Assembly (NCBI GenBank): GCA_963793305.1
Contig: CAWBZV010000005.1
Location: 928,001-992,000, forward strand
DNA length: 64,000 nt
Source: an uncultured Gemmatimonadales bacterium
GTDB lineage: Bacteria; Gemmatimonadota; Gemmatimonadetes; Gemmatimonadales; Gemmatimonadaceae
Direction of reading: 5' to 3'
Shown here piece after piece: positions 1 through 64,000 of this stretch; positions within the stretch are counted from its first letter, which is position 1, and every line of letters begins with the position of its first letter. The notes under the pieces are model-generated. The model made no database searches and was not told the DNA's origin. It saw only the letters and a program-made list of their open reading frames with translations. A program made the position numbers and the translations under genes.

Positions 1-215
1 CCGAGTTTTCCTTCGGCCCCACGCCTGAAGATGTCGACGAACTCGTCACCGTTCTCGATCGATAGGAACGGGTTATGCAACGTCACCTTCGGAATCCACG
101 GAATCGCGCCGCGCACAACATCTTCGATACTGGGCTGCGTCGCGGCGGTCATCGCAATCGTATCGCCGTCGCAGCTCAAGCCGGCGGTGAGCCAGAGAAT
201 CGAGATCTCATTCAT
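1..215 (-). CDS. hhyS: [NiFe]-hydrogenase small subunit, group 1h-like (5' part; runs off window start)
   Basis: Not in the ORF track. Manual translation from ATG 215 gives MNEISILWLTAGLSCDGDTIAMTAATQPSIEDVVRGAIPWIPKVTLHNPFL, matching the WxxAGLxCDGD...TAATQPSIE N-terminus of group 1h small subunits. Alternative in-frame ATG at 257. Confidence 0.8.
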   Translation of the reverse strand, partial: MNEISILWLTAGLSCDGDTIAMTAATQPSIEDVVRGAIPWIPKVTLHNPFLSIENGDEFVDIFRRGAEGKL

Positions 216-324
216 GTCACACGCGCGCTCGTGGGCCTGGTTGGCGGTGATCGGCATCGTCGGTTACGTCGTCGCTCGCGCGTTGCCCGACGTTGCTCGT
301 TATCTACGCATACGCCGTATGTAG
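214..324 (+). CDS. small single-TM protein, DUF6893-like
   Basis: MSHARSWAWLAVIGIVGYVVARALPDVARYLRIRRM: hydrophobic helix plus C-terminal LPDxxRYLxIRxM motif seen in small proteins of group 1h hydrogenase loci. Confidence 0.6.
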   Translation: MSHARSWAWLAVIGIVGYVVARALPDVARYLRIRRM

Positions 325-360
325 GACGTTACAGCCCTGGAGAACGCTGGCGGTTCTCTC

Positions 361-514
361 GATGGTTCTGAGTGGCGCTTCGCGCCGCTCGCTTTGCTCG
401 CCAAACGCAAACGCTGGAAGCAGCGAAGCGATCAACGCCGAAGTGACTAGTACCCGTAGCGGTCAACGCCGGAAGCGAAGCGACGGCGGGCGCGAAGCGC
501 CACTCAGAACCATC
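361..514. repeat. intergenic long inverted-repeat element (REP-doublet/MITE-like)
   Basis: 26-bp perfect inverted arms GATGGTTCTGAGTGGCGCTTCGCGCC (361-386) and its reverse complement (489-514). Confidence 0.85.
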
Positions 515-753
515 TATTTGTTGATCGCGCCTTTCACTTTGGCCTCGAGATCAGCAAGCTCCGCGTGAAACTTGCTGAGCCCGGCATGACTCGCAGCGCC
601 GACCTGCTGCATGACCGCATTCGCCTTAGCCCTCAACTCGGCGAGCTTCTGCGTGCTCGCCGTCTGAGCCTTCGCGCCCGCCGCCGCAAGCTCGCCCTTG
701 ACCTTCGTCATCTCCGCGTTGAGCGCGTCCAACCGCTGGTCCATCGAATCCAC
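514..753 (-). CDS. hypothetical coiled-coil protein
   Basis: 79-aa Ala/Lys-rich heptad pattern; GGAGG upstream of GTG start. Confidence 0.7.
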   Translation of the reverse strand: MDSMDQRLDALNAEMTKVKGELAAAGAKAQTASTQKLAELRAKANAVMQQVGAASHAGLSKFHAELADLEAKVKGAINK

Positions 754-783
754 GCCGCCTCCCAGTTTTTTGGATGCGGATGG

Positions 784-849
784 CTAGCGCCGGACTGATG
801 CAATTGTCAAGGCGATAGTAGTACCGATGAGCCCGGCGAGCAATGTCAT
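784..849 (-). CDS. possible 21-aa hydrophobic peptide
   Basis: MTLLAGLIGTTIALTIASVRR; start overlaps the upstream stop as ATGA (846-849). Confidence 0.3.
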   Translation of the reverse strand: MTLLAGLIGTTIALTIASVRR

Positions 850-1476
850 CGCCGCCCCGCCTTCGTGCCCGTCTCGAGCTTGTTCCGCACCTCTCTCACA
901 ACGCCGCTCGCCAGACGGCCCTCGTGCTCGGCCATGAACCCTCGCACGGCCTCGGGATCGCGCTTCGCCAAATCTCGCAGCGCCCACGAGAGTGCCTTCC
1001 AGACCATTGGCTCGCCGTCAGCCGCGCTCATCCGGCAGACGCGCAGTGTGCGCGACGCCGTCTGACCGAGCGTGCTGACGAGCGCCGCGCGCCGCCACCA
1101 CACGTTCTTCGACATCGTCCACGCCCTAACCTGCGAATCCGAGATCCCCCCAGTCCGCCACGCGGGCCCCGCGAGAAGCTTCCCAAAGCAGTCGGCGTCG
1201 AACCAACTCGGTGAGATGCACGCCAAGCCGTATCACCGTGCGGTAGCTCAGGGAACCCATCGCGCCAGCGTGGTACGCGCAGAGCTCATAGCCGACGAGA
1301 CGCAACGCAGTGTCGTCGCTTTCGACCAAGGGCCACACGATCCCGAGCACCGCCGTGGCCGGCGCGTCGGCGAGCGTCCGCGAGAACGCCCGTCGCACCG
1401 TACGAACGCTCCGCGTATCTCGACGCGGGAGCGCCCGTACGGCGCGGCGTATCTCAGTGACAACTGTTCGTGACAA
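846..1476 (-). CDS. DNA alkylation repair protein (AlkD-like HEAT repeat), frameshift near 1208
   Basis: Joined ORFs 1126-1476 and 846-1226; motifs SWFDADCFG, WWRRAALVS, MVWKALSWALR, REVRNKL. Confidence 0.75.
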
Positions 1477-2288
1477 TCCGACGGGCGGTGAGGTCGAGCG
1501 TGCACGCGAGGAGCTGCGTCCCCCGCATGGCGTCGAAGACGCCGAGCGGGATCTGCGTTTGCCCGTTGAACGTCACGACAATGTGCCGCGAGACGGTCGC
1601 GACCTTGTGAACGCCATGCGTCGTGTGCGTGACCGTCAGCGTGACCCATCGCGCGAGCGTCCCTGAATGTCGGCGCGGTGACGCCATTCCGCGGATTCGG
1701 GAACGTCACGTCAGAAGCCGTGTCATACGCCACACCGCTGTACGTCCGGTCCAGCCCCGGCGTCTGGTGCGTGGCGGTATCCGCATCGAGCCCCGTCGCA
1801 TTCCACACGTGCGACGTCGCCGATGCCAGGGTCGGACTGCCGGTGACATCGAGCCCCCAGTTGCGCGTGGCATGGGCGACGAACCGCGGGTCGTTATCGG
1901 CCTCCACGAGCGACGCCGTAAACGCGATCGAGTCCGTCGACGCGACCACGAACATGTTCTGGCACACGCCGCCGGCGAAGTATTCCCAGGTCGCGGCGTA
2001 CGCAACGGTATCGGGATGCGACTCGGACTGCGAGAACGTGATCGCGCCGCTGTTCGAGTGCATCGTACACGGAGTCGTCGATGGCACGACGCTGGCCAAT
2101 GTGCTGCCGGCGGCTTCCGCCTGGGCGAAGAATGCCGCACCCGTCGCCACCGCGGGCGCGGAGCTCGCCGCGATATCGGTGCTCATCTGCTGATCCGACA
2201 GCGCGTCGCCCGGTGCGGTCGAATTGCCGTTGCACGCCCCCAACGCCAAGATCGCGGTGAGGGTCATTGAGACTCGCGAGGTGTGCAT
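1454..2288 (-). CDS. hypothetical lipoprotein, frameshift near 1666
   Basis: Lipobox LALGA-C after hydrophobic N-terminus; C-terminus continues in ORF 1454-1687; AGGAGG RBS, TAATG coupling to upstream gene. Confidence 0.7.
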
Positions 2289-3280
2289 TAGTCCTCCTGG
2301 ATGAGTCGAGTGCACCAAGCATCGAGCTCGGCGTGCTCGGTCTGTGCGCCGGCCCGCTCGAACAGCTCGAGCGCGGCCCGCGCGTGCTGCTTGGCCTCCG
2401 CCACGGCCCCGCGCGCCGCCGCCAACTGCGCGCGCGCGCGAAACGTCTCGGCCTCGAGCAGCGGGTTCGCATGCCGCGCCGCGAAACCGGATGCGCGCTC
2501 GAGCGCGGCCGCCGCATCGGCGAACGCACCCGCCGCGATGCAGGCCAAGCCCAACACGCGGAGCCCGTCCGCGGTCCCCGCCGGATCACCGAGCCCGAGA
2601 CACTCGGTCGCGCCACGCAGCGCCGCGACTCGCGCGACCGCGTGGTCGCCGCGGCGCAGCGCCAGCTCGGCCCGGCCGATCCGGGCCAGCGCCGCCAGGC
2701 GCGCCGCCGGCACGGCGCGCGCGAACTCGATCGCGCGCTGCTCGCACTCGTCCGCCAGATCCAACTCGCCCAAGTCCCGATAGCTGATGGCCATGTTATG
2801 GTAGCTCTCGGCCAACCCCCGGACGTTCCCCAATCGCTGATACGCCGGAACGGCGAGCTTGTACATGACGAGCGCATCGACGCGACGACCGCGGACGTTG
2901 GCGATCTGCCCGAGGTTATTGATGGCGCGCGCGACGAGGAGCGGATCGTCCTCCTGCTCCCCGAGCTCCACAGCGCGCCGGAACGCGAGCTCGGCGCCAT
3001 CGAGCTGCCCGAGCTCGAACTGCGCGGCGCCCCACAAATTCATCGCCCGTCGCCGACTCACCCAATCACCACTCCGTTCGACATCGGGCAGCGTCCGCCG
3101 CAACCACGCCTCCGCCTCGCGCGCGCGCGCGGAACGGAGCAGCGCCTCGCCGACGAGCGCCACTTGCTCCGGCTCGGGTGCCCCGTCGGCAAGATTGCCC
3201 AACAGGTGCAGCACCTCGCCCCATCGCCCGGCGCGAGCGTGCTCGCGCGCGGAGACGAGTCCCTCAGTAAGCAGTGGCAT
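2288..3280 (-). CDS. tetratricopeptide repeat protein
   Basis: Repeated helical units (AINNLGQIA, SYHNMAISY, LRVLGLA); ATG at 3280 within ORF 2288-3463. Confidence 0.8.
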   Translation of the reverse strand: MPLLTEGLVSAREHARAGRWGEVLHLLGNLADGAPEPEQVALVGEALLRSARAREAEAWLRRTLPDVERSGDWVSRRRAMNLWGAAQFELGQLDGAELAFRRAVELGEQEDDPLLVARAINNLGQIANVRGRRVDALVMYKLAVPAYQRLGNVRGLAESYHNMAISYRDLGELDLADECEQRAIEFARAVPAARLAALARIGRAELALRRGDHAVARVAALRGATECLGLGDPAGTADGLRVLGLACIAAGAFADAAAALERASGFAARHANPLLEAETFRARAQLAAARGAVAEAKQHARAALELFERAGAQTEHAELDAWCTRLIQED

Positions 3281-3806
3281 AGACGGTAAAGCCGTCGACA
3301 CGCCCCGTGACGTTCTGCAAATCCTGCCGCGTGTTGCTCGAGACCTTATGCCACGGCTCGCCGGGGTTCTCCTGCTTCCACAGCGACAGACTCGACTCGT
3401 TGGTTGGCGAGACGCTGTGCTTGGCGTGCGCGTATGACATCGTGAGCTCTGCCGGGTGACCATTGACGAAGGTGAGGCCGGCCGGCTGGAACCCGACGAT
3501 GAGGCGCGTCGAATCGGCGATCGCCACGGTAATGAGGACCGAGTCGCCCGTCGTCATGGACAAGGCGTTCGCGGGGACATTGAACGTCATGAACGGCACG
3601 GAGTCCTGGTAGTAAATGACCACGCCGCGGTCCTGGCCCGCGACAGCGTAGAACTGCACGGTGTCAACCAGAAACCCCGGCGCGCCCGAATCGGGCGTGA
3701 GAAAATGCAATGCCGATTCCGGCGCCACGGGGTCAGGAGCGAGCGTGGTCCCACATCCGGCAATCGCCAACGCGGCAGCGATCGTCAGTACCGGCCTATG
3801 CTTCAT
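3264..3806 (-). CDS. hypothetical lipoprotein
   Basis: Lipobox AIAG-C, beta-rich mature domain. Confidence 0.75.
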
Positions 3807-5181
3807 CAGTTATCTCATCCGGCTCATCGAGCAGGCGTTTGAGTCGAGTACGTGAAATGCCGAGTTGCCGCGCGGCTTCACTCTTGTTGCCGCGACACCG
3901 TTCGACCGCCGAATGCACGGCGGCCCGGATCGTCGCGTCGAGTGGCTGCAGTCCCATCCCCGTGCCGGCGCCGGGTACACTGGCGGCGGTCGGCTCGGGA
4001 TCGGTAATGAAATCCGCGGGCTCCAACGTCGTAGCATTGGAGAGGAGCAGCGTCCGCTCGATGATGTTGCGCAACTCTCGCACGTTTCCAGGCCAATCCC
4101 GTGCGGTCAACGCAACCTGAGCACTCCTGCCAAGTACCGGCTCAGGCAGGCCGTACTCGACCGCGAACTTGGCGATAAAATGTCTCGCCAAAGGTACGAT
4201 GTCCTCTCGACGTGCTCTCAGCGAAGGGAGCGTAATGGGCACAACGTTGAGCCGAAAATAGAGATCTTCCCGAAAGGCACTGCGCCGCACAGCGTCAGCC
4301 AGGTCAACATGCGAAGCGGCAATAACGCGCACGTCGACCGGAATGGGCCGAGTTCCCCCAACGCGCCGTAGGACGCGCTCCTCGAGAACCCGGAGCAGCT
4401 TCCCTTGGAGCGGCCCGGCCAGATGCCCGATCTCATCGAGCAACAGCGTGCCACCGTGCGCCAACTCGAACAGGCCGGCCTTCGCGTTCGTCGCGCCGGT
4501 GAACGCCCCACGCTCGTGCCCGAACAACTCGCTCTCCAGCAACTGATCGGGAATCGCCGCGCAGTTGACGTCAACAAACGGTGCTGCCTGTCGCGGCCCT
4601 TGATAGTGAATGGCGCGCGCGACGAGCTCCTTGCCCGTCCCGGTCTCGCCATTCAAGAGCACCGTGACGGAAGGGTGGGGGATCACGCGCGCCGCGCGCT
4701 CCAGCGCCGCGTTGAGCGCCGCGCTCGTCCCGATGATGCCATCAAACCGATATTTCTCGCGCTCGACGTCCGTGAACGTTGCCCGCGCGGCCGCGGTCCG
4801 CATGGTATCGAACCGCTCCCTGAGCCACGACGCGAGCACGTCGCGATCGCCCGGCAACGCAAAGTATTCAGAGGCGCCCGCTCGCCCGATCGTTCCCGCG
4901 AGCCGGTGGTCCGCCCGTGCTCCGACGGCGCCGACCTCCATGCCGCTGCCCACGAGGCGCCGCACGAGCGGCTCGAGCTGCTCTTCTTCGCCGGGCGCCA
5001 CCACAAGCGCTATCGCGTCGGACCGCGGCGCGACGTCGCCGGGATCCGCCGTCATCGTGAGCATGACGTCGCACTCGGTGGCGAGGTGCGGCCACAGCGT
5101 GCGGAACGACTCGCCGTTCTGAATGACGACGAGACGTGGTCGAAGCTCTGTTGCCGTGGCCAAGCGGGCCGTGCCGCTCAA
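3796..5181 (-). CDS. sigma-54-dependent transcriptional activator (degenerate N-terminal domain, AAA+, Fis-HTH)
   Basis: GETGTGKE Walker [44 protein letters not shown]. Confidence 0.93.
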
Positions 5182-5293
5182 TTTCTCATAAGCTTGGGCG
5201 CCACCATAAGTATTCCTATGAAAGGCAGGGTCCGCGCCGGGCTCGTCAATGCCAACCTGGAGATAACTTACGCTCCCGTAAGTATTTGGCCAT

Positions 5294-5309
5294 TGTGATC
5301 TAGATCACA
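5294..5309. promoter_or_regulatory. perfect CRP-family box
   Basis: TGTGATCTAGATCACA = TGTGA-N6-TCACA, fully palindromic, in the divergent intergenic region. Confidence 0.7.
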
Positions 5310-5389
5310 GTCAACGCGACTGGTTCGAATCGATGCACGTCTGTATCGATTCGGGCCGCCGTTGCGCGATGGGTCCATTTCCGGCAACC

Positions 5390-5920
5390 ATGCTTCTCGT
5401 GCATCCCGACATTGATTCCGACGCCCTGTTCGCTCTCTTCTATAATGAGCTTCACCAGCTGGCCGAGGCGAGCCTGCGTCGAGCTGGCGCGGCGCTCACG
5501 CTCGGCGCCACGACGCTGATCCACGAGGCGTATCTGAACATTGCGGGACGCCAGAACGTCGCGTTCGTGGACCGCGCCCGGTTTCTCGCTTACGCGTCGC
5601 GCGCCATGCGTGGTCTCACGATCGACTACGCGCGACGCCGGCGCGCGGCGAAGCGCGGTGGTGGCCTCCTGATCACGCTCGACGACGAGTCGCCCTCCGC
5701 CGAAACCATTCACGCCAGTGGAGAGCTCGAACGCTTGGGCGATGCGCTCAACGACCTCGCCAAGCTCGAGCCGGCGTTGGCCGACCTGGTCGACATGCAT
5801 TTTTTCGCCGGTTTCTCGTTCGCCGAGATCGCCGAGTTGCGCGGCGTCTCCGATCGCACGGTGCAGCGCGACTGGCGAAAAGCGCGGCTATTGTTGCATC
5901 ACGCGCTGCTGGAGAGCTGA
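5390..5920 (+). CDS. ECF-type sigma factor (kinase-associated, TIGR02999-like)
   Basis: YNELHQLA, TTLIHEAYL, RRRAAKRGG, EIAELRGVSDRTVQRDWRKAR; start could also be 5333 or 5369. Confidence 0.9.
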   Translation: MLLVHPDIDSDALFALFYNELHQLAEASLRRAGAALTLGATTLIHEAYLNIAGRQNVAFVDRARFLAYASRAMRGLTIDYARRRRAAKRGGGLLITLDDESPSAETIHASGELERLGDALNDLAKLEPALADLVDMHFFAGFSFAEIAELRGVSDRTVQRDWRKARLLLHHALLES

Positions 5921-8489
5921 CGCCTGTTTCGTGAGCGGGTGCTGCTCGCCCGCTCCGGCTTTGAGCGCCGTCACCGCGCGCGCGATCGCCGTGCGCGCCG
6001 CGGCCGTATCGCCACGGGCCAGCAGCGCGCGCGCCTCGACGAGACGTGCCTCACCGACGAACGCGCTCCCCGTCTCCGTGAGCGAATCCCGCGTCGCGAG
6101 GGCGCGTGCGTCCGCGGCATACCGGAGCGCGTCTGCCGTCTGCCCGGCGTCGACCGCCAGCTCGCCGGCGAAGATGAGCGACGAGTAAAAAATGTACCGC
6201 CGCTTGCCGTCGAAGTACCCGACCGTGCGCAGTACGTCGGTGACGTGCTGCTGCGCATCTGCGCGATGGCCGGTCAGGAACGCGAGACGACCATCGAGCA
6301 AGCGATAGTCGGTGATGTAATCGTCCGTCTTCGCCAGATCAGGGTTCGCGCTCAACGGAAGGAATCGCGCCATCGTGCGCCGCGCCGCGGTGACATCGCC
6401 GCGGCGGAGCTGCGCTTCGGCCAACCCGAAGAGCGACCGCCCCAGCCAGTACCGATCGGTGTCGGCGGTCGCCTGCGCGGCGAGCATCCCGAAGTACTTG
6501 CCGGCGGAGTCGAAGTCGCCCTGGTCCATCGCGATGTCGGCGTAATGAATCAACGGCTGCGCTGGCAAGCGCCCCGTGGGGTCGCTCTGTCGCGCGCGAA
6601 CCAGCACGTCGTGGAACGCGCGCTCCGCCTCCGCCGTCTCGCCCAGTTGCATGAGAGTGATCGCCATATCGTGCTCGTTGATCGCGGCATCCATGGTCGT
6701 GCCGCGACCCGACGAATCCAGGACTGCGCTGGCCCGATGATACGCGGCGATCGCCTCGCGGTACTGGTGCTTCTGGTCCAGCGCGCCGCCGAGCGTCTCG
6801 AGGAGCTCCAAGTAGAACGCGTCGGAGGTTTTGCCCAGGCTGTCACGGATCTGAATCGCTCGGCGGACGTCGTCGGCGCTCTCCTCCGGATGCCCGCGCG
6901 AATCTTCGAGCAGGAGTTGCGCGCGCGTCGCGAGACAGAATGCGTGGGCTTCCGGGTCCGGCCGCGCCCGGAGCAGTGACTCGGCCACGGCCGCGGTGCG
7001 CAAGGCATTGTCGTAGGATCCGCGAGTTCGCAAATGGTCCGCCTGGCGGCACCGAATCCCGGCCAGTTGGTCGACCGTGGCGAGCGACTCCGCGCGGGTG
7101 AGGAGGGCGACGCGGATCTTGTCGTCGCCCAGATCCCCGTATCGGTCCGAGAGCTGCATGAGGAGCGCGGCCAGGATGCGCGGGTCGCCGGCGTATTGCC
7201 GTTCGAGGACCGCGCGCGCGCGGTCGACGATCTCGCGCATCGTGAGCGGCGTGTCGCCCAGTTGCGACATGAGCAGTTGCTGGAACTCGACCTGCGCGTC
7301 GGCGCGCGTGCTGGCGAACACCGCGGCGTCGCGTTGCCGTTTGGCGTTCTGCATCTGCGCAATCGAGAACACGGTCGCGGCGACGAGCGCCAGGGCCGTT
7401 GCGCCCGCGGCCGCGACCGCGGTGCGATTCCGCCGAACGAACTTTCGCGCGCGATAGGAGAGCGAGCTCCGCCTGGCGCTGATCGGCTCTTGATGGAGAT
7501 AATGCCGCAAGTCGTCGGCGAACGCCGCCGCCGTCTGATACCGCTCGTGCGGATCCTTCCGCAGGGCTTTGTCGACGATCGTGCCCACGTCGCCGAGCGG
7601 CAATGGAGTCGGCTGACGCTCGTGGAGCGCGCGAAGCGTATCGATCGGCGTCTCACACCCTTCGGCGGTCGGGTGTCGGCCGGACAGCAGCTCATAGAGC
7701 AGCACGCCCACCGCGTAGACGTTGGTCGCGGTCGTCACCACATCACCGGTCGCCTGCTCCGGTGCGGCGTACTCCGGTGTCAGGACGCGCGAGCCCTCGA
7801 TCGTCACGCCTTTGGCATTGAGCAGCTTGGCGATGCCGAAGTCGAGGAGCTTCACCGTCCCGTCGGCGGTCACCAAGATGTTCGACGGCTTGAGGTCGCG
7901 ATGGACAATGAGGTTCGCGTGCGCATGGCCGATGGCCCCGAGCACTTGGAGCACGAGCTCCAGGCGCTGGGCCATCGTCAGATGGTGGGCGGTGGCGTAC
8001 TTATCGATGGGCTGACCGTCGACATACTCCAGGACGAGATACGGCTGCCCGGCCGGACTCACGCCGGCGTCCAGCAACCGCGCGATACCCGGGTGCGTCA
8101 GCCGCGCCAGGACGGAGCCTTCGCGCCGGAAGCGCGCCTGCCCGCCGGGACTGAGTCTCGCGAGATTTAAGAGCTTGACCGCGGCCAGTCCCTCGAATCG
8201 TCCATCGGTCCGGCGCGCGAGCCATACGGTGCCCATTCCACCGTGTCCGAGCTCGTGGGCGAGCGTGTAGGAGCCGAGGACGAGGCCCTCGAGCGTGACG
8301 TTCGAGTGGCTCGGAGAGGAATCCGCTCCGGTCGGCGTCTGCCTCGCCCGACAGGAACGATGCGATTTCGTCCGCGAGACCTGGCGACGATTGCCGGAGG
8401 TCGCTGAGCCACGTGTCGCGCTCCTCGTCCGAGAGATCGAGGACCCGGTCGAGCAATGGCTCCAGCGCGCGCCAGCGGTCGTGATCCAT
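5888..8489 (-). CDS. Ser/Thr protein kinase with TM segment and TPR-like C-terminus, frameshift near 8300
   Basis: LGHGGMGTV, AAVK, HRDLKPSN, DFGIAK, TPEYAAPEQ; N-terminus MDHDRWRALEPLLDRVLD lies in ORF 8001-8489. Confidence 0.9.
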
Positions 8490-8557
8490 GACGCCACGAT
8501 AAGACGTGTCGGGTTTCGCGGCTAGCCCGCGATTGCATGGGTAGCCCAGGAGCCCAC

Positions 8558-9912
8558 ATGCGGATCGCCGTGGTGTTGGTTTTCGTTCTCGCTGCTTGTT
8601 CAGATAGCGTCACGACCACCAGTCCTCGTTCTCTCGTTCACGCGCAGCGTGACGCGGTCGACCGGTCGACACTCGTCAGTACCGTTCGATCGCTCGCTGC
8701 CGGCCGCGGCGTCGTGCCCCTGCCGCAGGCGCCGCATGTCCGCCCGGCGCTGGCGCGTTTAGGCCGCGCACTCGCTTTCGACAAGATCTTGAGCGGCAAC
8801 CGGGACATTTCCTGCATGACCTGTCATCTCGTCGCAACTCGCGACAGGCGATGGCCGCAGCTTACCCATTGGCACAGGCGGCCTTGGCTTGGGTCCCGCA
8901 CGCGCGCTCGCCGGGGGGAGCATCATCCCGCGCAACGCGCCGCCTCTATTCAACCTCCACGCGATGCCGGCGCTCTTCTTCGACGGCCGCGTGTCGGTCG
9001 ATGCCGGTGGCCAGTTCCACACGCCGGCGGGCGCACAGCTCACGCCGGAGATGACGCGGGTGTTCGAGTTCGGCGCGCTTTCCGCTCAGCCGCTCTTCCC
9101 GGTGGTCAACACGGCCGAGATGCGCGGTACAACCGGCAATCACCTCGCGGCGCTTCCCGACACGGACTTCCAGGGCATTCTGGAGTGCCGCGATGCAGCG
9201 TCTGGGCCGCATCCCGCGCTATCGTGAGATGTTCGAAGCGGCGTACCCCGGCACGCGCTTCGATGACATGACGTTCGCTTACGCGACGAACGCGATCGCG
9301 GGCTTCATCATCGCGAACTTCACGTTCGATCGCTCGCCGTGGGATCGGTTCCTCGGCGGCGACGACGATGCGCTCACGACCGATCAGCTCCTCGGCGCGC
9401 AAGATTTCTTGACGCTCAAGTGCTCGATCTGCCACAACGGATCGACGTTCAGCGATTTGCAATTCCATGACGTGGCGCTCGCCCAATTCGGTCCGGGCGA
9501 GGGTGTCGCGCCGAATCCGCGCGATGACTTTGGGCGCATGAACGCGACCGGCAATCCCGCGGACATTTATCGCTTCCGCACCTCGCCGTTGCGCAACATT
9601 GAGCTGACGGGGCCGTACGGCCACGCGGGCCAGTTCAAGGAGCTGCGCGCGTTCGTTGCGCACTACAGCCAGTCAGACATTGCGCTGCGCAACTACGACC
9701 CGAGCCAGATCGACCCGATTCTCTACGGTACGCTGCTCAACAATGTCGACGCCGTGCTCGCCGCGCGCGACACGCTGCTGCAGGGCGTTGTGATTCCGGA
9801 TACCGTCGTTGACCGGCTGACGACGTACATGTCCGCCCTGACGGATCCGCGCGCGCGCGACCTCCGGCCCGTTACACCGGCGCGCGTGCCGAGCGGGTTG
9901 CCCGTCGACTAA
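8558..9912 (+). CDS. di-heme cytochrome c peroxidase family (bCcP/MauG superfamily) lipoprotein, frameshifts near 8831 and 9180
   Basis: LGRALAFDKILSGNRDISCMTCH, RNAPPLFN, CSICH, FRTSPLRN, PYGH; lipobox LAAC; AGGAG RBS. Confidence 0.88.
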
Positions 9913-11555
9913 CGGTGGTGTCCTCCTCCGCCTACTCTCGCCGGCATTCGTGCCATGCCGCCGCTCCGGGCAGTGTTGTACCGGAAGTTGAGCTCCCGGT
10001 GCTCCGCCTCCTGCCGTTGATACATCTGCGCGCGCGATTCGGTCGGTCGCGGATTGGCGAACTCCTGCATGTGCCGCGATTCGAGTTGTCGCCGCTCTTG
10101 GTCGTACGACTGATCGAGTGATGTGCGTCCGGGGCGGGCGAGCCTGGTACCTGGCGCGCCGGCTGAACGGATCGGCCGGGACTCGCCGGGCGGCGGGGCA
10201 TGTAGTGCCTCGACGGAACGGCTCGCCAGTCGTGCCGGCGGAGCAGCGCCACGCTGGCCTATGAACCGACCGCGCGTCGGCTCAACGCCCGGGCCGCGGT
10301 CGAGCACTCCGGCTTTACTGAGGTCTGACGCCGACGGGTGTATGGCGTCGCGGCCCACGCGCTCGCCGTCGCCGAATGCGCGCGACGGCACGGCCGTGAC
10401 TGCGCCAGGGATCGCCCGGTTGCGGTACGCAAAGTTATGGACGTCCACAAATTCCCTGCCGCCGTTCAACCGCTCGCGATATCGATCTCCGACGCGATAC
10501 CATGGCACGAACGGCTCACGCGGAGCGAGTGGGAACCAGCCGACGCCGAGCCCCCATGTCGATCCGCCGACGAAAGCGACGAGTCCCGGTGCCCAGATGG
10601 GGTCATAGATGAGCGGTCCGGGGCACCATCCCCACGCACTGCCGATGAACGCCCATCGTCCATAGTGAAACGGCGCCCATCCCCACGAATACCCATCGAC
10701 CCAGCTCCAGCCCCAGGGCTCGACCCACTCCCAGCTGCCGATGGAGTAGGGCGACCAGCCGACCGCGACGGTCGTCGGGAACCACACCGCTCCGTAGTCG
10801 GGATTGTCGACCCAGCCGCCATACGCGTCGAGATCCTCGAGGCCGCCCATGTCGGCGGAGACATATCGCGCCGAGGCGGTCGCGCGGTCTTCTCTCTCAT
10901 CGCGACCGCGCGCCCATTGGTCGAAGTCATCGCTCGCGCCGGCGCTCGTTACGTTGACGGTCGCGGTGCTGTCGCCACGAACGAGTGCGGTCTGACCCGC
11001 CTCGACCTGCGTGTTCGACCCGTTCGCCGTGATCTGCGCGTGGCCGGACCACGCGGTCACGCGCGTCGTGTCGCCCGAGGTCGAGACATCGATCCGATAT
11101 TCGCCGTCCTGATCGAGGATGATCGCGGAGTTCGGTGCGTCGATCTCGTAGTCTTTCTTGATGTCCATCGCCTTGACGCGCACGTCGATCGATCCTTGCG
11201 GCACGCGAAGCTGCAGCATGTCGTCGTCGAGATGGACGACGTCGACCTCCGTCTCGCGCGCCGCGCGGAACGCGTTGGGTCCCACCTCCACCTCGACGTG
11301 CCCGACGCTGTCGACCCAGAGCGCATCGCCGGTCGTGACTGGACGGTTCGGCTCTGGAATGGCCCACGTGTCGGCCGCGGCGGCCCGAAACGAGACGGCG
11401 CCTTCGAGGAACGCGAGACGCCCGACGTGCGCGGGCGGATCGTCGGCGTCGGGAGGGGTCGGTACTGGGCCGGGTGACTCGGTGGACTGCGCGTAGCCAT
11501 AGCAGCCGGCGACGACGAGCACCGCGGCGATGAGACTGAGGCGATCAGTGCGCAT
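9909..11555 (-). CDS. FecR-like/DUF6600 domain exported protein
   Basis: Signal peptide, GRLAFLEGAVS/NRPVTTGD FecR-like region, Trp-rich WGWAPFHYGRW region. Confidence 0.8.
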   Translation of the reverse strand: MRTDRLSLIAAVLVVAGCYGYAQSTESPGPVPTPPDADDPPAHVGRLAFLEGAVSFRAAAADTWAIPEPNRPVTTGDALWVDSVGHVEVEVGPNAFRAARETEVDVVHLDDDMLQLRVPQGSIDVRVKAMDIKKDYEIDAPNSAIILDQDGEYRIDVSTSGDTTRVTAWSGHAQITANGSNTQVEAGQTALVRGDSTATVNVTSAGASDDFDQWARGRDEREDRATASARYVSADMGGLEDLDAYGGWVDNPDYGAVWFPTTVAVGWSPYSIGSWEWVEPWGWSWVDGYSWGWAPFHYGRWAFIGSAWGWCPGPLIYDPIWAPGLVAFVGGSTWGLGVGWFPLAPREPFVPWYRVGDRYRERLNGGREFVDVHNFAYRNRAIPGAVTAVPSRAFGDGERVGRDAIHPSASDLSKAGVLDRGPGVEPTRGRFIGQRGAAPPARLASRSVEALHAPPPGESRPIRSAGAPGTRLARPGRTSLDQSYDQERRQLESRHMQEFANPRPTESRAQMYQRQEAEHRELNFRYNTARSGGMARMPARVGGGGHHR

Positions 11556-11596
11556 GGATCCTTAATGTAGTCACTCTCGTGATCAGTCGAGAATCG

Positions 11597-11610
11597 ATTG
11601 GCACCAATAT
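11597..11610. promoter_or_regulatory. palindromic operator-like motif
   Basis: ATTGGCACCAATAT; near-identical copy at 17275-17288. Confidence 0.5.
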
Positions 11611-11613
11611 ATC

Positions 11614-11629
11614 AGGCACATTTCTCGCA
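11614..11629 (+). promoter_or_regulatory. sigma-54 (-24/-12) promoter candidate
   Basis: AGGCACATTTCTCGCA: GG-N10-GC with GGCAC core, about 25 nt upstream of the ATG at 11654 and its GGAGG RBS. Confidence 0.5.
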
Positions 11630-11653
11630 GCATTATTCGACGGGAGGTGTGCC

Positions 11654-11917
11654 ATGTATATCGCGATGGGCCTCTGTGCCCTCATGCTCGCCGCCGGGCC
11701 TGGCATCACGAAAGACCAGGCTCAACGGACGGCGATCGCCGCAGTGCGCGGTGGAACGGTGAAGTCCGAGCGCCAGGCCACTGAGGCAGGTAAGCCTGTG
11801 TACGAGTTCGACATCAATGTCGCCAACAAGGGATTTGTCGAGCTTGTCACCGTCGACGAGAACACCGGCAAAGTGGTCGGTGAGACGTACGACGGTCCTC
11901 AAATGAGACACGGGTAA
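11654..11917 (+). CDS. PepSY domain protein
   Basis: Signal peptide, ITKDQAQRTA, VYEFDI, VTVDENTGKVV; GGAGG RBS. Confidence 0.85.
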   Translation: MYIAMGLCALMLAAGPGITKDQAQRTAIAAVRGGTVKSERQATEAGKPVYEFDINVANKGFVELVTVDENTGKVVGETYDGPQMRHG

Positions 11918-11955
11918 GCTAGATTCTCCTCTCGTCGTCAATACGGGAGGAGTCG

Positions 11956-12805
11956 ATGGGCCTGGATGCATCATTGGGCCGACGCCACCTGCTGACGCTG
12001 GGCGTCGGCTCAGTGATAACTGCGTCGCTCCGTACTCTGTTACGCCAACCGCCGCCGCAGGGTTGTGCGCCGCCGATCCCGCAGCATCACGAGCCCGCGA
12101 ACGGCGGGCCGTGCCCCTATCCCATTCCATGGCTCGACAAGAACGGCAACCATAACCAGGCCGCCGGCCCGAACGTCGAGCTGTCCAGCATCTATCACTT
12201 CAAGGGACAGCTCGCTCGAATGCAGCGGCTTCCACGGCATGGGAACGGACAATGCCGGCAACCGGCTTGCCTGGGGCACTCCTACGACGGACTACAGCGT
12301 CATGTCCGGCGAGTACTGGGCGGCGCGCACGGCGCACCAGGCGATATTCGCCCACACATGACTGACCGTGTTCAAGGGGCCGGCGGTCCCGACGAACCAG
12401 ATCCACGATTTTCATCCACCGATCTCGCCTGAAGGCCTGTACTGGGTCACGCCCGTGCCCGCGTCGGGCCTCACGATGAGCACGGATGCTCGAACGGCTA
12501 CGATGCGCCTGACGAACGTGCCGATCATCGACCAACCACGCTGGCCAGCGATGGATGCCGAGACGACGCCCGCATTCATGGATTGCACGGTCGTGTGGAC
12601 CGCGACTGACCAGCCGGTGAAGTACGAGGACCCGATGCGGCAGTATCGCTTTGAGGGGCACATCGCGACCGCGCAACTCGAGGCGACCGTTCGCGTCCCC
12701 GAGATGGGGTTCACCTTCACGACCGATCCGCTCGCGCAATCGAAATGCGATTTCGCCGTGATCGGGAACGCGGTCAACGGCAAATACTACGAGACGGCTC
12801 ATTGA
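11956..12805 (+). CDS. Tat-signal hypothetical protein with in-frame UGA (candidate selenoprotein); frameshift near 12220
   Basis: GGAGGAG RBS; SLGRRHLL twin-Arg motif; frame continues AHT-TGA(12359-12361)-LTVFKG into ORF 12368-12805; hairpin 12370-12397. Could instead be two genes. Confidence 0.6.
12362..12400 (+). promoter_or_regulatory. SECIS-like stem-loop
   Basis: GTTC/GAAC lower stem, GGGGCC/GGTCCC upper stem, G-initiated apical loop starting 21 nt after the UGA. Confidence 0.45.
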
Positions 12806-14142
12806 CCGCCGCGCAACTCGATCAACGTACCGACCAGGAGGTCGTGCGCGTGGTCTTCGCGTACCTCGCGTGCGCGACGATCTGGCTGCTGGTCGGAACG
12901 GGGATCGGGTTCTATGTCGCGCTCAAGTTCGTCTGGCCCGATCTGGGCGTCGCGAGCTTTCTGTCGGAGCCGCGGCTCCGGCCCGTCCACACGAATCTCG
13001 TGCTCTTCGGGTGGGCCTCGCTCGCCCAGATCGCGATGGCGCTGCTCGTCGTGCCGCGCACGTCGCGGGCCTTGTTGTTCAACTCCCGCTTGGCGTGGAT
13101 CAGCCTCATCGCCATCAACATCTCGCTGGTGACCGGTACGATCTGTCTCATCGCCGGCGTCAACAACGGGATGCAGGAGTACCGCGAGTACCTCTGGCCC
13201 GTGATGGCGCTCTATGTCGCGGCGCTCGTGCTGCTGCTGTACGTCCTGTATCGCACCGTGGCAAGCCGCGGGACATCGTCGATCTACATCTCGAACTGGT
13301 ACATCCTCGGCGCGTTCGCCTGGATCGCCACGCTCATCACGATCGCGTACTTGCCGTGGTACCAGCAAGGCCTGAGCGAGACCGTCATGCAGGGGTACTT
13401 CATGCACAACGCCGTCGGCATGTGGTTCACGCCGATGGTGCTGGGCCTTACGTACTACACGCTCCCGAAGCTGCTGAACAAGCCGGTGTACTCATACGCG
13501 CTCGGCGTGCTCGCCTTCTGGACACAGCTCGCGTTCTACCCAATGATCGGCGCTCACCACTTTGTCTTCAGCCCGACGCCATGGTCCCTCCAGACCGTCG
13601 CCATCGTGTTCAGCATCGGGATGGTGGTCCCGGTCGTCGCCGGCTCGGCGAACTTCCTGCTCACGATGCGCGGTGAGTGGAGCAGTGTCCGCAACAGCTA
13701 CGCGCTGCCATTCATCTTTGTCGGCGTCATCATGTACTTCGTCGCCTCGATGCAGGGAACCCTCGAGGCGTTTCGATCGCTGAACATGGTCTGGCACTTC
13801 ACGGACTTCACGGTCGCGCATTCGCACATGGCGATGTACGGATTCGTGACGTTCCTCATCTGGGGCTCGGTCTACGGGCTCGTGCCCTCGCTCACGAAGC
13901 GGCATCCGCCGCTCGTGCCGGTCGGCATGCATTTCTGGCTGGCGTTGATCGGGCTCACGATCTACGCCACGTCGATGATGGTCGGTGGCACGCTGCGCGG
14001 CCTGTCGTGGATCCAGAGCGCACCGTTCATCGACTCGGTGTCGTTGATGGCGCCCTACTGGACCGCCCGCGCGCTCGGCGGCGGTCTCATGGTCCTGTCG
14101 CACCTCGTGTTCGCGTACAACGTGTGGCGGATGCGGCCATGA
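12802..14142 (+). CDS. ccoN: cbb3-type-like heme-copper oxidase subunit I
   Basis: RLRPVHTNLVLFGW, EYREY, YISNWY, HNAVG, YPMIGAHH, HFTDFTVAHSH; about 12 TM helices; TTG start overlaps the upstream stop. Confidence 0.88.
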   Translation: MTAAQLDQRTDQEVVRVVFAYLACATIWLLVGTGIGFYVALKFVWPDLGVASFLSEPRLRPVHTNLVLFGWASLAQIAMALLVVPRTSRALLFNSRLAWISLIAINISLVTGTICLIAGVNNGMQEYREYLWPVMALYVAALVLLLYVLYRTVASRGTSSIYISNWYILGAFAWIATLITIAYLPWYQQGLSETVMQGYFMHNAVGMWFTPMVLGLTYYTLPKLLNKPVYSYALGVLAFWTQLAFYPMIGAHHFVFSPTPWSLQTVAIVFSIGMVVPVVAGSANFLLTMRGEWSSVRNSYALPFIFVGVIMYFVASMQGTLEAFRSLNMVWHFTDFTVAHSHMAMYGFVTFLIWGSVYGLVPSLTKRHPPLVPVGMHFWLALIGLTIYATSMMVGGTLRGLSWIQSAPFIDSVSLMAPYWTARALGGGLMVLSHLVFAYNVWRMRP

Positions 14143-15035
14143 TGCACCTCAACACGCATAAGAATCTGCCGCTGCTGTTCGGCCTCGCGTCGGGCGGATT
14201 CGTGGTTCTGAGCCTCATCATCGGGGTCGGTCCATCTCTTTGGGTACAGCGGCACAACGCCCCGCTCCCAGGCTCGACCCCACTGACCGCCGAGGAACAG
14301 GCAGGCCTCCGGGTCTTCGTCTCGGAGGGTTGCGGATACTGCCACACCCAGCAGATTCGCCCGCTGTCGGAGGACACGCTCTACGGTCGCCCATCGGCCC
14401 CGGGCGACTATGCCCGGCTCACGACACTCAGCCCCTGGATCCAGGTCCCGGAGATCCTCGGCACCGAACGCACGGGTCCGGACCTGAGCGACATTGCCGC
14501 GCGACAGCCGAGCGATGTCTGGCAGTACATGCACTTGTATCAGCCGCGCTCGGTTGTCCCGCAATCGATCATGCCGGCATTCCCATGGCTGTTCGGTCCC
14601 AATCGCGAACCGACTCCGCGCGCGAAGGCGCTCGTCGCGTACTTGCTGTCGCTCAAGCAAACGCCGATTGGAACGCCGAAGAGCGCGGCTGGCGGCGGGG
14701 GCGCGGCCGGCGCGCAGGTCTTCGCGACGCGCTGCGCCAGTTGCCATCAAGCATCGGGCGCTGGAGTTCCAGGGGCATTCCCACCGCTCGCCGGAGACTC
14801 GGTCGTGAACGGACCGGGAACGGCGCAGATCGACATTGTCCTCAACGGACTCCACGGCAAGGCCATCAACGGCGTGAGCTACGCGAGCGCGATGCCGGCG
14901 TGGCGCACGGTGATGTCGGACGCCGAGATCGCGGCGGTCATTACGTATGAGCGCGCGAGCTGGGGCAATCACGGCTCTCCGGTGGCGGCGACCGATGTGG
15001 CCGCCGAACGCGGCACGACATCGCCTGCGCCATGA
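14139..15035 (+). CDS. ccoO: CcoO-like subunit II fused to an additional cytochrome c
   Basis: EGCGYCHTQQIR, GTERTGPDL, PRSVVPQSIMP, second heme motif CASCH...MP. Confidence 0.85.
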   Translation: MMHLNTHKNLPLLFGLASGGFVVLSLIIGVGPSLWVQRHNAPLPGSTPLTAEEQAGLRVFVSEGCGYCHTQQIRPLSEDTLYGRPSAPGDYARLTTLSPWIQVPEILGTERTGPDLSDIAARQPSDVWQYMHLYQPRSVVPQSIMPAFPWLFGPNREPTPRAKALVAYLLSLKQTPIGTPKSAAGGGGAAGAQVFATRCASCHQASGAGVPGAFPPLAGDSVVNGPGTAQIDIVLNGLHGKAINGVSYASAMPAWRTVMSDAEIAAVITYERASWGNHGSPVAATDVAAERGTTSPAP

Positions 15036-15856
15036 CGACCCCGGCGTCGCACGGTGTCCGCATTTATCTCGACGACGGCGCGACGCCGATCGCCGAGTTC
15101 GATCCGCCGAGCGTGTTCTCGCTCGACACGGAGCGTTTGACGGATGGTCCGCACACGTTGCGGGTCGAAGCGATCGACGAATGGGGACACCGTTCCGAGC
15201 GCGTGATTCCGTTCGAGGTGCGCAACGGACCGGGGATCGCGGTCGAGGGGATCGCGGCGGGCGAGACGGTCGGCGGCCGGCGGTCGATCGTCGTCAACGC
15301 CTACGCGGCGGGTCGCGTCGAGACGTGGGAGCCAGTGCGCGCCGAGACGCCCACGCCGATCCCCTCGTGGGTGTGGGTCGTGTTCCTGGTCATGGTGGCC
15401 GCGGGGGTGTTCTACATCGCCCGCGAGTGGCAGCCGCCCGCGCGATTCGCGTCGACGCCGACATACGCGGCCTGGGCGTCGCCGACTGCGTCTCGTGCGG
15501 TCATTGCTCCGGCGACCGACCGCGGCGCCGAGTTGTTTCGGGTGACGTGCGCCAATTGCCATCAGGCGAACGGTGAGGGGCTACCAGGCGCATTTCCGCC
15601 ACTGGTCGGCGATCCCGTCGTGACTTCGTCCGATACGAAAGAGCATGCGCAGATCGTCTTGTTCGGCTTGTCCGGCCGCGTCATCGGCGGCGTGCATTAC
15701 ACCGCGCAGATGCCGGCGTGGGGTGCTCAGCTCTCTGATGAGGAGATCGCCGCGATCATGGATTACGAGCGTTCCGCGTGGGGTAACGCGGGGGCGCCAA
15801 CAACGGCGAAGTTCGTGAGCACGGTGCGCGCTGCGCACGTGACGGCGACCCCGTGA
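15032..15856 (+). CDS. membrane-anchored cytochrome c with N-terminal Ig-like domain
   Basis: LDTERLTDGPHTLRV Ig-like region, TM helix, CANCH, GAFPPL, MPAWG. Confidence 0.85.
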   Translation: MTTPASHGVRIYLDDGATPIAEFDPPSVFSLDTERLTDGPHTLRVEAIDEWGHRSERVIPFEVRNGPGIAVEGIAAGETVGGRRSIVVNAYAAGRVETWEPVRAETPTPIPSWVWVVFLVMVAAGVFYIAREWQPPARFASTPTYAAWASPTASRAVIAPATDRGAELFRVTCANCHQANGEGLPGAFPPLVGDPVVTSSDTKEHAQIVLFGLSGRVIGGVHYTAQMPAWGAQLSDEEIAAIMDYERSAWGNAGAPTTAKFVSTVRAAHVTATP

Positions 15857-16164
15857 CGGAGCAGAGCACGTACTCGCAGTCTCCCATGGGCCGTATGGGA
15901 GAACCTCCCTCCGGGCCGCTCGACTACGTCATCGTCGCGATCGCCGTCGTGTTCGTAGCGGCAGCCGCGATCCAGACCGTCCGCCGGCTGATCCATCCGG
16001 GCGAGGACGCGCCGGATCACATCAAGCGCTCAGTACTGCTCGACGACCCCGATCCACGATGTCTGGGGGGTCCGGGGGGCGTAGTTGGGGTTTGCCCCCC
16101 GGAGTCGAACCGACCAGTCGAGGAGCGCGAAGCGCTGCATCGACGTGCCGCGGAGCGGCGCTAG
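15853..16164 (+). CDS. small membrane protein at end of oxidase operon
   Basis: GTGA overlap with upstream gene, one TM helix, PGEDAPDHIKRSVL; 3' part runs through a palindrome. Confidence 0.6.
   Translation: MTEQSTYSQSPMGRMGEPPSGPLDYVIVAIAVVFVAAAAIQTVRRLIHPGEDAPDHIKRSVLLDDPDPRCLGGPGGVVGVCPPESNRPVEEREALHRRAAERR
16071..16103. repeat. REP-like G/C palindrome
   Basis: TCCGGGGGGC...GCCCCCCGGA preceded by a G6 run. Confidence 0.5.
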
Positions 16165-16988
16165 AGCGCTTTGACGGCCAGCGCGTCCGCGGGGCGACGC
16201 TCGATCGTGTACATGAGCGTGAACGGCAGACGGCGTTCTTCGACGACGTTGAACGCCTTGCGGAGCTCGCGCTCCATTTTCCGCTCGTTGAAGCCGAGGT
16301 GTCCGCCCGTCCATTGGGACTCGAGTCCGCTCGTGTCGCCGAGGATGCCCGCCTTGAGCGCATCGGCCACGGGAATGTGCTCGTGGGCGAGGCCGAGGGT
16401 GCTCTGCGTGACGTAGCGTGTCAGGAACCCAATGCCCGTCATTCTCGGAATCGAGATAATGATGCGGGCCGGCGGCGCGAGAAACGTGATCAGGTCCCGC
16501 AAGAACTGCACGCGATATGCATTGCAGTCCGTGCCCGCTGGGGCGTCGGGTCCAACGTGCTCGAGCGTCTCCAGCAGGAACATCACGCCGTACTCCCGAT
16601 CGCCGCGGGGGCCGAGCAGGCGCGCTCGCAGCACGGGGAGGGGCATCTGGTGGGAGTTGATGACGTCGACGGACTCGAGGTGGGATTCCTCGACGACTTG
16701 CTTCGCGATCGGAATGACGCGCGGGTCGTGGTCGACGGCCGCGACCCGTGTGAAATAGCGCGCGAGGGAGGGCAGGAGGACCCCATCGGCGCAGCCGAAG
16801 TCGATCGCCCCGGTCTTGTAGAACCACGGCCGGGCCAGGGACAGCGCGATGTCGAACCGCCGCCGCTTGAGGGCCGCGATCGGTCCAGGCCGCAGGTAGT
16901 TATAGTGTGCGTAAGTCCGGTAGGGGCCGATATAGCACTCTGATTCAGACTCCAGAATGCCCGGGGCCGGTCGGACGAAGTAGCGCAT
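16161..16988 (-). CDS. class I SAM-dependent methyltransferase
   Basis: IDFGCADG motif I, VAAVD, LETLEHV, IISIP. Confidence 0.85.
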   Translation of the reverse strand: MRYFVRPAPGILESESECYIGPYRTYAHYNYLRPGPIAALKRRRFDIALSLARPWFYKTGAIDFGCADGVLLPSLARYFTRVAAVDHDPRVIPIAKQVVEESHLESVDVINSHQMPLPVLRARLLGPRGDREYGVMFLLETLEHVGPDAPAGTDCNAYRVQFLRDLITFLAPPARIIISIPRMTGIGFLTRYVTQSTLGLAHEHIPVADALKAGILGDTSGLESQWTGGHLGFNERKMERELRKAFNVVEERRLPFTLMYTIERRPADALAVKAL

Positions 16989-17056
16989 CTAGGTGAAAAA
17001 TTTGATCGGGCCGGGCTGAAACACAATACCATATACACCTTAACCACTACCGCATT

Positions 17057-17257
17057 ATGCCATACGCCTCGAACGGCCAGTTGCCCCCCGGAGTCCGCGA
17101 TCACCTCCCGGCCCACGCCCAGGACATCTATCGCGAAGCCTTCAACCACGCGTCCGTCGAGTACGCCGGCGAGGGTGAGTCGGCCGCTCACCGGGTCGCG
17201 TGGGCCGCGGTCGAAAAGAAGTACGAGAAACGCGACGGCAAGTGGGTTGCGAAATAG
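17057..17257 (+). CDS. chaB: ChaB family protein
   Basis: LPPGVRDHLPAHAQDIYREAFN...AHRVAWAAVEKKYEK. Confidence 0.92.
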   Translation: MPYASNGQLPPGVRDHLPAHAQDIYREAFNHASVEYAGEGESAAHRVAWAAVEKKYEKRDGKWVAK

Positions 17258-17288
17258 CCCAGGTCGCTCTATAATATTGGTACCAATA
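17247..17288 (+). promoter_or_regulatory. sigma-70 promoter with overlapping palindromic operator
   Basis: TTGCGA(17247)-N17-TATAAT(17270); perfect palindrome TATTGGTACCAATA 17275-17288 over the predicted +1. Confidence 0.65.
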
Positions 17289-17306
17289 CTATCCGAGGCT
17301 CGGGTC

Positions 17307-17861
17307 ATGTCCGCGCGCGTCGCCACTCTCGTGCTCACCGCCGCCAGCTTGCTGGCCGCCTGCTCCCATCACACTCCACCCGCGACCACACCGGCGCCGC
17401 AGCAACAGGCGGCCGCCCCGACTCCGCCAGCCGCTCCAGCGCCGACCCCCGCTCCTACTCCGGTCGCGAAAGTCGACGACAGTGCCATCCGCTCGGCGCT
17501 CACGCAGATGACGTTCTTCGCGTTCGACCGGTCCGAGCTCTCTGACCAGGACCAGACGACCCTCGCGGCAAAGGTCCCGATTCTGGCCGCGAACCCCACC
17601 GTCGCAATCCGCGTCGCCGGCAACTGCGATGACCGCGGCTCCGACGAGTACAACCTCGCCCTCGGCCAGCGCCGTGCCGAATCCGCGAAGCGCTACCTGA
17701 CCGAGCACGGGATCGCCACGACCCGCGTCGCGACCATCAGTTACGGGAAGGAGCACCCGATCTCGGCAGGCGATAACGAGGCGTCATGGGCGCAAAATCG
17801 CAACGATCAATTCGAGATCACGTCCGGCGCCAGCGTCCTTCAGGGCCCGCAGACGAACTAG
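17307..17861 (+). CDS. pal: peptidoglycan-associated lipoprotein (OmpA-like)
   Basis: LAAC lipobox; FAFDRSEL, GNCDDRGSDEYNLALGQRRA, SYGKEHP. Confidence 0.9.
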   Translation: MSARVATLVLTAASLLAACSHHTPPATTPAPQQQAAAPTPPAAPAPTPAPTPVAKVDDSAIRSALTQMTFFAFDRSELSDQDQTTLAAKVPILAANPTVAIRVAGNCDDRGSDEYNLALGQRRAESAKRYLTEHGIATTRVATISYGKEHPISAGDNEASWAQNRNDQFEITSGASVLQGPQTN

Positions 17862-17872
17862 TTGTATAGAAC

Positions 17873-17916
17873 ACGGCTAGAGTCGCCACCGTTGCGATTC
17901 TAGCCGTCGTTCGTTT
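17873..17916 (+). terminator. intrinsic terminator-like hairpin after pal
   Basis: ACGGCTAGAGTCGC / GCGATTCTAGCCGT stem followed by T-rich tail. Confidence 0.6.
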
Positions 17917-17957
17917 CGCACTGGTCATGATTCGACCCACGCTTTAGCGTTGGGGCC

Positions 17958-20456
17958 ATGACAAAACGTGCCTGGTTGATCGTCGGTGCATTCAGCGCCG
18001 CCGCTTGCGCGCAAACGCCGAAGCCGTCAGTCGGCGTCACCCCCGCCGCCGCTCCCAAAGCCGATTCGGCTGAGCCGATTAAGGCCTACGACAAGGTCAT
18101 CACGTCGAAGGCCATCACACACGTTGGTCTCATCACGACGCACCAGCTCGACGACAAACTCTACTTCGAGCCGCCACGGACGGTTCTCGGAACCGACATG
18201 CTGCTCGTCACGAGTGTCGCCCGCGCCAGTACCGGGCAAACGAAGCAGTACGGCGGAGACTGGGTCCGTAACTACGTCGTGCGCTGGGATCGCATCGGCC
18301 ACCGCGTCGTCCTGCGGAGCGTCGGCTACGATGTCGTCGCCGATACGACGCTCCCCGTTGCCCGTGCGGTTCGCGGATCGAACTACCCGACAGTGATCGC
18401 CTCGTTTCCGATCGAGACGTTCGGCCCGGACTCGGCGCCCGTCTTCGAAGTGTCGAAGCTCTACACGACGGGCGTGACCGAGATGGCCGCCTTCAAGGAA
18501 CGGCTCGATGACAAGCGCTCGTTCGTCGAGCGCGTCCAAGCCTTTCCCGATAACGTAGAAATCGAAGGCACGCAAACTCAGGGTGGGGACGCGAAACACT
18601 CGACCGAAAGCGTCCTCGCGCACTGGAGCATGGTGCGGCTCCCCGCCGATCCGATGATTCCTCGTCGCGCCGACCCGCGCGTCGGATATTTCACGGTCCA
18701 ACAGACCGACTATGGCACAACCGAACAGCGTTCAGCGAAGCGCGAGTACATCGGCCGCTGGCGTTTGGTAAAGAAGGACCCCTCAGCCGCCGTATCGGAG
18801 CCGGTCAAGCCGATTGTCTACTACGTCGATGCGGGGACGCCAGCCCAATGGGTGCCGTGGATCAAGAAGGGCATTGAAGACTGGCAACCTGCTTTCGCCG
18901 CCGCGGGATTCTCTCACGCGATCATCGCCCGCGAAGCGCCAACGAACGACTCCACGTGGTCGCCGGACGATGTGCGCCACACCGTCATCCGCTGGCTCCC
19001 GTCGACTGTGGAAAACGCCTACGGTCCTCAACTGGTCGACCCGCGCACGGGCGAAGTGCTGAACGGCTCCGTGCGCATGTTCCACAACGTGATGAATCTG
19101 TTGAGAGACTGGTATACCGTGCAGGTAGCGCCACTCGACGCTCGTGCGCAACGCTGGCCGCTACCCGATAGCCTGATGGGTTATCTCCTGGAAGGTGTCG
19201 TGGCACACGAAGTGGGCCACACGCTCGGTCTCCGTCACAACATGCAGGCGTCGAGCGAGTATCCCGCCGACAGCGTCCGCAGCCGCACATGGGTCCACAA
19301 GATGGGCCACACGTCGAGCGTGATGGACTACGCGCGCTACGACTACGTGGCGCAACCGGAAGACTCGATCAACGTCAACGATCTGGTCTTCCGTATCGGC
19401 CCCTACGACACGTTCGCGATACACTGGGGCTACGCGCCGGTCGCGGTCAACGAGTCCTCCCAGCCGGGTTCCGGCGCGCGCGCGCCAGGCGCGCTCACCG
19501 GCACCGCGGCGTCCGACGCCGAGCGTCCCACGCTCGACCGGTGGGCGATGGTGCAGGACACGGTACCATGGTTGCGGTTCTCGGAAGACTATGGTATCGG
19601 CGGCCCCGATCCCGGTGTCGAGACCGAGGCGGTCGGCGATGCCGATGCCGTCAAGTCCACGGGTCTTGGGTTCAAGAACATCGCGCGCATCGCGCCCATG
19701 ATCTCGCGCATCGCCACTCACGCGGGTGAGTCGGATAGCGATGTCGTCGAGCTCTACGACCGCCTCGTCGGCCAGTGGTCGCTCGAAGCCGGCCACGTGG
19801 CGCACATCGTGGGTGGCGAGTGGACGCGGCACAAGTCCGGGAGCCAGCCGGGCCCGGAATACGAGCCGATCAGCGCCGCGCGCCAGCGAGCCGCCGTGGC
19901 GTTCCTCGCGGACCAGGTCTGGCGGACGCCGAGCTATTTCCTGGATCGGAGTCTCTTATACCGCGTGGAGCCCGAGGGAGCGCTCGAGCGCTTGCGGCGG
20001 GCGCAGGCGTATCCGCTGCACGCGCTCCTGGAGGTCGATCGCATCCGCCGCATGACGGAAATCGCCGCGATCGCGCCGTCGGGTGGCGAGGTCTATGATG
20101 GGGCGGCGATGATGGCCAATGTCCGGCGCGCGCTTTGGTCGGAGCTCGACGCGAAAGAGGTCCGGGTCGACGCGTTCCGGCGGAATCTCGAGCGCGAGCA
20201 TCTGGTCGCACTCGACTCGCTCCTCAATCCGGCGCTGCCGCCAAAGGAAGACAAGTCAAACGACGGATCCGCCGCCACCAACGTCCCCGCCGTGCGTCCA
20301 AACGAGACCGACTCCCGCGCCCTCGCCCGCGGGGAGCTCGTCGCCATCCGCGACGCCGCACGAGCGGCGTTGCCCCGAGCGGCCGATCGGATCACGCGGC
20401 TCCATCTTCAAGAAACGATCGCGGAGGTCGATCAGAGTCTCGGCGAGAAGCCCTAA
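17958..20456 (+). CDS. zinc-dependent metalloprotease (DUF5117/DUF4953-type) lipoprotein
   Basis: HEVGHTLGLRHN, SSVMDY Met-turn, DPRVGYF, DPRTGE. Confidence 0.92.
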   Translation: MTKRAWLIVGAFSAAACAQTPKPSVGVTPAAAPKADSAEPIKAYDKVITSKAITHVGLITTHQLDDKLYFEPPRTVLGTDMLLVTSVARASTGQTKQYGGDWVRNYVVRWDRIGHRVVLRSVGYDVVADTTLPVARAVRGSNYPTVIASFPIETFGPDSAPVFEVSKLYTTGVTEMAAFKERLDDKRSFVERVQAFPDNVEIEGTQTQGGDAKHSTESVLAHWSMVRLPADPMIPRRADPRVGYFTVQQTDYGTTEQRSAKREYIGRWRLVKKDPSAAVSEPVKPIVYYVDAGTPAQWVPWIKKGIEDWQPAFAAAGFSHAIIAREAPTNDSTWSPDDVRHTVIRWLPSTVENAYGPQLVDPRTGEVLNGSVRMFHNVMNLLRDWYTVQVAPLDARAQRWPLPDSLMGYLLEGVVAHEVGHTLGLRHNMQASSEYPADSVRSRTWVHKMGHTSSVMDYARYDYVAQPEDSINVNDLVFRIGPYDTFAIHWGYAPVAVNESSQPGSGARAPGALTGTAASDAERPTLDRWAMVQDTVPWLRFSEDYGIGGPDPGVETEAVGDADAVKSTGLGFKNIARIAPMISRIATHAGESDSDVVELYDRLVGQWSLEAGHVAHIVGGEWTRHKSGSQPGPEYEPISAARQRAAVAFLADQVWRTPSYFLDRSLLYRVEPEGALERLRRAQAYPLHALLEVDRIRRMTEIAAIAPSGGEVYDGAAMMANVRRALWSELDAKEVRVDAFRRNLEREHLVALDSLLNPALPPKEDKSNDGSAATNVPAVRPNETDSRALARGELVAIRDAARAALPRAADRITRLHLQETIAEVDQSLGEKP

Positions 20457-20538
20457 GAACGTCTTGGTCAGCGCGAAGGCGTCGGCAACGGTCAACATGG
20501 TTCTGGCCAATGCCGGCGCGGGGCCCTAGCGTGTTCGC

Positions 20539-21366
20539 ATGATGAAGCGCTTGGGCGTAGCGCTGGTCGCGCTCAGCAGCAGCGTGGCCAGCGCACAGGG
20601 CCGGCCGTTCTCGTTCACGGTGCCGTTTCCGGACGAGACGCCCCAGGCCGTGGTCCGGTATGACGGGGGTTGGAGCAATGGCTCGTTCGAGCCGCTCTCT
20701 GGCGACCATATCCAGCAGACCTCGGAGCTGGACTCGCCAATTGGCTCGCGCGTGCTCCTCATGATGTCGGGTGGTGAGGCGTTTTTAGGTCCCGCCGCCA
20801 GCCGCCAGCTGGAGCCGAAGAGTCCCACCAGACGCTCGATGGAGCAGGTCGAGACGCTCGTCGACGTGCTGCGATTCTCAGGCTGGCACTTGGCTGCGAG
20901 CGCGGGCGCGAGGCACGATTTCGACGGGAGTGTGATGGCCTTGAGCCGGTTGAGCCTCAGTCGGACAGCGGCGACGTGGTCGTTCGCCGCGAACGTGTAC
21001 GCCACCAAGCCTGTCCAGGGCGCTGTCCTGAGCCCCAAGGGAATTCCATGGGCCAACGTCACGGCCTCGGTCGGCGCCACCAGGAACGTGACACCGGGCG
21101 TGAGCCTCGGCATAGAGACAGTCGCGGGCAATGCCGAGAGTCTCTTGTCGCACGGGCTCACCGGATCGGCGGCGATATTGATCGCCCCGCTCGCCTCATT
21201 CGCGCTGCCGGGTCATCGCGCACGCCTGACCGTGAGTGGCGGGCCGATCGTACAGCCGTACAACGGCGGTGTATCGTCCTTTGAATCGATCGGCAAGTAC
21301 TCCACGCCGATGCATGTGCGGCAAACCGGTTACAACCTGCGCCTCGCGGTGAGCTTCGGGCTCTAG
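20539..21366 (+). CDS. exported hypothetical protein (possible beta-barrel)
   Basis: Signal peptide ASA-Q, amphipathic beta strands, C-terminal LAVSFGL. Confidence 0.65.
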
Positions 21367-21379
21367 TACAATTTCGGGC

Positions 21380-21841
21380 ATGACAGTGCCTAGCGCGGGC
21401 CAGCCCGCACCGGATTTCACGCTCGCCTCGACGAGCGGTCAGAACGTCACGCTCTCCTCGTTCCGCGGAAAGAACAACGTGCTGTTGGCGTTCTTTCCGC
21501 TGGCGTTTACGAGCACGTGTACCGCCGAGCTCTGCGAGTTTCGCGATAACTTCGATGCCTTTATCGGGAAGGGCGTAGAGATTCTCCCGATCAGCGTCGA
21601 CTCCGTGCCGACGCTGGCCGAGTTCAAGGCCAAGCATCAGTTCAAGACTGATCTCGTCAGCGACTTCAAACGCGAGGCCTCAAACGCCTACGGCGTGCTG
21701 TTGCCCGACAAGTTCTTCTCGAATCGCGCGTACTTCTTGATCGACAAGAGCGGCACCGTTCGGTGGGCTCACGTCGAGGCTACGCCTGGGCAGAAGCGCG
21801 AGACGAACGAGATCTTCGGCGAGATCGCGAAGCTGAAATAG
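21380..21841 (+). CDS. peroxiredoxin (AhpE/BCP-like redoxin)
   Basis: [34 protein letters not shown]. Confidence 0.92.
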
Positions 21842-21850
21842 CACGCAGCA

Positions 21851-21975
21851 CGCTGTGCCACTGCTCGCTGTGCCACTGCTCGCTGTGCCACTGCTCGCTG
21901 CATCACTGCTCGCTGTGCCACTGCTCGCTGCACCACTGCTCGCTGCACCACTGCTCGCTGCACCACTGCTCGCTG
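21851..21975. repeat. 15-bp tandem repeat, 8.3 copies
   Basis: Unit CGCTGNNNCACTGCT with NNN = TGC,TGC,TGC,CAT,TGC,CAC,CAC,CAC. Confidence 0.95.
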
Positions 21976-21980
21976 CGCGA

Positions 21981-22052
21981 GCGCCCGACGACGTATCGGC
22001 TCCGGCGATGTTCGGTACAGCAGATCGCCTGCGCCGATACGTCGTCGGGCGC
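21981..22052. repeat. long hairpin / REP-doublet-like element
   Basis: 20-bp perfect arms GCGCCCGACGACGTATCGGC (21981-22000) and its reverse complement (22033-22052); inner GGCGAT/ATCGCC stem. Confidence 0.85.
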
Positions 22053-22126
22053 CCTTTGGCTCAGCCCCGGAACAATTCGCCCATGTGCACGGTTGCGCGT
22101 CTTTCCGCCATGCTAACAATGAGCAG

Positions 22127-22154
22127 CACACGGTCGCGCGAAGCGCGCTGTGTG
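22127..22154 (-). terminator. hairpin downstream of hsp20
   Basis: CACACGG-T-CGCGC-GAA-GCGCG-CTGTGTG. Confidence 0.45.
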
Positions 22155-22179
22155 ATTCGCGTCGTGTTATGCGCGCCGA

Positions 22180-22569
22180 TTACGCGGCGGTCTTGATCTC
22201 GATCTTACGTGGAGCGGGAACCGCAGCCTTCGGAACCCGAATGGTCAGCACGCCATTCGCGTACTGCGCGTCGATCTTGCTCTCGTCCAGCCCCTTAGGC
22301 ATACGGAACGACCGCGTGAACGAGCCAAACGTCCGCTCGACGAGGTGATACCGCGTCTCGGTATCGCCCTCTTTACGAGTCGACTTCTTCTCACCTTTCA
22401 CGGTGAGCACGCCATTCTCATACGTGATCTCGACCGCACTCGGATCGATACCGGGCAATTCGACCGTGATGCCCACGTGGCTCGCCGACTCATTGACGTC
22501 GACGACCGGCGCCCAGCCCCCGAGCAGCAGCTCGCGCTGGTTGGCCCACCGCGTCCGATAGATAGTCAT
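22180..22569 (-). CDS. Hsp20/alpha-crystallin small heat-shock protein
   Basis: PVVDVNE, ELPGID, ERTFGSFTRSF, NGVLTIRVPK, IEI. Confidence 0.93.
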   Translation of the reverse strand: MTIYRTRWANQRELLLGGWAPVVDVNESASHVGITVELPGIDPSAVEITYENGVLTVKGEKKSTRKEGDTETRYHLVERTFGSFTRSFRMPKGLDESKIDAQYANGVLTIRVPKAAVPAPRKIEIKTAA

Positions 22570-22754
22570 ATGTATTCCCCAATGTTGAATTGTGATCAGT
22601 TATCGCATAACTGGGATGGCAACGTCCATTCCCACTTGAGCTTGCCATTTCGGCCTACAGCATCTGCCGACGCTGATGTGCTCTGCGTCACTTTTGCAGC
22701 CGTGACCTTTCGGCTACTTTTTCGGTCAGCTTGTCCGAGGGGGATACCGTTCTC

Positions 22755-23939
22755 ATGGTCGAGACGACCGCACCACAACCAATCGCGGAGGCCGCTCTGG
22801 CCGCCGTGAAAGCCGAGCTCGCTTCAGCGGACGTCCCAGCGGACGTCACGCGAAGAGTGCTCGATGTGGTGCATGCCGCCCTCGCCGAGGAACGGCACTT
22901 CCTGACCAAGATCGTGGATTCGTTGCCGTTGGGTCTCTACGCGGTGGACCGGGAGTACCGGGTGCAAGCGTGGAACCGTAAGCGGGAGTCCGGAATGCAG
23001 GGCATCGCCCGCGGCAACGCGCTGGGCCGTACGATCTTTGAGATCCTCCACAGGCAGCCCGCCGAGTCGCTGAAGCAAGAGATCGACCGAGTGTTCGCGA
23101 CCGGCGAGCTGGAGCAGTTCGAGACCGAGTCGCGAGCGAGCGGCGAGGCAAGGACGTACCGGATCTCGAAGATCCCGATGCACCTCCACGCGGGCGACGA
23201 TGTCACCCACGTGATCACGGTCGGCGAAGACATCACGGAGTGGAAAGAAGCGCTGCAGCGCGTGGCCCAGGCGGAAAAAATGGCTGCCATCGGGCAACTT
23301 GCCGCCGGCGTAATGCACGAGATCAACAATCCGCTCGCCACGATCTCGGCCTGCGCCGAGAGCCTTACGCTCGAGCTCGGCGACCTTGAGTACCTGAAGT
23401 TCATTGACGCCGAGGTCGAACGCTGCAAGCGCATCATCGATGGGCTGCTCGACTTCAGCCGCAAGCGCTCGTTCTCGAAAGAGCCGGTCGAGATCAACGC
23501 GACCGTCGAGCGCACGCTATTTCTCCTGTCGCACCATGCCCGCTTCAAGCGCATGGCGGTAACCAGAGTGCTCGGCCCCAAGGCGATCGTGAGCGCCAAC
23601 GCGGACCAGCTCATCCAGATCTTCATGGCGCTGCTGCTCAACGCCGCCAATGCCACCGAGCAAAAGGGACAGCAGGCGAACGTTACGGTGCGCACGAGCG
23701 TAGCGAGTGCGACCGTCAAAATAGAGATCATCGACAACGGCGTGGGCATCCCACGCTCCGAAGTCGGCAAGCTGTTCGAGCCGTTCTACACGACAAAACC
23801 CCCCGGGCGTGGAACCGGCCTGGGGCTCTCGATCTGCTACGGACTGGTCGCCGAGCACGGCGGCCGGCTCGAAGTCGAGAGCACTCCCGGATCAGGGAGC
23901 ACGTTCCGCATCGTCCTGCCCATGGAATCCGTCGTATGA
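22755..23939 (+). CDS. PAS-domain sensor histidine kinase (NtrB-like)
   Basis: PAS region, EKMAAIGQLAAGVMHEINNPL, FEPFYTTK, GTGLGL. Confidence 0.92.
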   Translation: MVETTAPQPIAEAALAAVKAELASADVPADVTRRVLDVVHAALAEERHFLTKIVDSLPLGLYAVDREYRVQAWNRKRESGMQGIARGNALGRTIFEILHRQPAESLKQEIDRVFATGELEQFETESRASGEARTYRISKIPMHLHAGDDVTHVITVGEDITEWKEALQRVAQAEKMAAIGQLAAGVMHEINNPLATISACAESLTLELGDLEYLKFIDAEVERCKRIIDGLLDFSRKRSFSKEPVEINATVERTLFLLSHHARFKRMAVTRVLGPKAIVSANADQLIQIFMALLLNAANATEQKGQQANVTVRTSVASATVKIEIIDNGVGIPRSEVGKLFEPFYTTKPPGRGTGLGLSICYGLVAEHGGRLEVESTPGSGSTFRIVLPMESVV

Positions 23940-25364
23940 AAGAGCCTTCGCACATCAAGATTCTGATCGCCGAAGATGAGGAGATGCTCGGCGGCGTGCT
24001 GCAGCAATTTCTGACCGGCAAAGGTCACCAGGTCACGGTGACGCATGACGGTCGATCGGCGCTCGAAGCGCTCAAACGCGAGGAGTTCGACGTCGCCCTC
24101 CTCGACATCGTGATGCCGGAGCTCGATGGCCTCGAGGTGCTCCGTCATCTCCAAGAGGAGCCGAATCCTCCCCAAGTGATCATTATCACGGGGAACGGCA
24201 CGATCGAAACGGCCATCACGGCGATCCGCCTGGGCGCCTACGACTATCTGTCGAAGCCCTACCGGATGGCGGAGATCGACGTGCTCGTGCGTCGCGCATG
24301 GGAAAAGCGCCGGCTGGCCACCGAAAACGCGCTGTTGCAACGCCACCTGGAACGCGCGAACGGCGTTCCGGAGATCGTCACGCGATACGCCCCGATGCAA
24401 GCGGTGCTGGCGCTCGTGGAACGGGTAGCAAAAAGCGACTCGCCAGTTCTAATCACGGGCGAATCCGGTACCGGCAAGGAACTCGTAGCCCGTGCACTCC
24501 ACCGTCTCTCCGAACGCTCATCGGGCCCGTTGGTCGACGTCGACTGCGCTTCGACGACGGACGCGCTGACGATGGAGAGCGAGTTATTCGGTCATGAGAA
24601 GGGCGCGCTCCCGGGCGTACTGAAGCGGAAAACAGGTCTCTTCGAGCTGGCATCTCGGCGGCACCCTGTTCCTCGACGAAATCGGTGATCTCGATCTCCG
24701 CGTACAGGGAAAGCTGTTGCGCGCGCTCGAGAGCGGGGGCTATACCCGTCTCGGCGGGTCGCAGAAGCTCGATGTCGACTTCCGCGTCGTCGCTGCCACC
24801 AAGCGAGACATTCGCGAAGATGTCATGGACCGCAAATTCCGGAGCGACCTGTTTTTCCGGATCAACACGATCAGCATCACGCTCCCGCCGCTGCGCGATC
24901 GAGTCGTCGATATCCCGATCCTGGCCCAGCACTATCTCAAGCATTTCGGCGGCCAAACCCCGCCGACGCTGAACGATGACGCCATCGCGGCCATGGAGAC
25001 GTACCCCTGGCCCGGCAACATCCGGGAGCTCAAGAATGTCATTGAGCGGGCGGTGCTGCTGGCCAATGGTGGCAACATCGCGCGGCGGGATCTCCCGTTG
25101 TCCAATGGCACGGCGTTGGCCGCGGCCGCGGCGACGAACTCGGCGCCGCACGCGACGAACGGCCCGCATGGCGCCCCGCCGTACGTCGGCGACGAGAATG
25201 GCAAGAGCCTCTCGCTGGCCGAGCTGGAACGCCGGCACATCGAGGCCGTATTGAATCGCGCGAACTGGCACCAGGGCCGCGCGGCGGCGCAACTCGGGAT
25301 CTCGTCCAAGACCTTGTACCGGAAGATTCGGGAATACGGTTTCGTCCGCCCGCGGAACGTGTAG
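23936..25364 (+). CDS. NtrC-family response regulator, frameshift near 24655
   Basis: REC (EDE, LLDIVMP), GESGTGKE, WPGNIRELKN, HTH; ORFs 23936-24688 plus 24717-25364. Confidence 0.9.
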
Positions 25365-25373
25365 CTTGCGGAC

Positions 25374-26045
25374 ATGAAGATCCTCGTGATCGAGGACGAT
25401 CCAACCGTAGGGCAGTTCGTGAAGCGGGGATTGGAGGAGCAACGCTGGGGCGTCGATCTCGTTGGCGATGGCGAGGAGGGCGAACGCCTGGCCAGCTCCG
25501 ACAGCTACGACCTGGTCATCCTGGACATGCGGTTGCCCGGCAAGCCCGGGCTGCAGGTCCTGCACTCGCTTCGCGCGCGCGGCATCGTGGTCCCGGTCTT
25601 GGTCCTCACCGCGCAAGACGCGGTCGACGCGAAAGTCCAGACGCTCCGCGCCGGCGCCGACGACTACGTCACGAAGCCGTTCGCATTCGAGGAGCTCCTC
25701 GCCCGGGTCGAAGCCGTCTCCCGCCGGCCCCGCGCGCTGACGACACCCGCGCTTCGGATCGATGACCTCGTGCTCGACCGCGATACCCACGAAGTGCGGC
25801 GCGGCGAGACGGCGATCGAGCTCACGCCGAAGGAATACGCGGTGCTGGAGTATCTCGTGCGCCACGCCGGAAAGGTGATGAGCCGCACGCTGATCACCGA
25901 ATACGCGTGGGGCTATCACTTCGACCCGGGCACGAACATCGTCGACGTCGTGATCAATCACCTGCGCAAGAAGATCGACGCCGGCCACGACCACAAGCTG
26001 ATTCACACCGTCCGAGGCGTCGGTTACGTCGTAAAGGTCGGATAA
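25374..26045 (+). CDS. OmpR-family response regulator (CusR/CzcR-like)
   Basis: GADDYVTKPF, LTPKEY, NIVDVVINHLRKKID, TVRGVGY. Confidence 0.93.
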   Translation: MKILVIEDDPTVGQFVKRGLEEQRWGVDLVGDGEEGERLASSDSYDLVILDMRLPGKPGLQVLHSLRARGIVVPVLVLTAQDAVDAKVQTLRAGADDYVTKPFAFEELLARVEAVSRRPRALTTPALRIDDLVLDRDTHEVRRGETAIELTPKEYAVLEYLVRHAGKVMSRTLITEYAWGYHFDPGTNIVDVVINHLRKKIDAGHDHKLIHTVRGVGYVVKVG

Positions 26046-26051
26046 CGCACC

Positions 26052-27527
26052 ATGGCGAGTATTCGGGCGCAGCTGACAGCGGCGTACGCCGCCGCGCTCC
26101 TCACGACCGTCGCGGTGTTTGCCGCGATCTCCTACGCCACCACGCTCTCGGCCGATCGCACCGCGCGCCAGCACGCGTTGGAGCAGTACGTCGCGTCCGA
26201 AGCCGACCTCTTGCTCCGCACGGTGGAGCAGGCGGAAGCGAGTGGCGAGCCGCTCGTGACGTACACGACCGTCATCATCAACAAGAAGCTCGACAGCATT
26301 CCCAACGTGACCCCGAAGCTCCGGACCGTGCTCGAGGGCGTTCCGGACTACGCGCTCGTGCTCGACGCCAAGGGCCGCACGCTCTACAACTCGTTCGCGT
26401 TTCGCCAGCTCGATCAAGATGACCAAGTCGCGCTGAGCCAAGCCGCGCTCGCGCTGCGCGCCGACACGTTCCCGCCCGCGACCGTTAAGCTGCGCTCCCG
26501 TCAACTCCTGGTCATGGCCCGCAGCGTGCCCTCCGCCGGCCCGATCACGCGCGTCGTCGCGGGATCGGAGGCCAAGGACGAGGGCGTCGCGCCGATCGCG
26601 CTCGGCAGCGCGATCTTCATCGCAGCGCCGATCATCCTCTTGATCTCGATCGCGGCCGCCTACGTGATCGCCGGCCGGGCGTTCCGTCCGGTCGATGGGA
26701 TCATCAACGAAGTCGAGGCCATTACCGACGGCCGCAGCTTGCATCGCCGCCTGGCGCTCGACGGCTCGGGCGATGAGCTCACGCGGTTGACCCGCACGCT
26801 GAACGCAATGATCGAGCGCCTGGAAACATCGTTCGCCGCGCTGCGGCGCTTCACCGCGGATGCCAGCCACGAGCTCAAGACGCCGCTCACGGTCATGCGC
26901 GCCGACGTGGAGCGGGCGATGGCCATCCCACACGCCTCGACAGAGCAACTCGAAGCGCTTGAGGAAGCGCTGCGGGAAGTCAGGCGCATGTCAGATCTCG
27001 TGGACAGTCTCTTGACGTTGGCGCGCGCCGATGAGGGACGGTTCGATCTCATGCGTGAGCCCGTCCCACTCGAGCCCTTGGTTCGCGAGGTGTATGAAAC
27101 GGCGGTGATATTGGGTGAAGACGCCGGGATCAGCGTGTACCTGCCCGTGCTCGAAGACGTGACCGTTTCCGGCGATCCTACACGGCTCCGGCAGTTGTTT
27201 CTCAATCTGGTGACCAACGCCATCAAGTACACGCCGCGCGACGGACGCGTCGACTTGAGCCTTAGCAAACGGCTGGACGCGATCACCTTCACGGTGCGCG
27301 ACAGCGGTATCGGGATCGCCGCCAACGACTTGCCGCACATCTTCGATCGGTTCTGGCGCGCCGACCGCGTCCGTTCCCGCGCGTCCGAACGCGGCGGGTT
27401 CGGGCTGGGACTGGCCATCGCTCAATACATCGCGCACGCCCACGGTGGCTCGCTCACCGTCAGTTCTCGGCTCGGCCGTGGCAGCGTGTTTACCGTGACG
27501 CTCCCGATCGATTTAAGCAACTCTTAA
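26052..27527 (+). CDS. HAMP sensor histidine kinase
   Basis: Two TM helices, HAMP, DASHELKTPL, NLVTNAIKY, GFGLGLAI. Confidence 0.93.
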   Translation: MASIRAQLTAAYAAALLTTVAVFAAISYATTLSADRTARQHALEQYVASEADLLLRTVEQAEASGEPLVTYTTVIINKKLDSIPNVTPKLRTVLEGVPDYALVLDAKGRTLYNSFAFRQLDQDDQVALSQAALALRADTFPPATVKLRSRQLLVMARSVPSAGPITRVVAGSEAKDEGVAPIALGSAIFIAAPIILLISIAAAYVIAGRAFRPVDGIINEVEAITDGRSLHRRLALDGSGDELTRLTRTLNAMIERLETSFAALRRFTADASHELKTPLTVMRADVERAMAIPHASTEQLEALEEALREVRRMSDLVDSLLTLARADEGRFDLMREPVPLEPLVREVYETAVILGEDAGISVYLPVLEDVTVSGDPTRLRQLFLNLVTNAIKYTPRDGRVDLSLSKRLDAITFTVRDSGIGIAANDLPHIFDRFWRADRVRSRASERGGFGLGLAIAQYIAHAHGGSLTVSSRLGRGSVFTVTLPIDLSNS

Positions 27528-27607
27528 TCTCGTAATCATTCCGCCACAAATGTCGATGGCTAGCTTCTGGCCTTACGTGATCGAGTCTCACGCCGCCAGG
27601 AGCCCAA

Positions 27608-28312
27608 TTGTTCAACACGCTGTTGGAGTCGAGGCCCAAGAAGGAGAAGCGGGGAGGCGGGACCGTCTTTAGCGTCGTCATGCACACGCTTTTGATCGTC
27701 GGGGCCGCCGTCGCCACCGCCAATGCGGCCATCCACAACGAGAAGACGAAGGAAGAGAAGATCCAATTCGCCGAGGCCCCAAAGCCGGAGCCCCCGCCGC
27801 CGCCGAAGCAGGCGCCCCCGCCCGACGTGACGGTCGCTCCGCCGCCGCCCAAGGGCTTCCAGGTGCTGACCGCGCCGGTCAACATCCCCGACGTCCTGCC
27901 GAACGTCGACCTGTCGAAGAAGGTGACCGACGAGGCCGACTTCTCTGGTAAGGGCGTGGCCGGTGGTTCGTCGAAGGGCAAAGAAGGCGGCACAGGCGTT
28001 GTGACGGACCAACCCTACTTCGACTTCCAGGTCGAGAAGCAGGCCGGTCCAGTGCCGGGCAGTCCCACGCCGGAATACCCGGAGATGCTCCGGTCCGCGA
28101 ACATCGAGGGCGAGGTACTGGCGCAGTTCGTCGTCGACACGAGTGGCAAGGTCGACATGGTCACGTTCAAAGTGCTGAAGTCGACGAACGATGCGTTCAC
28201 CGACGCGGTCAAGCGCGCTATGCCCCGCATGAAGTTTTTCCCCGCCGAGATCGGTGGGCGCAAGGTGAAAGAGCTGGTCCAACAGCCCTACGCGTTCAAC
28301 CTGAGCAAGTAA
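27608..28312 (+). CDS. tonB: energy transducer TonB
   Basis: TM helix SVVMH, Pro-rich linker, YPEMLRSANIEGEV C-terminal domain. Confidence 0.9.
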   Translation: MFNTLLESRPKKEKRGGGTVFSVVMHTLLIVGAAVATANAAIHNEKTKEEKIQFAEAPKPEPPPPPKQAPPPDVTVAPPPPKGFQVLTAPVNIPDVLPNVDLSKKVTDEADFSGKGVAGGSSKGKEGGTGVVTDQPYFDFQVEKQAGPVPGSPTPEYPEMLRSANIEGEVLAQFVVDTSGKVDMVTFKVLKSTNDAFTDAVKRAMPRMKFFPAEIGGRKVKELVQQPYAFNLSK

Positions 28313-28330
28313 CCCCGAGGCGTCGTCACA

Positions 28331-29068
28331 ATGAATCTCTCGCTGGTAGACCTCTTCGTATCGATGGGACCCTTCGCGAAGGGGATTGTCGTGGTGCTGG
28401 CCATCATGTCGATCTTCTCGCTGTCGATCATGATCCAGAAGTGGTGGAACCTCCGCTCGGCCCAGGTCGAGACCCGCAAGTTCGCACCCGAGTTCTCGCA
28501 GTTCCTCGAAGAGGACAACCTCGGCGAGGCGATCAAGCTGGCCGAAGGCTATAAGAAGTCGCACGTCGCCCGCGTGCTCGGTGGCGCCCTGGGCGAGATC
28601 AAGCCGTTGATCCAGGAAGGCTCGGTGACGGTCGCCGACATCAACTCGGCCGAGCGCGCGGTCGAGCGCGAGATGCTCATGAACATCGTGCTCTTGAAGC
28701 GCGGCCTGGGCGTGCTGGCGACGGTCGGCGCCACGGCGCCGTTCGTCGGACTGCTCGGCACGACGATGGGTATCGTGAACGCGTTCACGGGTATGGCCGC
28801 GTCGGGTTCGGGCGGTCTGTCGGCGATCTCGGCCGGTGTCGCCGAGGCGCTGATCACGACGGCGTTCGGTCTCTTGGTCGCGATCCCGGCGGTGTGGGCG
28901 TACAACTACTTCCAGACGAAGATCGACAACCTCACGGCTGAGATGACGTACTCCTCGAAGGAGATGATCGACTATCTCATCAAGGGCGTCTCGGGCGAGT
29001 TCGGTCGGTCGCGCTTCACGCGCGAGTTCAACACGGCGTCCGGCGCCAACGCGCCGATCGCGCAGTAA
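28331..29068 (+). CDS. exbB: MotA/TolQ/ExbB proton channel
   Basis: TAPFVGLLGTTMGI, GVAEALITTAFGL. Confidence 0.92.
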   Translation: MNLSLVDLFVSMGPFAKGIVVVLAIMSIFSLSIMIQKWWNLRSAQVETRKFAPEFSQFLEEDNLGEAIKLAEGYKKSHVARVLGGALGEIKPLIQEGSVTVADINSAERAVEREMLMNIVLLKRGLGVLATVGATAPFVGLLGTTMGIVNAFTGMAASGSGGLSAISAGVAEALITTAFGLLVAIPAVWAYNYFQTKIDNLTAEMTYSSKEMIDYLIKGVSGEFGRSRFTREFNTASGANAPIAQ

Positions 29069-29077
29069 GAGGCTTCT

Positions 29078-29548
29078 ATGGCGATGTCCATGGGAGGCGG
29101 CGGAGTCAAAGCCGAGCCGAACGTCACGCCGATGATCGACGTGATGCTCGTCCTCCTCATCATCTTCATGATCGTGATTCCGGCCATCAGTGCCGGATTC
29201 AACGCCCAGCCCCCGAAGGGTGTGAACCTGAAGGCGCACCCCGAGGAGTCGAGCGACCAGGTGCTCGGCATTGACATCAATGGCGTGTACTATCTGAACA
29301 AGAAGCCGATCCGCCACGAAGATCTCGGTCCAGCGCTCAAGCAGATCTACGATAACCGGACCGAGGACAAGGTGCTGTTTCTCAAGGCGGACGCTGGCCT
29401 CGAGTACTCGAAGGTGATCGATGCCATCGACGTCGCCGCGAAGAACGGCGTGCGCATGACCGGCATGATCTCCGATCAGCGGCCGGGCACGAGCTCCGGG
29501 GTCGCCGGCGACAACCCGATGGAGAAGTCCAGTGGAGGGAAGCCATAA
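29078..29548 (+). CDS. exbD: ExbD/TolR protein
   Basis: NVTPMIDVMLVLLIIFM, LKAD. Confidence 0.92.
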   Translation: MAMSMGGGGVKAEPNVTPMIDVMLVLLIIFMIVIPAISAGFNAQPPKGVNLKAHPEESSDQVLGIDINGVYYLNKKPIRHEDLGPALKQIYDNRTEDKVLFLKADAGLEYSKVIDAIDVAAKNGVRMTGMISDQRPGTSSGVAGDNPMEKSSGGKP

Positions 29549-29964
29549 TGGCGATGTCCACTGGGGGCGGCGGCGGTCTCTCGAACGAGCCGAACGTCAC
29601 GCCAATGATCGACGTGCTGCTGGTGCTGCTGATCATCTTCATGCTCGTCGTGCCGATGGCGCGGAAGGCGATCGACATCCAGTTGCCTGATCCCACGCCG
29701 CAGCAGGTGCCTTCCACGCAGTCCGACCAGATCGTGCTCGAGGTCTGCAAGAACAACAGCTACTCGATCAACAAGCAACCGGTCGACCCGACGCCTCAGG
29801 CGCTCGCCGCGAAGATCAAACAGATCTACGATCCCCGCCCCGAGAAGATCATTTTCGTGAAGGGGTGTCCGGAAGCGAAGTATCAGGACGTCATCACCGC
29901 GATGGACATTGCGCGTGGTGGCGGCGTCAAGGTCATCGGCGTTCCGCCCAAAGATACGAAGTAG
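29548..29964 (+). CDS. exbD: ExbD/TolR protein (second copy)
   Basis: NVTPMIDVLLVLLIIFM. Confidence 0.92.
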   Translation: MAMSTGGGGGLSNEPNVTPMIDVLLVLLIIFMLVVPMARKAIDIQLPDPTPQQVPSTQSDQIVLEVCKNNSYSINKQPVDPTPQALAAKIKQIYDPRPEKIIFVKGCPEAKYQDVITAMDIARGGGVKVIGVPPKDTK

Positions 29965-29981
29965 CGGTTAGCTTTCATTCC

Positions 29982-30764
29982 GTGAGCGATCACGGACCAA
30001 CCGGCGGCCGACGACCCTATCGGCCGCCGGTAGGCATTCCGGAGGGCAATGAGCGGCGCTGGCGCGGCCTCGTCGCGTCCATTGCGATACACGTTGGCAT
30101 TCTCGCGTTGCTGCTCATCCCGCCGATCGCCGCCCTCCTGATCATCGATCCGCGCACGGCCGGCTTCTTGGGCCCCCGCGGCGGCGGCGGCGGCGGCCGC
30201 CGCGCGAGCGAGGGCCTGCACTACATGGACGCCGTGGCGCCCGCGGCGGCGACCACGAAACCGAAGCCGCCGCCTCCGGTACCACCACCGGTCCCTCCAC
30301 CACGCGTGCCGCCCAAGGTGCCTCCCCCGCAAGCGCCCGCGCCCGCGCCAGCGGCTGCCGCGCCGAGCGCCGACACCACACACGGGCAGCCCGCGTCAGG
30401 CACCGGTGGTCCAGGCTCGGGTCCAGGCACAGGTGGTGGCATTGGCGCTGGAACCGGTACCGGCATTGGGAATGGCAAGGGCCCGGGCACTGGTGGCGGC
30501 GGTGCCACGAAAATCAAGGCGACCGCGAAACTCGTCACCGCCTACTCCGTCGACCCCCCCAAACACCCGCGCCCCTTTCACCTCGTAGCCACATTCGAGG
30601 TCGCGGCCAACGGTGTAGCCCGCCTATTGAGCGTGAACAAAGCAGATGACGGGGACTTCAACAAGAAAATGCACGATCATCTGGTGGAGACTGAATTCCG
30701 CCCCGCGACACTCGCGAATGGCACCCCAGTAATAGACACAGTAGTAGTAACTGCCGACTATTGA
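29982..30764 (+). CDS. TonB-like Pro/Gly-rich membrane-anchored protein
   Basis: TM helix SIAIH, Pro-rich and Gly-rich linkers, FRPATLANGTPV C-terminus. Confidence 0.7.
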   Translation: MSDHGPTGGRRPYRPPVGIPEGNERRWRGLVASIAIHVGILALLLIPPIAALLIIDPRTAGFLGPRGGGGGGRRASEGLHYMDAVAPAAATTKPKPPPPVPPPVPPPRVPPKVPPPQAPAPAPAAAAPSADTTHGQPASGTGGPGSGPGTGGGIGAGTGTGIGNGKGPGTGGGGATKIKATAKLVTAYSVDPPKHPRPFHLVATFEVAANGVARLLSVNKADDGDFNKKMHDHLVETEFRPATLANGTPVIDTVVVTADY

Positions 30765-30778
30765 GCTCAAGCTAGGGA

Positions 30779-30911
30779 GCGAAGGCGATATGTCGTCGAA
30801 GTCGGCCTGTAGCCCCGGCGTGAACGCCGTTCCAACCGACCAGTCGAGCGGCGTATGCCGCGTCGACGCGCCGCGGAGCGGCGACGAGCTTCGACGACAT
30901 ATCGCCTTCGC
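30779..30911. repeat. intergenic inverted-repeat element
   Basis: 23-bp perfect arms GCGAAGGCGATATGTCGTCGAAG (30779-30801) and its reverse complement (30889-30911). Confidence 0.85.
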
Positions 30912-30986
30912 GACGACGCTGGGCACCGCTAGCCAAGCCCTTCCCGCCGGGGTAGTTTTGCCAAGCTTTTTCACGCCCGAGGTGGA

Positions 30987-32456
30987 ATGACGAGCGTCGC
31001 CGCGCATCCGGACGCGACACGAGCTGCAGACTCACGACCGCACGCGGACTTCGTCAGAGCCCTGACCCTCACCGACGCGACCATGCTGGTCGCCGGCTCG
31101 ATGGTCGGCTCGGGTATCTTTATCGTCTCTGCCGATATCTCGCGCACGGTTGGATGGCCGGTCTGGCTCCTCGCGGCCTGGGTGATGACCGGCATCATCA
31201 CGCTGCTCGGCGCGCTCGCCTACGGTGAGCTCGCCGCGATGTTCCCAAACGCCGGCGGCCAATACGTCTACCTGCGCGAATCCCTCGGCCCGCTGATCGG
31301 ATTCCTCTACGGCTGGACGTTGTTCGTCGTCATTCAGACCGGCACGATCGCCGCGGTCGCCGTAGCCTTCGCGAAGTACCTCGGCGTCATCATCCCGTCA
31401 TTATCGCCCGATGCGTTCACGTGGCTCCCACACGCGGCGGTCAAGACACCCGATGGATCGATCGAAATCGGCCTCTCGCCACAGCGCATCGTCGCCATTC
31501 TCTCCCTCTGGGTCCTGACCTGGATCAACCTTCGCGGCATTCGCGAGGGCAAGTTCATCCAAACGACCCTCACCGTTATCAAAGTCACGGCGCTCGTCGC
31601 CCTGATCCTGTTGGGTCTCACGGTCGGCCGCAACGCCACCGCTCTCGCGGCGAATTTCAGCGCCGGCCACTTCGCGCCGAACCTGTCGTCGCTCGCCCCC
31701 GCCTTCGCGATCGTCTTCGCCTCGGCCATGGTCGGCTCGCTCTTCTCGAGCGACGCCTGGAACAACGTGACGTTCGCCGCCGCCGAAGTCCAAAACCCCA
31801 AGCGCAATCTGCCGCTCGCGCTGGTGCTCGGCACGGGCCTGGTAATGCTCCTCTACGTGTCGGCCAACATCTCGTATCTCAGCGTGCTCCCGCTGCATGC
31901 GATCGCCACGGCGCCGCAAGATCGCGTCGCGACCGCCGCCATCGCCGTGGTCTTCGGCAGCTCGGCCGCCGTGATCATGGCCGTGGCCATTCTCATCTCG
32001 ACGTTCGGTTGCAACAATGGATTGATTCTGGCTGGCGCCCGCGTCTACTACGCGATGGCGAAGGATGCGCTGTTCTTCAAGCGCGTCGGAACCTTGAGCG
32101 ACCGCGGCGTGCCCGCGGGCGCGCTCATCGTCCAGGCGATCTGGACCACGCTCCTCTGTCTCACCGGAACGTACAGCCAGCTCCTGACCTATGTGATCTT
32201 CGCCGCCCTCGTCTTTTATGCGCTGACGACGGTCGGCCTCTTCGTGCTTCGCGCACGTCGCCCGGACGCCGAGCGTCCGTACCGGGCGATCGGGTATCCC
32301 GTCTTGCCGGCGCTCTACATTGTGCTCGCATCAGCGATTTCGATCGCACTGCTGATTGCGGACAAGACACGCGCCCAGTCGCTCATCGGGCTCGCGCTCG
32401 TCCTCATCGGCGTGCCCGTGTACTACGCGTGGCAGCGCCTTTCCCACTCAAACTGA
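30987..32456 (+). CDS. APC-family amino acid permease
   Basis: GSMVGSGIF, ELAAMFPNAGGQYVY, ERPYRAIGYP; about 12 TM helices. Confidence 0.92.
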   Translation: MTSVAAHPDATRAADSRPHADFVRALTLTDATMLVAGSMVGSGIFIVSADISRTVGWPVWLLAAWVMTGIITLLGALAYGELAAMFPNAGGQYVYLRESLGPLIGFLYGWTLFVVIQTGTIAAVAVAFAKYLGVIIPSLSPDAFTWLPHAAVKTPDGSIEIGLSPQRIVAILSLWVLTWINLRGIREGKFIQTTLTVIKVTALVALILLGLTVGRNATALAANFSAGHFAPNLSSLAPAFAIVFASAMVGSLFSSDAWNNVTFAAAEVQNPKRNLPLALVLGTGLVMLLYVSANISYLSVLPLHAIATAPQDRVATAAIAVVFGSSAAVIMAVAILISTFGCNNGLILAGARVYYAMAKDALFFKRVGTLSDRGVPAGALIVQAIWTTLLCLTGTYSQLLTYVIFAALVFYALTTVGLFVLRARRPDAERPYRAIGYPVLPALYIVLASAISIALLIADKTRAQSLIGLALVLIGVPVYYAWQRLSHSN

Positions 32457-32460
32457 TATC

Positions 32461-34611
32461 ATGAATCCATCGCAGTCCCAACTGCTCGGTCTCGTCTTGG
32501 GTCTGAGCGTTCTCGCGCTCGGCTTCGCCCTCTGGCTCTCCCGATGGGTGCTCGCCCGCCAGCGCGGGAAGCCCGAGATGCAAAAGATCTCCGATGCGAT
32601 CCAGCAAGGCGCCGAAGCATTCTTGGCGCGTCAGTATCGGACCATCACGCTCCTCTCGATTGTCGTGGCGGCGGTGATTTACGTGGGTTACGGCTATCTC
32701 CGTACGCCGAACTCCGCCGACCCGGTTGGTGACCCGAAGTCGCTAGCGCTGTACATCACGGTGTCTTTCCTCCTCGGCGCCCTGTCGTCAGGGATCGCCG
32801 GCTACATGGGAATGTGGGTGTCGATCCGCGCCAATATCCGGGTCGCGGCCGCCGCCCTGTCATCGCTCAACGATGCGCTCCAGGTCGCGCTGCGCTCCGG
32901 AGCGGTCGCCGGCCTGTTCGTTGTCGCGATGTCATTACTCGGCGTGGGCGGTCTGTTCTGGATCCTGACCCTGCTCGGCGTCGGCTCGAAGCAAATTCCA
33001 TTTCTGATCGTCGGGTTCGGCTTCGGCGCGTCGTTCGTCGCGCTGTTCGCCCAGCTCGGCGGCGGTATCTATACGAAGGCGGCCGACGTCGGCGCCGACC
33101 TCGTTGGAAAAGTCGAAGCGGGGATCCCCGAGGACGACCCGCGCAATCCGGCGGTGATCGCCGACCTCGTTGGCGATAACGTTGGCGACTGCGCCGGCCG
33201 CGGCGCCGATTTGTTCGAGTCGACGGCGGCCGAGAACATTGGCGCGATGATCCTGGGTGTGCTGCTGTTCCCGTACTTTGGCGTGGCGGGGATTCTGTTC
33301 CCGCTGGTCGTCGGCGCGATCGGGCTGGTCGCGTCGATCATCGGCGTATTGAGCGTACGGACGCGAGAAGACGGCGATCCGATGCAGGCCCTCAATCGCG
33401 GATTCTATCTGACGGCAGTGCTCGCGTTGATCGGATTCGCGGCGGTCAGCCGGCTCCTGCTCAACACGCCGCAGGCGCCGAATGCCTGGTGGCACTTTTT
33501 CTTGTGCGGGTGCATCGGCCTCGCGACGGCGTTCTCGTTCCTGCTGATCACGCAGTACTACACGGCGTATCAGTACAAGCCGGTCAAGGATATCGCCGAA
33601 GCGAGCCAGACGGGACCGGCCACGAACATCATTTCGGGCCTGGCCGTCGGCATGGAAGCGACGGTGCTCCCGGTGTTCGCGATCGCCATCGCGATCGTGC
33701 TGAGTTATTTCCTCGGCCGGTCGAGCGGTCTCGTCAACGCCGCGGGCGAGCAGATCGGTGGCCTCTATGGCACGGCCTCGGCGACAATGGGCATGCTCGG
33801 CGCCTGCGGCTATATCCTGGCCATGGACATGTTCGGCCCGATCACCGACAACGCCGGCGGCATCATCGAGATGTCGCAGCAGCCCGAGTCCGTCCGCACG
33901 ATCACGGACCGGCTCGACGCGGTCGGCAATACGACGAAAGCCCTCACCAAGGGCTACGCGATCGGATCGGCCGCGCTGGCCGCGTTCCTGTTGTTCTCCG
34001 CGTACCTCGATGAAGTGTTCAACTACACGCACCAACACATCACCGTCAACGTCGCGCGTCCAGAGCTCTGGGTTGCTGGCCTCCTCGGCGCGATGCTGGT
34101 CTTCTGGTTCACGTCGTTGGCGATCAAGGCCGTCGGTCGTGCCGCGTACGCGGTCATCACCGAAGTCCGGCGCCAGTTCAAAGAAAAACCAGGGATCATG
34201 AAGGGCACGGAACAGCCCGACTACGGCAGGGCGGTCGATATTGTCACCGTCGCGGCGCTCCGCGAGATGATCGTCCCCGGAGTCCTCGTCGTCGGATTCC
34301 CGATCGTCGTCGGCCTGGGTTTCAAGATGGTCGGCGCCGGCGCCGAAGCGGTCGCGGCATTCTTGATGATCGCGACGATCGCCGGCATTCTCATGGCCCT
34401 CTTCCTGAACACCGGCGGTGGCGCGTGGGATAATGCGAAGAAGTACATCGAGACCGGCGTCTACGGTGGCAAGCGCTCGGACGCGCACAAAGCCGCGGTC
34501 GTCGGTGATACGGTCGGTGATCCGTTCAAAGATACCGCGGGGCCGTCGTTGCACGTGCTGATCAAGCTCCTCAGCACGATCACGCTCGTGCTCGCGCCGC
34601 TGTTCATTTAG
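32461..34611 (+). CDS. hppA: membrane H+-translocating pyrophosphatase (K+-independent signature)
   Basis: GGIYTKAADVGADLVGKVE, EDDPRN, DNAGG, GNTTKA, GGAWDNAKK, GDPFKDT. Confidence 0.95.
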   Translation: MNPSQSQLLGLVLGLSVLALGFALWLSRWVLARQRGKPEMQKISDAIQQGAEAFLARQYRTITLLSIVVAAVIYVGYGYLRTPNSADPVGDPKSLALYITVSFLLGALSSGIAGYMGMWVSIRANIRVAAAALSSLNDALQVALRSGAVAGLFVVAMSLLGVGGLFWILTLLGVGSKQIPFLIVGFGFGASFVALFAQLGGGIYTKAADVGADLVGKVEAGIPEDDPRNPAVIADLVGDNVGDCAGRGADLFESTAAENIGAMILGVLLFPYFGVAGILFPLVVGAIGLVASIIGVLSVRTREDGDPMQALNRGFYLTAVLALIGFAAVSRLLLNTPQAPNAWWHFFLCGCIGLATAFSFLLITQYYTAYQYKPVKDIAEASQTGPATNIISGLAVGMEATVLPVFAIAIAIVLSYFLGRSSGLVNAAGEQIGGLYGTASATMGMLGACGYILAMDMFGPITDNAGGIIEMSQQPESVRTITDRLDAVGNTTKALTKGYAIGSAALAAFLLFSAYLDEVFNYTHQHITVNVARPELWVAGLLGAMLVFWFTSLAIKAVGRAAYAVITEVRRQFKEKPGIMKGTEQPDYGRAVDIVTVAALREMIVPGVLVVGFPIVVGLGFKMVGAGAEAVAAFLMIATIAGILMALFLNTGGGAWDNAKKYIETGVYGGKRSDAHKAAVVGDTVGDPFKDTAGPSLHVLIKLLSTITLVLAPLFI

Positions 34612-34614
34612 CCG

Positions 34615-36103
34615 ATGGCGAGCGTCGTCCAGGAGTGCTTCGAGCGTAAGCCGATCGCCGAGCTCGTCGCGGAGGGTGAAGGCAAGCTCAAACGCGCGCT
34701 CGGCGTCCGCGATCTCATCGCGCTGTCGATCGGCGCCGTCATCGGCGCGGGTATCTTCGGATCGATCGGCACGGCGACCGCGGGGCAACTGGACGCGGCC
34801 GGCCACGTGATACGCAGCGGGGCCGGCCCAGCCGTCATTTTCTCGTTTATTCTGTCCGCGTTCGCGTGTGCGCTGGCGGGCCTCTGCTACGCCGAGCTGT
34901 CGGCGATGATCCCGCAAGCGGGCAGTGCCTATGCCTACTCGTACGCGACGCTCGGCGAGCTCGTCGCCTGGATCATCGGCTGGGACCTGATCCTCGAGTA
35001 CGCGGTCGGCAACGTCGCCGTGGCGATCAACTGGGCAGGTTATTTCCGGTCGTTGCTCGGCGGCATCGGTCTCGCGATGCCGGAATGGCTCTGTACGGGA
35101 TACCGAACGGCGCTCCTCTCGCCGGACCCGGCCATCCACGGCATGCTCAACACGGCGCCGCACGTGTTCGGGATCCCCATCCTGCTGAACGTCCCGGCGT
35201 TCGGCATCGTGGCGTTGATCACGTGTCTGTTGCTGCTCGGGGTGCGCGAAAGCGCGCGCGTGAACAACGGCCTGGTGTTGATCAAGCTCATCGTCCTGGC
35301 GCTGTTCGTCTTTGCGGGCTTCTCGCACATCCATCGCGAGAACTACCACCCGTTCGCGCCGAACGGATTCACCGGCATCCACCACGGCGCCGCGATCATC
35401 TTCTTCGCCTACATCGGATTCGACGCGATTTCGACGGCGGCCGAGGAGACCAAGAACCCGCAACGGAACATGCCGCTCGGCATCCTGCTGGGGCTCGGAC
35501 TGTGTACGGTGATTTATATCATCGTCGGCACGGTCCTCGTCGGGCATGGTTCCGGCGGCGAAACTCGGCGTCGACGATCCCCTCGCCGTGGCGCTCCAGG
35601 CATCGGGGATGTCGGGCGCGGCCAACCTCGTCTCGCTCGGGGCCATCTTCGCGCTGGCCGCCGTGCTGCTCGTCTTCCAATACGGACAGCCGCGCATCTT
35701 CTTCGCGATGGCGCGCGATGGACTACTCCCGAAGTGGGCATCGCACATCCATCCCCGATTCCGCACGCCGTGGGCGACGACGATCGCGACCGGCATCTTC
35801 GTCGGCCTCTGGTCGCTGATCGGCGATGCCGGTGAGACGTACGACCTCACCAACATCGGCACGCTGTTCGCGTTCGTCCTGGTCTGCTTCGGCGTCCTCG
35901 CGCTCCGGTACAAAGAACCCGAGCGCCCGCGGCCGTTCAGAGTGCCGTTCGTCTGGCCCGTTGCGCTGGGCGGAGCGGCCGCCTGCGTCTACCTCATGGC
36001 CGGCCTCCCGAACGTGGCCTGGACACGGTTCGGCGTCTGGCTGGTGATCGGCCTCGTGCTCTACTTCCTGTACGGCATCCGGAAGTCGGCGCTCCGCCGG
36101 TAA
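34615..36103 (+). CDS. APC-family amino acid permease, frameshift near 35543
   Basis: IGAVIGAGIF, GSAYAYSY, FFAYIGFDA, QPRIFFAMARDGLLP. Confidence 0.9.
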
Positions 36104-36107
36104 CGCT

Positions 36108-37361
36108 ATGCGCAAAGGCTTAACGCAGGCGATCGTCATCGCATTGATCGTCGGCGTTGCCATCGGGGCGTGGCTGCCCTCGGTCGGTATCGCGATCGAG
36201 CCGCTCGGGACTGTGTTCCTGCGGATGATCAAGTCGCTCGTGGTCCCCCTGATCTTCGCGACGCTGGTCGTCGGGATCGCGGGGCAGGGCAGCGACATGC
36301 GCGGAGTCGGCCGCCTCGCGTTGCGGTCGATCATCTACTTCGAGGTCGTGACGACGCTGGCCCTCGTCATCGGCCTCTTCGTCGTCGATGTCATGCGCCC
36401 TGGCGCTGGTGTGTCCCTAACGGCGGTCACATCGGAGCAGGGCACCGAGCTCGCGTCCAAGATGACGACGTTCTCCGGCTTTCTCGAGCACGTCGTGCCG
36501 CAGAGTTTCGTCGACGCGGCCGCGCACAACGAAGCGCTCCAGATCGTCTTCTGGTCGATTCTGTTCGCCGTCGCGCTCACCCGCGTCAAACCGGCGCCAC
36601 GCTTGACGATGCTGGCGTTCTGCGAGAGCCTGGCGGAAGTCACATTCCGGATGGTCGACCTCGTCATGCTCTTCGCGCCGATCGGGATCGGGGCCGCGAT
36701 CGCGGCGACGATCGGCCATCACGGGCTCGGCGTGCTCGGCAGCCTCGGCAAGCTGGTGTTGACCCTCTACGTCGCGCTCGTGCTGTTCGTCGTCCTCGTC
36801 CTGCTGCCGGTCGCCGTCGCGGCGCGGGTGCCAGTCCGCGCCTTTCTCAAGGCGGTTCGCGAGCCCGCGCTGATCGCGTTCTCGACATCGACGTCCGAGG
36901 CCGCGCTCCCCAGCTCGCTCGAGCAGATGGAAACGTTCGGCGTGCCGCGCCGCATCGTCGCGTTCGTGATCCCGACCGGATACTCGTTCAATCTCGCGGG
37001 CAGCACGCTCTATCTCGCCGTCACGGCATTGTTCGCCGCCCAGGCCGGTGGAGTGGCGATGCCGCTCTCGCGTCAGGTGGTCATGATGCTGACGCTGATG
37101 CTGACGAGCAAAGGCGTCGCCGGCGTGTCGCGCGCCGGGCTCGTCATCCTGGCCGGAGCGCTCGCGGAGTTTGGTCTTCCCGTGCAGGCCGTCGCGCTCA
37201 TCCTGGGCGTCGACGTGTTCATGGACATGGCGCGCACGACGGTCAACGTCGTCGGCAACTGCCTGGCGTCAGCCGTTCTCGCCCGTTGGGAGGACCGCGG
37301 TCAAATACCGGAGGGAATGCCGCACGGCGCCCCGAGCGGGGACAACCTCCCCAGCCTTTAA
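36108..37361 (+). CDS. dicarboxylate/amino acid:cation symporter (GltP/DctA family)
   Basis: FLRMIK, FSTSTSEAALP, PTGYSFNL, TSKGVAGV, DMARTTVNVVGN. Confidence 0.92.
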   Translation: MRKGLTQAIVIALIVGVAIGAWLPSVGIAIEPLGTVFLRMIKSLVVPLIFATLVVGIAGQGSDMRGVGRLALRSIIYFEVVTTLALVIGLFVVDVMRPGAGVSLTAVTSEQGTELASKMTTFSGFLEHVVPQSFVDAAAHNEALQIVFWSILFAVALTRVKPAPRLTMLAFCESLAEVTFRMVDLVMLFAPIGIGAAIAATIGHHGLGVLGSLGKLVLTLYVALVLFVVLVLLPVAVAARVPVRAFLKAVREPALIAFSTSTSEAALPSSLEQMETFGVPRRIVAFVIPTGYSFNLAGSTLYLAVTALFAAQAGGVAMPLSRQVVMMLTLMLTSKGVAGVSRAGLVILAGALAEFGLPVQAVALILGVDVFMDMARTTVNVVGNCLASAVLARWEDRGQIPEGMPHGAPSGDNLPSL

Positions 37362-38210
37362 GAGCGCGCCAGGCACCGCGGTCGTCAGCCTTCGCTCGAA
37401 TCGGCTCCTGAAGGACCCACGCGACAGCAACCCGCCCACGACCGCGACTGGCGTCGCCGCCCGCTCGTCGGTGAAGAGGTGCCGGGCCAGGGCCCTCACG
37501 TGCAGCACCAGCTCTTCGATGGCGAATGCCACCAACGTCTCGGCCCTCGCATCGCCAGCATCGGCGCAATGAATGACCGCCGGAGCGAGTGCGGCGAGAT
37601 CGGCGGCGGTGGCCCGGGCCGCCCACGGGATGAGCGCCTCGACCGAGTCGACCACCGCCGCTGTCAAAATCGCACCGGTTAGCGCGGTCTCGGCCTCTCG
37701 CCCATCGGCCGCGGCGCCGACGATGCCGAGCGCTCTCCGGCTCAGCCAGACGCCACTGCCCTCGTCGCCGAACACGGGTCCCCACCCGCCGCAGCGCGCC
37801 AGCACGCCAGTCGGCCCGCGGCCCAGCGCCATCGATCCAGTACCGGCGATGAGGAGCACACCGGGTCCCTCGCCGAACGCATCCTCGAGCGCAATCGTCG
37901 CGTCCGCGTGCACGACGACTTCGTCGGCGACATCGCGCGCGACCAGCGCCTGCCAGAGCGCGTCCCGCTCCGACGGTCGCCCGCCTCCGGCCACGCCAAT
38001 GACCGCGACGGCGGGCATGGCGTCCACTTCGGCCTCGACCAGCGCCTGGCGAATAGCCCCGGCGATGAGGTCGGCCGAGCGTTCGATCTCTCCGGGTTGG
38101 ATGGCGCTGGGGCCGGCATCGAGGCTCCCGATCTCGGTGCCTTTGGCATCCGCGACCAATACACGGGTCTTGGACCCACCCCCATCGACGCCGACGACTA
38201 TTTGATTCAC
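37269..38210 (-). CDS. BadF-type N-acetylglucosamine/N-acetylmuramic acid kinase
   Basis: GVDGGGSKT, LIAGTGS, GGWGPVFGDEGSG; GTG start at 38210. Confidence 0.88.
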   Translation of the reverse strand: MNQIVVGVDGGGSKTRVLVADAKGTEIGSLDAGPSAIQPGEIERSADLIAGAIRQALVEAEVDAMPAVAVIGVAGGGRPSERDALWQALVARDVADEVVVHADATIALEDAFGEGPGVLLIAGTGSMALGRGPTGVLARCGGWGPVFGDEGSGVWLSRRALGIVGAAADGREAETALTGAILTAAVVDSVEALIPWAARATAADLAALAPAVIHCADAGDARAETLVAFAIEELVLHVRALARHLFTDERAATPVAVVGGLLSRGSFRSRFERRLTTAVPGALLKAGEVVPARGAVRHSLRYLTAVLPTGENG

Positions 38211-39649
38211 GTATGGCTCCACGACGAAACAATACCGGCTGCCAGTGTGATCGTGGTGCCGATCAACACGTACCACGGCCACGCGATGTGCCGTGCTACC
38301 GGCGGATAGAACACGACGACCGCCATCGTGACAAGCCCGACCGCCATCCCGATAATCGCATCCCGCTGTTTCGCCCGCGTCCAAACGAGCGCCAGAAAAA
38401 ATGCTCCCAGGAGGGCGCCGTACGTGAAGCTGGCTATACTGAGGGCGACGGCTACCACCGGCGTCCCTTGAGCGCGATACAGCAGCGCGCCACCGGTGAG
38501 CACGACGCCCCAGGCAAGAGTGAACAGTCTCGCCATCTTGAGCACGTGGGGATCTTCTGGCTTCCGCCCCGACATGGGCAGGTAGATGTCGTGCGTCGTC
38601 GACGCGGCCAACGAATTAATGGCCCCGGAATGCGTGCTCATAGTCGCTGCCAATATCGCGGCGACGACAAGTCCGACCAGTCCGGGTGGCATGTGCTGCA
38701 GGATGAACGTCGGGAAGACGTCATCGGGCCGATGGAACACGCGCCCCTGATATACCGCGTAGAGCCCGGTCCCGATGATCAGAAACAGCGTGAATTGCAC
38801 CAGCACGACGAACCCGCTCCCGATGAGCGCTCTCCGTGCATCCCGCAGCGACGAAGCGGCCAGAAGCCTTTGCACGATGAGCTGGTCGGCCCCATGGGAC
38901 GCCATGGTCAAGAACGCCCCGCCGAACAGCCCAGCCCACAGCGTATATGGCTGCGCGAGATCCATGGACGTATTGATGACCCGCAGCTTTCCCGCCGCGG
39001 CCGCGTGGGCGAAGATGGTCGACCAGTTGCCGATGAGCATGACGGCCGCGATGCCACCGATCAAATACACGCTCGTCTGTATGACGTCCGTCCAGATGAC
39101 CGCGCGCATGCCACCCTGGTACGTGTAAAACACCGTCAATGCGCCGAGGATGAGAATGGCGATCGGCATGACGAGCGCCGGGCGCAGTGTCGTGGCGAGG
39201 ATGAGCGAGATAGGGATGGCGGTCGCGAAGACCCGTACCGAGTCAGCCAGCCCGCGGGTGACCATGAAAACGACCGATGCGAATCGCCGCGCCCCGAGGC
39301 CGAATCGGCGTTCGAGCAGCGCGTACGCGGTGACCAGCTCCCCCTGGAAGTAGCGCGGCAAGAGCGTGTAGGCGACGATCGTCCGGCCGATGACGTAGCC
39401 AAACGCCAGCTGCAAGAACGAGAAGTCACCGAGATACGCGACGCTGGGGATGGAAATGAACGTGATGGCGCTGGTCTCGGTGGCGACGACCGAGATGAGC
39501 ACAGCCCACCACGGAATGGCGTGATTGGCGACGAAGTAATCTCGGGAATCTTTCTGGCGCCGGCCGAGCCAGAGCCCGACGGCCGTCGTGCCCGCCAGGT
39601 AGGCGAGCAGGACGGCCAGGTCGGCGGGAGTGAACGCCGAGCGGACTAT
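38207..39649 (-). CDS. sodium:solute symporter
   Basis: DYFVANHAIPWWAV, ATETSAITF, GGMRAVIWTD, DQLIVQR; homology extends upstream of the tracked start (39502) to an ATA at 39649. Confidence 0.88.
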   Translation of the reverse strand: MVRSAFTPADLAVLLAYLAGTTAVGLWLGRRQKDSRDYFVANHAIPWWAVLISVVATETSAITFISIPSVAYLGDFSFLQLAFGYVIGRTIVAYTLLPRYFQGELVTAYALLERRFGLGARRFASVVFMVTRGLADSVRVFATAIPISLILATTLRPALVMPIAILILGALTVFYTYQGGMRAVIWTDVIQTSVYLIGGIAAVMLIGNWSTIFAHAAAAGKLRVINTSMDLAQPYTLWAGLFGGAFLTMASHGADQLIVQRLLAASSLRDARRALIGSGFVVLVQFTLFLIIGTGLYAVYQGRVFHRPDDVFPTFILQHMPPGLVGLVVAAILAATMSTHSGAINSLAASTTHDIYLPMSGRKPEDPHVLKMARLFTLAWGVVLTGGALLYRAQGTPVVAVALSIASFTYGALLGAFFLALVWTRAKQRDAIIGMAVGLVTMAVVVFYPPVARHIAWPWYVLIGTTITLAAGIVSSWSHT

Positions 39650-40002
39650 GCGGAGAAGGAGCTACCGCAGCCGCAGCCGCCGGTCGAGTTCGGATTCTTG
39701 AAGACGAACCCCGAACCTTGCATGGACGTCGTATAGTCGATCGTCACATTTTGCAGGTACTGCGCGGAGAACGGATCGACAAACACCCTGAAGCCGTCGG
39801 CCTCGACGATGAAGTCATCCTCGGCGCTCTGATCCTCGATCAGCAACCCATACTTGAAGCCGCTGCAGCCGCCGGGTTGGACGCTGACCCGAAGTCCACC
39901 GACCTCAGGCGCCACGCCCTCGGTCTCCATGAACTTCTTGACCTCGGCGCAGGCCACCGGCGTGACAGCGAGCGCGACATCGGGCTGTTGCGTTGTGCTC
40001 AT
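39646..40002 (-). CDS. A-type Fe-S carrier (IscA/ErpA/HesB)
   Basis: GGCSGFKY, NPNSTGGCGCGSSF. Confidence 0.95.
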   Translation of the reverse strand: MSTTQQPDVALAVTPVACAEVKKFMETEGVAPEVGGLRVSVQPGGCSGFKYGLLIEDQSAEDDFIVEADGFRVFVDPFSAQYLQNVTIDYTTSMQGSGFVFKNPNSTGGCGCGSSFSA

Positions 40003-41735
40003 CCTTCACTCCTCCTCGTATCCTCTGAATATATCCGAAACGACCGTCCGATCCAAGCAAAAGCCACTATGGCCACAGCAATTAACCCCAACCCAGCCCC
40101 AGTTTCCTTGAAGACGAGCTTCCCAATGCCAAACAGGGTGGCGTACACTGCCACAATGCCGGCCACCCAATTCGCCCATGCAGGGCCCCATTGGGTGTCG
40201 TAGGGCCTCACGCGTTTGATAAAAGCATCGATCACCTGGGCCGGTTCCTTGGGCGTCAGCAGGGTTACCGAGAGCCAGATGACCGTCGTCGCCCCGACAG
40301 TCACAATCATGACCCAGGCGTCGGCATTGGGGTCCCCGGGCGCGAACCTCGGGAAGATCGTCTGCATGGCGATAGTCGAAATAACCAGCGACCCGATCAT
40401 CGCACTGAGCTCAGACCAAGCATTAATCCTCATCCAGTACCACCGAAGAATGAGCACCAACCCGGTGCCGGCCCCTATCGCCAATAGGTACTTCTGCACC
40501 CGCTCGATCGATCCGAGCTGAGTCGTGACGGCGATCGCGACGGCAAATAACCCGATAGTCGCCAGGCGAGAAGCGGCCACGTAATGCTTGTCGCTGGCGT
40601 CGCGACGAATAAACCGCTTGTAAAAATCGTTGACGAGGTACGACGCCCCCCAGTTCAACTGGGTCCCGATCGTCGACATATACGCCGCGGCAAACCCGGC
40701 CATCATGACTCCGCGCCAGGGCGTTGGCAGCAGATCGACGTACGCGTGCACGTACCCGGATTCTTTGTCGACCAGGTTGGGATACAAAATGACCGTGGCG
40801 AGCCCGGTCACGATCCAGGGCCATGGTCGCAGCGCATAATGCGCAACCTGAAAGAGCAGGGTGGCGAGCACCCCATCGCGCTCGGTCTTGGCCGCGAAGA
40901 TGCGCTGCGCAACGTATCCACCGCCCCCCGGCTCGGCGCCGGGATACCACGATGCCCACCATTGCACGGCGATGAACACGCTGATGGTGAGCAATGGCAT
41001 CCAGGCATAGGCCTGGAAGCCATGAGGACCGTGAGCGATTGGCAGCACGGACAACGCGGCCGTCTCGCTCCCGAAATGCGCGGTCACGCCCGCCTTGAGC
41101 TTGTCGATGCCGCCCACGGCGTGCACCGCATACACGGCGAGCACAATGACCGCGCCCATCTTGATGATGAACTGCACGAGATCGGTCCACAGCACGGCCC
41201 ACAGTCCGCCCGCGGCGGCATACAGCACCGTCGCGGCAAAGCAGATGGCCACGGCCGTGATCGGATTGATGCCAAGCGAGATCGTCAGAATCTTGATCAT
41301 GGCGCGGGTGACCCAGCCCATGATCAGCACGTTCATGAGCAGTCCGAGATACAGCGCTCGAAATCCGCGCAGCACCGCGGCCGGCTTGCCCGAGTAGCGA
41401 ATCTCGGCGAACTCGACGTCGGTCATCACGCCGGAACGGCGCCAGAGCCGCGCGAAGAAGAACACGGTCAGCATGCCGCTCATGACCATGTTCCACCAGA
41501 GCCAGTTGCCGGCCACGCCGTGATTCGCGACCAGCCCGGTGACGAGCAGGGGAGTGTCAGCCGCGAACGTGGTTGCGACCATAGAGGTCCCCGCGAGCCA
41601 CCACGGGACGTCCCGGCCCGACAGGAAGTACTCGTTCAGGCTCTCGCCGCCGCGCTTCGTAAAGACGAGGCCCACGATCGTCGAGAACGCGAAGTACGCG
41701 GCGACGATGGCCCAGTCCAAAGCGTGTAGATTCAT
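39999..41735 (-). CDS. sodium:solute symporter
   Basis: YFLSGRDVPWWLAGTSMVATTFAADTPL, GGYVAQR, AAYMST. Confidence 0.92.
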   Translation of the reverse strand: MNLHALDWAIVAAYFAFSTIVGLVFTKRGGESLNEYFLSGRDVPWWLAGTSMVATTFAADTPLLVTGLVANHGVAGNWLWWNMVMSGMLTVFFFARLWRRSGVMTDVEFAEIRYSGKPAAVLRGFRALYLGLLMNVLIMGWVTRAMIKILTISLGINPITAVAICFAATVLYAAAGGLWAVLWTDLVQFIIKMGAVIVLAVYAVHAVGGIDKLKAGVTAHFGSETAALSVLPIAHGPHGFQAYAWMPLLTISVFIAVQWWASWYPGAEPGGGGYVAQRIFAAKTERDGVLATLLFQVAHYALRPWPWIVTGLATVILYPNLVDKESGYVHAYVDLLPTPWRGVMMAGFAAAYMSTIGTQLNWGASYLVNDFYKRFIRRDASDKHYVAASRLATIGLFAVAIAVTTQLGSIERVQKYLLAIGAGTGLVLILRWYWMRINAWSELSAMIGSLVISTIAMQTIFPRFAPGDPNADAWVMIVTVGATTVIWLSVTLLTPKEPAQVIDAFIKRVRPYDTQWGPAWANWVAGIVAVYATLFGIGKLVFKETGAGLGLIAVAIVAFAWIGRSFRIYSEDTRRSEG

Positions 41736-41741
41736 GCCCGA

Positions 41742-42995
41742 ATGACGACCAAGGCGGGGAGGGCGATATTAGCCATCGTGATGGCCGCATGCATTGGCCA
41801 TGGCCCGGGGGAAGACCCACCTCCTGCCCGTCATGGCTCTCGCGTGCGGCCGGGGATTACCGTGCTGCTGCAGGATAGCATGGCGCTCGTCCGTGGCAAG
41901 CGCATCGCGCTGATCACGAACCAGACCGGCGTCAACGAGCATGGCGTATCGGACATCGATCTCCTGGCCCACGCTGATCTCCATCTCGTCCGCATTTTCT
42001 CCCCGGAGCATGGGCTCCGTGGACGGGAAGACCGTCCGTTTGTAGGCAACGCCATTGATTCCCTGACGGGTCTCCCGGTTTACTCGCTCTACGGGAAAAC
42101 GATCCTCGCTCCCCCGGATTCGCTCCTCGCCGATCTCGACTTCCTCGTCTTCGACCTCCAGGACGTCGGCGTCCGCACGTGGACCTATGTCGGCACTCTG
42201 ATCAAAGCCCTCCGGTCCTCCGCTCGCTTGCACGTACCCGTAATCGTTCTCGACCGACCCAATCCCCTGACGGGCACACACGTCCAGGGACCCATCCTGG
42301 ATAGCGCGATCGCCGACACGGCGGCCCCTTTTGCGCTCTACCCAATGCCTCTCAGGCACGGCCTGACAATGGGCGAGCTGGCCCGTTTTTATAACGACAC
42401 GTTGGCCCTCCACGCTGCGCTCCACGTAATCCCAGTCCGTGGCTGGCGCCGCGATCTGTGGGGAGACGAAACCCATCTCCCCTGGGTCCCGCCGTCCCCC
42501 AATCTCCCGTCGTTCGCCAGCGAAATCATCTACCCGGCGCTCGTCCCGTTCGAGAGCACGAACCTTTCCGTTGGGCGAGGAACACCGCTGGCGTTCCAGC
42601 AATTCGGCGCCCCATGGCTCGATGCGGCGGCCGTGGCGAGCCAACTCGCGAGCCTCGGCCTGACGGGAGTGCGGTTTCGTCCGACCGAGTTCACGCCAGA
42701 CCACCCGACCGATGGCAAGTACGCGGGTCGCCGCCTGTACGCCATTCGCATCGACGTTACGGATCGCGATCGTCTGGATGTCGGGCGACTGGGCGCGGCA
42801 CTGTTGTGGGCGGTAGCCAAGGTGAACCGGGACTCACTCCGCGTCGACACGCTGGGCTTCGACCTGAGATTTGGCAGCGGGGCGCTCCGGGCGAATCTCA
42901 TGCAGGGCGCCGATCCGGACGCGGTGCTGGATAAGACGATCCCCACCGACTTAGCGTTCGAGCGCCGTTCCCGGCGCTTCTGGTTGTATCATTAG
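41742..42995 (+). CDS. namZ: exo-beta-N-acetylmuramidase (DUF1343)
   Basis: LITNQTG, FSPEHG, FDLQDVGVR, VLDRPNP, RHGLTMGELA, PSPNLP; start uncertain. Confidence 0.9.
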   Translation: MTTKAGRAILAIVMAACIGHGPGEDPPPARHGSRVRPGITVLLQDSMALVRGKRIALITNQTGVNEHGVSDIDLLAHADLHLVRIFSPEHGLRGREDRPFVGNAIDSLTGLPVYSLYGKTILAPPDSLLADLDFLVFDLQDVGVRTWTYVGTLIKALRSSARLHVPVIVLDRPNPLTGTHVQGPILDSAIADTAAPFALYPMPLRHGLTMGELARFYNDTLALHAALHVIPVRGWRRDLWGDETHLPWVPPSPNLPSFASEIIYPALVPFESTNLSVGRGTPLAFQQFGAPWLDAAAVASQLASLGLTGVRFRPTEFTPDHPTDGKYAGRRLYAIRIDVTDRDRLDVGRLGAALLWAVAKVNRDSLRVDTLGFDLRFGSGALRANLMQGADPDAVLDKTIPTDLAFERRSRRFWLYH

Positions 42996-43024
42996 TCTCC
43001 CACTATTCGAGAGGACTCAGGAAC

Positions 43025-43357
43025 ATGCGCAAAGCTCTCGCCATATTGGCGCTAGTCGCCGTGGCGGCGTGCCATCGGAAAGTCGACACGACCAGCGCCC
43101 CGGCGCAGCCGACGGGACCGACGTATACGCTGACCGTGACCAACAATCTGACGAAAGCCGTGAACGTCTTCGTCACCAACGCTGGCGTCGACACATTCCT
43201 GAGCCAGGTCCAGGGCACGAGCACGGCGCAGGTGCCGGTGAAGGGCATTCCGGCGAACGCACAGGTCACGCTCAAGGCCACGACGTCCGACGGCTCGAGC
43301 ACCTACTCGAAGGCGAACGTGAACCTCACCAACAACTACACGTGGGTCCTGCCGTGA
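43025..43357 (+). CDS. hypothetical lipoprotein
   Basis: VAAC lipobox; AGGA RBS. Confidence 0.75.
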   Translation: MRKALAILALVAVAACHRKVDTTSAPAQPTGPTYTLTVTNNLTKAVNVFVTNAGVDTFLSQVQGTSTAQVPVKGIPANAQVTLKATTSDGSSTYSKANVNLTNNYTWVLP

Positions 43358-43382
43358 GTTAATTTTTTCGAGGGGCTCCAGC

Positions 43383-44099
43383 ATGAAACGTTTGTGGACC
43401 GCCATCAAGGCCGGGTACGTACGACTGCTGGAGCCGCTCGCGGCGTTTCTGGTCCGACATGACGTCCACCCCAACCTCATCACGACGCTTGGCACGGTCT
43501 GCTCCATCATCGGCGGCTGCATCTACGGCTCGGGGCACATCCGCACCGGTGGTTGGTTCCTCGGCGTGACCGCGCTCTTCGACGTGCTCGACGGGACAGT
43601 CGCCCGTCGGACTGGACGCACCTCGGCATTTGGCGCCTTCTACGATTCGACCCTCGACCGTATCGCCGACGGCGCCGTGATGTCGGGCCTCGCCTTCTTC
43701 TACGCGACCAGCAAGCAACACGGCAACGTCCCCATGATTGCCGTCTGCCTCGTTGGCTTGCTCGGCGGCTTCCTGGTCTCCTACACGCGCGCGCGCGCCG
43801 AGGCGCTGGGCGTGGACGCGAAAGTGGGCTTCATGCAACGCCCCGAGCGCGTCGTTCTGCTCTCGGCCCCCCAAGCCTTTTTCGGGCTCGCGCTCGATGG
43901 CTGGGTCCTCGCCGCCATTATCGTGTCTCTCACCGTCACCTCGTGGGCTACTGCCATTCAACGCATTGTTGCCGTGTATCACGCGACTGTTAAGTCGTCG
44001 AACAATTCGTCGAACTCCGCGAGCGATACCGTGAAGCCGATTTCGACCACCCCAACATCCGCCGAGCCGCCGAAGGCGGCGACGGCGGTCAACGTATGA
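43383..44099 (+). CDS. CDP-alcohol phosphatidyltransferase (PIP synthase-like)
   Basis: HPNLIT, DVLDGTVARRTGRTSAFGAFYDSTLDR, SYTRARAE. Confidence 0.9.
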   Translation: MKRLWTAIKAGYVRLLEPLAAFLVRHDVHPNLITTLGTVCSIIGGCIYGSGHIRTGGWFLGVTALFDVLDGTVARRTGRTSAFGAFYDSTLDRIADGAVMSGLAFFYATSKQHGNVPMIAVCLVGLLGGFLVSYTRARAEALGVDAKVGFMQRPERVVLLSAPQAFFGLALDGWVLAAIIVSLTVTSWATAIQRIVAVYHATVKSSNNSSNSASDTVKPISTTPTSAEPPKAATAVNV

Positions 44100-45403
44100 C
44101 GAGCCCAGTCCGCCCGGTGACGGGCAAACTCGGTGTGCTGACCGTCGGGCTCGGCGCCGTGGCGACGACGTTCATGGCCGGCGTGGAGAGCATTCGCCGC
44201 GGCAAGAGCCTGCCGATTGGCTCGCTCACGCAGATGGCGACGATCCGCCTGGGCAAGCGCACAGAGAACCGCTCGCCGCTGATCAAAGACTTCGTCCCGC
44301 TCGCGGGCCTCGATGATTTGGTCTTTGGCGCCTGGGACCCGATCCCGGATGACGCCCATCAAGCGGCAATCAAAGCGGGCGTCTTGACGCCGGCCGATCT
44401 GGCCGGCGTGTCCGATTTCCTGCAGTCCATCGCGCCGATGCCGGCCGCGTTCGACCAGCACTACGTCACGCGAATCAACGGCACGCACGTCAAAAAGGGC
44501 AAGACGAAGCGCGACCTGGCCGAGCAAATCCGCCAGGACATTCGCGATTTCAAGTCGCGCCACCGCCTGGACCGCGTCGTGATGGTCTGGTGCGCCTCGA
44601 CCGAGATCTACATCAAGGCCGGCGCCGCCCACGCCACCCTCGAGCAGTTCGAGAAGGCGATGGAGCGAAACGACGAGAGCATCGCGCCCTCGATGCTCTA
44701 CGCCTACGCGGCGTTGATGGAAGGCGTGGCGTTCGCCAACGGCGCGCCGAACCTGACGGTCGACATGCCGTGCTTGATTCGCCTGGCGAACGAGCGCGGC
44801 GTGCCGATCTCCGGCAAAGACTTCAAGACCGGCCAGACCTGGATGAAGACGGTCATCGCCCCGGGACTCAAAGCCCGGATGCTCGGTCTCGCCGGCTGGT
44901 ACTCGACGAATATCCTCGGCAATCGCGACGGCGAAGTCCTCGACGATCCCGCGTCGTTCAAGACCAAGGAAGAGTCGAAGCTGAGCGTGCTGCACACGAT
45001 TTTGCAGCCCGATATCTACCCCGCGCTCTACAAAGATTTCAGCCACGTCGTGCGCATCAACTACTATCCGCCGCGCGGCGATAACAAAGAGGGCTGGGAC
45101 AACATTGATATCGTCGGGTGGATGGGCTACCCGATGCAAATCAAAGTGAATTTCCTGTGTCGCGACTCGATCCTCGCGGCGCCGCTCGTACTCGACCTGG
45201 CGCTGTTCTCCGATTTCGCCCAACGCGCCTGCCTGAAGGGCATTCAAGAATGGCTCTCGTTCTACTACAAGAGCCCGATGGCCGCGCCGGGCCTGCAGCC
45301 CGAGCACGATCTCTTCATCCAACAGACGAAGCTCAAGAACACGCTTCGCCACTTGATGGGTGAAGAGCAGATCACGCACTTGGGCTTGGAGTACTACGCG
45401 TGA
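44096..45403 (+). CDS. ino1: inositol-3-phosphate synthase
   Basis: GLGAVATT, GKDFKTGQT, NILGNRDG, DNKE, DSILAAPL, SFYYKSP. Confidence 0.93.
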   Translation: MTSPVRPVTGKLGVLTVGLGAVATTFMAGVESIRRGKSLPIGSLTQMATIRLGKRTENRSPLIKDFVPLAGLDDLVFGAWDPIPDDAHQAAIKAGVLTPADLAGVSDFLQSIAPMPAAFDQHYVTRINGTHVKKGKTKRDLAEQIRQDIRDFKSRHRLDRVVMVWCASTEIYIKAGAAHATLEQFEKAMERNDESIAPSMLYAYAALMEGVAFANGAPNLTVDMPCLIRLANERGVPISGKDFKTGQTWMKTVIAPGLKARMLGLAGWYSTNILGNRDGEVLDDPASFKTKEESKLSVLHTILQPDIYPALYKDFSHVVRINYYPPRGDNKEGWDNIDIVGWMGYPMQIKVNFLCRDSILAAPLVLDLALFSDFAQRACLKGIQEWLSFYYKSPMAAPGLQPEHDLFIQQTKLKNTLRHLMGEEQITHLGLEYYA

Positions 45404-45810
45404 AATGGATCGTCGCCGGCCTCGCCCTCTTGGCCTGCAGTCCCCAAGGGCCGCCGCCGCACCGCGAATGGACCGACGATATGGCGTTCATTATTACATC
45501 GGACCCGGTGCCGCCCCACGCGCGACAGGACGTGAAGTTCACGGTGATCGCGCGCGACAAGTCCTCGGGCCAGCCGATCGAGGGCGCGGACGGCCGTATT
45601 TACGCCGAGGTGCGCGAAGGCGCGAAGACGTGGGACGGGCTCGTGCCCGGCACGAAGCCGGGGACGTACACGGGGAAACTCAATTTCGTGGTATCGGGCA
45701 ACTGGGCGATGGGCCTGCAATTTCGCCGCGATACCACGACCAACAAGATCGAGAAAATGGACTGGACTCAAGAAGTGCTCTCGGCGTCCGACACGAACCA
45801 GGTGCGCTGA
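45400..45810 (+). CDS. hypothetical lipoprotein (YtkA/FixH-like Ig fold)
   Basis: LLAC lipobox, PGTYTG, GNW. Confidence 0.7.
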   Translation: MKWIVAGLALLACSPQGPPPHREWTDDMAFIITSDPVPPHARQDVKFTVIARDKSSGQPIEGADGRIYAEVREGAKTWDGLVPGTKPGTYTGKLNFVVSGNWAMGLQFRRDTTTNKIEKMDWTQEVLSASDTNQVR

Positions 45811-45811
45811 C

Positions 45812-46117
45812 GTGCTCCTCTTCTATCGCACGTCGCTCGATGCGGCCGACGTCCTCGCGGCCGCCGACGCCTTCTTCCCGGCGCCGCCACTCAGCCTCGT
45901 CCCCACGAAGGACGGCGGCGGCCCGCGTGAGCGCTCGTACGCCGGCGCGCTCGGCGCCGCGAAAGTGCGCGTCCGCGCCGAGGGCGGGCACTACACGTTC
46001 GTCGAGGTGCGCACTGATCAGATCGGCGAGAGTCGGCTCGACAAGAACGTCAAGCGATTCTTCGTCTCGCTCCATCGCGTGACGGAGCCGACGCACACGA
46101 TCGAGGCCGCGTACTGA
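45812..46117 (+). CDS. hypothetical protein
   Basis: Operon position, GC3-rich codons. Confidence 0.7.
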   Translation: MLLFYRTSLDAADVLAAADAFFPAPPLSLVPTKDGGGPRERSYAGALGAAKVRVRAEGGHYTFVEVRTDQIGESRLDKNVKRFFVSLHRVTEPTHTIEAAY

Positions 46118-47214
46118 TGGCGACTGCTGTTCGTCGTAAGGCCGCTGAGTCTGCCGAGCTCGATCGTGCCCAAAAGCTCGAGCTCTATTACTACATGCGC
46201 CTCACGAGGTCGCTCGAAGAGCGCCTGGTGAACTTGTATCGCCAAACGAAAGTCGTAGGCGGCCTCTTTCGCTCCCTAGGCCAAGAAGCGGATGCCGTCG
46301 GCAGCGCGTATGCGCTCGATCGCTCAAAGGGCGACATTCTTTCGCCGCTGATCCGCAATCTCGGCTCGATGCTGGTGCAGGGAGCCAATCCCCTGGAAAT
46401 CATCCGCCAATACATGGCGAAGGGTGACTCCCCGACGCGCGGCCGCGAGCTGAATATCCATTATGGGGATCTGGTGAGAGGGTTCGTGGGCCAGATCTCC
46501 CAGCTGGGCGACATGGTCCCCGTGATGGCAGGCGTCACGCTCTCATTCAAGATGCGCGGCCAAGACCGCGTGGGCCTGGTCTACGTAGGCGACGGTGCAA
46601 CGTCGACGGGTGCGTTCCACGAGGGAATCAATTTCGCCGCGGTACAGCAATGCCCGTTGGTCGTGATCGTCGAGAACAACGGCTATGCCTACTCGACGCC
46701 ACTTTCCAAGCAGACCGCCGCGCGCGACCTGAAGGACAAGGCGATCGGCTACGGCATCCCGGGCGAGCAAGCCGACGGCAACGATGTCCTCGCGACGTAC
46801 GCGATCACGAAGCGTGCGGTCGACCGGGCTCGCAAGGGCGGCGGACCCACACTGATCGAGCTGATCACGTACCGTCGCAAGGGCCACGCCGAACATGACA
46901 ATCAGTCCTATGTCCCTGATGGCGAAATCGAACGGTGGCAAAAAGAAAATGATCCAATCGATCGCTACATCGCCGTACTGAATGCCGATGGCGTTACGAG
47001 CGCGGAGCTCGGCGCGATCGATGATCGCATTCGCACCGAGATCGATGCGGCGACGGATGAAGCCGAGAAGTCGCCCATGCCGGAGCCGACCAATGCCTTG
47101 GTCGGCGTCTACGCCGAACCGTCGATCGTCCCGCCACTCTGGTTCCGCGAGGGCATTCGCTCGGCTGTGACGGCCCATGAACGTCCAGCTTCGTGGGGTA
47201 CGCACGATGGCTGA
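46117..47214 (+). CDS. 2-oxoacid dehydrogenase E1 alpha subunit
   Basis: GDGATSTG...NN TPP-binding motif, GQEA, YRRKGHAEHD. Confidence 0.93.
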   Translation: MATAVRRKAAESAELDRAQKLELYYYMRLTRSLEERLVNLYRQTKVVGGLFRSLGQEADAVGSAYALDRSKGDILSPLIRNLGSMLVQGANPLEIIRQYMAKGDSPTRGRELNIHYGDLVRGFVGQISQLGDMVPVMAGVTLSFKMRGQDRVGLVYVGDGATSTGAFHEGINFAAVQQCPLVVIVENNGYAYSTPLSKQTAARDLKDKAIGYGIPGEQADGNDVLATYAITKRAVDRARKGGGPTLIELITYRRKGHAEHDNQSYVPDGEIERWQKENDPIDRYIAVLNADGVTSAELGAIDDRIRTEIDAATDEAEKSPMPEPTNALVGVYAEPSIVPPLWFREGIRSAVTAHERPASWGTHDG

Positions 47215-48184
47215 GACGACATATCTGGAAGCGATTCGCGAGGCGCTGTTCGAAGAGATGGACCGCGACCCGAACGTGTTCTGCTTAGGCGAAGATATCG
47301 GCGCCTACGGCGGAGCATTCAAGGTCACGGAGGGGCTTGCCGCGCGCTTTGGCGATGCCCGCGTTATCGACACGCCGATATCTGAAGCGGCCATCGTCGG
47401 CGCCGCCGCCGGTGCGGCACACATGGGCATGCGCCCGGTGTGCGAGATGCAATTCATCGATTTCATCTCGTGCGGCTACGACATGCTGACCAACTATGTC
47501 GCCACGGCCCGCTACCGCGCGATGCTCGGGTGCCCCATGGTGGTGCGCGGCCCGAGCGGCGGATACGTCCGCGGCGGTCCGTTCCACTCGCAGAATCCCG
47601 AAGCGGCGTTTCTGCACACGCCGGGCCTGAAAATTGTCTACCCGGCTACGGCGTCGGACGCCAAGGGTCTCTTGAAGTCCGCGATTCGCGACGACGACTG
47701 TGTGCTCTACTTCGAGCACAAGTATTTATATCGTCGCATCAAGGAAGAGCTACCGACCGGCGACCATCTGGTACCGATTGGCAAGGCGCGCGTCGCCCGT
47801 GAAGGGAAAGACGTGTCGATCATCACATACGCAGCGACAGTGTGGAAAGCCCTGGAAGCGGCCGACCAACTCCAAAAACAAGACGGCCTCTCCGTGGAAG
47901 TGATCGACCTCCGTACGCTCCTGCCGATGGACGACGACGCGATCGTCGCCACCGTGAAAAAAACAAATCGCGCGCTGATCGTGCACGAAGACACGCGAAC
48001 AGGTGGCGTCGCCGGCGAGATCACGTCCCGGATCAACGAGCTGGCATTCGAATGGCTCGATGCCCCGGTGCTGCGGATCACGGCGGCCGATGTCCCGCTG
48101 CCGTATTCGCCGCCGCTCGAGGACTACGTCCTGCCGCAGACGGCGGATATCATCGCTGGCGTCCGCCGCCTTGCCCAGTACTGA
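47207..48184 (+). CDS. 2-oxoacid dehydrogenase E1 beta subunit
   Basis: GEDIG, DTPISE, EMQFIDF, HSQ, EVIDLRTL. Confidence 0.94.
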   Translation: MAETTYLEAIREALFEEMDRDPNVFCLGEDIGAYGGAFKVTEGLAARFGDARVIDTPISEAAIVGAAAGAAHMGMRPVCEMQFIDFISCGYDMLTNYVATARYRAMLGCPMVVRGPSGGYVRGGPFHSQNPEAAFLHTPGLKIVYPATASDAKGLLKSAIRDDDCVLYFEHKYLYRRIKEELPTGDHLVPIGKARVAREGKDVSIITYAATVWKALEAADQLQKQDGLSVEVIDLRTLLPMDDDAIVATVKKTNRALIVHEDTRTGGVAGEITSRINELAFEWLDAPVLRITAADVPLPYSPPLEDYVLPQTADIIAGVRRLAQY

Positions 48185-48206
48185 TCCGGGCCGGCCGCCT
48201 CTGCTG

Positions 48207-48416
48207 GTGCTCGGATGTCTCATGACCGTCGCCGGGTTCTTCAGTATGGCAATGGTTGGCGTCCTCGTGGCGCGAGTGTACAGTTGGATAGAGAAGTGTC
48301 CGTATACGGAAGGACTGCCGGCGTGCCATTGGTGGATATTCGCCGGCGTCGGTGGGCTAGTCGGAGCAATCACCTTGCCGGTGCTCGTGCTGCGCCGGTT
48401 GAAGAAGCGAGGATAG
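48207..48416 (+). CDS. small 2-TM membrane protein
   Basis: Two hydrophobic helices flanking CPYTEGLPAC; start at 48207 or 48222. Confidence 0.6.
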   Translation: MLGCLMTVAGFFSMAMVGVLVARVYSWIEKCPYTEGLPACHWWIFAGVGGLVGAITLPVLVLRRLKKRG

Positions 48417-48420
48417 AACC

Positions 48421-49752
48421 GTGGCTCGTGTAGATGTGCCTATGCCGCAGATGGGCGAGTCCATTGCCGAAGGGACCGTCTCCAAGTGGCTCAAGAAAGT
48501 CGGCGACGTCGTCAAGCGCGACGAACCCCTCTTCGAGATCTCGACCGATAAGGTCGACGCCGAGATCCCGTCGCCGTCCGCCGGCCGACTGACCGAGATT
48601 CTCGTCGGCGAAGGCTCGACCGTCGCCGTCCAGACGATCGTCGCCCGCATCGAGACCGATGTCGCTGCCGCGGTCCCGGCTGCTGTCCCCGCCGGTGCCG
48701 GCTCCCCCGCCGCTGCCCCGGCTCCCGCTGTTGCCGCGAAATCAGCGGCCACTACGCCCGTCGGAATAGGGGCGGACGGTCACGACAGGGGCAACGGGCG
48801 CACGAGTGGCAACGGTGCCTCGTTCGAAGAACGGGTGAGGACGAAGTCCTCCCCGCTCGTCCGAAAAATCGCGGCCGAGCACGGGATCGAGCTGGGGTCG
48901 ATAAGCGGCTCGGGCATCTCGGGCCGAGTGACGAAGCGCGATATCGAATCGCTGGTCGCAAACCGCGGTCCGGCGAAGCCGCCCGTGGTCGGTCGCCCCG
49001 CGGCGCCGCACGTCGTGTCCGAGGGCCCACTGCCGGAACCATGGCCCGGCAACGTCGTCGAGCCGATGTCGAAGATGCGGGCGCTGATCAGCGACCACAT
49101 GGTGCTGTCGCGTCGCACATCCGCGCATGTCACGTCGGTCTTCGAGGTCGACCTCACCCGAGTCGCGCGCATCCGCGCCAAGAAGCGCGCCGAGTTCGAA
49201 GCCGCCTCGGGCCAGCGCCTCTCGTACATGCCGTTCATCATCAAGGCCACGGTCGACGCCCTCCGTCAATTCCCGGCGGTGAACGCCTCGGTCGCCGGCA
49301 GCGATGTCATCTATCGCAAGCAATACAATATCGGCATCGCCGTCGCGCTCGAATGGGGCTTGATCGTCCCGGTCATCAAACATGCCGACGAGCTGAGCAT
49401 GGTCGGACTCACGCGCGCGCTCAACGATCTCGCCGCCCGGGCGCGCGCCAAGCGCCTCAAGCCCGAAGAGGTCGAAGAGGGCACGTTCACGATCACCAAC
49501 CCCGGCGTGTTCGGGTCATTGATGGGCACCCCGATCATAAACCAGCCCCAGGTCGCCATCATGGGTATCGGCGCGATCGAGAAACGCCCGAAGGTGATCG
49601 AGGGTGAAGATGGCGAAGACACGATCGCGATTCGCACCTGTGCCTACTTCTCGCTGTCGTTCGACCACCGCCTGATCAATGGCGCGGTCGCCGACGAGTT
49701 CCTCGCCTTCGTGAAGAAGCAACTCGAGACCTTCCCAGAGGCCGCACTCTAA
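48421..49752 (+). CDS. dihydrolipoamide acyltransferase (E2)
   Basis: Lipoyl motif STDKV, E3-binding SPLVRKIA, GTFTITNPG, DHRLING. Confidence 0.94.
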   Translation: MARVDVPMPQMGESIAEGTVSKWLKKVGDVVKRDEPLFEISTDKVDAEIPSPSAGRLTEILVGEGSTVAVQTIVARIETDVAAAVPAAVPAGAGSPAAAPAPAVAAKSAATTPVGIGADGHDRGNGRTSGNGASFEERVRTKSSPLVRKIAAEHGIELGSISGSGISGRVTKRDIESLVANRGPAKPPVVGRPAAPHVVSEGPLPEPWPGNVVEPMSKMRALISDHMVLSRRTSAHVTSVFEVDLTRVARIRAKKRAEFEAASGQRLSYMPFIIKATVDALRQFPAVNASVAGSDVIYRKQYNIGIAVALEWGLIVPVIKHADELSMVGLTRALNDLAARARAKRLKPEEVEEGTFTITNPGVFGSLMGTPIINQPQVAIMGIGAIEKRPKVIEGEDGEDTIAIRTCAYFSLSFDHRLINGAVADEFLAFVKKQLETFPEAAL

Positions 49753-49755
49753 CCC

Positions 49756-50013
49756 GTGTCCCGCGCGCTGACGCTCAGTCGCACGATCGTCCCGTTGCCC
49801 GACCGCGAGCGCTTTTTCACTCGCGCCCGTGAGCTCCGCGCGCACTTCCAGGCGCGCGGCTGCCAGTATTGGGTGTTCGAGGACGCCGCGCTCGCCGGTG
49901 CATTCATCGAGTTCGCCGAGGGCAAAGAGGTCGAGGCGCTGGTTCGAGCCTACTCCGAGGCGCCCGAATCTGGTGTCGATCCCGAACGTATTTATCGCGA
50001 GGTAACGCTTTAA
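49756..50013 (+). CDS. hypothetical protein
   Basis: Operon position, coding-like codon usage. Confidence 0.7.
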   Translation: MSRALTLSRTIVPLPDRERFFTRARELRAHFQARGCQYWVFEDAALAGAFIEFAEGKEVEALVRAYSEAPESGVDPERIYREVTL

Positions 50014-50015
50014 CA

Positions 50016-50279
50016 ATGCCGGAACGATCGATTTCCGTGAACGGCCAAACCTGGCGTGTGGCGCCGTCGGGCTACGTCACCCAATACGACCGCGACGAGT
50101 TCGGCCTGATCTTCACGCGCACGACCCCATCGCGCGAGGTGCGCGTGACGCGCTACTCGCCACTCGGCGCCCGCTCGCGCGAGCAATCGTTCGCTGAGCT
50201 CTCCGAGGCCGACCTCGTGCGGCTCTTCGCCCAGTCCCAACCTTCAGCAACGTCCCCAGAGGCGCACTACGCCGGTTGA
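50016..50279 (+). CDS. hypothetical protein
   Basis: ATG 50016 within ORF 49869-50279; TQYDRDEFGLIF, RVTRYSP. Confidence 0.7.
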   Translation: MPERSISVNGQTWRVAPSGYVTQYDRDEFGLIFTRTTPSREVRVTRYSPLGARSREQSFAELSEADLVRLFAQSQPSATSPEAHYAG

Positions 50280-51129
50280 TCTGCACGCCCACACGACGGC
50301 GTCCGATGGCTCCGCGTCCCCCGAGGCCCTCCTGGCCCAGGCCGCCACGCTCGGCCTCACGGCCGTTGCGGTCACGGACCACGACACGGTCGCGGCGGTA
50401 GCGGCCGCCAGCGCCGCGGGCGCGGCGAATGGCGTCGCGGTCGTCGCCGGCGTCGAGCTGAGCGCGGTCGATGACCGGAATGTCGAGGTGCACATCCTCG
50501 GCCTGCATCTCGACAACGTCTCCCGGATCGCGTCGTCGTTGACGCGCTTTCAAGCCGATCGCGTGACCCGAGCCGAAGCCATCGTCGCCGCGCTCAATAA
50601 GGGAGGCGTGCCGATCACGATGGAGGCGGTCATGACCGAGGCCGGACCGGGAGCCGTCGGCCGCCCGCACGTCGCCCGCGCGCTCGTCGCCGGCGGCTGG
50701 GTGCGAGACCTGCGAGAAGCGTTCGATCGCTGGCTCGGCGCCGAGCGCCCGGCGTATGTCGAAAAGCCACGCCTCGAAATCGCCGCCGCGATCGGCCTCA
50801 TACACGATGCGGGCGGCGTAGCGATCTGGGCGCATCCCGGCCGCGACGGAACCCGCCAACGGGTCGAGGCGATGGTCGCGTGCGGTCTCGACGGCGTCGA
50901 GGTGTCCCATCCGGGCCATTCGATGGACGACATGAACCGCCTCAACGCGCTCGCCCGTCACCGCGATCTACTGCGCAGCGGCGGGTCCGACTGGCACGGC
51001 GCGACGGATGGCCCACGGGTCCTGGGTGTCATGAAGGTGCCGGACGACTGGAACGAAGCGCAGGCCGCGCGCGCCGCGCGCTATCGCCCCGCGGATGTAT
51101 GGAGATCGCCGGCCGCATCGCGCTCGTAA
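50275..51129 (+). CDS. PHP-domain phosphoesterase (TrpH/YciV-like)
   Basis: VDLHAHTTASDG and TDHDT upstream of the tracked start, then GVELS, HILG, GRPH, AHP, SGGSDWHG; start codon unclear. Confidence 0.88.
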   Translation, partial: VDLHAHTTASDGSASPEALLAQAATLGLTAVAVTDHDTVAAVAAASAAGAANGVAVVAGVELSAVDDRNVEVHILGLHLDNVSRIASSLTRFQADRVTRAEAIVAALNKGGVPITMEAVMTEAGPGAVGRPHVARALVAGGWVRDLREAFDRWLGAERPAYVEKPRLEIAAAIGLIHDAGGVAIWAHPGRDGTRQRVEAMVACGLDGVEVSHPGHSMDDMNRLNALARHRDLLRSGGSDWHGATDGPRVLGVMKVPDDWNEAQAARAARYRPADVWRSPAASRS

Positions 51130-51818
51130 CGGGCGCCGGCAAGCGCGTGGGTCGCGCGCTCGCTCTCGGGCTGGCCCGCGCGGGCGCCCGCGTCGCGGTG
51201 CACTTTCACGCGTCGACGGCCGGCGCGCTCGAGACTGTCGCCGCGATTCGCGATGCGGGGGGCAACGCGCGGGCGTTCTCCGCCGATCTCGCTGACCCGC
51301 ACGCCGCCGGCACGCTCGTCGATAGCGTGGCCGACACGCTCGGCGGGCTCGACATCCTCGTCAACTCCTCCGGCATCATGCAGCGCGTCGCGCTCGCCGA
51401 CGTGACGCCCGCGAACTGGGACACCACGTTTGCGGTCAATCTCCGCTCACAGTTCTTCACGTCCCAGGCCGCCGCCCGCCGGATGGTGAACGGCGGTGTC
51501 ATCGTGAACATGGCCGATTTGGCGGCGTTCGAGGCCTGGACGGAGTTCATCCCACACTGCGTCAGCAAAGCCGGCGTCGTCGCGCTGACCCAGGCGCTGG
51601 CCCACGCGCTCGGACCCCGCATTCGGGTAAACGCCATTGCTCCAGGTGCGGTGCTGCTCCCCGACGGGTTCGATGGCACGCGCCTCGTGAGCACGACGCC
51701 ACTCAAACGCCTCGGCTCGCCGGACGACGTGGTGCAAGCGCTGCTGTACTTGGTCGCTGCCGATTATGTCACCGGTGAGACGATCATTGTCGACGGTGGT
51801 CGACATGTCAGGACCTGA
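51099..51818 (+). CDS. SDR oxidoreductase (pteridine reductase/FolM-like)
   Basis: TGAGKRVG, VNSSG, RVNAIAPG, VDGG. Confidence 0.88.
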   Translation: MEIAGRIALVTGAGKRVGRALALGLARAGARVAVHFHASTAGALETVAAIRDAGGNARAFSADLADPHAAGTLVDSVADTLGGLDILVNSSGIMQRVALADVTPANWDTTFAVNLRSQFFTSQAAARRMVNGGVIVNMADLAAFEAWTEFIPHCVSKAGVVALTQALAHALGPRIRVNAIAPGAVLLPDGFDGTRLVSTTPLKRLGSPDDVVQALLYLVAADYVTGETIIVDGGRHVRT

Positions 51819-52587
51819 CCGCTACGCCACGATCGTCATTGTCGGCGGCGGCTGCTACGGCTCGTTTTATCTCCGACAACTCTTTCGTGCCCGGTCGGCC
51901 GGTGCCCTGACGTGGGACCGAGTTGTCGTCGTGGATCGCAACCCCGATTGCGCCGCGGCCCAAGCACTCGGTGATGCTCAGTTAGCCATCGCCGACTGGA
52001 CGCCGTACTTCCGGGAATACCTGGGTTCTGCCGACGAGGCCGACGCGATAGTCCCGTCGCCGCTCATGCCGCACTTGATGTACGAGTGGGTCCGCGACCG
52101 TGCAAAAGAGCGCTGGCCAGATCGCGAGATTGTGACCCGTCCCTTGCCGTCAACGCCCCCGACGCCATGGGAACGCGCGGCTCCGGATGGCGTCCACTAC
52201 GTGAGCTTCGCCACCTGGATGTGCCCAATCAATTGCATCGAGCCGGCGACGTGTCCGCACACCAAGGGCCCTCGCTCGTGGACGATGCCGGCAACTATTC
52301 GGGACTACGTGGCGCAAGAGGGAATCGCCGGCCCGGCCTTGTTCCATGTGACGCACCGCGCCTACGGCGTCGGCATGTTGAACGTTGCCGATGTCCTTGC
52401 CGCCGACCGCCTGGTGCGGGACGTGGCCGAGGACAAAGCGGCCCAAGTGTTGGTCGGAACGGTGTCACATTGCCATGGCGCGCTAGCGATCCTGTCGATG
52501 AGCGAGCCGCAGGCGAGCGTTGTCAACCGACCAGTCGAGCGGCGTAGTGTGCCGCATCGACGCGCTGCGGAGCAGCGACCCGGTTAG
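51805..52587 (+). CDS. hypothetical protein with Rossmann-like N-terminus and Cys/His motifs
   Basis: IVIVGGGCYG, PSPLMPH, CPINCIEPATCPHT, SHCHG. Confidence 0.75.
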   Translation: MSGPDRYATIVIVGGGCYGSFYLRQLFRARSAGALTWDRVVVVDRNPDCAAAQALGDAQLAIADWTPYFREYLGSADEADAIVPSPLMPHLMYEWVRDRAKERWPDREIVTRPLPSTPPTPWERAAPDGVHYVSFATWMCPINCIEPATCPHTKGPRSWTMPATIRDYVAQEGIAGPALFHVTHRAYGVGMLNVADVLAADRLVRDVAEDKAAQVLVGTVSHCHGALAILSMSEPQASVVNRPVERRSVPHRRAAEQRPG

Positions 52588-52596
52588 ATTTCAGTC

Positions 52597-53613
52597 ATGG
52601 CGATCATTCGCGACTACGACGTCGTAATCGTCGGCGCCGGCCCGGCCGGAATGACAGCAGCCCTCTACGCCGGCCGCGCGATGCTCCGCACGGTGGTCCT
52701 CGAAGCAGGGCTTTCCGGCGGCGAGCTCCTCCGCACCGAATACCTGGATGACGTCATCGGCTTCCCGATGATCAAGGGCGATGACCTCGCCCAACGCTTC
52801 GAGGAGCACGCCAAGAAATTCGGTGCGACGTTCGTGAACTTCACGAATGTGAGCTCGGTGCAGAAGGTCGACGAGATGATGTTCGCCACCGAGACCGACT
52901 CGGGCAACGTCTACATGTCGCCGGTCGTGATCGTCACGTCGGGCGGTACACCAGTCAAACTCGGAATCCCGGGCGAGCTCGAGTTCGCCGGCCGTGGCGT
53001 GAGCTATTGCGCGATCTGCGACGCGAATTTCTTCAAGAAGCACACGATCGCCGTCGTTGGCGGCGGTGATGCCGCCTGCGAAGAAGCCGACTACCTCACG
53101 AGATTCGCCGACAAGGTCTACCTGATCCACCGCCGCCACGAATTCCGGGCGTCCAAGGTAGTCCAGAAGCACGTGTTCGCGAATCACAAAATCGAGGTCG
53201 TATTCGATACGGTCGCCGAGGAAGTCATCGGCAAGCCAGGTGGCCTGATGACGGGCCTTCGCCTGAAGAATGTCCTGACCGGTGACCGTTCCGCGCTGGA
53301 TGTCACCGGCCTCTTCGTGTTCATTGGTTTCAAGCCGAACACCGATATCATCAAGGCGCACTACACGCACGACGCCCTGGGTTACGTCGTGACGGACGGC
53401 GCGATGATGTCCTCGATCCCGGGCCTGTTCGTCGCCGGCGACCTCCGTTCGCAACTCACCCGTCAGGTGACGACGGCCTCCGGCGATGCCACGACCGCGG
53501 CCATTGCCGCCGACAAGTACCTAAAGGACCTGCGCGAGGCCGGCGGCTCAACCGACAAAGACGTCGAAGAGGCGGTCGAAACATCGCATCTCAACCTCGG
53601 CGGCTGGACGTGA
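52597..53613 (+). CDS. trxB: thioredoxin reductase
   Basis: GAGPAG, GVSYCAICD, GGGDAA, IHRR, GLFVAGD. Confidence 0.92.
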   Translation: MAIIRDYDVVIVGAGPAGMTAALYAGRAMLRTVVLEAGLSGGELLRTEYLDDVIGFPMIKGDDLAQRFEEHAKKFGATFVNFTNVSSVQKVDEMMFATETDSGNVYMSPVVIVTSGGTPVKLGIPGELEFAGRGVSYCAICDANFFKKHTIAVVGGGDAACEEADYLTRFADKVYLIHRRHEFRASKVVQKHVFANHKIEVVFDTVAEEVIGKPGGLMTGLRLKNVLTGDRSALDVTGLFVFIGFKPNTDIIKAHYTHDALGYVVTDGAMMSSIPGLFVAGDLRSQLTRQVTTASGDATTAAIAADKYLKDLREAGGSTDKDVEEAVETSHLNLGGWT

Positions 53614-54263
53614 GCCCGCTCACGGTCCGACCCGCACTCGTCGGCCCGTTCGAGGAGAACGCCTATCTCGTCGTCGACCCCGAGACGCGCGATGCCATCT
53701 ACATCGATCCCGGCGATGAGGGCGATCGCCTCATCGATCTTCTGCGCGCCTCCGAGGCAAAGCTCCGCGCGATCTGGCTGACGCACGGCCATGTCGACCA
53801 CATCGGCGGCATCGCCGCCCTTCGCCGCGCCCACGACGTGCCGATCTATCTGCACCCCGCCGATCGCCCACTCTACGATGACGGCGCGAAGTTCGCGGAG
53901 ACGTTCAGCGTACCGTTCGAGGAGCCCCCTCCACCCGATGTCGACTTGGCAGAGGGTGATAAGCTTCGCCTCGGCCGCACGACCTTCGATGTCGTGCACG
54001 TGCCCGGCCACTCGCCTGGTCAGGTCGCTTTCCTGGCACCCGGGATCGCATTCCCAGGCGATCTCATTTTCGCCGGCTCGATCGGCCGGACGGACCTCCC
54101 ATTGGCCGATCCCGCGGCTATGCTCCACTCCCTGGAGCGCGCGGCAGGCTGGGATGCCTCACTCGTTCTCCACCCGGGCCACGGTCGCTCAACGACCGTG
54201 GGCGAGGAGCTCCGCTCCAATCCGTTCTTGAGCGGTCTCGCCAGGCCCTTGGCACGCCGGTGA
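53610..54263 (+). CDS. MBL-fold metallo-hydrolase (glyoxalase II-like)
   Basis: THGHVDH, PGHSPG, GDLIF, GRTDL, PGHG. Confidence 0.92.
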   Translation: MSPLTVRPALVGPFEENAYLVVDPETRDAIYIDPGDEGDRLIDLLRASEAKLRAIWLTHGHVDHIGGIAALRRAHDVPIYLHPADRPLYDDGAKFAETFSVPFEEPPPPDVDLAEGDKLRLGRTTFDVVHVPGHSPGQVAFLAPGIAFPGDLIFAGSIGRTDLPLADPAAMLHSLERAAGWDASLVLHPGHGRSTTVGEELRSNPFLSGLARPLARR

Positions 54264-54730
54264 CCCCCATGGCCGCCTCGCCGGTCGTGCGCTCGCTGGT
54301 CGCCCTCACGGTATCTGCGTGGCTCGGTGCCGCCGTTCTGCTCGCCGCTTCAGTCGCACCAGCCGCATTCGCCGTACTCCCGTCCCGGATGCTCGCCGGT
54401 GCGCTCGTTGGCCGGGTGCTTCCGGTTCTGTTCATCACCGGTCTCGTCATCGGTCTTGGCGCCGCGCTCAGCGACGTTTCGTGGCGGCGCGGGCCGGGCT
54501 TTGTGATGGCGGGCGCTTGTGCGATTGCGCAATTCAGCATTGGCCGCCGGATCGATCGCCTCCGTGCATCAATCGGCGGCCCGATCGACGCGCTGGCAGA
54601 GTCCGATCCTCGTCGCATCGCCTTCGGCCGACTTCACGGCCTGAGCGTCGCCTTTCTGGCCGTCGCGATGCTCGCCGCACTCGTGATCGTTATCGCTGCT
54701 TGGAGGTCCTATGGACAGTACAGCCGTTGA
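54260..54730 (+). CDS. DUF4149-like membrane protein
   Basis: VAPAAF, AGALVG, FGRLHGLS; 4 TM helices. Confidence 0.8.
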   Translation: MTPMAASPVVRSLVALTVSAWLGAAVLLAASVAPAAFAVLPSRMLAGALVGRVLPVLFITGLVIGLGAALSDVSWRRGPGFVMAGACAIAQFSIGRRIDRLRASIGGPIDALAESDPRRIAFGRLHGLSVAFLAVAMLAALVIVIAAWRSYGQYSR

Positions 54731-55259
54731 TGCCCCGCGCCTCCCCATGGTCGATGTCACGGCCAACGTGCCCGACGAGACTCGGGAGATGTTCGACAAG
54801 TTCATCGGCCAACGGGGCCGGGTCCCCAACCTATTTCGCATTGCCGCGCTGCGGCCGAACATCGCGCAAACGCTCGCCGCGCATCTCGATGCGGTGATGG
54901 GTCCGGGCGAGGTGAGCGGGCTCCTCAAAGAGCTGATCGCCTGCCGCGTCTCACAGATCAACAGCACGCCGTACTGCCTGGCGTCGCACAGCAAGCTCGC
55001 GCGCAAGCAGGGGGGCACTGACGCGCAACTCACCGCGCTGGCCGTGCACGACTACTCGGGCTTCGAGCCGGGTTGGTCGGCCGCGTTCGCCTATGCATCC
55101 GAAGTCGCGGCGCCTGGCGGGTACGTGAATGACGCGACCTTCGCGGCGCTGGCCGAGCATTGGACCGCGCCCCAGATCGTCGAGATCACGGCCGTGGCGA
55201 CCGCCTTCAGCCTCTTCAATCGTTTCGCCGACGCGCTGAACATTCCCATCACGACATGA
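54711..55259 (+). CDS. carboxymuconolactone decarboxylase/AhpD-like protein
   Basis: VPNLFR, LKELIACRVSQINSTPYCLASH, FNRF. Confidence 0.85.
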   Translation: MDSTAVDAPRLPMVDVTANVPDETREMFDKFIGQRGRVPNLFRIAALRPNIAQTLAAHLDAVMGPGEVSGLLKELIACRVSQINSTPYCLASHSKLARKQGGTDAQLTALAVHDYSGFEPGWSAAFAYASEVAAPGGYVNDATFAALAEHWTAPQIVEITAVATAFSLFNRFADALNIPITT

Positions 55260-56678
55260 CCACACGCAGCGAGAAAGACCCACTCGGCCCCCTCGACGTC
55301 CCCGCCGAAGCGCTCTATGGCGTACAGACGCGCCGTGCGGAGCTGAACTTTCCCATCAGCGGCCTGCGCGCCCGGCCGTCGTTCATCACCGCCATCGTGC
55401 AGATCAAGCGCGCCGCGGCGCTGACGCACAAAGAGACGGGACGCCTCGAGCCGCGCCTCGCGGACGCGATCATCGCGGCCGCCGACGAGATCCTGAGCGG
55501 CAAGCACCGCGAGCACTTCGTGATCGATGTCTATCAGGCCGGGGCAGGCACCTCGCTCAACATGAACGTCAACGAGGTACTCGCCAACCGCGCCAACGAG
55601 ATGCTGGGGGCTCCGCGTGGTTCGTACGCGCCGGTGCACCCGAACGATCACGTGAACATGGCGCAGTCGACGAACGATGTGATCCCGACCGCGATACGCC
55701 TGGCCGCGATCTACGAGTCGGCCAACGTCATGCGCGCCGGTACGGAGCTCGCCAATGCATTCGCGGCGAAGGGGCGTGCGTTCGACGACATCGTGAAGGC
55801 TGGCCGGACGCACTTGCAAGATGCCATGCCCATTCGCCTCGGCCAAGAGTTCGAGGCATACGCCGGGACGATCGTCCGCGATCTCAATCGGGTCGAAGAA
55901 TCGGTGTATTACCTCCACGACCTGGGCATTGGCGGCAGCGCTGTAGGCACGGGCGTGAATGTCGAGCCACCGTATCCCGCGCTGATGGTGAAGCACTTGT
56001 CCGAGATGACTGGCCAGCCATTCCGAGTCGGCAAAGATCGCGTGCAGCTGATGCAGAGCATGGGCGACGTTGCGGCCTACAGCGCGCAGCTCAGGGTGCT
56101 GGCCCTCGATCTCAGCAAGATCGCCAGCGACCTCCGCCTCCTTGCCAGCGGTCCCCGCACGGGACTCGACGAGATCCGGCTGCCAGCCGTCCAGCCGGGA
56201 TCCTCGATCATGCCGGGCAAGGTGAATCCATCGCATCCCGGAGATGGTCAACCAGGTCTGCTTCCAAGTGATCGGATGCGACACGTGCGTATCAGCCGCG
56301 GCCGAGCACGGTCAGCTCGAGCTCAACGTGATGATGCCCGTGATCGCGTTCAACGTCCTTCTCGAGAGCGAAATCCTCGGCAATGCGATGGCCGTGCTCA
56401 CTGAACGTTGCGTCACTGGCATCGAGGCCAACGCCGACCAGTGCGCCTATTGGGTCGAGCGCTCGGCCGCGCTGGCCACTGCTTTGGCGCCACAGATCGG
56501 CTACGCCCGTGCCGCGGAGCTCTCCAAGCAGTCGGTCAAAGAGAACGTGCTGATTCGTGATCTGGTCAAGCGTGAGCACGTGCTCCCGCCGGCCGAGATC
56601 GACGAGGTGTTGGACCTTCGTAAGCTCACCGAAATCGGCGTTCCCGGCGGCGCCCATGGGGGCGTCTCGGCTGGCTAG
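55256..56678 (+). CDS. aspA: aspartate ammonia-lyase/class II fumarase family, frameshift near 56234
   Basis: YGVQTRRA, QAGAGTS, HPNDHVN, GRTHLQDA, GSSIMPGKVNP, GQLELNV. Confidence 0.85.
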
Positions 56679-56711
56679 CCCAAGGCTTGAAAAAGAGTTA
56701 CAGTTCAGATC

Positions 56712-57167
56712 GTGCGCATTACGACGTGGGCAGAGTACGGCTTGATCTGTGCTTTGCACTTGGCCAAACGAGCGGCCGAGGGCCCGGTGACCGGGCGTGA
56801 TCTGGCGGCGCGCGAGCGGCTCCCAGCCGACTATGTCGAGCAGATCCTGCTCCGTCTCCGCCGGGCCGATGTGGTGCACTCGTCGCGGGGCGCCCACGGC
56901 GGCTACGTGCTGGCCCGTCCGGCGGACGAGGTGTCCGTGCGGGATGTGATCGCCGCGTCCGAGGGCGCGACGTTCGACCTCCACTGTGTGAGCCACCCGG
57001 TGGAAGAGTCCCGCTGCTCGGAGTCGCACAGCTGCTCGATCCGTCCGGTCTGGCTGCTGCTGCAGAGCAAGATCGACGATGTCCTCGAGAGTGTGCACCT
57101 CGCCGATCTGATGGAAGAAGAGGCCGTCGTTCGCCAGCGCGTCGGCCTGCCTGTCCTGCACGCGTAG
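56712..57167 (+). CDS. Rrf2-family transcriptional regulator with three Cys
   Basis: EYG, YVEQIL, SRGAHGGY, C-x9-C-x5-C. Confidence 0.9.
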   Translation: MRITTWAEYGLICALHLAKRAAEGPVTGRDLAARERLPADYVEQILLRLRRADVVHSSRGAHGGYVLARPADEVSVRDVIAASEGATFDLHCVSHPVEESRCSESHSCSIRPVWLLLQSKIDDVLESVHLADLMEEEAVVRQRVGLPVLHA

Positions 57168-57175
57168 TTCCTGAG

Positions 57176-57754
57176 GTGCTCCCGCCCAGCATCGCGAGCC
57201 TGTTTCGTCGCTGGCGGGATGAGCACGCGCTCGAACGCCGGGCCACTGCCGTCGCTCGCGCCGCGCTGGCCGAACCCGACGAAAGCGACGTCCGCTGGCT
57301 CGCCGAGCGTGGTGCACACGGTGACGAGGACCACGCGCGCTGGGAGTGGCGCTACGCCCGCCGGGCGTTCACGATCATCGTCGCCCAGCGCGATGCGTTG
57401 GACGACCGCACGGGTTCCGCGGTCGCCGCGGCTGTCGGCTCGGCCCTCGCGCGCGACCCGATGATCGATGCCACGAAGCGCCGCGTCGCCACCCGCCAGT
57501 TCAACGATCGCCTGGCGGGCTACAGCGCGATTCTTCGCGACCGCGATCCGTCGACGCCAACATCCGAGCGCCTGGCCCGTGCGTTCCTCGGATTCGCGGG
57601 CACCGTCGACCCGTCCCCCGCCGACATCCTGCGCGGGGCGACAGCACTGTCATCGATGCTGACGGACACGAATGCGACGCTCGCTTTGCATTTCGGCGCC
57701 GTCGACCTGCCGGCCGACGTCGCCCCGTCCGCGCTCAAATCTTCTCGTTCTTGA
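57176..57754 (+). CDS. hypothetical protein
   Basis: Operon position, coding-like codon usage. Confidence 0.7.
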   Translation: MLPPSIASLFRRWRDEHALERRATAVARAALAEPDESDVRWLAERGAHGDEDHARWEWRYARRAFTIIVAQRDALDDRTGSAVAAAVGSALARDPMIDATKRRVATRQFNDRLAGYSAILRDRDPSTPTSERLARAFLGFAGTVDPSPADILRGATALSSMLTDTNATLALHFGAVDLPADVAPSALKSSRS

Positions 57755-58241
57755 TCTGATTCCAGCCGCCGACGACCGCGGCTCCAGCGGTTCCGTCGAC
57801 TTTTTGCGGCGTGTAGGTGACGTTCAAGCCACCGTACATGAACGCCAGCATCTCGGACGGCGTTTCGCCTTGCACGGTGTCGCCGGTCCACTGGACGCTC
57901 TGCAGAGCGACGAGCTGGAACTCGAATTTCAGGTAGGTGACGGCGCTATTGCCGCCTGCCTTGTTCAGGACCAGGAAGGCCTTGTCCCACGCGTTCCCCG
58001 CGGCGCACGCCTGGAACAGGAGTGGACTGGAGGAGTCGGGCTGCTTCCGAATCTGAAAGGCGCTGAACGTCACCTTTCCGGCGCCGGCGCCGGTCGACTG
58101 CGAGCCGATGTTGAGCTTCTGTTGGACGTTGAAAGAGAAGTAGTCGATTTCGATCCAGCCCTCGAATCCTTTGCGCGTGGATTCGCCTTTGATCGCCGGG
58201 CCGTAGTTGCCGCCGAACGAGATATACGCGTCGTACGCCAT
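57735..58241 (-). CDS. hcp: type VI secretion tube protein Hcp (orphan)
   Basis: AYDAYI, IKGES, WIEI, GAGAGKV, DSSSPLLFQAC, GWN; GAGGA RBS. Confidence 0.9.
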   Translation of the reverse strand: MAYDAYISFGGNYGPAIKGESTRKGFEGWIEIDYFSFNVQQKLNIGSQSTGAGAGKVTFSAFQIRKQPDSSSPLLFQACAAGNAWDKAFLVLNKAGGNSAVTYLKFEFQLVALQSVQWTGDTVQGETPSEMLAFMYGGLNVTYTPQKVDGTAGAAVVGGWNQIKNEKI

Positions 58242-58422
58242 GGGTGTCCTCGTGGAGGGTTCCAATAGCAACGAGCGCAGTAGTCCAGCGTTCTCAAGCG
58301 CAAGCGGACTTTGGGACCGGTTGTCTCGGAAAACGGGTGAATTGGGGCGGAGATTCACGGGGGGCGTGGGGGAAGTGGCGGTGGGGTAAGGAGTTAAGAG
58401 GTAGCCCCTGAATACGAGTAGC

Positions 58423-59232
58423 CTAGTCCCTCTTCCCCCTCCGGTTATGCCAGTTGAGAAAACGCTGCATGTGGCCGTCTTGTACTTCGCTGGGAGAATG
58501 GATTTTCAGGCCCAACTTTTCGCGAACTTCCATCAACAGCGTGTTATGGCCGAATGGGTACATCTGCTCTTCAAAGAGGAGAGTGAATCCGCCACTCTGC
58601 TGGACCTCGTGTACGTAGGACTTCGGAGCAAACCTCATGATAAATAGCGGTGTGACTCGGAGGTGCTTACAAAGCTCGATCTTCGTGGACAGTTCCTCGC
58701 GCGGGATGTAGTTCTGCGTGTTCTTGACCTCCACCCCGTATTCCTGACTGTCCCTGGTGATAATGCGGTCGAGATTGTGATCGGTCTTGGTCCAGGTCAG
58801 GTCCTTCCACGTTCTGGTGTTCTTCGCCTCTGCCCGGAATCCATGTCGTCCGAGGGCGGCATCGAACATCAACTCGCCGTGCCGTCCTATCGCATGCGTA
58901 AAGTCTGGATGGAAGATGCGCTCCAGTAGGGTTGCGATCTCGCGTTGCTCGCGCTTCCAGTACCTGTGCTGCACGTGCGCGTAGAAGTGGACAGTCTTCT
59001 CTTGTACAACAAATGGGGCCCGTTGGATCTGTCGGCCTTGGGCCAGTTCCAGAAGCGCCTTGCCGGTGATCCAGTGAAAAAAGTCGCGTTCGAGGAAAGT
59101 TTCGATTTGCGTCGAGTAGAACAAACGCCGCGGCGAATTGTCGAAGAATGAGAGTAGGCGTGCAATCGCTTCGTCTATCGCCGGATCACGCCGGCGACGC
59201 TCTGGTTCTTCCTCGTATTCGTAATCGTGCAT
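58423..59232 (-). CDS. hypothetical protein, possible PD-(D/E)XK nuclease
   Basis: NLDRII...GVEVKN motif; visibly less GC-rich than flanks. Confidence 0.6.
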   Translation of the reverse strand: MHDYEYEEEPERRRRDPAIDEAIARLLSFFDNSPRRLFYSTQIETFLERDFFHWITGKALLELAQGRQIQRAPFVVQEKTVHFYAHVQHRYWKREQREIATLLERIFHPDFTHAIGRHGELMFDAALGRHGFRAEAKNTRTWKDLTWTKTDHNLDRIITRDSQEYGVEVKNTQNYIPREELSTKIELCKHLRVTPLFIMRFAPKSYVHEVQQSGGFTLLFEEQMYPFGHNTLLMEVREKLGLKIHSPSEVQDGHMQRFLNWHNRRGKRD

Positions 59233-59412
59233 CGCAGTTGGTTGGTTGTTGGCCGATCTCGCAGCCAGGTGAGCCTTGCCGTTCTAAGTCGGCATTGGAG
59301 GCTCCCCGCGATGTATGCGCCCGACGAATTCCGCTTCCCGGACGGTGGCCTGCGGGGCGAAGGCCCGGCGATTGTCCCATCCGACGCCCGGCGACTGTCT
59401 GACCGAAGACAG

Positions 59413-59524
<112 letters not shown>

Positions 59525-59581
59525 GAGAACAATAAGCATAGCGGCGTTGCGCTATCTTGCCAATCGAGGGGACTTTGAGCT

Positions 59582-60559
59582 ATGGCGATCATTCTGCCGC
59601 GACAGCGCTGGCAACCGGTTCGGAAAGGCGGACCAAGCGGTTTCATCGAGACACTGAGCGACGAGCTCAGACAATTCGAGATACAGCTGCCGAACCAATT
59701 TCCTGACCTGGCCAGAATGCCGTGAAGTCGTCATCGCGTCCGACTACGGTGGCCAGCACCAGGGGCCCACGTACCGGGCGTATACGTTCCTTGTCGCGGA
59801 TCTCGCTCAGTGGCGCGCTTTCGCCGGCGATCGGGACGCCGTGCGACGTCGCTATCTGCGGGCGGTCAGAGCCTGGAATTCAAGAAGATGCGTCGTGGTG
59901 ACGCGCGACTGAGCGCGCTCGAACCTTTCCTGGCCACTGTGGATCCTGTGCCGGGTGTCGTCGTGACAGTAGCGGTCGATAGGGGCCTCCATCATGTTAT
60001 CGGCGCTCCGACGCGTGACCAGCTCCGCCGAGCCGCTGGCCCTCCCGCACCTCCGGAGGCGGTGTTCGAGGACATGATCCGGGTATCGATGATCCTGACC
60101 GTTCTCATAGCGGGCTTGTCGAGGAACGGGCAAGAGGTCGTCTGGATCTCTGATAACGATCCGATCGTCGACACGCTCCAACGCGAGCGCCAAATCGACG
60201 CGCTCGTACGCTTGATGACTGGGCACTACGTCGAACACCCGATCGCGGGCGTGTATGCCGCTTCGACACGACAGCCCGGAGCGGAGGCGCTCTTCAAGCA
60301 TTTGCTGGAGATCCCGGACCTCGTGGCAGGCGCGCTTGGAGAGCTTCTGGATCGATATCACCACGCGGGGGTGACTTTGAGCGCCGTGTTGCAGACGGCA
60401 CCCGAGGGGATGTCGCCGAAAACGCGGATCGTCATGAACTGGTTGGCTGCGGACCGCCACGCGCTCAAGCGGTGGGTTTTCGCGATCGCGCCAGCGGCCG
60501 GTACTGCTGTGTCGGTCTCCCTCGTGCGCATGCACGGTACAGCTGATCTCGCCCGGTAG
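59582..60559 (+). CDS. hypothetical protein, possible RNase H-like (DUF3800-like); two frameshifts near 59714 and 59860
   Basis: GAGGGG RBS and ATG 59582; reconstructed VIASDYGG...FKKM...WISDND...IPDLVAG acidic motifs; could be a pseudogene. Confidence 0.5.
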
Positions 60560-60662
60560 CTCGCTACGGGTGCTGCGAACCCCCCCCGCCGGAGCTGCCG
60601 CTCGCCCGGGGCGTCGTGATCGGCGGACCGGCCGGCCTGGCACGGGCCGTAACTCGGTCGCG

Positions 60663-61781
60663 CTAGGGCCGGTGCCCGCCCGATGAGGACCCGCTCGGGG
60701 CACTCGGCGCGCTGGACGACTCGTGGCTCGACGCGGTGGAGGTCGGTGCACTGTAGCTCGGCGCGCTGTAGCTAGCGCGCGTGGCCGCCTCGTGATAGCT
60801 CGACGTATACCCAGAGCCGCCGCCAGTAGAGTACTCGACCCGCGGAGCCCCTTGCGACGAGAAGCCTCGCGAGACTGAGACTTCAGCCGTCGCAATGCGC
60901 CCGGTCGGCTCCATCACCAGCGCGGTAGTGCCGTGCACCGACCCGACGTTGCCATTCACGATCGCTCGCACCTCCTCGTGCGCCCCGCCGAGCATCGCGT
61001 TTCCCGATCTCGGTACCCACACGCTTCCGTACCGCACATACCCCAGCGCACGCGGCAGCTCAGTACCCGGCTCACCGTTGTGCGTGATCGCGTGCCACTG
61101 GTCCTTCGCGGCGTACCACCGCAACGCGCGTTGGTCGCCCCGGTCCAGCCGAGTGCCCGGTTTTGGCACGAGCTTCGGCGGCTTGTATCCCGGCGGCAGG
61201 AACTTCTTTTGCGTCGGCTTGCCCGGTTGCATCGCGAAAAATTGCCTGCCGGCCGCCAGAGCGTACCGCTGTCGCTCGAAGTGATGCTCCGAGTAGCAGT
61301 TGGCGAATCGCTCGTCGTCTTCGCGCGTGCGCTTGGGATCCTTGCTGACGATCGTCCTGCGTACGAGCGACAGTCGTCCGTCCTTGCACCGGAGTGAATC
61401 CAATCCAACCGTGTCAGCCGCGTACGCGTCGACCACGTTGGCGCCGGCGATCGCGTCATCGAGCGATCCCGTCAGATCGATCGGATCGTGCGAGGCGACC
61501 AGGTAGACCCGGTCATAGCCCGCGTCCCCCTGCGGCACGTACACATACCCACTCATCGGCACGCCTTCGAGCGCGGTCTGTTGATAGAGGACATCGGCAC
61601 CGTGCTCTTGCGTGGCGCCGATGACCGCGAAATTCGTCGGCTGATTCACCCAGAGGGCGAGCTGCCCGTCGACCGGCGGCAGCAGCATCGCGTCGATCTC
61701 CGCTGGCGCCGGCGCCGTCGTCAGACGGGACCCGGCGCACCCGAGGCACAGCAGCATCGCCAGCCACAACGCTCTCGGCAT
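60663..61781 (-). CDS. hypothetical lipoprotein with Ser-rich tail
   Basis: LCLG-C lipobox, GGAGG RBS, low-complexity C-terminus. Confidence 0.7.
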   Translation of the reverse strand: MPRALWLAMLLCLGCAGSRLTTAPAPAEIDAMLLPPVDGQLALWVNQPTNFAVIGATQEHGADVLYQQTALEGVPMSGYVYVPQGDAGYDRVYLVASHDPIDLTGSLDDAIAGANVVDAYAADTVGLDSLRCKDGRLSLVRRTIVSKDPKRTREDDERFANCYSEHHFERQRYALAAGRQFFAMQPGKPTQKKFLPPGYKPPKLVPKPGTRLDRGDQRALRWYAAKDQWHAITHNGEPGTELPRALGYVRYGSVWVPRSGNAMLGGAHEEVRAIVNGNVGSVHGTTALVMEPTGRIATAEVSVSRGFSSQGAPRVEYSTGGGSGYTSSYHEAATRASYSAPSYSAPTSTASSHESSSAPSAPSGSSSGGHRP

Positions 61782-61883
61782 CTAAACCTCCGTATACTGG
61801 CTATACGCGCGGCGCGAGAAATCGCTGTCGGCCATATTATCTCGTTATATTGTGACGGTTTACGCCCCTTAAGTGTCCACCTG

Positions 61884-62348
61884 ATGACGAAGGCTGAGAC
61901 CGACTCCGAACCGATTGCGCGAAACCGCCGTGCCCGCCACGACTACCACATTCTCGAAACGTGGGAGGCGGGGCTGGTGCTGACCGGTACCGAGGTCAAG
62001 GCGCTGCGCAACGGCAAGGCAACGATCTCGGATGCCTACGGTGTTGTGAACGGAGAGGAGGCGTTCCTTCTGAACCTCCACATCGGCCAGTACGACCAGG
62101 GTCATCAGTTCAATCACGAGCCGACCCGCACGCGCAAGCTGCTGCTGCACAAGAAGGAGATTCGCAAGATGATCGGGGCCGTCGAGCGGCAAGGACTGAC
62201 GCTGATCCCGCTCGACCTCTACTTCAAGCGCGGTCGAGCCAAGGTGCTCATCGGCTTGGCGCGAGGGAAGAAGCTCCACGACAAGCGCGCGGACGAGCGG
62301 CGTCGCGATGACGAACGCGAGATCGCGCGCGCGGTGCGCGTCCGGTGA
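61884..62348 (+). CDS. smpB: SsrA-binding protein
   Basis: NRRARHDY, EAGLVLTGTEVK, RKLLLHK, GKKLHDKR. Confidence 0.96.
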   Translation: MTKAETDSEPIARNRRARHDYHILETWEAGLVLTGTEVKALRNGKATISDAYGVVNGEEAFLLNLHIGQYDQGHQFNHEPTRTRKLLLHKKEIRKMIGAVERQGLTLIPLDLYFKRGRAKVLIGLARGKKLHDKRADERRRDDEREIARAVRVR

Positions 62349-63556
62349 TTCTGCATCTCGCCCTCTTGCTCCAGATCTCCTCGCTGTCGGTCAAGGCGGG
62401 AGGGGGAGAGACACAGGTCCCTGTCGAGGAGACCGAGGCGGGTCTCAGCATTCGCGCCGACCTCCTGGCGAGCGCGCTCGGCGGATCGACCAAGAAATTG
62501 GCGAACGATCACTACTCGGTTGCGCTCCCTGGCCTGACGCTGGTCGTGTCCGACCATAACCCGTTCGCCAAGGTCGACTCGGTCGTCGTGCCGCTTGGCG
62601 GCGAAGCGTACGTGTCCGCGGGGCACGTCTATCTCCCGTTCACCGTCGTCACCAATGTCGTGCCGCGCCTCGGCAGCGGCGTGCTCTATGACACGTCGCG
62701 GGTCGAGCTGCGCGTGTTCGGGTCGGTTCCAGTCCATCGCGGCTCGGGCAATGTGCTCGTCACCGATTCGACGGACCTCGAGGAGAGCGCGACGCCGGGT
62801 CGCCCGCACCTGGTCGTCGTCGATGCCGGCCATGGTGGGCCCGACAACGGAATGAGCGGTCCGATCGGGTCCTCGCACCCGATCTACGAGAAGGACATCA
62901 CCCTCGCGGTCGCACGAAAAGTCGCCTCGGCGCTCCATTCCCGCGGGATCGACGTGATCATGACGCGCACGCGGGATACGCTGATCGCCCTCTCCGATCG
63001 CGGGAAAATCGCCAACGAGCACCACGGCGATCTCTTTCTCTCGATCCACGTGAACGCCGCCAACCCCGAGTGGAAGGATCCAGCCGCGGCGCGCGGGTTC
63101 GAGACGTATTTTCTGGCCGAGGCCAAGACCGAGGACGCGAAGCGCGTGGCGCAGATGGAGAACGAGGCCGTCCGGTTCGAGACGAACGCGGATGGAACGA
63201 AGAACGACCCGCTCAACTTCATCTTGAACGACATGAAGCAGAATCAACACCTGCGCGAGTCGAGCGAGCTCGCCGATATCATCCAGCGGCGTCTGGCGAA
63301 GATTCATCCCGGGCCCGACCGCGGCGTAAAGCAGGCGGGGTTCCGCGTGCTGGTGACCGCGTACATGCCCGCGGTACTCGTCGAGATCGGCTTTGGCACG
63401 AACGCCGCCGAAGCGCGGTTCCTGAACAATCCGACCGATCAGCGGGCCATTGCCCAGTCGATCGCGGCCGCGACCGCCGCGTACCTGGCGCGCTACGAGC
63501 GCCGTGTTAGCGCTGGGCACACGGCGAGCGTGGCAACCGGAGCCGCACCGCAGTGA
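62345..63556 (+). CDS. N-acetylmuramoyl-L-alanine amidase (Amidase_3)
   Basis: DAGHGG, EKDITL, TRTRD, SIHVN, VLVEIGF. Confidence 0.93.
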   Translation: MILHLALLLQISSLSVKAGGGETQVPVEETEAGLSIRADLLASALGGSTKKLANDHYSVALPGLTLVVSDHNPFAKVDSVVVPLGGEAYVSAGHVYLPFTVVTNVVPRLGSGVLYDTSRVELRVFGSVPVHRGSGNVLVTDSTDLEESATPGRPHLVVVDAGHGGPDNGMSGPIGSSHPIYEKDITLAVARKVASALHSRGIDVIMTRTRDTLIALSDRGKIANEHHGDLFLSIHVNAANPEWKDPAAARGFETYFLAEAKTEDAKRVAQMENEAVRFETNADGTKNDPLNFILNDMKQNQHLRESSELADIIQRRLAKIHPGPDRGVKQAGFRVLVTAYMPAVLVEIGFGTNAAEARFLNNPTDQRAIAQSIAAATAAYLARYERRVSAGHTASVATGAAPQ

Positions 63557-64000
63557 CCGTCAGTCTCGCGGTTGAGGCCGCGGGGCTCCGCTTTCAGAAT
63601 CCTGTCTTACTCGCCTCCGGCACCGCTAGCTACGGGCGGGAGCTTGCCGGCGTCATGGACTTGGATCGACTCGGGGGCCTGGTCACCAAGGCCGTGAGCG
63701 TCGAGCCGCGCCTGGGCAATCCCGCGCCGAGGGTCGCCGAGTTTCCTGGCGGCATGCTGAACGCGATCGGGCTGGCGAACCCGGGCCTCGACGCCGTTCG
63801 ATCCGAGGCCCTCCCATGGCTCGCTCAGCACCTCCACTCGGCTCGGGTACTGGTGAACGTCGTCGGCAACGCAATCGACGACTTTGTCACTGTGGTGTCG
63901 GGCTTGACCAACTCGCAGGGGCTCGACGCATTCGAGCTCAACGTAAGCTGCCCGAATGTCCATTGCGGAGGATTGGAGTTCGGCGCCGACCCGCATATCC
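63553..64000 (+). CDS. pyrD: dihydroorotate dehydrogenase family 1 (5' part)
   Basis: Manual translation: NPVLLASGT, TKAVS, GNPAPR, MLNAIGLANPG, ELNVSCPNV. Confidence 0.93.
   Translation, partial: MTVSLAVEAAGLRFQNPVLLASGTASYGRELAGVMDLDRLGGLVTKAVSVEPRLGNPAPRVAEFPGGMLNAIGLANPGLDAVRSEALPWLAQHLHSARVLVNVVGNAIDDFVTVVSGLTNSQGLDAFELNVSCPNVHCGGLEFGADPHI

Follow-up and report, generated by a model that had tools for sequence, protein, structure and literature searches.

Periplasmic formate dehydrogenase (FdnG/FdhA) combines a Tat signal with a selenocysteine (Sec) encoded by UGA, and a hairpin lies just 3' of this codon. Few Cys forms of FdhA are reported in PMC1794560, a likeness to the family described here. 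The same paper names GrdA/GrdB and SelW-like proteins as selenoproteins with very few or no Cys homologues. Catalogued selenoprotein families were mostly found through Cys/Sec pairs, and present discovery methods depend on Cys homologues (PMC12013277, PMC13188914). The latter, a 2026 prokaryotic selenoprotein catalogue, lists its families mostly by Pfam or NCBIfam accession. The deep-Sep authors state (PMC12013277) that their method may miss families without Cys homologues.

Here we analyse a stretch of 64,000 nucleotides from an uncultured Gemmatimonadales bacterium (the window). A first-pass annotation had proposed a Tat-exported selenoprotein at 11956-12805. The data argue strongly that this interval is one gene, with its UGA very probably read as Sec and a product likely exported by Tat. 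This reading is based on the conserved UGA, its flanks and the hairpin. It is also based on the Sec machinery, on a contig from a second assembly (X1), and on an AlphaFold2 (AF2) barrel built from both halves. Within it, we infer Sec insertion, Tat export and Sec as the functional residue.

The gene is on the forward strand. A Shine-Dalgarno-like sequence, GGGAGGAG (11945..11952), can be read directly 3 nt upstream of the ATG. The start codon and the N-terminal coding part occupy 11956..12219 (88 codons), with a twin-arginine signal (SLGRRHLLTLGVG...) and a conserved PYPIPWLDKNGNHNQ block. Translation from the ATG at 11956 gives the N-terminus MGLDASLGRRHLLTLGVG. At 12219..12220 there is AA, where relatives and the second contig have one A. 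This +1 indel breaks the frame in this assembly only. The middle coding part follows in frame 2 (12221..12358, 46 codons), and its last residues are ...AIFAHT. Then comes the in-frame TGA (12359..12361), the predicted Sec codon, which is kept across both clades of the family. The C-terminal coding part (12362..12802, 147 codons) reads LTVFKGPAVP...IHDFHPPISPEGLYWV...IIDQPRWPA...NGKYYETAH, and the true terminator is a TGA at 12803..12805. As assembled, the ORFs are 11956..12432 in frame 1, and 12065..12361 and 12368..12805 in frame 2. Removing the surplus A yields one gene of about 282 codons, with the TGA at 12359-12361 as codon 135. The first-pass annotation had described this single frame across the UGA, the GGAGGAG ribosome-binding site, the twin-Arg N-terminus and the ORF layout. 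All of them are present in the sequence as it claimed.

The frames of the window meet at GCT CGA A TGC. The homologue P0004 reads ...HFKGKLARCNGFRGMG here, which leaves one surplus A at 12219/12220, and intact homologues read ...KLARCNGF... across the junction. In all relatives examined, the two gene parts lie in one frame. We compared positions 11900-12900 with contigs of four public runs (X1-X4). The X1 contig (5138 nt, depth 8.67) spans this interval with no other letters, and its single gap is the base left out at 12219. Otherwise, 1001/1001 bases match. Run X1 may be the source of the window; it would then count as a second assembly rather than as an independent organism. Since the X1 contig does not have the extra A, an assembly error is the probable cause of the frameshift. 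The first-pass annotation had removed this base as extra, and both the best contig and the single open frame of the relatives agree with that. The identity of the TGA at 12359-12361 is also upheld, as it is unchanged in the contigs of X1, X2, X3 and X4.

These observations bear on a different reading, in which the gene is a decaying pseudogene and the frameshift and the TGA are both real lesions. The window as assembled needs two repairs. However, the X1 contig does not have the first lesion, and the second is ancestral and universal in the family. Moreover, both halves of the window gene are 75-88% identical to their closest intact relatives. A pseudogene is very improbable. The other indel-type frame breaks of the window, mentioned in the first-pass annotation, may be the same kind of artefact. 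Given the probable assembly indel found here, a similar check is warranted for other indel "pseudogenes" of this assembly.

With the read-through translation as query, a protein search matched 985 proteins. Among the best 120, 117 were 119-163 aa and three were long. The common length is that of calls starting right after the TGA, and the short proteins inspected do begin there. An exhaustive profile search gave 662 representatives. In most of them the sequence stops at profile position 129 or 130, or begins near 131, just past the Sec column. On the Sec reading, about 1000 database proteins would be fragments of this one family (985 matches; 662 representatives).

At the DNA level, scanning a single genome from each species yielded 251 relatives, of which 80 loci were kept, all from MAGs. 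The carriers are Acidobacteriota, Nitrospirota, Syntrophorhabdales, Verrucomicrobia, Myxococcaceae and one betaproteobacterium. In the window's phylum, carriers were 2/201 genomes sampled, that is, one besides the window's own. This carrier and the 80 kept loci make up the 81 relatives of the near clade (the window's clade). The Sec column is TGA in all 81, which come from other genomes, and in the window. Their true terminators are TGA (31), TAG (23) and TAA (19), counted in the 73 loci where the first pattern found them. The flanks read FTHI-U-LTLF, with a mean column identity of 62% (72 full-length proteins).

The proteins P0202, P0204 and P0255 define a far clade, about 30% identical to the window's clade. 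An hhalign comparison (99.9%, E 4.7e-37) shows that the near and far clades are homologous. A metagenome scan for the far clade confirmed 472/600 matched stretches, and 80 loci were kept (L101-L180). The Sec column is again TGA in 80/80. Here the true terminators are TAA (23), TAG (19) and TGA (17) in 59 loci, and 4 more ended at the contig end. TAA or TAG occurs at the Sec column in none of the 161 loci of both clades, and neither does TGC or TGT. As the first-pass annotation expected of a selenoprotein, homologues keep the TGA and stay in frame (81/81 near, 80/80 far).

Two adjacent genes would read differently: a Tat-signal protein stopping at the TGA, and a downstream 145-aa protein, the arrangement given by gene callers, with the hairpin acting in coupling or attenuation. 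The GTG at 12368 sits 3 codons past the TGA in the window, and the 119-163 aa of 117 of the best 120 database proteins are the length of post-TGA calls. Both points fit two genes. However, no Shine-Dalgarno precedes this GTG; the upstream sequence bears out the first-pass annotation on this. In most relatives, too, the stop has no start codon close to it. In the near clade, the first in-frame ATG/GTG/TTG is at least 8 codons past the TGA in 61/82 loci. In the far clade, it falls within 3 codons of the TGA in only 1/76. Likewise, the stop is solely TGA in 161/161 loci while the true terminators are mixed, in-frame conservation runs through it, and AF2 builds one barrel from both halves. We give the two-gene arrangement almost no credence.

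We inspected the residues at the Sec column in the 12 proteins spanning it, from the best 150 of the 662 representatives. The residue is Ser in P0122, Glu in P0123, Cys in P0255 and W in P0125, P0202 and P0204. The remaining six look garbled around this column. The Ser form sits on a 266-kb genome contig. Ser and Glu forms are also without other motifs, with DQPRWP changed to DQPGGP or DQPDWP and HDFHPP to HDLHPG or HLLHAP. The one candidate Cys homologue, P0255, is a protein entry from a short JGI contig. Judged from these entries, Cys forms of the family appear nearly absent.

W stands at the Sec column in six of the database proteins inspected (P0004, P0005, P0017, P0125, P0202 and P0204), which raises the question of another residue at the UGA. 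A suppressor or an altered code could insert Trp, Cys or Gly instead of Sec. However, five of these six proteins derive from JGI contigs of 1.1-1.8 kb. In addition, 90%-identity clusters contain both the W form and a 140-aa form ending exactly before the W, and the far-clade DNA has TGA in 80/80 loci. For these reasons, we infer that the W comes from gene calls that read TGA as Trp. Such entries could mislead homology-based searches. Full-length JGI entries with W on contigs of 1.1-1.8 kb are P0004, P0005, P0017, P0202, P0204, P0273 and P0277. The genetic code is standard and TGA is not reassigned, since it ends 5/10 genes checked in the window. TGA thus terminates ordinary window genes, and both the hairpin and the complete Sec machinery agree with Sec. 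Insertion of another residue is extremely unlikely.

The window's genome (G000, 92% complete) encodes SelA (455 bits) and a SelB wing domain in a 623-aa frame. Its selD (G000:C11:59733-60940; L088, L093) carries one in-frame TGA. Downstream of this gene, at a distance of about 190 nt, there is a tRNA-Sec (65.7 bits, anticodon TCA). SelA was found in 13/13 carrier genomes tested. The first-pass annotation had suggested co-occurrence with Sec genes as a check, and in the carriers it is seen for SelA. The background frequency of SelA is 163/201 and 159/201 sampled genomes of two phyla (about 80%), in tallies that include the unpublished genomes G229, G254, G357, G057 and G157, which are used for no other claim here. 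Since about 80% of sampled genomes have SelA, its co-occurrence discriminates weakly; it fits but proves little. In the proposed mechanism, the UGA at 12359-12361 would be decoded as Sec by the standard bacterial SelB/tRNA-Sec route. A hairpin starting 14 nt downstream would guide the insertion, and the folded product would then be exported by the Tat pathway.

The SECIS-like hairpin covers 12370..12397. Its lower stem pairs GTTC (12370-12373) with GAAC (12394-12397), and its upper stem pairs GGGGCC (12376-12381) with GGTCCC (12385-12390). The loop GGC (12382-12384) begins 21 nt after the A of TGA, and the predicted fold has both stems. The bSECISearch limits place the apical loop 16-37 nt past the UGA, with a G early in the loop. 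The window's loop lies within this distance and has an early G (criteria applied by hand). An Rfam scan of 12200-12600 gave two chance-level rows only (E 6.6 and 6.8). Taken alone, the window hairpin shows no stability beyond that of shuffles (-14.3 kcal/mol, z 0.19, with 105/200 shuffles folding as well). The signal above chance is therefore comparative.

The RNAalifold consensus had a bulge in the stem, and an uninterrupted 7-bp helix was tested instead. This conserved helix starts 14 nt past the TGA. In the near clade (73 sequences), 93.3% of the cells of this upper stem are paired, against 82.5% in shuffles, and 0/500 shuffles reach this value. With the partners slid, pairing is 38-62%. 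Compensatory changes occur at pairs 26-42 (GC 36/AU 25), 30-38 (AU 37/GC 17/GU 11) and 32-36 (AU 40/CG 30). At all three, one of the paired bases falls on a third codon position (alignment A2). As an example, an Ala codon ends in U after CAG (Gln) and in G after CCG (Pro) in the same alignment. Because one partner of each switching pair is a third position, these changes point to the RNA, and not the protein, as the target of selection. The far clade, in the same columns and register, has 85.7% of cells paired against 70.3% in shuffles, with a compensatory change in all 7 pairs.

The lower GTTC/GAAC stem is partly conserved. It is 74.7% paired, and its outer pairs are unpaired in 29/73 and 45/73 sequences. 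Thus, of the stem-loop described in the first-pass annotation, both stems and the loop at 21 nt are present in the window. The upper stem shows covariation in the near and the far clade at one common register, whereas the lower stem is kept in part. Many far-clade genes (L101-L180) show a predicted outer helix that encloses the apical hairpin. In this predicted fold, the Leu-Asp-Leu codons right after the UGA (CUGGAUCU) pair with the Gln-Ile-His codons (AGAUCCAG).

The RR pair is invariant in 72/72 aligned near-clade relatives and in 40/40 across both clades. Examples of the motif are TRRSFLSTTL, SRRDILKSSAL and SRRQFIGT. They fit the S/T-R-R-x-F/L-L/I pattern, followed by a hydrophobic stretch, that marks the N-terminus of Tat substrates. 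The Pfam TAT_signal model stays below its cut-off (17.1 and 20.1 bits vs 22.7). The protein is likely exported by Tat; that it is periplasmic is a prediction made from the invariant RR pair alone. The N-terminal block of the window's subclade (11956-12130 in the window; L053, L058, L060, L078 and L082) has two extra Cys (C-A-P-P-I-P ... N-G-G-x-C-P-Y-P-I-P-W), and most other members are without them. This pair may form a disulfide or act as an additional ligand pair.

AF2 models were made from family alignments. The near-clade model (L078) has a mean pLDDT of 78.7, and its blocks from residue 81 are mostly at 83-98, with one at 67. The far-clade model (L119) has a mean pLDDT of 86.4. Both models are all-beta, and strands from either side of Sec form one barrel or domain. 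Neither model had a Foldseek match in the PDB at E up to 0.001, and VIA-align wide gave nothing but generic up-and-down barrels with Z of at most 9.6. The best rows were 9nh2_A for the near model (Z 9.6, rmsd 3.9 over 139 residues) and 1p4t_A for the far model (Z 9.0, rmsd 4.4 over 143 residues). The tool describes such Z values as common for unmatched models, and sequence identity in the best rows is 4-9%.

An outer-membrane 8-stranded barrel, instead of a soluble periplasmic protein, would agree with the best structural rows, which include NspA, OmpW, OmpA and PagL (Z 7.3-9.6), and with the far-clade proteins ending in ...NGVFF. However, these Z values are at background level, and the soluble CghA, Fsa2, AttH and YceI score alike. 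The near clade has no C-terminal aromatic residue, and the invariant Tat motif speaks for a product that is exported as a folded protein. We regard insertion in the outer membrane as very improbable.

For the function, we searched for a conserved neighbour, a cofactor motif or a structural relative supporting a particular role, and found none. No cluster of neighbours exceeded 9/81 near loci or 7/80 far loci. Pfam matches on 139 flanking ORFs were heterogeneous: DUF202/DUF302 four times, ECF sigma with zf-HC2 four times, and AhpC/TSA twice. OsmC, DsbD_2, DsrE and multicopper oxidase were each matched once among these ORFs. These families are too thin to support a function. Downstream of the gene, at 12844-15856, the window holds a divergent C-family haem-copper oxidase cluster of the cbb3 type. 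It begins with a CcoN-like subunit (432 aa, TIGR00780 247 bits vs a cut-off of 583); next come a CcoO-cytochrome c fusion and one more cytochrome c protein. We rejected the gene as an accessory subunit of this oxidase: CcoN, CcoO-cytochrome c and the second cytochrome c stand beside 0/81 relatives (at most 6 kb a side).

Because nothing conserved adjoins the gene, its function is read from the residue pattern alone. The polar residues invariant in both clades include Sec, the Asp of QIHDF and one His within the N-terminal block, as well as two other Asp, two Glu and one Asn. The His of the QIHDF pair is nearly invariant across both clades. This pattern would suit a periplasmic redox enzyme with Sec as the nucleophile and the QIHDF His/Asp pair as its helper, a tentative proposal to which we give somewhat less than an even chance. 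As a guess, His138 (H-x-U) and His158 would also assist in the window's clade, where they are kept; the far clade has F and N.

The main competing view of the function accepts Sec but takes it as a ligand, not a nucleophile. A Sec/His barrel would bind a metal or cofactor at a site made of H-x-U and HDxH (in the window's clade), and the protein would be a periplasmic carrier, chaperone or sensor. The near-clade invariants include H71, H86, H138, Sec140 and H158. Tat export often accompanies cofactor loading in the cytoplasm. Many predicted selenoproteins are tied to metals, according to PMC13188914. Conversely, H138 and H158 are F and N in the far clade. Near Sec, only Sec and the Asp of the HD pair are invariant, and the His nearly so. 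No metal-handling neighbour is conserved, and the fold searches single out no known metal-binding family. A ligand role is rather unlikely, and Sec as the nucleophile is the reading that we prefer.

The first-pass annotation did not recognise the protein family, and the database searches agree. In Pfam, neither the fragments nor seven full-length relatives matched a family, apart from the sub-threshold TAT_signal and one OST_IS row (E 0.24). NCBIfam release 20.0 gave 0 families at E up to 0.1, and a PDB sequence-profile search gave 0 matches at E up to 10. Every source-given name among the best matches is "hypothetical protein". DUF1838 was considered and rejected. Its ESM Atlas lead was only 0.83, and its model was unmatched in the gene's own genome (six frames), though also in all 14 control genomes. 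The family is not described in the accessible sections of the literature searched, including PMC13188914, PMC12013277, PMC13326102 and PMC1794560; Table S2 of BSepDB or Haft and Tolstoy's work on selenoprotein neighbourhoods could hold it. The BSepDB supplement up to, but not including, Table S2 has 0 matches to four family motifs. The recoding mechanism is standard, and the protein family itself appears uncatalogued.

Its recognition as a selenoprotein family would correct the annotation and add to the prokaryotic selenoproteome a family with no Pfam, NCBIfam or PDB relative. The family is present in 251 species-level genomes, and the far clade alone is estimated at 1200 metagenome stretches. 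The hosts are abundant, mostly uncultured soil bacteria. Since Cys forms are nearly absent, pipelines that depend on Cys/Sec pairs would miss the family, which is a concrete example of this blind spot. The retention of Sec in 161/161 loci at about 30% identity between clades suggests a periplasmic chemistry that Cys does not serve. In a broader and still speculative reading, the two clades would form an obligate-Sec superfamily of Tat-exported beta-barrel enzymes. They would carry out periplasmic Sec-His(-Asp) chemistry beyond cysteine in Acidobacteriota, Nitrospirota, Syntrophorhabdales, Gemmatimonadota and other soil and peat bacteria. Cys-dependent pipelines and split gene calls would have hidden them. 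We hold this to be possible, at a little under an even chance.

Compared with known systems, the predicted models are similar in core architecture to the barrels NspA/OmpW/OmpA, to the soluble CghA/Fsa2, AttH and YceI, and to TbpB/hemophilin. However, these proteins are not selenoproteins, and their identity to the models is 4-9% in the best rows. To our knowledge, none of these up-and-down barrel proteins is a Tat substrate. GrdA/GrdB and SelW-like proteins are cytoplasmic, with unrelated folds, partly known functions and no homology to this family. FdnG/FdhA is a molybdopterin enzyme of about 1000 aa, whereas the family described here is a predicted beta-barrel of about 280 aa with no sequence or fold relation to it. 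The window family also has no partner subunits nearby, unlike the FdnG/FdhA type. Finally, the catalogued "hypothetical" families (NCBIfam NF04xxxx) differ in that none of their models matches the window family, which is almost without Cys forms. Nevertheless, these families, which PMC13188914 lists, are recognised in the same way: their database entries are truncated, an in-frame TGA is conserved and a hairpin lies downstream of it.
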